In this document: piece after piece, positions 1 through 32,000 of the stretch
Position numbering within the stretch: the first letter of the stretch is position 1
Layout: each line of letters starts with the position of its first letter
Assembly: GCF_000400465.1 (NCBI RefSeq)
Contig: NW_008806274.1
Coordinates: forward strand, 270,244-302,243
DNA length: 32,000 nucleotides
Source of the DNA: Wallemia ichthyophaga EXF-994
Taxonomy: Eukaryota; Fungi; Basidiomycota
Direction: 5' to 3'
Program-made: the position numbers and the translations under genes
The notes under the pieces: generated by a model
Seen by the model: the letters and a program-made list of their open reading frames with translations, nothing else
What the model was told of the DNA's origin: nothing
Database searches by the model: none

Positions 1-380
1 TCCTCGACGAACTTTTCCCAATGACAGACAAAACGCTGATGGAGACCCTGGATGGTAACCAACATTCCAACAACGTGCATACGGGTGAGATGTTTGTCGA
101 TTTAGTCGAGCAAACCCGCACCTCGCTCCTAACGTCCGACTTGAAGAGCATCATGACTGACTGTCTCAATAAGAGCTTCGATCAATTGGCAGCCTCACTT
201 TCTCACCTCCCATCTAACAAACTTGCTTCGCAATTACCGAAAGTTAAAAAAAGCGGTCAGACATCCCTCCATTCTGTACCAAACGAGATGGTCGAAATGC
301 TCGCAAATCACGACGATCTGCTCGCTTTTGACGCCCTTATCCAAACCAACTACGAATCTGCCATTGATAAGGTCAAGTGA
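1..380 (+). CDS. PEX3: Peroxin-3 (peroxisomal membrane biogenesis factor), C-terminal part; gene begins upstream of the window
   Basis: ORF 21..380 ends ...KLASQLPKVKKSGQTSLHSVPNEMVEMLANHDDLLAFDALIQTNY, which resembles the fungal Pex3 C-terminus (LASLLP...PNE...L.AF.A.I..Y/F). Recognised from memory of the family, not by search. Confidence 0.55.
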   Translation, partial: LDELFPMTDKTLMETLDGNQHSNNVHTGEMFVDLVEQTRTSLLTSDLKSIMTDCLNKSFDQLAASLSHLPSNKLASQLPKVKKSGQTSLHSVPNEMVEMLANHDDLLAFDALIQTNYESAIDKVK

Positions 381-548
381 AAGTGAGTCATGTAATGGAG
401 TGGACACGCCTATCCTATCTACTATTCTAGCATTCTAGTATCACAAATTGTATATCAAATCATACTTGTACTTGTATACGTTTAAATGAACGTGTATGTA
501 ATTGCATTCGGGGCCGTTCAAGTGGCCGTGAAAATATTCAGCTCCGGA

Positions 549-3500
549 ATGCATAACCTGAAATGGGACGGAGATGTCATTGTCGACATAAACCATCGAG
601 ACAGCACACCAATGAATGAGAAGAGCAACGAATTTTACTCTCTCAATGATGAAGAGTCGCTTCAGCCGCGGTCTAAAAGTAAGGGCAAAGATAGAGGAAA
701 TGGCAACGGCAAAGGCAAGCAACGCATGTCCAATTTCTATCTCGGAGACAAGTACGACGAGACGCTAGAAGATCTAGAAGACAGTTTCTTCAATGCGTCG
801 ACGTCCGCCAACAACAGGCACCACAGCACCACCACCAATTCACCATTACGACCAATCGGCAGCGAAGATTCCATCCAGCAGCTCAAAACTCATGCGGAGA
901 ATTTCGTCAGCCATCACTCCCAACGTCTCTCGGAGACAGCGACAACAACGACGCCGAACAATAGCAGTCCCAGTGCTAGCACGACGACAAGCAGTGACAA
1001 CATATCCAATTTCTCCAATGCATGGGCGAATGCCAAGGCGCATATGAATTTGGGTGGCAGAAACAGCTTTGTTTCAGTTGATTCAGAGGATGGGGAAGGT
1101 AGGTTGCCACGGCCAGTCACCGCCCTAGGTGAAACGTCTATTCTGGGCAATTTGCTTGATCTTTACGCTCATAAAATCGTTGGGCAGCGTGTGTTGGCAG
1201 ATGGTGCACCAGCAGAAGCAGAAGCAGAAGCAGCAGTAGCGCCACTTCCATCACCACCACAGGGAAATATCTCAGGTAACGTGCCCAGGAATGACAGCCC
1301 AGCCGCACCCGAACAGGTCAAGATACCAATGACATCCCTTAATCGCCAGAGCAACCAGGAAACAGTGAGGAGCACGCCTAGTCACTCATCTATTCCCGCC
1401 GTGCGTAGCAGGTCGAACAGCCTGCCGGACGAGACTGGCGTTGCTGCTTCCTATCCACCCAGACCATCCCCAGGCAGGGATGCTAGACGCACATCGCAGC
1501 CTCCCAGGCCGAGCTTTAACATAAATTTTCCTCTCACGCCTGTCGATGAAAATGTTCCTGCGAGGAATAAACCTAACTTGAACATAGAAGTGAACAGGAA
1601 TAGGAGCATGGACTTGAGTAGAAATAGGAGCATGGATATTGAAAGAAACAGAAGCAGAAGCAACTCGGCTGAAAGCACCAAATCTTACACCTCAGTCAAT
1701 CATCTCCTCAAGTCTTTTCCAAATCACTCAAATTTTCACGGGGGCGCTGAATACGACGATGATGACGAAGCCAGTCCTGATGATCTCGCCGAGAATCATC
1801 CTATTAAGAAACTTATATCACCCAGAATGAGTACCGAAAGCGGCCCAAGAGACACATATCCACTTCTCGGAGGAGAGAAAGAAGCTAACGACCCAAAACG
1901 TCCTTCTGATCCGGTGAGCTTAGCTGGATAGAGTCTGTAGCGTCACTCACTTAACTCAACGCAGTTCGAAGATGAATTGGTTAAGAAGATCTCAGATTCA
2001 TTACAAAGACACGATTTTCTGCTCAGATTGGGCAAGGCGTTGATGGATTATGGCGCACCTACACACCGCATTGAGAGCCAACTCTACACTGCGGCTGATT
2101 TTTTAAACGTGCGTGTCTTGCATTCTGCAAGCAAAATGCCAATCTCACACGCTCCCCTTCAGGTATCAGCATCATTCTTATATCTCCCCAATATCCTCAT
2201 GATTACACTGTCAGATTACGACACACATACTTGTGGGTGGTTGCAATCGCGCTAATTCTAATTACCTTACCTTACCTTCAGGCGAGCAATTTTTTCTCAG
2301 ATCCACAGGAGGACTGGACCTATCCAGGCTGAGCAAAGCACACAAAGTGTATGTAGAAGTCATAAATAAAAAAATCAATACCGAGCAGGCATTATGGCGG
2401 TTGCACGATATAGCGGAGTGCGTGAGTTGGGTGAGCTTGAAAAGATGGTGGACATACTGATACACTAAGCTCAGGAAGACCAGTACACTGCACGGCAAAC
2501 GGTTCTTATTGGCGCTTTAGCCAGTGCTGCAGTAGCCCCAATGGCATTCAGCGCAAGGTATGTATGTGTTACGAGCGTCGCATTCACGCCACTCAAACCC
2601 ACCACAGTCTGGCAGACATCCCAGTCGTCTTCTTTCTCGGAGGATTTCTCACATTTGTGAAAGTGAGCGGCGTGCTAAAGAGCGAGTCGTTTGGATTCAT
2701 ATTGGAAATATCGTGTGCGTGTCTCATATCTGTGAGTGGGATTCACGACAACAGCTCAAACACACAAGCTGACCAGTTTTATCACCACTACCACACTAAC
2801 AGATGGCTGCACGCGGTCTATTTACAACCGGCGTATTCTGCTTCCAGTCCATCGCAGCTAGCGCGATTGTGTTGATATTACCCGGATGGATCATAGCGTG
2901 CGGGGCGCTAGAGCTCGCCTCGCGCAATATAGTCTCAGGCTCTATTCGCGTCGTTTACGCTCTATGCTACTCTATGTTCCTCGGATTCGCGATCAGCATC
3001 GGCAGCGATTTTATCAGTGTTCTCGCAGTCCACGACAACAGCGACCAGCATGATCAGTTTGACACGGTCACTCTCAGCGGCACGTTCCTTCCTAACTCGT
3101 CTTTCTCAGATATCAACAACCCAATCGAAGAGGGCAGCTTCACTTTCACTAATACTTCAGCACCGACATACCACGGAGATGTTGTATGTGTGCGTCACCC
3201 TGATGCACCGTTCTATCTCAAGACTATGCCTAAGATTTATCTCCTCGTTTGCGCTCCTGTCTTCGCGGCGTTTTTGTCCATGTACAACAAGGCTGACTGG
3301 CGCAAGTCTGAGATGTGGATTGGCGTAATCATTAGTTGCTCGGGCTATGCTTCCAACGTCGCTACTACTATGTTCGCCCCAAATCGCTCAGATATTATCA
3401 GCTCAGTGTCATCTTTCACCGTCGGATTTCTAGGTAATTGTTATTCCAGATTGTTTAAGCGCTCGGCTTTTCCTGTCACTGTTACGGGCATCCTCCTCTG

Positions 3501-3699
3501 TGTTCCCAACGGTATAAGTGCTGCGGGCGGCATTGCCATGTCTAACCCTAGTCCTGACAATGAATCGTCCTTCAGTCGTGGTTTGGTTATTGGATTAAGA
3601 ATGTTCCAGGTCGCTGTCGGTATCGTCGTTGGGTTGTTTTTGTCAACCATTTTCGTTTACAACATCGGTGCTAAAAGAGGCTTCCTCTTTAGCTTCTAG
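549..3699 (+). CDS. PRM10: ThrE/DUF1212-family multi-pass membrane protein (Prm10-like) with a long disordered N-terminus, about 940 aa
   Basis: Exons 549-1913, 1965-2108, 2163-2232, 2282-2421, 2475-2557, 2608-2731, 2803-3699 join in frame (2823 nt) via GT-AG introns of 49-71 nt. Motifs LLRLGKALMDYGAPTHRIE and ILPGWIIACGALELASRNIVSGSIR are typical of ThrE/Prm10 proteins, followed by about 10 hydrophobic segments. Confidence 0.85.
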
Positions 3700-4031
3700 A
3701 TAGTTAATTTTACGTATATCTTGGATATATTGTTCAGTATTTTATGAATTATTTTCTTAACGATGCTACGAAATTCGGTACGAATCATGCATGCCGGCTT
3801 CGGTGCAAATTCTCACTGTTTTGTTCCGCTGCCCGATAAGGAAATATGGTAGTTTATACAATTGGATGTGAGTTAAGTATCCTATTATTCGCAGATTTAA
3901 TCTTATAAAGCTGTCGCTGTTTTCATATTTTTCCCAGAGATGAATTATTTCACCAAACAAGTCGACGCGAATAAGGAGGCGGATTGAAGTGACTAGGCTT
4001 CTTTAAGAGCAAATAAATAGCAAATATACTA

Positions 4032-4556
4032 ATGCTAACATTAAAATTCCTCTACAAGCGTCGTAAGTGGGCTACCTACAATGATTGTTACATGACACCC
4101 ATAGTTCTCGCACACACCAAACGCAGACGCCGTAGATCAGCTCCAGAGCTGCCACAGTCGGAAAGTTTCAAATGCATAGGAATTCTTGACGAGGAGTCAA
4201 TGTTTGACATGTTCGACCAGATGTACAACACGCCTATACTGACACATAGACCGAATTTGACATACTACGAGATGTGGTATAGGAACCTGAAGCACTACGA
4301 TCACATTGCGGCTAGTGTGAATCTCTCTAGCACCTCCAGCTCAACTAGCAACGTTTTCAAATTCACTCCTCACAACAGCCCAGTCATCAAACATCATAAA
4401 AATATCGATAGAGGTAGTGATGGAAGCTTTAGTAGCAGTATTTTTGATAATCTTTCTATGCTTGATTCACCTTCTTCTGCTCCAACTAGACCGTCGATGC
4501 GCGAAGTTGTTGTCGATGGCGAAATTGTCACTATCGAATTCTCGCTCAGGATTTAA
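4032..4556 (+). CDS. Hypothetical protein, 174 aa, basic N-terminus and Ser-rich C-terminus
   Basis: Intronless ATG-to-TAA ORF in otherwise AT-rich DNA. No recognisable domain. Confidence 0.5.
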   Translation: MLTLKFLYKRRKWATYNDCYMTPIVLAHTKRRRRRSAPELPQSESFKCIGILDEESMFDMFDQMYNTPILTHRPNLTYYEMWYRNLKHYDHIAASVNLSSTSSSTSNVFKFTPHNSPVIKHHKNIDRGSDGSFSSSIFDNLSMLDSPSSAPTRPSMREVVVDGEIVTIEFSLRI

Positions 4557-4671
4557 TGTGATGCAGCGGATATTTAAAAGATATTGAGACACTCGACTTT
4601 CGCAAACTCGCACACGTGCACAAATCGCTCTTAATTTATATTCCAAAGCATTATTCCTACTTCTGCGTTAT

Positions 4672-5781
4672 TCAATTGTTATTTGAAGATACTTCTATTG
4701 AGCTGTACTTTGAAATTAGAAATTGAGTGAATTGAGTGAGAGTACAAGACACTTGCAAAACTGCTGAAGTTCTTGAAAGAAGCAAACGATATATAAAATT
4801 ACAACAAGGCTTTTTTATTTTAAACTCACAAAAAGTGGTAATCAATGCTTTCAATGCTAATACGATGTTGTTTATAGTCAAATTTCTGCCAGGTAATTCT
4901 ATTCTGAAAAAGTAGCGCGGCGGAAGAATTTTGACTCTCCAAGAAAACATAATGGATCGATGAATTCTGCTTTGCTTGGTACTTAGATGATTTAATTCTA
5001 GGAAAGCGGTACTTGTCGAAATTTTTGTGGAACACTCCTAGTTTCAATTTCTTCAAATTTGGCATCTCTGATAGGAAGCAGCAAGTAGGGAAGTTCGGGT
5101 ACAGATTAAAACGACTAAAAGTATCAATGCTGCAGCCCCAAATTAGGGATTCATCCACTACATAGTCTGTTGTAATAGAAAGATCTTTAACGATCATCAT
5201 TGCTTCCAATGAATACCGAAAGCAATTGAGTTTTCCTGAAGTAGAGTAAATACCCCAAATAAGAGTGTCATTATACCGGTGAAAAATTCGACTGTTCAAA
5301 CTGAAACTCCAATCATTTATATTTTAAAAGCGATCAAAATTGACATGGCGCAAATGCAACATCTTCACTTCAGCACAAAGAGATTTGGTGATATGCTCAG
5401 GAGTGATTGATAACAGCCTGAAACTGCTGCAAGCAGAGATGGAAAGATCGATAGCTCTAAGAAATCTTGAAAGCGTGATTATTCTCTATTTAATCATAAT
5501 TGCTAGTTTCAATCTTGTATTAAATTCTGTTGAAATGGGCTAGACCATCATCATCACATAAGTCTTGGTAAACTTCTGGTGGTGAACCTTAACAAACACG
5601 CTACCCAATTTACTACCAGAACACTCCCTCAAATTGATCCAGTCTTTGAGCTCTTGAGCGTCAGTTTGATTTTTAGGTGAAAACGTTGCTCTCGAGAAAA
5701 CTATTAAGCAGAAATTCAGTTAAGGTCTAATGTGAGAATGTTGACTACTATTCATGCACCTAATGACTTCCATTCTACCAT
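4672..5781 (-). pseudogene. AT-rich, lineage-specific gene remnant, possibly LRR/F-box-like, with an in-frame stop
   Basis: The minus frame reads ...VKMLHLRHVNFDRF*NINDWSFSLNSRIF... through a TAA at 5324-5326 into ORF 4826..5299, which contains the LRR-like string LSEMPNLKKLKLG. There is a candidate first exon MVEWKSL at 5781. The exon structure is uncertain. Confidence 0.35.
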
Positions 5782-6159
5782 TTCCGATTACTGGCAGCCA
5801 CTCTCTTCTACCTGTGGCTTTGTTGAAACCTTTCAACAAAACTTTTCGTGAAAAGTTTCACACATTAAAGTGTCTACTATTCTCACTATAAATCTAACGT
5901 TAAATTACATAGTCCTCTCGTTTTGGAGATTTTGGAAGCGGTGCAAGAGGAGGTAGATTGAATGAGATTGAGTGGATGGAATTGGCGAAATAGCAGCCTT
6001 GATGGCTCGAACCAAAAAAATTGAATGTTTGGGGTTGCATGTTCTAAGCGATGTTAATTATTGTTAATTTGTGTAAAAATGTACATTCAGATGAAAATCA
6101 GCTACATAACAAAGAAAGAGAAGGAACTAAGCGATACGAAAACACGTAAGATATACAGC

Positions 6160-9100
6160 CTATTTGCCAACCTCGCAGATAAGATCACCGGCGGAGATGC
6201 TATCACTTTCAGTGACGACGACTCTGTTAATCTTGCCTGAGGCAGGAGAAGAGATAGAGTTCTCCATCTTCATAGCGCTAATAACAGCGAGAGGGTCACC
6301 CTCCTTGACTTCCTGACCCTGGCTCACGCGCAACTCGATAATGACACCACCCATTGGTGCACCGACGCTACCTGGTTCTCTCGATGCTTTTTCTCTCTGG
6401 ACGTGCTCGACAGCGGCCGACTTATCGTCGATACTGACAGCACGCACCTCACCATTAAGTTCGAAAAAGACGTCGCGCTGTCCTTTCTGTTGATCGAGCG
6501 CACCAACAGCAAGTAGCTTGATGAGAAGCGTCTTGCCCTGGTCGATAGTGACGTTCACCTCCTCGCCGATCTGTGGAGGAGCAAGGAAAATGCGCGTAGG
6601 TACTGCCGAAAGGTCACCGTGTTTTTCGATAAAGTTTTGGTACTGTATGTTTGTCAGGTATATCAGTCACTGCATTCAATACCACATTCCACTCACCTCT
6701 TCGAACACCTTCGGATAGAGACAGTAAGAAGACACGTCAGCGTCAGTGATATGCTTGCCGTATTTAGCTACAAGCTCCTTCTTTACAGCAGGCAAATTGA
6801 CCGGCATCATTCCCACACCCGGTCTACCGTCAATACGTGGTTTGTCACGGATAATCTTTGTTCTGAGCGGCTCTGGGAATCCACCGACAGGCTGACCGAG
6901 GTAACCTTGGAAGAACTCTATGACAGAGTTAGGGAAGTCGAGCTTATCAGCGCGCTCTTCGATGTCTTGCTTCGACAATTGACTCGAGACCATGAATTGT
7001 GCAAGGTCTCCAACGACCTTGGACGATGGAGTAACTTTGACGATGTTTCCACATAGCTCGTTTGCCTCGATGTACTTCTGCTTGATCTCAGTCCACTGTG
7101 TTCCCAAGCCGAGCTGCTGCGCCTGGAACATGAGGTTGGTGTACTGTCCACCCGGCATCTCGTGGTCGAACACTCCCGAGTCAGAAGAGCGCACGTTAGC
7201 TTCGAAGCATTGGTACAGAATGCGACACTGCGTCCAGTACAGGTTGAGAGCTTGAATGTCATCGTGGCGGATACCAGCACCGAGACCAGTCTGCTCGAGC
7301 GCAGACACAACTGCTCCCATTGATGGCTGTGAAGTAAGCCCGGACATGCTGTCGATGGCGACATCAACAACATCTGCACCTGCCTGTGCACACGCGAGCA
7401 TAGAAGCTGCTGAAATACCGGCAGTGTCGTGCGAGTGGACGTGGATTGGCAGCTCTGGGAAGCGTTGACGGAGTGCGCCGATCAACTTTGTAGCAGCGTG
7501 CGGTTTGAGCAAGCCTGCCATATCCTTGATACCGAGGACGTGGATTCCGCAGTCTACCAACTCTTGGACAAAGTTAATGTAGTATTCGAGCGTGTACTTT
7601 TTCTCCTTTTCAGAAGCCACATCACCCGTGTAACACACAGTAGCTTCAACCACACCGCCCGCTTTCTTCGCAGCGTCAATACCCAGTTTCATGTTTTCAA
7701 TATAGTTGAGCGAGTCGAATACGCGGAAAATATCGAGTCCGTTTTCTACAGCCTTCTTGCTAAAGTCGTAGATAACGTTGTCGGGGTATGACGTGTAGCC
7801 GACACCGTTAGCACCGCGCACCAGTGCCTGGAAGGGAACGTTAGGGACGAGTTTACGCAATGTGCGCAGTCTAGCCCAAGGATCTTCGTAGAGGAAACGC
7901 ATAGCAACATCAAAAGTAGCACCACCCCAGCATTCCAAGGAATATGCGTTGCTTAATGCATGTGAGGTCTCCTTTGCAATGTTCGCCATATCGACAGTAC
8001 GCAGACGCGTAGCGAGGAGCGATTGGTGGGCGTCTCTCCACGTGGTGTCCATAATAAGACATCCTTTGTAGTCTCTTATGGCCTTGGCGAAGCCCTCTGG
8101 ACCCTTGTCAAGGATTACGTTACGCCATCCCTTCTCGCACGGCTCAGAAGTATCAAGAGGCTTGTTGCTGCCGTCGCGCGATGGGAGCTGAGGCACGACA
8201 ATTTCCGATTTGAGACCCGGTTCGCCTACTTGTCCCTTTATTGAGGATCCATTGACAACAACATCTCCGAGGTATGTCAGCAGCTTTTGCGCTCTGTTCT
8301 GCGATGTTACCAGCTTGAAGAGCTCAGGGCTGTCGTCGATAAAGGTGGTCCAGGTGTTACCAGCAACAAAGATTTCATGGGTGAGCAAACGGAACAGGAA
8401 GGGAATGTTTGTCTTGACACCGCGGATGCGGAACTCTACGAGAGCGCGGAGCATCTTGCGGCGGGCGAGATCGTACGATTGGCCTCTTACTGAAACCTTG
8501 ACTAGGAGAGAGTCGTAGTGTGGAGTGATGACTGCACCTGCATAGCCATTTGAGGCATCCAATCTAATACCGTTACCACCGGCGGATCTGTATACCTCAA
8601 TTCTGCCGGTATCTGGAGCAAAGCCTACTGAGGGGTCTTCGGTGGTGATTCTGCATTGAATTGCCGAGCCGCGCTTGGTGATGTTTTCTTGCAGAAGACC
8701 TAACTGAGTGAGTGAAGCACCAGTAGCGATTTGGATCTGCGCAGCGACAATGTCGATACCGGTGATTTCCTCTGTGATAGTATGTTCGACTTGAATACGT
8801 GGGTTTATTTCAATAAAGTAGTGTCTGCCCATCCGATCGACCAAGACTGTTTCTGTGTTAGATTGTGCGTCTCAGAGGGATATAAAAAACACCCACACTC
8901 TGCGGTACCAGCGTTGCGATAACCGATAGCCCTAGCGAGAGTCTTTGCATCGTTGAGGATGGAGTCGCGGACTTCATCTGAAAGGTTTGGAGCAGGAGCG
9001 ATCTCTACGACCTTTTGGTGACGACGCTGAACAGAGCAGTCACGTTCGAACAAGTGAATAACATTACCATGGCTGTCTGCAAGTAGCTGAACCTCGATGT

Positions 9101-9903
9101 GACGTGGGTGATCTAGGAATCTCTCGACAAAGACAGTACCATCGCCGAACGCCGATGTAGCTTCAGAGACAGCTCTGCCGAAAGCCTCCTTGAATTCACC
9201 TTGAGATCTGACAACACGCATACCACGGCCACCACCGCCCATAGCAGCCTTAATGATGACTGGAAATCCATATTCTTGGATGAAGTCGTTTGCTTGGTCG
9301 TAAGAGTCGATTGGGCCTTTAGTTCCAGGAACGACAGGGACGTTGTTGTTCATAGCGAGAGTGCGTGCCTTGGTCTGTGGAGGAGTGTATTAGTGGGGTG
9401 TTTGAGCGTAAAATGAGGAAAACAGGTAAACCAACCTTATCTCCGAGACCATCGATGGCTTCCGGAGTAGGACCAACAAAAGTGATGCCATTTTCAAAGC
9501 ACTTTCTTGCGAAATCTGCATTTTCAGACAAGAAACCGTATCCAGGGTGTATCAAGTCGACGCAGTGGTCTTTGGCGATTCTGATGATGTCATCTTGGTC
9601 GAGGTACGCGGATACGGGTGGTTTGCCAGCACCAACTTGATAGGCCTCGTCTGACTTGTAGCGGTGGGAGGATAATCTGTCTTCGTGGGAGTAGATGGAC
9701 ACTGTTTGCATCGATAGTTCGTGTACAGATCTTATGATTCTCACAGCAATTTCGCCTCTGTTTGCTATCAAGAGACGCTTGCCCTGGAGTGGCTGTCCAG
9801 ATTTGGTGCGGATGTCGTGGATGGACGTCGGACCCGGTGTGGAAGGCACCGAGGATGATTCTCTGAACTCAGCAGCGAATTGAGAATGTGCGTTTGGGTT
9901 CAT
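6160..9903 (-). CDS. PYC1: Pyruvate carboxylase, about 1192 aa
   Basis: Biotin carboxylase motifs (LIANRGEIA, HPGYGFLSEN, KAAMGGGGRGMR, ERDCSVQRRHQK, EINPRIQVEH), carboxyltransferase motifs (DTTWRDAHQSL, HEMPGGQYTNL) and the biotinyl AMKME motif are all present. Introns 9375-9435, 8847-8896 and 6643-6696 restore one frame of 3579 nt. Confidence 0.98.
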
Positions 9904-10906
9904 TGGTGTTTTGGTTTGATGATGATGGTTAGAGATCAAGATGTGCGAGAATGGAATGTTGAGTATTTAATGCCGAGAGATGTGCTGTGACAATCCGTTG
10001 CAGTGGATTTAATTGGGGAGAGCGACACGTGCACAAATACAAGCGAGCAAATACTCAGCAAATACGCTGCTCTATAAAGCCATCTTACAATCCATCTTGT
10101 CTTATCTATTTGATTCTATATTTCGCTGAAATATTTCCAGTTTTAAGACGATTTGTGCGGTGTTCGCGGGGTATTTGTACATGACTCTTATGTAATTTCC
10201 ACAAATCTCCGCCCTCTCTATGGCCTACATTATCGCACTTTTATTCCGGCGGTTCAATTCCGCATATCCACAAACGACCACAAAACGCGGAGTCAGCTTA
10301 CATAAACCCAATTGAAGCTTTTCATTTATGCTACTAGCACATTCATTTTCTTAACCGTCTTTGGCAGGTGTTAATCTCGCCGGAGAAGACCGAAGAATTA
10401 TCATTATCTCGGTTGAATATTAAATTGCGAGGATGCGGCGGACGATAAGAATGAGGAGCCCGAAGACTGAAAACGCTGAAACAAGTAAGGAGCGGTCACA
10501 TTCCCGTGTTGTGATGATAAAAAGCGGCGAATGCCCCTTATCAGTGATGACGTAGATACCTTTAATTCCACTTGTCCAAAGTACCAAAGTACTGCATCTT
10601 GCCCTATGGCCTGTTTCGAACTTATTTCACCTCTTTGTACCTTTCACTGCACTATCATGCATGTAAGCCCAACCAGCTTCAAATCTTCAATATTTCTCCG
10701 AGTCGATGCAGCTATCTCATTTTGATGGATGATTGATAGAAATTTTTAAAAAATATCTGAATGTAATAACTTGTTGCCTTTTAATAACAGTATTATAGTA
10801 ATACGCAAGTTCACATCCCGTCTTAGATCTCATTTGGAAAGTGAAAAGTGAAAATTAGCACATATCCAAGATACTCGCTCATGTGCTATTAAGACAGCTG
10901 CTCCTA

Positions 10907-11957
10907 TTAGAGGCACCTATACGTATTTTTGGTCTTTCGAAGATCCTCTTTGTCTTTCAAAAGCTGCTTGATGGGTTCCTTTGCCGGAAAGTGAGGGGTA
11001 GCATAGCGAATTTTGAAGGTCTTTGGGGTCTTAGCAGGGGTTCTGATATCTTTCAACACCTGAACGTTAGTTTGAGCGTCGTTATCATCGTAATCTTCGT
11101 TGTCGTCGTCATCGCATTCGGCATCCATTTCACCCACACTATCTACATTCGTTACCGCCTCAATAAGCGATAAGCGTCTCGCTTCATTGTCAAATCTCTC
11201 CAAAAACACCAATAGCACCCCTCACTCTCTGCGGCTATCTCACTCATTTCATCTGTATATGAGATTGTTGGCAATATCATACATATGAAGTTGACTAAAG
11301 AGGTTTTCGTATCCCGAAAGACGCTCTTCAAGCTCTTGCACACGTTGGCGAAGGCATGTGTACATGTGAGGATGAGGCCGAGACGAGTTTGCGAGTGTAT
11401 GGGAGGAGGTTTGCAGGGCCTCCTCTGGCGTCGACTCACGCTCCCCTTTGGATGGAGCTTGTTGAGTTTCTTGTAGTTTTGGTGATAGTTTGACTATCTC
11501 GAATGTCTCATGTGCGTTGCTGTGTTGATTATTGCGGGTGTCTTGCATTTTTTCATCGACTTCTTCTTCGACGTGATCAATGTTGTTGATGGCCAACTCA
11601 AAGTTTTCAGAATCCTCAGCATGCTCAGGCCTCTCAGCATTCTCATCCTCGGAATAACTAACATCGATAGCGAGAAAGAGTGGGAGCCCTACCTGCGATT
11701 ATAGCGCCACCATCATCAGTCTTATGGGCTATTGGACAAGTGGTGGCAGTCGAATTCTTCAGATTGCGCACGAACGATGTTCGATTGGTAATACTGCGCT
11801 TTTGAGGCACGTTTGTGGCTGGTCTTCCCCTTTCTTTGTCTGTTTGTGGTGTGCGATGGGTGGTTGTGGCGGGAGCACTGACGCAGCTATCTGCACCCCG
11901 GGTGCTCTCTCGTAAGTAAATTATGAACAAAACTCTACTAACTTTGCGGGGTTCCAT
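10907..11957 (-). CDS. Hypothetical acidic/coiled-coil protein, fragmented across three frames (possible pseudogene)
   Basis: ORFs 11658..11957, 11249..11596 and 10907..11218 have coding-like composition (LRQRVQELEERLSGYE; DDDDNEDYDDND). I could not join them with phase-compatible canonical introns. Confidence 0.4.
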
Positions 11958-12090
11958 TGGTGTTTGGTTTGCGCTCGTGTGTTGATGTGATGATATCGAT
12001 TGCTAGTCGAAACGATAGGAAGGGAATGAACAAATGTAATTGGTAAACATAATTCAGCTCAAAATACAACATATTTAAAGATATAATGAA

Positions 12091-13326
12091 TTACGCAGCT
12101 TCAAAAAACATATTTGGCAAATTGCTTCGTGGAGTCTTCGGCGTCTTTAACGGATCTTGTTTGTGACTTGGTATTGGTGCAGTGCTTATCGTTTCAAGCT
12201 CTTCTTCGGGGTCTGATGGGATATTGCAGACGGCATTGGCAGTTGACGGTCCAGCTTCACAATTTGTAATGCAATTGGTGTGCTGATTGGCGTGCTCAGC
12301 ATCTTGGTTACTGGTGTGCTTATTATCGCTATCCCCCTCTGCTTCTCTTTCTGCCGATGCGAAGCTTCGCCAGTCTCCTCAACATTTAAGCTAGGGACGG
12401 ACTAAACTACTGACGATAACGACTACCCTTTTTGCCCTCTTGAAAATACCCTTACGATGTTTGTTTTCTTTGACATACGACTTGTCACTATCCTTCTCGT
12501 TCGCACCACTCTCACATTCCCTTAACATTTCTAAAATATCCTCGATACACTTCGTCGCAATCATCTCACCCTCTACAAATGTCTGAAGATGAGCTATGCG
12601 AGCGCTGAAATTGATATCGAGCATTTTCACGCTTTTGCTCAGTGGCAAGAGATTATCAGCAACGAAGCCTCTAGAAGCCTTGTTGTTTACCATTGATGCT
12701 GTACATTGCTTCAGATGCTCCCGCTAGTCCTCAAGTTTAGCAATAGCCGGGGAAGCTGTGTCTCTTAAACTAGTCAAAGCGCCCTGCTCGCCAGTGTCAA
12801 GACTCTCAGCTTTCTCAGCACTTCCGCCACTTAATAGCTCACCTTACCACTTCCTTTGCTCCCTCTCTGTCTTCTCAATCTATAGCGCTTCCACGCGTAT
12901 TTTGAGATGGTTGAGCATTTGGTGCAGAGCTGCTGTGTCTAAGCCTTGGGTATGTAGATAATCAGGCGAGGATGTTTGCGCTCTTTTGCGCCCTGCCAAC
13001 TTGTGGTCATGCCCTTCAAAGCCGTCCAGCGAGATTATGGTTTGCGCAATTGTATCTGGAGGAGTGGCAGAATGCGTCGAGGGCGTCAAGTGTAAAGGAT
13101 TCTGAGCCAGGAATTCTAGATGAACATTTTCGTCTATAGTATCTCCCGTAGGCATCAGCAAGCGATCGAATATGCCGAGTGGAGGTGTAGAGGAGAATAT
13201 AAAGTGTGATGTGCAGGGCTGCGTCATTGGGAAGATATTGAGCGATGGTGAATCCTTTGCGTCGTCACTGCTGTGTGCTGACATGCGTATATCGGATGCA
13301 ATGGTGGCAGTTGAGGCTAAGGACAT
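12091..13326 (-). pseudogene. Hypothetical coiled-coil/acidic gene: one 412-codon frame interrupted by five stop codons
   Basis: ORFs 12880..13326 and 12391..12693 and an unlisted open tail (12378->12091, ending LPNMFFEAA*) share one frame. Internal stops lie at 12880-82, 12844-46, 12724-26, 12391-93 and 12379-81. Confidence 0.55.
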
Positions 13327-13943
13327 CGTAGAGATGTCGCGCTAGATTGCGCTACAGCCACCTGCTGGCGTTAGATTTGAGAGATTAAAGAAATTGACTT
13401 GTTGATTATCGAAGGATGTTGCTATTTAGCCCAAGTCTTACACGCCGACAAATTCAATATTCTTTGACGTGCAGCGCTAGTGCCATTCTCCTGACAACCA
13501 GCTGTGCTGGTCAATGAGCTCATTTAGATTGTACCGACGAATAGCGCAACCTGCGACCACCACTGACAACCTGTGACAAGTGACGTCTGGTACGGAGCTC
13601 AGTCTAATCACGCTGCGCAGCTGTATAATCTCGATAGACAGCTCGTCATTGACGCAGGTACTCAGATTAAATCTCTTAGCGATGCACAGCGTGAGTAGAC
13701 TGCACGGCTAGGCGTGGGCTGGAGGAGAGTGATTCAGGATAGCTGGTACAGCTGGGCTAGATGGGTGATGCAGTGCACTCAGCGCTGTCAAAAGTTTTAA
13801 ATGGCGCATTTAGCAATTCTATCGCAATCACATCACCCGGAAGACTTGAAAGCCTTGAAAGCCTTGAGAGTAATAGGATTTGTCCAAGTAAGCCTCTTTC
13901 GTTGGCATCTGTGAATCGGTGCACGACTCTAGCCATAAGCTCA

Positions 13944-14092
13944 TGACGTCAAATTTTCCGAGCCCCAAAAACGGAAGGAGAGGCATTGAAGTAAGAGCAG
14001 GCTATTCAAATACACAAGCACTTTCATCCCTCAGGACATTACGTAATCACGAAAACTGTTAACGATTGTGTGCTGACAAAGTAGATGACGTG
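13944..14092. promoter_or_regulatory. Cluster of bZIP-type ACGT palindromes upstream of the sulfate permease
   Basis: TGACGTCA at 13944-13951, ATTACGTAAT at 14038-14047 and ATGACGTG at 14085-14092, all within 240 nt of the ATG at 14182. Confidence 0.4.
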
Positions 14093-14181
14093 CTGAGTCT
14101 TAGGTGAAATGAATTCGGGAGTTTGACTTGATCCGTGTCCGCTAACATCAAAAATAAAGTCAAACTATCAAATCATTCGGG

Positions 14182-16664
14182 ATGAATGCTAAAATCGACA
14201 AATTCCTTCAGAAGCTCGGCATTGAGCGGCCTGAGGGTGAGCACGATCGTGTGACTCGCGGGGAGTCCATAGCCAGCAATGTGCGTGCTGCTGACTTTCT
14301 GTATTTCTCCAGCTCACTCCCCCTCCCAGTTCGCTGACCCCTTCGTCGAGCCCGATCCAACCGTCGGCGAGTGGTTCCAGGAAAAATTACCAAATCGCCA
14401 CGAATTCGGCCAGTACTGCTTGGATCTCCTACCTTTCCTCCGCTGGGTGCACAGATACAACCTCCAGTGGCTTATCGGCGATCTTATTGCTGGTATCACC
14501 GTCGGCGCTGTCGTCGTTCCACAGGGTATGGCCTACGCTGAACTCGCAGGCCTTGAACCCCAATTCGGTCTTTATTCGTCTTTCGTTGGTGTCATCGTCT
14601 ACTGGTTCTTTGCCACATCTAAAGATATCACTATCGGTCCAGTCGCTGTCATGTCTACCCTTGTTGGAGAGATCCTCCAAGAACTCAGCCCCAAGTTCCC
14701 TGATATTCCTGACTACAAGATCGCCGGGAGCTTAGCAGTCATCACCGGAGCTATAGTCTTTTTCATGGGTCTAATTAGAGTCGGATGGATAGTCGACTTT
14801 ATTCCCCTCCCTGCGATCGCTGCATTCATGACTGGATCGTCCATTACCATCATTGCTGGCCAGGTTCCTTCTCTGCTCGGTAACAAGGATGCAGGCTTTG
14901 ACACGAATGGGGCGACGTACATGACGATAATCAAGACACTCAAGCATCTCCCAGAAAGTAATATCAACGCTGCTATGGGTGTCACCTCACTCTTTCTCCT
15001 TTACCTTCTCAGAGAGACATGCACTTACTGCGCTAAGAGATGGCCTAACAAGAAGAAAATATGGTTTTTCGCCAACACACTGCGCACCGTCTTTGTCATC
15101 CTCCTCTACACACTCATCAGCTGGCTTGTGAACAGACACCGCCGCGGTGTCGATGGACAGTCTGAACCACTCTTCGACCTCATTGGAACCGTACCCAGGG
15201 GTTTCAAAAACATGAATGTCCCCACTATGAACGCAGATGTGATCAGGAATTATGTTGGCCACCTTCCTGGAGCTGTTATTGTCCTGCTTATCGAGCACAT
15301 TGCCATATCAAAGTCATTTGGTAGGGTTAACAACTACACCATCAACCCATCGCAAGAGCTAATTGCGATTGGTGTGACAAACTTGATCGGGCCGTTTTTT
15401 GGTGCATATCCAGCAACAGGATCCTTTTCGCGCACAGCTATCAAGTCTAAGGCGGGTGTGAGAACACCATTCGCTGGTGTCATCACTGGTGTTCTCATCC
15501 TGCTCGCAATCTACGCATTGACTGCAGTCTTCTTCTACATCAGTAAAGCGGTTTTGGCAGCGGTCATTATCCATGCCGTCGGTGATCTTATCTTGCCTAT
15601 TGGCCAGCTTTATGCTTTCTGGAAAGTGTCACCACTTGACGCACTGATCTTTGTCGGTGGTGTGATAATCATTATCTTTACATCCATCGAAATAGGTATC
15701 TAGTAGGTGCCAAATCGGTTACCTTTTCACCCCGCTAACCTCGGACAGTGTAACTGTCTGTGTGAGTGCAGCAGTGCTCCTCTTTAGGATTGCAAAAGCC
15801 CATGGAGAATTTTTGGGCCGCATCAAAGTGCAGACGATAAATGGTAAGGACCAGCGCAATATCTGGCTACCAGAAAACCATCAGGACGGGTCTAACCCGC
15901 TACTGAGCGTGCAATCACCATATCCCGGAGTATTTGTTTACCGATTTACCGAATCTTTCATTTACGCAAACGCCAATCACTACACGGATGAGGTAGTTGA
16001 CTACATCAAGCGTGCGACGCGCAAGACACATGTGGATGTATTTGCCAAAGCGGGTGACCGACCATGGAATGACCCAGGACCACGCAAGTTCAACCCTGAC
16101 ACAATTGCAGAAGATACACGACCCACGCTCAAGGCAATAATATTCGATATGTCGTCTGTGACACACGTGGATGTGACGTCGACACAGGTGCTTGTCGATG
16201 TAAAAAACCAACTAGATAGATGGGCAAGTCCTGACACCGTTCAATGGCATTTTGCAGGTATTAGAGATAGATGGATAAAGCGAGCACTCGCTGCAATCAA
16301 GATGCACGAGACGACGAGTGTAAAAGCTAAGCCTTTGTTCAGCGTTGCGGAAGTTGGACAGTTTTCGTCGGAAAATGATGCCACGGTAAATAATGAAGGT
16401 CAGGGTCCGATTCCGACTCAAAAGGAGGATATAGAGACGGGAATTAATGTGGAGAGGCAGCAGCAACAAGATGAGCAGGAACAGCAGGAGGCAGAGAACG
16501 CTGGACGGAATAGCTATAGCTATCATAGATACCTGCCCGTGTTGGGTGTCGATAGAGCTTTCCACCCAGATGTAGACTCGGCCGTGAGAGCTGTGATTGA
16601 TACGCTCGAGCAGGATCGCATCGAGCAGGAGGAACATAAGAGCAGCTCTGACTTGGCATCGTGA
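14182..16664 (+). CDS. SUL1: SulP/SLC26 sulfate permease with C-terminal STAS domain, about 795 aa
   Basis: Contains the fungal N-terminal RVTRGES motif, the SulP signature DLIAGITVGAVVVPQGMAYAELA, GSFSRTAIKS, and the STAS motif AIIFDMSSVTHVDVTS. Introns 14281-14329 and 15703-15748 give 2388 nt in frame. Confidence 0.95.
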
Positions 16665-17055
16665 GAGAAGAAGCATCTTGGATTATGAAGCCTTTTGCAT
16701 CTCGCAGCTGTATAATTACGTCGAATTTTTCAAGTATCATTGTTTGTATTATTATACCATATATTTGGCATTTCACATGTATAAGGGTGTATTAGGGTGT
16801 CTACCAAGTTATACGCGATCGCCTGCTTTACGAAGGGGCAAGTATGATATCATATTCCTATTCACAATACCGACGGACAAATTAAGATTAAGGTTTGGAC
16901 GTTGATGTTAGATTTAACGTTCGACGTGGTATTAGAGGTGATGAGCTATACTCGGTGATGCTGATTATGTCATTAGATCTGCATCTGGTAATGAATTACA
17001 GCGGATTTACTAGAATTGCAGCGCACAGCGGTGGCAGGTACAGGTGACACTATAG

Positions 17056-17095
17056 AGATGAGCATAGATGAGCATAGATGAGCATAGATGAGCAC
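17056..17095. repeat. Tandem repeat (AGATGAGCAT)x4, last copy imperfect
   Basis: Read directly from the sequence. Confidence 0.95.
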
Positions 17096-18211
17096 AGTGG
17101 AGCAAAGTTGAGCAGTGTTAAGCAAGGGATGCCTTCTAAAGTCATGTCAAGTGCTGCAGTTCATGCGTGTCGACTCCATCAAATTCATACAGCGAGCACA
17201 TATTGCTTCGCATTTCTAGCGTCGCGGTTGTTATTCGGAGTAAAGACGTTTAATCTGAAAGACGGACTATGCGATCGATCGATGGGATGAACAACACATC
17301 TCATATGTGTGAGCGCGGTCTTTGCGTTGTGAGATGCATAAATGCACGTAATCAACGCAAGCCTTCCACCGAGGCGGTGAGGCTGTCCTAAGCACTTAGA
17401 CATAGAGCAGTGTCTTCATTATCGACTCGGCACTTAAATCATTATACCAACAATCTCACATGCATCGTGAGTTGGTCGTGAGTCGAGACTTGTAATGGCG
17501 GGAGTTGTGAGAGACAAGTCGTACCTTAGTCCCGGGCGTCTAAATGTTTAAACGATGAGGACTGCTCACAAGACACCACTGAAAGCTATGACCTGTGGGC
17601 TGCATAAGGAATGGATCAATACTAAGCCAAAGTACCTGTTACTCTACTCTTTTCGAATGGAGCGAATTTATTTGCTTTGAAATTTTTTTCAGGTTACCCG
17701 ATGACAGTTTCACGAGGACCGCATATTTGTGTCGCAAAAGAGGACTTCTAGGCTCGGCCGACGAGTTGTGAATCACCTCTACTTGTGCACAAACTGAATT
17801 TATCCATCAACACATTCGGCTCGTCTGATTCAAGGCTTTAGCGGTGTCTTGGGAACTGTTTTAAACGGCCACTTTAAACTATGTTTCATATACCGATGGC
17901 TACTTTAAATTCACATCACACTGTACTCACAATACGCCGCGGTCGTCCGCATCCTGGCACCAGGATTAATTATATGTGACTTAAAAAAAAGGTGACTTTT
18001 CCTGTAACTGAGCCCGAGCAGTGCATAAACATTACGTGACGGTAAATTAAGTGAGTAATTGAGTATTACATGAGTATTACGTAAGGAGTATATGGGAGAA
18101 TTTCGTTAAAACAAATGCATAAAACGAGGTTAAGACTGTCTATACTTGAATACACGAATAAGTACAAAGTTCCTTCGGCAATCTTGTTTCTAGTTTCTAG
18201 TTTCTATTGCG

Positions 18212-19228
18212 TCATAAGTCACAGAGAGCGTTGATAGATGTGCGTATGCGCTGAGGATGAGCGGGTCTAGTAGGTGCATTAGAAAGAGTACTCGATTGAG
18301 AATGAGAGCGAGACAGGTAGAGGTCAGACTGAGAAGTATTAGAAGTGGACAAGACGGAGCTTTTGCTATTGCTGATACCACTTCCACTACCAGTAATATT
18401 GCTACCACTCCCACTCCCCTCTTTCCCCATCATAGGCGGCAGTGGAGACGGCAAAGTTGGTACAGCGTTCACCTGATGAGACACATACAGCTCTGCCAAC
18501 ACACTCCTACCCTTTTCCAGCCACCTAATTGAGAGAGTACTAGCGAAATACTGGCCATGTATATCAACCACGTTGATTTTCTCCACAGGCAGCGCGTCAT
18601 CGAGTGCAAGCTTGGCCTGCAGGTTCGCCAGCCGCGGAGTGTGGAAGACGGAGGTAATGTCCTGCAAGCTGGGCAATCGTGTGGATGGGCAGGCGAAGAA
18701 AGCGTTGTAAGCGTTTTGTGTTATGTCCATTGTCGTGGAGAGGTCTGGTGTGACGACCATGCGAATGGTGTTGTGTTGGTTGTGCGGAGGCTGTACTGAT
18801 TGTACTAGAAGTGGAGACTCTGTAACGTTGTTAATATTATGCGGTGCTGCCGGTGGTCCTGGTGGTCCTGATGATGATGATGCTTTTGCTCTTGCTCTTG
18901 ATCTTGATCTTGCTTCTGCTTCTGCTTCCGCTTCGGCATTTGCTTTTGCCTCCGCACCTGCAGTTGCACCCATTTCAACACCCGCTTCCCCTTCTGGGAA
19001 TGGCCTGTGGGAGAAAAGCGGAGTGGATTGCATCTTGTCATGCTTGCCTGGCCGGCCTCTTCTTCTATGCTGTAAGGGTGTGAGATAGCTTATACTCAGA
19101 ACGCATCGACTCACTTCAACGGTTATGCAGCTCTCTTCTATATCTTTCCGGGAGCAGTTGTGGCATGGCCGGTAATTATCGCAGCTGCTGTGGGAGATCT
19201 GACAAGGTCTACAGGCGTAAATTGCCAT
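18212..19228 (-). CDS. Zn(II)2Cys6 transcription factor, Rds2/Ert1/Gsm1/AcuK-AcuM-like cluster, about 323 aa
   Basis: CRPCQISHSSCDNYRPCHNCSRKDIEESC fits C-x2-C-x6-C-x5-C-x2-C-x8-C. There is an in-frame 45-nt intron at 19070-19114, then RRRGRP and Ala/Glu and Arg/Ser repeats. Confidence 0.85.
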   Translation of the reverse strand: MAIYACRPCQISHSSCDNYRPCHNCSRKDIEESCITVEVSRCVLSISYLTPLQHRRRGRPGKHDKMQSTPLFSHRPFPEGEAGVEMGATAGAEAKANAEAEAEAEARSRSRARAKASSSSGPPGPPAAPHNINNVTESPLLVQSVQPPHNQHNTIRMVVTPDLSTTMDITQNAYNAFFACPSTRLPSLQDITSVFHTPRLANLQAKLALDDALPVEKINVVDIHGQYFASTLSIRWLEKGRSVLAELYVSHQVNAVPTLPSPLPPMMGKEGSGSGSNITGSGSGISNSKSSVLSTSNTSQSDLYLSRSHSQSSTLSNAPTRPAHPQRIRTSINALCDL

Positions 19229-19628
19229 TAATCGATTTTAAAATGTAGGGCGGTATTTTTGATTGTCTTGGGGAAACCCAGAAAAGTGCGATGTCAATAA
19301 CACCGTGCCGAAGAAACTAGGGCGCAGATTTCGGCAACGATTGGGGTTAGGGCAAGTAAGCGTAGGACTGCAAGTGCAGGCGGATTTATTGGGCTGTAAC
19401 TTATATTGTACTGGTTATAACACCCAATATTTCCACTTGTACCTTGTCAGCTTTGATCGCTTCGACGTGCTTACCTCAAATACCACTAGAGCTGTGAATA
19501 TGGCTGGTGGAAATAATTCCCGACATACACTCATAAAAATCCCCTCACCTACTCCTCACACCATCCAGTTTAATTAAAACGAGCCCCTCGTTTCACTCGC
19601 ATAAGTTCCACCAAAACGGCGACCAAGC

Positions 19629-20249
19629 ATGTCTTTCACCGAGAAAGTAAAGGATTTTGAGCAGTTCCATAAGAGCAAGACGGTAAGAGTGGTGCAGGGG
19701 AGTGTCGGTGGTAGGCGTGAGTATATGAGTCATGTGCGAGTCGTTTGGTGTAACTAACGGCGTTATCTGCTCATCTTCTCAGCCACAAGAATGCTTCTCG
19801 ATAAGGACTATAGCGGTGTATATATGAGCAGGGAACATGCATTGAAGCAGAGTTATATCAGCAAATCGACAAGTGGGTAATGAGTTGGGTGAATTCGTCG
19901 CTAACAAATTTTTAATAATTAGTACCCGGATCTTACGGATATCTGGGGGTGCGTATGTGTATATGTATCAGATTAGCCACTAAAACCGACTTAACAGCTC
20001 ATAAACATTGGTGAGATCACAATCGAGGTGGCTGGGAAGAAGGTGTTATTACCAGTGTTTTTAAGTGAGTTGACAAAGACGCAAGAGACATTAGATGGTA
20101 GTAAGTGGGATGTTATACTAGGCAGATCATTCTTCGAGAAGCGCAAAGCCAAGTTGGATAGCTTCGACAAGAGGATTGTTACTTTCGGAGACGACAACGA
20201 TAAAATGATTGAATGTGGATTGGTACAATTGAAAGAAAGTCCAATTTGA
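19629..20249 (+). CDS. Small uncharacterised protein with a retropepsin-like signature, 151 aa
   Basis: Exons 19629-19716, 19783-19872, 19923-19948, 19998-20249 (456 nt) give MSFTEKVKDFEQFHKSKTVRVVQGSVGGRPTRMLLDKDYSGVYMSREHALKQSYISKSTIPGSYGYLGLINIGEITIEVAGKKVLLPVFLSEL...WDVILGRSFFEKRKAKLD.... Confidence 0.75.
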
Positions 20250-20265
20250 TTCTACTCTGGCTGCT

Positions 20266-20798
20266 TTAATTACTCTGTTGCAGTTCAACCTTACCAAATC
20301 TTCTACTTGTACCGAGTGCTTCTACATCTCTTGGAAGCTGTTCAGTCTCATTTAAAACGACGCCAATCATCTTTCTAACTTTGTACTGATTACGGTGGTC
20401 AAATTGTCCATTTCCCGGTGGTGTGTGTCCGTCCAACACCTTTCGAGGCTGCTTGTAGTACCTTACCCAGCCAGGTTCAAGGGCGAAGAGTGTGTGATCG
20501 CGGCCGATGCCTACATGCTGTCCAGGATGCCAAACAGTACCTCTCTGTCTGATGAGAATGTTTCCAGGGATGACGAATTCGCCTGTGTATTGGGTAAGTG
20601 GGTGTTTAGAACGCGTTAATAGGCCGCCTTACCACCGTATTTCTTCGGGCCAAGGCGTTTACCTGCGGTCTTCTTGTTATTTTTGGAAGAACCACCACCA
20701 CGCTTTGTAGACGTTCTAATTTGAATTAAGCCTGTTATGGAGTTGAATACACTTGGTATGCTATCAGATTTAAGGGGAGATTTAAGTAAATTGAGCAT
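20266..20798 (-). CDS. MRP7: Mitochondrial ribosomal protein bL27m with targeting presequence
   Basis: [12 protein letters not shown]...KRLGPKKYG|[42 protein letters not shown] is the L27 signature. One intron at 20583-20632; stop TAA at 20266-20268. Confidence 0.93.
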
Positions 20799-20826
20799 GA
20801 TAGGAGGTGTGGTGGGAGAGAACTAA

Positions 20827-20883
20827 GAGGCTAGAGAAAGAGGCTAGAAAGGGGCTTGAAAGGGGCTTGAAAGGAGCTTGAAA
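20827..20883. repeat. Five degenerate 11-bp tandem units (GRGGCTWGAAA-like) in the MRP7-SKP1 divergent promoter
   Basis: GAGGCTAGAGAAA GAGGCTAGAAA GGGGCTTGAAA GGGGCTTGAAA GGAGCTTGAAA, read directly. Confidence 0.85.
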
Positions 20884-21129
20884 TGGGATCGTGATATAGC
20901 TTTGTAATACCATGTATAAATGATTTACGTATTATACTTTATATCCCAAGCTTACAAGTCGTTTATGTCAAAATGCGTATCTTTAATAGCCGTGGGAGCG
21001 TGCATATCACGCGTATAAATGTGGTGTGTATGATAACTTAATTGTAGTTGGTTAGAAGATATTTACTCAGTACTTGCATACAGTCGACTGATTGTCCCCA
21101 GCGTCTCTTGAACCAGAACTGCTAACAAC

Positions 21130-21672
21130 ATGGCACAACCACCAACGAAAGTAATTCTGCTCACTTCAGACAACGAGGAATTCCAAGTCGACAAGGACAT
21201 CGCTGAGAGGTCTGTACTGATCAAGAATATGCTTGAGGGTGAGTATCGCTTTGTTTGTGTGGATATATCATAACACTGGGTAGACATTGGTGAAAGCGAA
21301 CACCCAATCCCGCTCCCAAACGTAACCTCAAACGTCTTCAAGAAGGTCCTTGAGTACTGTGACCACCACAGAAACGATCCACTCCCTTCCACAGACGACA
21401 ACTCGGACGAACAGCGCAAACGTACAACCGATATTAACGAATGGGATCAGAAATTCATCCAGGTCGATCAGGAGATGCTCTTTGAAATCATCCTCGCTGC
21501 CAACTACTTAGACATTAAGCCATTGCTCGACGTTGGCTGCAAAACAGTCGCTAACATGATCAAGGGCAAAACCCCTGAAGAGATCCGCAAGTTATTCAAC
21601 ATACAAAATGACTTTACTCCAGAAGAAGAGGCGCAGATTCGCAAGGAAAATGAATGGGCTGAAGATCGTTGA
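21130..21672 (+). CDS. SKP1: SCF ubiquitin ligase subunit Skp1
   Basis: [11 protein letters not shown]...SVLIKNMLE|DIG...[21 protein letters not shown]...EWDQKF...[42 protein letters not shown]. Intron at 21239-21283. Confidence 0.98.
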
Positions 21673-21766
21673 ACGCTATAAGTTTATTTCAAACTGCTGT
21701 ACATTTACAATTTCTTTATGTCTTGAGCGCAGTCTGTTGTGTGTTGTGTTGTGTACACGCATTATA

Positions 21767-23800
21767 ATGCTTCAACTTATGACACAATCTACACCAAAAA
21801 TTCTGTCAATTGCAGGTTCTGATAGTGGTGTGTGCGGTGTTCTAGTGGTGTCCATATTACTCACTCCCCAATCAATTTACAGGCGGTGGTGCTGGTATCC
21901 AAGTGGGTGTGATTGGCTTTACAGGCCCTTAGATCTTACAGTGCCATTCGCAGGCAGACATAAAGACATTCACTGCACTCCACTGCTATGGAATGTCAGC
22001 TCTCACCGCGCTCACGTCGCAGAACACGCTTGGTGTGCATCAAGTGCATGCCGTTCCCGTAGACTTCATAACGAGCCAGGTGGGTGATAGCGGGGATTTG
22101 TGATGAGTATTGCTCACCTCAAACTACTCAGATACGCCATGTCATCACCGACCTCGGCGTGGATGCGTTGAAAACGGGTATGTTGTACAGCAAGGAGGTG
22201 ATAGAGGGGGTAGTAGACACGCTGCAGGAGCTGAGCGTGCGTGCGCCTCTCGTCGTCGATCCAGTCATGGTCAGCACCTCAGGGCACAGGCTTCTCAATC
22301 AAGACGCGTTGACGGCACTCCAAGGCAAACTCCTTCCTAAAACCACCCTCTGCACACCCAACATACCGGAAGCTGAGCTGCTCACCGGCAGAAGCATTGC
22401 GAGTGTGCGCGATATGCTCTCCGCTGCTACTCGCCTTAACTCGGTTAACACACTCGTCAAAGGTGGCCACCTTACTTTCTCCGTGGATGAGGTGCAGAGG
22501 GCCATTGCAGAGGTCAGAAGGGGTGATTTTGGTGATGTTGGTGATGTCACTAATCCCACTAATGTCACTGTACATGGTGAGACATTTGCTGCTGCTGCGA
22601 CCAACAACGATAGTACAAATACTGCCACTGCATACGTTCTCGACACATATGCGCAGCTGCGAGGCAACCCAAGCACCCAAGGCACGCACAAGAGTGGGGA
22701 AGAGCGCCTCGTTGTCGATATACTCTACCAGCGTCCGCAGGGCCACTTGGACATATTCATCCACCCGTTCGTTTCATCTACCAGTACGCACGGCACTGGC
22801 TGCACTCTCTCTGCCGCCCTAGCTGCGTATCTCGGCGGGAGTAGGAGTGGTAGCAGCCGCGACACAAGCGCTTGCACTCGCATGACCATGGCCGAAGCAG
22901 TACAGGCCGCGCTAACATACACGCGTCTCGGCATAGAGCACAGTGAGGGGCTAGGCGCGGGGAATGGGCCGTTGAACCACATGCATTCAATGCACAGAGG
23001 TACACACATAACAACCCCACTCACACCACGCACAACGCGCCAACCAACCCCTCTCACGACGCATCTGATCACCACAGCCGGTGTGTGGTGGGACACGTAC
23101 ATAGCGCACCCTTTCGTGCACCAGCTCGCAACGGGAACGCTCCCATCGTCATCTTTCCGCCACTACATAGCCCAGGATTACATCTACCTCCTGCATTACG
23201 CCCGCATACACAGTCTGGCAGGGTACAAGAGTCGCTCGATGGGTGATCTCGAAGCGTTTGCTCGCATCACCAGCCAAATCGTACAGGAGAGCGCTATGCA
23301 TAGAGACTACTGCAGGGAGTGGGGTGTAGACGAGAAGACGCTGATGAGCACACCGGAATCGGCGCAGAATATCGCTTATACACGCTATCTAGCGGATGTC
23401 GGCCATTCAGGTTCCCTGCTTGACCTCGTCGTCGCCGTAGCTAGCTGTCTCCTCGGCTATGGCGAGATAGGCAGACGGTTGAAGACGTCAGCCAACACTG
23501 GCTGCCCTATCTCCCCTGGTGTCGTTTGCATTAAGGATAACAACCCTTATTGGAAGTGGGTGGGCTTTTTCGTTGGTTTTACTCACGTACTCACCTTTTC
23601 GCCATATCTCTCACAGATGGATCGAAGATTACGCCTCAGACGACTTCCAAGCAGCCGTCTTTGACGGAATTGATATGCTCGAGAGGATGGCAGAAGAGGA
23701 TCACCTCGGCGCGGACCATCTCGCTCACCTCTCCAATATTTTCACGACTTGTTGCAAACTCGAGTGTGGTTTCTGGGATATGGGTTTGCACAGGTTGTGA
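21767..23800 (+). CDS. THI20: Hydroxymethylpyrimidine/phosphomethylpyrimidine kinase fused to a TenA/thiaminase II domain, about 604 aa
   Basis: ThiD motifs: ILSIAGSDSGGGAGIQADIK, LKTGML, DPVMVSTSG, TPNIPEAE, THGTGCTLSAA. TenA motifs: HPFVHQL, YIAQDYIYL, SCLLGY, ECGFWDM. Introns 21828-21882, 21903-21953, 22080-22131 and 23556-23616 give 1815 nt in frame. An alternative ATG lies at 21779. Confidence 0.95.
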
Positions 23801-24140
23801 GTATGAGTGCATGTCAAGTGAGATGGTTTGTCAAATCAGCTTTTGAATGCTTTTGGTATGATGCATTTTGTATACAAGTTTTTATCAGATTGGCCTGTGA
23901 GTTGGGAGAAATGCTTGAGTATGGTGTGTGGTTAGTGTTTGTGTGTGTGTTTTGTGTGTTGAAACAGTTGTTTAACGCTGTGTATTGTGAATAGTCAGTG
24001 TTGAAGAGTAAGAACAATGCAGATGAGTGGGGGACTGGGGTGCTAGTGAAATTGAGAGTGAAATTGAAAATTGAGGAGATTGAAATTGATGAGTTTGTGT
24101 TATGTTTTTGTGATTTCCAAGAAAAAAAAACCCCGTTTAC

Positions 24141-25256
24141 TCACTCACCCATTCCTATCACCTGCTTCTTTTCAAGTTTGGGTGTTGCCTCCAGATCGAA
24201 ATAGTCATGCTCCAGGCTATCACGATGACGATCGCTGCGATGATGCTGGGTAGATATAGCTAATTTGTTGGTGTGATGCTGGTCCCACGACCAATCAGCC
24301 CACTCCTCGCAACCCGGCCCAATAGTGTCATCGCTCTGCTCCTGTTTGAGAGGAGGAAGAGTCCTGATGCAAGACTGCGATGATCGCGATGAGTGGGAGG
24401 ATTTTGACTTTGATTTTGACTTTGACTTTGACCTCGCTGATCTGGTTGGATTGGGGCTGAGGCGAGATAATCTCCTCGAATCGCTGTGGTCATCGCGCGA
24501 GCTACTCCGTGTAGCTGATCTGCCTCGGCGATCGGTAAGATCAGTGTCCGTCGCTTGCTCACTCTGCCCATCGTCCCTATGCCATCTATTACCCCTCACA
24601 TTGCCCACACGACCACTGCTATACATAGCCTGCGAATTACCATGAGATTTGCTTCTTGTGCGATTGTGTGTTTGGTGGTTAGTGGAAGACTGCGTCGGAC
24701 TGCCATCACCGAAACAGCCATTCAAGAAGCTAGAAATGGGAGTCTGACTGGTACTCAAGCTCAAGCTCATACTCATGCTAACGGGGGAGGTGGAGGGATT
24801 GGTGTGCCTGTGGTTTTGCTTTTTGAGATTATCGATGGCGGATGAGTGAGAGTGTGGCGGGTGGATTGTGCCTGCAACGTCGCCACGTTCGGCCGGATGG
24901 TCCGTGGGTTTATAAGTGCCCGAGGAGCTGGAAACAAAGCCCCCACAACCACCACCACTAAACTGCGACTGCCTTATTACAGGATAGCTCCTTCTCCTCG
25001 ATTGGTAGGACTGGTAAGGAGTCGCAGTGGAGAAGGTGGTGGGCATCGGCGCATTTTGAACGGAAGGCTTGCGGGTGAATCTAATCTCGTCGTTTAGCGC
25101 CTTGCTGCTGCCGGTGGAGCTGGTTGGGGGGAGTGAGATTGAGGGAATCGCTGGGCTGGTGAGATTGCTGGGCAGAACGCTGGGGGAAGGGCAAAGAGAT
25201 GAGCTGGGTGAAGAAGTACCGTAGAACAGAGATGGTACAGCGCTGACTGCAGACAT
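24141..25256 (-). CDS. Hypothetical low-complexity Ser/Arg/Pro-rich protein, 371 aa
   Basis: Long ATG ORF, probably disordered, with (SK)n and RS repeats. No domain recognised, and the 3' end could include a further intron. Confidence 0.7.
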   Translation of the reverse strand: MSAVSAVPSLFYGTSSPSSSLCPSPSVLPSNLTSPAIPSISLPPTSSTGSSKALNDEIRFTRKPSVQNAPMPTTFSTATPYQSYQSRRRSYPVIRQSQFSGGGCGGFVSSSSGTYKPTDHPAERGDVAGTIHPPHSHSSAIDNLKKQNHRHTNPSTSPVSMSMSLSLSTSQTPISSFLNGCFGDGSPTQSSTNHQTHNRTRSKSHGNSQAMYSSGRVGNVRGNRWHRDDGQSEQATDTDLTDRRGRSATRSSSRDDHSDSRRLSRLSPNPTRSARSKSKSKSKSKSSHSSRSSQSCIRTLPPLKQEQSDDTIGPGCEEWADWSWDQHHTNKLAISTQHHRSDRHRDSLEHDYFDLEATPKLEKKQVIGMGE

Positions 25257-25593
25257 GGATGGACTCGGTGCTGGTGAGTAGCCAGTACCGTCGTCGACGT
25301 CGAATGCGGACTACGTGGGGTTTAGTGGGATTTAATTCTCAACGTTTACACCGCACTCACCTCATCAAACATGACAAATACACCGCCAGATTTATTTAAT
25401 TTTTATTTCTTCGTCGTTGTGGATCAAGGATTCAGCACGCAAGGCGATCACTGAGTACCGTGGTGGTAGCCGCGCTTTTTGAGGAAATGAGGCGAAGAAA
25501 ATTAAAATCGAGCAAATCACACAAATTCTAGGCCAGTTGACATCATACATGTCCAGAACTCTTTGTTTCATCTCACCGTTACAATACTTTCAA

Positions 25594-26811
25594 TTACTCT
25601 GTACCATGTCTAATATCATAACCATATGGTTCGCTAGGCGCCCTAAACTCATTTTCATTCTTTGGCTTCCAATCCCCGTAGTCTGATGCGTGTTAGAAGT
25701 CACACGCTCGACAACTCCAACCTACGCAGTTCACTGATATCAATTGTGCCCTTGTGTGTCCATCCTGTCTCCTTGACTATGTAGAGATTGATCGTGTTGC
25801 CCGAGTATGCGTCTCTCTGAGCCTGCGTTAGTTTTAATCCTCTTGTGTTAGTCGCACACCCACGTGTCCAGCCGCGTCTGTATGCCTCAAGTCAGCCACT
25901 CCCTCCGAGCACTCCACTCCACCTACATATACTTCTCCTGCCCAGTTCCAGCGCCTCATCGTCACTTAATTCGTAGCTGTAGCCCTGGTCGAGCACACCA
26001 TACGCGAATGTCGAGCCAGAGCCGACCGAAAACACATTGCCTGAGGTCCTGCTGCCGTCGCTGTCGACGTACCAGATAGCTGGGCCACCTTTGTCCCAGC
26101 CGCAGATCATAGTGCCCTGCCGAGGGTGTTAGCGCGGGTGATATTCTCGCCTTCTCCTCACCATCGACAGTCCCTTCCCTTTATATGAGTATGTGATGTT
26201 GCTGAGATACTTGCTAGCTGCTGCAACACTGATTCTCTCCTGTAGGGATTGGTGAGGTGGTGCTCGCACTGCAGCGAATGCACCCACCCTATTACGCAGC
26301 TCGTGCAAACGACACTGGATACCGAGATACGTCTCCCAGTACTGGCAATCAGCAGCGCCACCTGCCATAGTACCCAGCAAGTATGGGTTGATTTCGATAA
26401 CTGGGTGTGGGTGAGTGTGTGCCCTATTGCACCCCTAAAAACACCGCCTGCTCACCCTTCTTGACGGTACCACTAGCCACATAGCTGCCTGCCGTCGCCC
26501 GAGAATCCACTGCAACGATAACACCGCCCTTGTACTTGAACGCGAGTGTCGTCGTCCCGTGGTTGATTTTGATGCGGCAGCTGGGGTCATTCTGTTCATC
26601 TGTGTACTCTCGCAGGAATCCAGTTGGCTGTGCGTGCTTGGTGTCAGCTGGAGTGAACGCGCAAGTGCTGCCGCTGCCAGCTAGCACCCACATCAGCCGT
26701 ATTTGGGAGTTGAAGCGTGGGCATCCCCCCGCTGCCGCCCTCAAAGTCGTCGTGGAGGGCTGCGTCAATGCCGCGCGCGCCGTTGAGCTCGTTCGCGAAT
26801 GCGTTCATCAT
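25594..26811 (-). CDS. PRE2: 20S proteasome subunit beta5 (chymotrypsin-like) with propeptide; 7 introns
   Basis: [25 protein letters not shown] (catalytic Thr1), [37 protein letters not shown] and YAAGH|[12 protein letters not shown]. Includes a 14-nt micro-exon at 25864-25877; stop at 25594-25596. Confidence 0.96.
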
Positions 26812-26959
26812 AGTGTTGGTGAGAGATGCGATGACGCGGCGGATGCGGTGAGTGGGAGACGCAACGGGAGCTGTGGCCGGCGGGCGCGCGCCTATCGAAT
26901 CTTGCAGCGCACGCCTTCACCTCTCCCGAATCCCCGTCTCCCGCTCTCGCTTCTCGCTG

Positions 26960-26967
26960 CAGTCACA
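26960..26967 (+). promoter_or_regulatory. Homol D box (CAGTCACA), a ribosomal-protein gene core promoter element
   Basis: Exact match to the Homol D motif known from Schizosaccharomyces pombe RP genes, located upstream of RPL37. Confidence 0.55.
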
Positions 26968-27146
26968 TATCTTCCACCGCGCACACAGCTCACGGAGAAA
27001 GCAAAATAGCGCTGTAAATGCGCACAGCTCACACGCAATCACCCCGTCTCCCGCCTCCAGGACACCCGCAAAAATCAAATTTTCGATTTGTGCCCGCCAG
27101 ATTTTGTTGCGATCCGCCTTCGCCTTTTCCAGGACCGTAAGGAAAG

Positions 27147-27387
27147 GTGTGTGCAGCGTAATTTTTGATAGCGCAGCCCTCTTACAATCCCGCGCAGGTA
27201 AGCTGGCGTCGTTGCTGCTGCTGCGTTTGATCACCGCTCACCGCTCTCCAGGTAAGCTAGGGAGGTAGCGAGAAGACTCTGCTCACACAGCCAAACAGGT
27301 GAGGAGAGCATCTTCGAGCATTCCGTTGCTAACCATGCGCAGGTCGGTGTGGTTTGCGTTTCTCTCCCTCTGCTCACCGCTCTCCAG
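27147..27387 (+). other. Chain of five abutting intron-like units in the RPL37 5' leader
   Basis: Units 27147-27197, 27198-27251, 27252-27298, 27299-27342 and 27343-27387 each have a GT start, a CTYAC/CTAAC branch motif 10-13 nt before the end, and a CAG end. Confidence 0.7.
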
Positions 27388-27396
27388 ACCAGCAAG

Positions 27397-27810
27397 ATGA
27401 CTAAGGGTACCACATCTATGGGTAAGAGGCAAAGCGTCAAGTCCCACGGGATTTGTCGCCGTTGCAACGGTCGCTCATGGCACTACCAAGTGAGTTACCA
27501 CGGGATTCGACGGGTTTCTACCGCTTCCCGCGACACCTAAACGCCTAATGCTGACATCCCCACCGCGCCAATCCTGCGCTAGCTGTGGATTTCCTAATGC
27601 CAAGACACGCTCTTTCAACTGGGGTGCCAAAGCTAAGAGAAGGTGCGCCTTGGTTTTGACACTCCCCGGACTTGTCTTATCACTCATCTTCCCCTCAGAT
27701 CCACCACTGGTACTGGCCGCATGAGATCCCTCAAGTATGTCCCAAGACGCTTCAAGAACGGCTTCCGCGAGGGCACCACCGCTACCAAGAAGGTTTCAGC
27801 TTCTGCTTAA
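27397..27810 (+). CDS. RPL37: 60S ribosomal protein eL37, 93 aa
   Basis: [11 protein letters not shown]...[12 protein letters not shown]|[26 protein letters not shown]|[25 protein letters not shown]. Exons 27397-27489, 27566-27642 and 27699-27810. The first intron ends in CG, not AG (see findings). Confidence 0.95.
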
Positions 27811-28666
27811 AGTTTTCTGCTGTAACGTCTTTCTTATCAATTGAAGCTTGTCACTCAGCTTCTCTATGCTCTTGTGTGTTTTCTGTGTGCCTCCCGCTCT
27901 CAACGTAAAAAACCCAGCGTAAAAAATATGTATGGTATATACATTGTATAGATCAGTTGAGTATGTAGTATCCTCAGCTCGCTATAGGAATTTCGGCGTC
28001 TTTATGCCTAACCTAGTAACAATGATTCCTCGCGTAACATCTTCCACGTCCATTTTAGATCCAACACGTTTGATCCATCAAATGTCCTCATCCACTATAT
28101 AACCTGCTAAACAAATTGTTCATGTATGTTGGATGTTTAAAACTTTAATGAGGGCATGGTGGTGATTTTGATCCTTTGGCGAAGCTGCAAAATAGCAGCA
28201 GTGAATTGTATTCCTGTTGAGCTGGCGCAGAGTTTGACTGTATCTATCTACAAAACACAATAATCAATTATATAGTGTGCACTCACCGCCGGAATGATTC
28301 ACCTGGGTCGCCACAGACTCGCCACAGAAAAGAGAATTACGAAGAAAGTGGAAAGAATTGTGGATTGTGTGTATTTGGGCTGATCTAGAAATAAGCCCTA
28401 TTCAGTTCGACGGACGAATCGCGCCGCCGAACATAATATCAAGAATTAATTCCAAAGACAAGGGTACATTCGATAAGAAAAATAATTAGAAAAGTTAATT
28501 TGAAGTGGCTGAGCCAATACTAGCACAGCCATATATTAATTTTTATCCGAAACCGCTTAAATCGTTTAGACTACTTACCTTTTCTTCAATTTTCGCGAAA
28601 ACAGTCGCAAACGTCGAGACTTATAAGTCATAGCAGCTAAATTTACAACTATTCTCTTCCTTTATC

Positions 28667-29675
28667 ATGTCAGAAAGTGTGTGTGTATTATACCACTCGC
28701 CCTAAGCTCACTAGTCGTACAAAGCCAATTTCAGATCCGCGGCATCTCATTCCAAATCTCTGGTACACGGCGATAGGAAGACGGAGGTGAACCCATTCGA
28801 GAAATCATTTGGACTGCAGTTTAATCCTGGTCTCAGTGGGAGTACTGTTGCCTCAGCCGCCGCCGCCAATGTCTCCAGCGCCGCCACAAACGCCAGCAAC
28901 CCGCAAATGCCTTTGTTCAGTGAGTAATTAAGTGGCGGTGTAGATAAGTATGCTTATATCGTCAATAGCACCAGGCATCAACAGCCTGCTTAAATCATTC
29001 GATGGCAGCGAAAATATGTCTTTTACCCCATTTCTAAACGATAACTATCCATCCGAACAAACATCACAGCCACAATCACAGCCACAGCCGCCGCAGCTGC
29101 AGATCGATCAAATAGCTCCCCCTTTCCAACAGCACCAACAGTACGCACAAGCATACCCACCTCGAGACACAGACAAATCCCCAATTCAAAACACATTTCC
29201 AGAAGGCGGCAAAACGAGACCCAAGAGAAGTCAATCAGAAACTACATCTGACGACAGCGACGAGTATGTGTACGCAGAAAAGCACCCTAGACGGAAGAAC
29301 AGTAGTGGGAGTCCAAACAGCGCGTCCAATCATAAACCTTGGCGTGATATAGATCTCGGCGACGAATCTCCACAGCTGATCAAGCCAGTTGGAAGAGCTG
29401 GGAATCCCTCGCTTTACATTAGCGAGGATGGTAAAGAGCTCAGCCATGAAGAACGCAAGCAACTCATGCTCAATAGGAACAGAGAAGCTGCGTCGAGATG
29501 TAGACAGAGAAAAAAACTATGGATCAATCAGGTGCAAGATCAGGCTGATAGCTTGCAAAACGAAAATAACAGCCTCAAGAAGGAAATTTTGCAGTACAGA
29601 CAACAGACGCTCGAACTGAGAGAATATTGCGCTGAACTTAAACTGTCTATCGCCAACAATAACACATCTTCATAA
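28667..29675 (+). CDS. ATF1: ATF/CREB-family bZIP transcription factor (Atf1/AtfA-like)
   Basis: N-terminal EVNPFEKSFG resembles the Atf1 osmotic-stress motif (EPNPFEQSF). The basic region LNRNREAASRCRQRKKLWINQ is followed by a leucine zipper. One intron runs from about 28920 to 28968; the first exon boundary is uncertain. Confidence 0.8.
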
Positions 29676-29738
29676 ATCTTTTTTTTCCACTTTTGTTGTA
29701 TTAATAGTATGAACGTTTAACATTGGTTATAAGAAAAT

Positions 29739-30381
29739 TCACAAAGGAGAACTAGCAAGAGCATTTTCACACAACTTTCTCCAACCAATGTTCCGGCTGC
29801 ACTCTGTTCTAGCTGCGTCGCGTTCTGATTTGATTGCTTTGAATAATTCAAAAGACGTCATAAGCATCCGTTCTTTTTCCTCATTTATCCGTGCGTACAT
29901 ATCATCCTTGCGTGCATTCTCCTCGACCATGCTTGCCTTCTCCTCAAGCATCCGTGTACACATCTCATGCATCCGTGTATTCTCCTCAAGCATTTGTGCC
30001 ATCTCCTCATTCATCCGTGCATTCTCCTCGAGTAATTGCGTGCAAAGCTGATCCAGTTCGCTCTTCAACATCTTGGATCGTTGAGAGTTGTTGATCTTGA
30101 CGAGCGTGTGATTCTATTGGAAAAGTTAAACAATTAGACGCGTGCGGGGATCGAATTGCCCAACTCACAGCTTCCATTCTGAACGAGGCTTTTGTGTTGT
30201 TTGGGCGCTTCTTTGTAGTATTCTCTGACCTCTTTCTTTTGTGAAGGTGGGAGTTGGTGATGTTTGTCAAATCGTTCATGACTGCAGGAGCAACAGCGGA
30301 AGCAGGCGTGTGCGCTGGATCTGCGCCATCGGCAGCGCCCATTGCATAACCAAAATCTTTTGCACCATTTTGCAAACTCAT
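29739..30381 (-). CDS. Hypothetical coiled-coil protein with internal 14-aa repeats and an NLS-like KRKR
   Basis: Intron 30114-30168 (GTGAGT...AATAG, phase 0) joins ORF 30007..30381 to ORF 29739..30071. The repeats EENARMNEEMAQML / EENTRMHEMCTRML are visible. Confidence 0.7.
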
Positions 30382-32000
30382 AGTTGATGTTGCGAGTAGA
30401 GGAACGCGAAGCGTGAGGCGTGAGGCGTGAAGCAGATGCGGTGCACGCGCTTAAGCTACGCATGACGAATCAAGCAGTAAAAGCACGAGGATATCGTGCA
30501 AATACAGCGCAATTCGCCGTGTGAAGTGTTGCGCTTCCTTATTTCCCATCGCTGCTCCGACGCATTTGTGCATATCTTGGCCCATGACGATCACGACAAT
30601 CTTGGCGATCTTGGTGATCACGAGGAAGTTGTGCTGATAACGTAAGTCACCTATCGTTTACATATGATGTGCACCACATGCCTATACAATCGCCAAAGTA
30701 ATAGCCCTGTACATTTATATGAATACGATGAACAGCGTTCATTGCAAGTGCAAGTGTAAATGTAAATGCTAATAGCATAGCCGGTAAGACCTTTTATGGT
30801 GAGTGTGAGAAAATTAAGCAATAAATTGTTTGGGCTGCCGCAGGGCTGCTATTATTATCACTGATTCCAGAATTTGGGTTTGAGATAGGTGAGATAGGTC
30901 AGACTCGTACGAGAAGAAAAGTAAAAAACGTAAAGAGAAGTAGAGGGAAATAAAGGTTAATGAAAACAGGGTGTAATGTATGCCTAGTAACGCACTGTGA
31001 CACACTGTGACATTCTGGCGAGAAGACCTTGACATCATCAAATCCACAACGCCAAACAGGACAGTGTCAAGTAGAGCTAATATAGCCACCCTATCTCCCT
31101 ATTGAACACTATCTCCGGTGCAACTAATCTGCCAACCTGCCAGCTGGCAAGATTTGCACCGTATCCGTAACCTTTGATTTGAGGAGATGCGCGGAAATCT
31201 CCATAAGCTGACCATATCCTCACACTTCTGCACCCTCGATGAACTTAATTCACTCGGTGCCGTCTCTCAATTAAATGATGGTGTTAGCGTCCAAGCTCAT
31301 GTGCGCGCTTTGCGGTGCATTTTCTCGAAAATAACACGTGGGGCGGACGTGTATGAATTAGGAATATGCGGAGAAGCCGTATGTATGGTTAATAAGCGGT
31401 CAATGAAGAAGGAAAAATTGCCGCCTCCCCTTCTTCGACACAATTCTCTCCACCTATATTCAAATTCAGTACGAGACGCGTTGGAGTGAGCAGGAGGATA
31501 GCAGAGAATAGTGTCGAGGGTTTTTTTTGGTCTGCTGTAGCATCACTGGGCACTTTGTAAAGATTTACTGGTCTCATCATAGAGTGTATCATGTGGTTAA
31601 AGAGTATGTGATGATAGAGGTGATTAGATAATACCGTGAACAGCATTTTCACAATGCATGCCAAGACATATGGAGCGATTGCTTTTGGTGGATACAGACT
31701 CATCTTATCCCCATCAGAGAAGATACTATCATCGTTTGCTTTGATGGAGGAAGAAGGAGGCTACAAGCGTAAACCCAAGAAGCAACCAATCCTCTTATGT
31801 CATTGTTAGCCTTTCAGCGATGTCAATTCAGCCAGTTACGGACTGATAAGTTGAGTGCCGAAAGCGATGAGATATACTACACCAATCTGTGTCATTAGAA
31901 GTCTACCGTTTCTGCTGAGAAATTGAGATAGCCAGAGTGGACAATTGGCACGACGAAGACCCTACCGATCCGGATAAATGCGTATGAGTTTCCAATAATA

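Follow-up and report, generated by a model that had tools for sequence, protein, structure and literature searches.

Ratchet points in long animal introns were reportedly described by Duff et al. and by Sibley et al. in 2015. According to one report, recursive splicing across zero-nucleotide exons occurs at such points in Drosophila (Ubx) and in long introns of vertebrates (10.1101/224170). The first-pass annotation of the DNA considered here had placed AG/GT recursive splicing (a slash marks the splice boundary throughout) in long animal introns. A restriction to these is out of date: SPNCRNA.445 of Schizosaccharomyces pombe, the host of snoRNA61, contains a zero-length exon in a 336-nt intron, a feature conserved in other Schizosaccharomyces (10.1101/226894), and the 375-nt intron of BOT1 in Cryptococcus neoformans is split into 210 and 165 nt around a so-called 'pivot point' (10.1101/224170). 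A further type of complex intron, the stwintron of filamentous ascomycetes, is nested, the internal intron interrupting the donor, the branch or the acceptor of the external one (PMC6616335, PMC8469720).

Here, a 32-kb stretch of DNA (the window) from the halophilic basidiomycete Wallemia ichthyophaga was analysed. Upstream of RPL37, the gene of ribosomal protein eL37, 241 nt on the plus strand (27147-27387) are tiled exactly by five intron-like units of 51, 54, 47, 44 and 45 nt. This train resembles animal ratchet points in the YAG/GT abutment, in the predicted regeneration of the donor, in the possibility of several sites per intron and in the prediction that no nucleotide of the junction would be kept. 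Segments between animal ratchet points measure kilobases, and some of these systems rely on a cryptic recursive exon recognised by exon definition. The Wallemia segments, in contrast, measure 44-54 nt, 241 nt in total, and lie in the putative 5' UTR of a ribosomal-protein gene, and their stepwise removal is a prediction. S. pombe and C. neoformans are, like Wallemia, fungi with intron-defined short introns, and in both the zero-nucleotide junction lies inside an annotated long intron. They display one internal junction and pieces of 165-210 nt, whereas W. ichthyophaga has four internal junctions and W. mellicola two, all pieces are minimal, and the number of modules varies by species.

Stwintrons share with the train the nature of a complex intervening sequence, consecutive standard splicing reactions and a link to intron duplication. 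Their order of removal is however forced by nesting, while the Wallemia modules stand side by side and each of them is complete. Identity with a stwintron was rejected, as all units possess their own intact signals, the joins give G+G and not a split GT, and nothing is nested. Fungal ribosomal-protein genes also carry ordinary 5'-UTR introns. Like the train, these lie shortly before the start codon of a highly expressed gene, and the probable benefit is the same; in Wallemia, the leader intron appears multiplied 3-5 times with no exon between the copies. From the known zero-exon cases, the Wallemia feature is set apart by several junctions, modules of exclusively minimal size and a species-variable module number, and full-text literature searches yielded no description of such intron trains.

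Each unit displays a GT donor, a CT[TCA]AC branch motif with its A 10-13 nt from the unit end, and a CAG acceptor (Table 1). At the four internal CAG/GT junctions (27197/8, 27251/2, 27298/9 and 27342/3), the acceptor directly abuts the next donor, so that the exon length is zero. The end of unit 5 is followed by the 9 nt ACCAGCAAG and by the RPL37 ATG at 27397. Cutting the sequence at these positions reproduced to the base the five-unit tiling, the sizes, the signals and the CAG/GT junctions that the first-pass annotation had described.

Table 1. Coordinates of the features in the RPL37 region of W. ichthyophaga (positions in the window) and in W. mellicola (positions in locus L001).
Feature	Position	Strand	Signals and remarks
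Second weak intron-like unit	26962-27009	+	GTCACA..ATAG; 4 nt from the 27014-27060 unit
Sixth candidate	27014-27060	+	GTAAAT..CCAG; A at donor +5; distant branch
AT-rich element CAAATTTTCGATTTGTG	27076-27093	+	aligns with W. mellicola TTAAATTTTTAATTTTTG
AT-rich motif sites	window 27076-27093; L001 2775-2795; L021 ~1240; L019 ~1288		
Putative non-coding exon 1	27124-27146	+	ends AAAG/GT; start inferred
Unit 1 (51 nt)	27147-27197	+	GTGTGT..CTTAC..CGCAG; branch 13 nt from end
Unit 2 (54 nt)	27198-27251	+	GTAAGC..GCTCAC..TCCAG; branch 11 nt from end
Unit 3 (47 nt)	27252-27298	+	GTAAGC..GCTCAC..AACAG; branch 13 nt from end
Unit 4 (44 nt)	27299-27342	+	GTGAGG..GCTAAC..CGCAG; branch 10 nt from end
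Unit 5 (45 nt)	27343-27387	+	GTCGGT..GCTCAC..TCCAG; branch 11 nt from end
Exon with last 9 nt of leader (ACCAGCAAG) and RPL37 codons 1-31	27388-27489	+	
RPL37 coding intron 1	27490-27571	+	end 27565 (..CACCG) or 27571 (..GCCAA)
RPL37 coding exon 2	27572-27642	+	start 27566 if RQ codons included
RPL37 coding intron 2 (56 nt)	27643-27698	+	GTGCGC..CAG
RPL37 coding exon 3 including stop codon	27699-27810	+	
W. mellicola unit A (47 nt)	L001 2844-2890		GTGGGT..ACTGAC..CATAG
W. mellicola unit B (49 nt)	L001 2891-2939		GTAAGC..GCTTAC..TTTAG
W. mellicola unit C (52 nt)	L001 2940-2991		GTATGC..GCTAAC..TTCAG

As reference served introns that must be excised for long open reading frames to become continuous, which gave ~12 confident coding-region introns in the window. 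They measure 44-59 nt and have GTGAGN, GTAAGG, GTGGGT, GTGCGT or GTGTGG as donor, CTCAC, CTAAC, CTGAC or CTTAC as branch motif 10-15 nt from the end, and CAG as acceptor in nearly all cases. The five units match these real introns, with the exception of the donor of unit 5, GTCGGT, a weak site with a C at +3 that was unseen among the ~12 curated introns. The GTGAGG donor of unit 4 is identical to that of an intron of the proteasome gene (26161-26117), and GTGTGG, to be compared with GTGTGT of unit 1, serves as donor of one real intron in the window. Units of 44-54 nt against curated introns of 44-59 nt also bear out the claim that each unit is sized like a normal intron of this genome. Taken as a whole, the 241 nt form an unusually long intervening sequence when set against the same curated introns. 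The genome of W. ichthyophaga is compact (9.6 Mb), with predicted introns averaging 61 bp (PMC3849046).

The background of such arrangements was evaluated by scanning both strands of the 32-kb window for units of 38-75 nt with the pattern GT..CTNAY..YAG, CTNAY being 8-22 nt from the end. This permissive scan delivered ~250 units per strand. Chains of at least three abutting units were found in the RPL37 leader train only, on either strand of the window; the remainder of 64 kb of real sequence contained none, and neither did six other loci. In 20,000 dinucleotide-preserving shuffles of the W. ichthyophaga intergenic region, the longest chain contained two units (0.46% of shuffles) and at least three were never reached. 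A chance origin of the train is excluded. The two-unit chains at 2109 (+) and 17647 (-) were discarded, being most likely a real intron followed by an exon that starts with GT, or weak chance matches.

Alignment of orthologous RPL37 leaders, as suggested in the first-pass annotation, revealed a train of three abutting intron-like units (47, 49 and 52 nt) in W. mellicola, in seven strain loci and in the CBS 633.66 reference. It displays two internal TAG/GT junctions, and its end, CAG/ACCAGCAAG-ATG, is identical to that of W. ichthyophaga. Shuffling the intergenic region of W. mellicola 20,000 times produced no chain of three. The two species differ by synonymous changes in 34 of the 79 codons keeping the same amino acid, and most of the leader, including the interior of the units, is unalignable between them. 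The comparison of these two species indicates that the sequence has drifted except for the splice signals, the size of the units and their head-to-tail register, which are conserved, and from it the train arrangement is considered to be real and inherited. The structural reading proposed earlier, a train of minimal introns with empty exons, is thus upheld by the match with real introns, by the shuffles and by the three-unit train of W. mellicola.

The upstream sequence provided a second type of comparison. From an AT-rich element (AAATTTTC / AAATTTTT) to the first donor, the distance is 70 nt in W. ichthyophaga and 67 nt in W. mellicola. From the same element to the ATG, the distance differs by 96 nt between the species, and the lengths of the trains differ by 93 nt. 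Since the shift in anchor spacing is close to the difference in train length, the train appears as a cassette of variable length flanked by two fixed points, as would be expected if it were removed from the RNA. The AT-rich element is likely a promoter or a leader anchor. In both Wallemia species, the segment before the first donor ends with AAAG/GTGNGT, and a pyrimidine run (CTTTTCC / CTTCTTGG) is located 23-24 nt upstream of the first donor. RPL37 is preceded by an AT-rich motif (CAAATTTTCGA / TCAATTTTC / TTAAATTTTTAA) in both Wallemia species and also in Fomitopsis and Tilletia, the last two with motifs resembling CAAATTTTCGA / TCAATTTTC. This motif may represent a promoter element shared by ribosomal-protein genes.

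Further upstream, the sixth candidate of the first-pass annotation does exist at 27014-27060, but it is probably not part of the train. It is weak because of the A at donor +5 and the distant branch, it is located upstream of the AT-rich element, W. mellicola has no counterpart of this unit, and its GT is destroyed by T>C at 27015 in strain L014. Neither this unit nor the one at 26962-27009 has a G at donor +5, and both are probably chance matches or decayed relics. A HomolD-like box (CAGTCACA, 26960-26967), identical to the HomolD box of S. pombe ribosomal-protein genes, lies 437 nt upstream of the ATG. The intergenic region of W. mellicola does not contain it, and it was rejected as a chance occurrence. 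The neighbouring proteasome-subunit gene is divergent and runs from 26812; the rest of the window contains ordinary nuclear genes and no other ribosomal-protein gene.

The relationship between modules was investigated by local alignments compared with shuffled unit interiors. The tails of units 2 and 5 are identical at 16 of 16 nt (p<0.001), confirming the common 16-mer GCTCACCGCTCTCCAG noticed earlier, and the similarity between units 3 and 5 is also significant. Across species, 18 of 21 positions in the body of unit 3 (TAGCGAGAAGACTCTGCTCAC) are shared with W. mellicola unit C (p<0.001), and unit 5 has a tail (TCTGCTCAC-CGCTCTCCAG) that matches the one of unit C (p=0.004), an identical ACCAGCAAGATG following in both. 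Unit 2 resembles W. mellicola unit B in its head (GTAAGCT) and its tail (CGCT[CT]ACCGCT). The other unit pairs showed no significant similarity, and most pairs resembled each other no more than shuffled sequences do. The significant similarities between modules support the earlier suggestion of duplication as a partial origin of the train. W. mellicola unit C corresponds to the head of unit 3 joined to the tail of unit 5, a mosaic that points to an in-register change of two modules. Such a mosaic would result from recombination, in register, among the repeated TCTGCT(C/A)AC branch regions, either by a two-module deletion in W. mellicola or by a two-module duplication in W. ichthyophaga, alternatives that two species cannot polarise.

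No leader train was found in RPL37 of four other basidiomycetes, namely Naematelia, Tilletia, Rhodotorula and Fomitopsis. Over the 400 nt that precede the ATG of their RPL37 genes, a leader intron is not obvious, and their first intron lies within a few bases after the ATG. From the absence of a leader intron in these four genes, the train is probably specific to the Wallemia lineage.

Variation within W. ichthyophaga was followed in ten strain loci that differ from the window by 1-11 substitutions over 1 kb. Across the ten strains, the train contains seven variable positions and zero indels, and all seven variants spare the GT, the AG and the CTNA core of the branch. The SNP at 27185 in unit 1 converts CTTAC to CTTAT, which still fits CTNAY, the one at 27295 in unit 3 leaves the CAG intact, and the five in the interior of unit 4 (27306, 27310, 27314, 27336 and 27338) are all situated outside GT, branch and AG. 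The sparing of the signals is consistent with constraint, the seven SNPs alone being not significant (~p=0.09). An upstream ATG in unit 4 (27335-27337) is polymorphic, as it is abolished by T>C at 27336 in three strains (L010, L012 and L017). Retention of unit 4 would open a reading frame that overlaps the RPL37 start. In W. mellicola, unit C also contains an upstream ATG, at L001 2942.

Altogether, we consider it fairly probable that the 241 nt represent a 5'-UTR train of tandem minimal spliceosomal introns which are removed stepwise across zero-length exons. Its anatomy, its non-random nature, its conservation and the homology between modules are established by the sequence comparisons. We infer that the whole train is transcribed and that it is removed module by module, and it may bring a benefit beyond that of an ordinary leader intron. 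Transcription would start upstream of 27147, probably 20-70 nt downstream of the AT-rich element. As Wallemia introns are short and narrow in size (44-59 nt in the window), the modules would probably be recognised across the intron and each removed as one unit. The binding sites of an acceptor and of the next donor overlap; neighbouring modules would thus probably not be engaged together, and removal would be sequential. Excision of a given module would join the G of CAG to the G of the next GT and leave both neighbours intact. After each excision, the donor would again stand in a consensus CAG/GT context, just as at the ratchet points of recursive splicing, with GGAAAG^GTAAGC (unit 1 out) and CCCGCGCAG^GTAAGCTAGGG (unit 2 out) as predicted intermediate junctions.

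Any donor could in this scheme pair with any later acceptor, and all routes would lead to the same mRNA, which would make removal robust. The end product would be exon 1 followed by ACCAGCAAG and the ATG, that is, a single short leader. Retained modules would lengthen the leader and could add the upstream ATGs mentioned above (27335 and L001 2942), a cost which would give selection a reason to keep every signal. The train itself would originate and change in size (five against three modules) via in-register recombination or duplication between modules. In the simplest functional reading, the train would be a multiplied form of the ordinary leader intron of a ribosomal-protein gene. Nothing in the analysis spoke for or against the roles put forward in the first-pass annotation, namely splicing-load sensor, expression enhancer or generator of leader isoforms.

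Several other explanations were weighed against stepwise removal. It appears unlikely that 27147-27387 leaves the RNA in a single step, as one long intron, or in two or three larger pieces, with the internal CAG/GT sites being cryptic or back-up sites that remain from old duplications and are normally unused. In principle, the outer donor together with the last branch and acceptor would be sufficient, and the final mRNA would be unchanged. The weak donor of unit 5 and the existence of fungal introns of 336-375 nt in other species fit this explanation. An intron of 241 nt would however be an extreme outlier compared with the 44-59 nt of the window introns. Unused sites should moreover decay, whereas the internal signals are intact in 5/5 units, and in 3/3 units of W. 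mellicola, despite diverged interiors. Removal module by module and removal in larger pieces cannot be distinguished from sequence alone.

A mixed leader, in which some units, or the 8-nt CCAAACAG and the 4-nt GTCG, are kept as small exons and several isoforms arise, is likewise held to be improbable. The sequence does permit both of the micro-exon readings given in the first-pass annotation, GTCG resulting from the use of the alternative unit 5 donor GTGTGG at 27347. An early AG (CACAG, 27284-27288) is also available, though it follows the branch A by only 5 nt and is too near for normal use. Intron retention has been reported as the main mode of alternative splicing in W. ichthyophaga (PMC3849046), and RPL37 of Naematelia offers a precedent with a 6-nt micro-exon. 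Every unit nevertheless carries the full set of intron signals, which is unexpected for an exon (~0.8% chance per position), and retention of unit 4 would add its upstream ATG in overlap with the main start.

We regard it as very unlikely that the train is untranscribed, the start lying inside or after the last unit, and that the units represent promoter sequence or fossil introns. Very short leaders are frequent in mRNAs of ribosomal proteins, which makes a start within or past the train conceivable, and pyrimidine runs such as CTCTCC just before ACCAGCAAG-ATG do resemble start sites of ribosomal-protein genes. Against this stand the 3-5 complete signal sets kept in register across species whose silent sites have diverged, and the distance of the upstream anchor, which is fixed to the first donor and not to the ATG. 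Among the public data, scans of metagenomes and metatranscriptomes with Wallemia RPL37 start patterns returned no Wallemia sequence and a single chance match (L022), apparently prokaryotic. The W. ichthyophaga members of the eL37 cluster in the protein collection are NCBI genome models, with no transcript-derived entry, and the JGI/RefSeq model of W. mellicola gives the coding range only, without UTR.

The GC- and pyrimidine-rich composition and the long spurious ORFs overlapping the train (26852-27268 on the plus and 26917-27234 on the minus strand) could be invoked for a chance pattern, for a simple tandem repeat, for hidden coding sequence or for a structured RNA. All of these are hardly credible: shuffles never reach a chain of three, Tandem Repeats Finder detected only TCACCGC (7 nt, 2.3 copies), the overlapping ORFs have no Pfam match, Rfam gave no match below E=0.39 to a known RNA family or snoRNA (three hits far under the gathering thresholds), and the folding z-score of +0.6 is no better than that of shuffles. 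GGAGAGC (27303-27309, after the unit 4 donor) is complementary to GCTCTCC in the tails of units 2 and 5 (27243-27249 and 27379-27385). As the overall fold is not unusual, this complementarity is probably due to chance.

The gene downstream of the train was identified as that of ribosomal protein eL37 (PF01907, a domain present on all 120 matches listed). The closest among the matches listed are a 68-aa W. ichthyophaga model (100% over its length) and the 92-aa eL37 of W. mellicola (88%). The protein keeps the CxxC...CxxC zinc ribbon of eL37, and an intact product needs a non-AG acceptor in coding intron 1. This intron was observed to have a GTGAGT donor (27490) and a CTGAC branch (A at 27554), with no AG before the essential SCASC codons. 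Exhaustive enumeration of donors and acceptors in coding intron 1 gave no canonical pair that yields an intact protein. The only in-frame acceptors are ..CACCG/CGC and ..GCCAA/TCC, the former retaining RQ and the conserved 11-residue spacing of the zinc ribbon. Use of the first AG (TAG, 27580-82) was rejected, as it produces a frameshift to a stop. The sequence of coding intron 1 is identical in 10 strains. The lack of an AG acceptor in this intron accounts for the truncation of the public W. ichthyophaga eL37 models, which comprise 68 aa and begin at an ATG within the intron.

RPL37 contains two coding introns in W. ichthyophaga (27490-27698) and three in W. mellicola (48, 49 and 51 nt; L001 3100-3386). 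Only the first position is common to both species, and it is itself shifted by two codons. The differing positions point to an unusually fast intron turnover in RPL37. It was also observed that the JGI/RefSeq eL37 model of W. mellicola CBS 633.66 (P0121) has 98 aa, while the strain models have 92 aa. The 98-aa model makes another splice choice at coding intron 2 (L001 3184-3234), which inserts TAFSSFH, and it is probably an annotation error. In Naematelia encephala RPL37 (L018 1501-1669), a 6-nt micro-exon, GTGAAA, was noticed directly after the ATG, between introns of 59 and 87 nt. Joining of the exons reproduces MVKGTPS, and the apparent two-unit chain of this gene was dismissed as being in fact this micro-exon. 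The occurrence of the train beside a non-AG coding intron in one and the same gene hints that splicing of RPL37 may be regulated in the Wallemia lineage.

Gene finders and read mappers that work with minimum-intron or minimum-exon settings will miss trains of this kind. If RNA data confirm stepwise removal, the RPL37 leader of W. ichthyophaga would rank as the most compact substrate for multi-step splicing described so far, with four ratchet-type junctions in 241 nt. It would mean that intron-defined spliceosomes handle zero-length exons, and do so repeatedly, and it would offer a simple natural substrate for studying the packing limits of the spliceosome and the order in which abutting introns are removed. 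Three against five modules in sister species, recombined in register, provide direct sequence evidence for a change in intron number by duplication or deletion of whole introns, and whole-intron duplication is one of the routes proposed in the long-debated question of intron gain. More tentatively, the Wallemia spliceosome may tolerate only a narrow range of sizes, so that a leader intron would grow by whole modules. Trains would then be a heritable and active route of intron gain and loss with obligatorily sequential zero-exon removal, and ribosomal-protein expression might be tuned, in output or in timing, by the number of modules.

Follow-up and report, generated by a model that had tools for sequence, protein, structure and literature searches.

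A probable GT-CG intron in the ribosomal protein eL37 gene of Wallemia ichthyophaga

Introduction

The eL37 (RPL37) gene of Wallemia ichthyophaga occupies positions 27397-27810 of the forward strand of the window, i.e., the whole 32,000-nt stretch of DNA that was analyzed. The first intron of this apparently functional gene is probably a fixed and constitutively used GT-CG intron, which would derive from an old basidiomycete intron whose position has shifted. Judged by its signals, it appears to be an ordinary short U2-type intron except that C replaces A at position -2 of the 3′ splice site. The CG is fixed in W. ichthyophaga among the strain assemblies checked. Whereas the sequence features, this fixation, the selection on exon 1 and the uniqueness of the CG boundary are demonstrated below, the actual use of the CG site, the isoform ratios and the evolutionary route are inferred.

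The RPL37 Locus

With the CG boundary, the gene model consists of three coding exons and two introns and yields a product of 93 aa. Coding exon 1 (27397-27489, + strand) starts with the ATG at 27397, ends with the codons CAC TAC CAA and translates into residues M1-Q31, including the zinc ligands Cys20 and Cys23. Intron 1 (27490-27565, + strand, 76 nt) would run from GT to CG, the sole boundary that gives both the 11-residue cysteine spacing and a contiguous Pfam match. Coding exon 2 (27566-27642, + strand) begins with R32, ends after the second base of the R57 codon and contributes the other two zinc ligands, Cys35 and Cys38. Intron 2 (27643-27698, + strand, 56 nt) is canonical (GTGCGC...CAG, phase 2), and coding exon 3 (27699-27810, + strand) ends with the stop codon TAA at 27808-27810.

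In a search of a protein collection, the best full-length match to the 93-aa product is the eL37 of Wallemia mellicola (P0001, 92 aa, 89% identity). The annotated W. ichthyophaga protein of 68 aa (P0011) is 100% identical to the C-terminal two thirds of the 93-aa product. Upstream of the eL37 gene, W. ichthyophaga and W. mellicola alike have a proteasome-subunit gene on the opposite strand, and this synteny identifies the locus as the eL37 ortholog rather than a stray copy. Sequence and gene order thus both place the W. ichthyophaga gene as the ortholog of the sister-species eL37. No second W. ichthyophaga eL37 occurs among the 120 listed of 443 protein matches in annotated proteomes, and the gene appears to be single-copy. 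Neighboring open reading frames in the window belong to ordinary housekeeping genes of fungi (pyruvate carboxylase, sulfate permease, a THI20-like kinase and a bZIP factor).

Protein Evidence for the CG Boundary

The two cysteine pairs of eL37 are separated by exactly 11 residues (C-x2-C-x11-C-x2-C) in 120 of 120 other homologs among the matches listed. The earlier note on this DNA had proposed that this arrangement is restored by an intron end at 27565, where the CG follows the branch A by 11 nt; such an end does restore it, in a product of 93 aa, and the C4 zinc finger is present only with this intron end. The in-frame neighbors, AC at 27562, GC at 27568 and AA at 27571, would give spacers of 12, 10 and 9 residues, respectively. 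The 93-aa product matches the Pfam family Ribosomal_L37e (PF01907) without gaps over positions 1-53 of 53, scoring 77.3 bits (match cut-off, 27.6 bits). Exon 1 alone covers positions 1-29 of this family and the annotated 68-aa product positions 31-53. Its alignment with the eL37 chains of solved ribosomes likewise runs from end to end (residues 1-90, E 2e-32).

The sister species provides the closest comparison at the junction itself. W. mellicola has ...WHYQKQSCASC... where the CG boundary gives ...WHYQRQSCASC... in W. ichthyophaga, and the alignment makes CGC CAA (27566-71) homologous to the coding AAG CAG of W. mellicola. That two halves of one conserved domain flank the intron and are in frame only at the CG boundary is beyond chance.

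Splice Signals of Intron 1

The signals upstream of the acceptor are those of a regular intron. The donor GTGAGT (27490-95) directly follows CAA and fits the U2-type 5′ splice site GTRNGT, and the branch site GCTGAC (27550-55, branch A at 27554) conforms to CTRAY and lies 11 nt from 27565. Both coordinates had been given in the earlier note and prove correct, as does its observation that no AG occurs from the branch motif to 27581: the only AG dinucleotides in 27490-27600 are 27493-94, within the donor, and 27581-82. The branch site is followed by the pyrimidine-rich tail ATCCCCACCG, and the 3′ end would be the CG at 27564-65. An intron ending at 27565 reads ...CCCCACCG/CGC and gives the product ...HYQ-RQS-CASC.... 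The 3′ terminal AG of canonical U2-type introns is therefore absent from the boundary that would give the functional mRNA.

The first AG 3′ of the branch site belongs to a UAG at 27580-27582 (+ strand), 28 nt away and located in the Ala-Ser codons GCT AGC. Its use as the acceptor produces HYQ-LWIS-stop, with the TAA at 27595-97, and removes Cys35 and Cys38, exactly as had been predicted from the sequence. For other candidate introns joining long ORFs in the window, motif scans give a distance from branch A to acceptor of about 5-25 nt; motif-only scans of this kind are noisy and were used only for this rough range. Accordingly, 11 nt is typical, whereas a spacing of 28 nt reaches or exceeds the upper limit, and the range is wider than the 10-13 nt originally proposed.

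Other ways of splicing the transcript were tried and rejected. Combining all GT or GC donors (27400-27575) with all AG acceptors (to 27640) yields no in-frame product with four correctly spaced cysteines. Skipping of exon 2 is out of frame, and retention of intron 1 encounters a TAA at 27538-40. A U12-type intron would require RTATCCTT and TCCTTAAC, where the donor is GTGAGTTA and the branch region AATGCTGAC. A stwintron or other nested arrangement fails because there is no AG inside 27495-27580, so that no internal intron can end there. Finally, the boundary cannot be slid to a canonical pair: exon 1 ends in A but the intron in G, and the intron begins with G but exon 2 with C.

No significant RNA structure that hides the UAG or exposes the CG was detected (z = -1.3 for 27556-27600, and no signal in larger segments). 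The small hairpin that can form (GCGC/GCGC plus CCAC/GUGG) does not reach significance. Scanning the window for Rfam families and tRNAs returned no matches, hence no embedded RNA gene accounts for intron 1.

Selection and Strain Variation

Relative to W. mellicola, exon 1 retains 29 of 31 residues with pS 0.59, dN 0.11 and dS 1.16, and the resulting dN/dS of about 0.10 indicates that it is translated and constrained like the remaining gene. Codons 32-93 show equal constraint (dN 0.11, dS 0.93). Within the species, a 3.26-kb alignment of 10 W. ichthyophaga sequences contains no variable site in the CDS (0/282), as against 84 of 2982 non-CDS columns (2.8%). Under neutrality of the CDS, such an absence of variation would have a probability of about 3e-4.

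An exact-sequence look-up of the 68-aa protein (P0011) recovers 16 further W. ichthyophaga contigs. This protein reads 27563-65 as CCG (Pro), which places C at 27564 in all 16 further assemblies. Nine of the strain loci were read directly, and all have CCCCACCG/CGCCAA. They fall into three intron 1 haplotypes, which differ at 27542 (C/G) and 27546 (T/A), 19-23 nt upstream of the acceptor. The strain genomes were sequenced on a platform different from that of the reference, and IDBA-Hybrid assembled them with guidance from the reference, which limits their independence (PMC6738226). Still, the nearby SNPs among the strains indicate that the base calls at 27564 come from reads. The earlier suggestion of a base error or allele at this position is thus refuted as far as the assemblies show. 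In the comparison with other strains and sister species that the earlier note had suggested, every strain assembly checked carries the C, and the sister species W. mellicola has an ordinary CAG.

The two sites at 27542 and 27546 are the sole within-species SNPs of the RPL37 transcription unit 3′ of the ATG, and both lie upstream of the branch site. The change 27542 C>G (L007, L012, L013) makes a new AG at 27541-42. The change 27546 T>A, found in six of nine strain loci, breaks an alternative CTAAT branch-like motif; this loss supports GCTGAC as the branch site in use. In the intergenic region 3′ of RPL37, the segment 28331-28530 has about 30 variable columns in 200 nt among strains, arranged in two sharply distinct haplotypes (the window and L009 vs. 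the others); the published SNP density over the whole genome of W. ichthyophaga is 0.13-0.40%.

The 5′ Untranslated Region

Upstream of the ATG, the 5′UTR intronic region (27147-27387, + strand) consists of five abutting GT...AG intron-like units joined AG/GT. They span 27147-27197, 27198-27251, 27252-27298, 27299-27342 and 27343-27387 (+ strand) and measure 51, 54, 47, 44 and 45 nt, respectively. There is no exon between the units, and the last one is followed by AG/ACCAGCAAG-ATG. Most units contain a CTCAC or CTAAC branch-like motif. The 5′UTR of W. mellicola (L001 1344-1491) has the same architecture with three units of 47, 49 and 52 nt; its final ACCAGCAAGATG is identical to that of W. ichthyophaga, and the unit sequences differ. 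The dinucleotides at the junctions do not vary across 10 W. ichthyophaga sequences, in which seven SNPs fall within the units. The region looks like a long UTR intron that would be removed as a chain of short introns, by recursive splicing with zero-length exons. These units are context and are separate from the problem of the CG acceptor.

Intron Position Across Basidiomycetes

Fomitopsis, Tilletia and Puccinia share a phase 1 eL37 intron that precedes the third Cys codon by 2 nt. The W. mellicola counterpart (GTTCGT...TTCAG) is found 3 nt before this codon, in phase 0, and intron 1 of W. ichthyophaga (GTGAGT...CACCG) 9 nt before it, also in phase 0. In the eL37 gene of Rhodotorula (P0016), the zinc-finger region has no intron, and the first intron exceeds 500 nt. 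All other RPL37 intron positions differ between W. ichthyophaga and W. mellicola. The closeness of the outgroup and Wallemia positions suggests that the intron is old and that its position has shifted. RPL37 thereby records moves of an intron about a single conserved site among basidiomycetes.

Shifts of intron position are documented in fungi, including a single-nucleotide shift via stwintron intermediates (PMC5587772). As in those cases of intron sliding, the orthologous introns of eL37 have close, non-identical positions. In contrast to the stwintron-mediated shift, the displacement in W. ichthyophaga is 6-7 nt, and the lack of an internal AG makes a nested arrangement impossible. In W. mellicola, the RPL37 introns with basidiomycete counterparts (L001 1600-1647 and 1836-1886) are exactly 1 nt upstream of the outgroup position (outgroup loci L016, L017 and L019). 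These offsets correspond to phase 0 vs. 1 at the third Cys codon and to phase 1 vs. 2 in the KNGF-R Arg codon (Fomitopsis only), and may be single-nucleotide intron shifts.

Proposed Mechanism and Related Systems

In the second catalytic step of splicing, the 3′ terminal G contacts the first G of the intron, and the A at position -2 contacts the branch adenosine. A CG site would keep the first of these contacts and lose the second. After the first catalytic step, exon 1 would be ligated at the CG close to the branch site (11 nt from its A), whose terminal G still contacts the first intron base, and the resulting mRNA would encode the complete 93-aa eL37. Ligation at such a site is suggested by the non-AG sites of yeast (PMC10711555) and by the GT-CG introns of Ganoderma lingzhi (PMC11590231). 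A fraction of the transcripts probably uses the AG at 27582 or retains the intron, with a premature stop either way. It speaks against the CG site that, under the rules known from yeast, a UAG located 28 nt past the branch site is a good acceptor and should be a strong competitor. The tail CCCCAC-CG resembles the usual pyrimidine-rich ...CAG with A replaced by C, which makes a single A-to-C substitution in an AG acceptor presumably the simplest origin of the CG now fixed in the species. The intron itself would descend from the old basidiomycete intron adjoining the third zinc-finger cysteine, shifted in both Wallemia species.

Expression evidence was sought in public collections. By exact look-up, the 93-aa protein and five alternative products (those of the three alternative junctions, the retained intron and the AG-spliced form) have no match in a collection of 15 billion proteins, some of them derived from transcripts. 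Scans of a metagenome collection found neither the spliced junction, allowing a variable gap, nor the genomic exon 2 (0 matches each). RNA-seq data of W. ichthyophaga, from libraries at 10% and 30% NaCl, exist and were analyzed with tools favoring canonical junctions (PMC3849046).

GT-CG introns are rare and not confined to Wallemia: the curated annotation of G. lingzhi contains 19 of them among about 92,000 introns (PMC11590231). Like these, intron 1 of RPL37 is found in a basidiomycete, is otherwise a normal short U2-type intron and is associated with errors in automatic gene models. Unlike these, it interrupts an essential, presumably very highly expressed and apparently single-copy ribosomal protein gene, and the CG is fixed in the species with no canonical alternative; its use is deduced from conservation, not from RNA. 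Spliceosomes of Saccharomyces cerevisiae use “BG” 3′ splice sites, which lack the AG and for the most part precede the normal site; these are proofread by Prp22 and are used markedly more when Prp18 is absent (PMC10711555). According to earlier work cited in that paper, Prp18 and Slu7 are dispensable when the distance from branch to acceptor is short (PMC10711555). The RPL37 CG resembles the BG sites in keeping the final G, in preceding the next AG and in lying at about the minimal branch distance (11 nt). However, the BG sites of yeast are low-level and mostly unproductive, with AG as the normal site, whereas in RPL37 the non-AG site would be productive and the AG unproductive.

Constitutive and efficient use of the CG could have two interpretations: an acceptor set by its distance from the branch site with a relaxed requirement at position -2, or a CG/UAG switch between productive and NMD-targeted splicing that governs eL37 dosage. 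This extension of the proposed mechanism is unlikely.

Autoregulation by unproductive splicing and NMD is established for several ribosomal protein genes, such as RPL30, RPS14B and RPL22B in yeast and rpl-12 in Caenorhabditis elegans. As in those genes, one acceptor choice in RPL37 would give protein and the other a premature stop. In contrast to those genes, the RPL37 arrangement is absent from the sister species, and its two isoforms, their regulation and any protein binding are hypothetical.

Alternative Explanations

A regulatory role for the two sites, in which the weak CG and the UAG (27582) together set the share of NMD-targeted transcripts and hence eL37 output, by autoregulation or in response to salinity or growth, is unlikely; within the locus, this feedback switch of the earlier note is supported by no more than the geometry. 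A single branch site can serve both acceptors, and splicing to the AG leads to a stop 13 nt downstream. Non-productive alternative splice sites whose products are degraded by NMD are described as widespread in intron-containing yeast genes (PMC3983031). In W. ichthyophaga, moreover, alternative 3′ splicing is the second most common class of alternative splicing, and about half of the alternatively spliced genes show it at one salinity only (Zajc et al., PMC3849046). Yet the W. mellicola acceptor is a plain TTCAG, meaning that nothing regulatory is conserved, and the competing AG is accounted for by coding, as part of the Ser codon AGC in the C-A-S-C motif, which W. mellicola has too. Nor was any significant structure or extra conserved element detected. 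That the A-to-C change instead killed the acceptor, leaving most or all transcripts mis-spliced, with eL37 supplied by an unannotated second copy or the present copy in decay, is quite improbable. Yeast standards predict very low efficiency for a CG acceptor, and in fungal annotations an enrichment of minor non-canonical sites is seen in pseudogenes and in genes with weak expression (PMC7072748). Against a crippled gene, no second eL37 was seen among the 120 listed of 443 matches and the locus is syntenic with that of W. mellicola. The CDS is invariant while the strains differ at 2.8% of flanking sites, exon 1 is constrained as strongly as the other exons, and duplicated BUSCOs amount to <1% in this 9.6-Mb genome.

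The remaining explanations alter the gene model or the base itself. The public model begins at an ATG within intron 1 (27548-27550, + strand), which overlaps the branch region, and gives a 68-aa “L37” (P0011). It is used in the strain annotations, its exact product occurs on 16 contigs, and its UniRef cluster is named as L37, but it is very improbable that this model is correct and that exon 1 lies outside the protein. Half of the zinc ligands (two of four) and Pfam positions 1-30 are missing from its product, and these are exactly what exon 1 encodes, with 29/31 residues identical in W. mellicola although synonymous change is close to saturation; the agreement among annotations, furthermore, is inherited from the reference proteome and not independent. 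Just as improbable is splicing at another non-canonical junction. The AC at 27562, the GC at 27568 and the AA at 27571 are all in frame, but they change the invariant spacer of 11 to 12, 10 or 9 and break the collinearity with W. mellicola. The GC and AA junctions also lose the terminal G of the acceptor, and the AC junction lacks the usual -2/-1 pair and has no known pairing with a GT donor. An error in the sequence, with A as the true base at 27564 and a normal CACAG acceptor, would be the simplest fix, and the strain assemblies are reference-guided. Given the C in 16 further assemblies from a different platform, nine of which were read and show three haplotypes within 25 nt, the likelihood of such an error is negligible. 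A real GT-CG intron, one of the two possibilities raised in the earlier note, is by comparison strongly supported by cysteine spacing, Pfam coverage, the W. mellicola ortholog, selection, synteny and an apparent single copy, all of them comparative evidence from sequence.

Public Annotation and Implications

The 68-aa model (P0011) is the only one of 121 listed homologs without the C4 motif. It is identical in 16 strain annotations (gene at 1501-1763 in L007-L015), and the UniRef cluster of its product is named “60S ribosomal protein L37”. Because the strain annotations took the reference proteome as evidence, the identical truncated model is inherited and recurs (PMC6738226). On the best reading, the public 68-aa models are artefacts of gene callers that accept only AG acceptors. 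Other W. ichthyophaga genes with unusual introns may have similarly truncated models. Annotation of eL37 is also inconsistent in W. mellicola, where the CBS 633.66 model has 98 aa (P0121) and the strain annotations 92 aa (P0001); one of these two models has a wrong exon boundary.

The 93-aa model corrects eL37 in every W. ichthyophaga proteome found (16 strain assemblies and the UniRef entry). The 68-aa entries, without half of the zinc finger, illustrate how AG-only callers combined with transfer from a reference proteome propagate errors. Minor non-canonical introns are a known class, to which this case adds a member of unusually large consequence rather than a system of a new kind. Should RNA confirm the junction, a non-AG acceptor would be the sole productive site in an essential, highly expressed gene, fixed during the divergence of strains. 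If acceptor choice were led by distance, further non-AG introns would be expected behind truncated gene models throughout the genome. If confirmed, intron 1 of RPL37 would offer a natural substrate, in a setting other than yeast mutants, for studying 3′ splice-site fidelity (proofreading with Prp18, Slu7 and Prp22, and the rule on branch distance).
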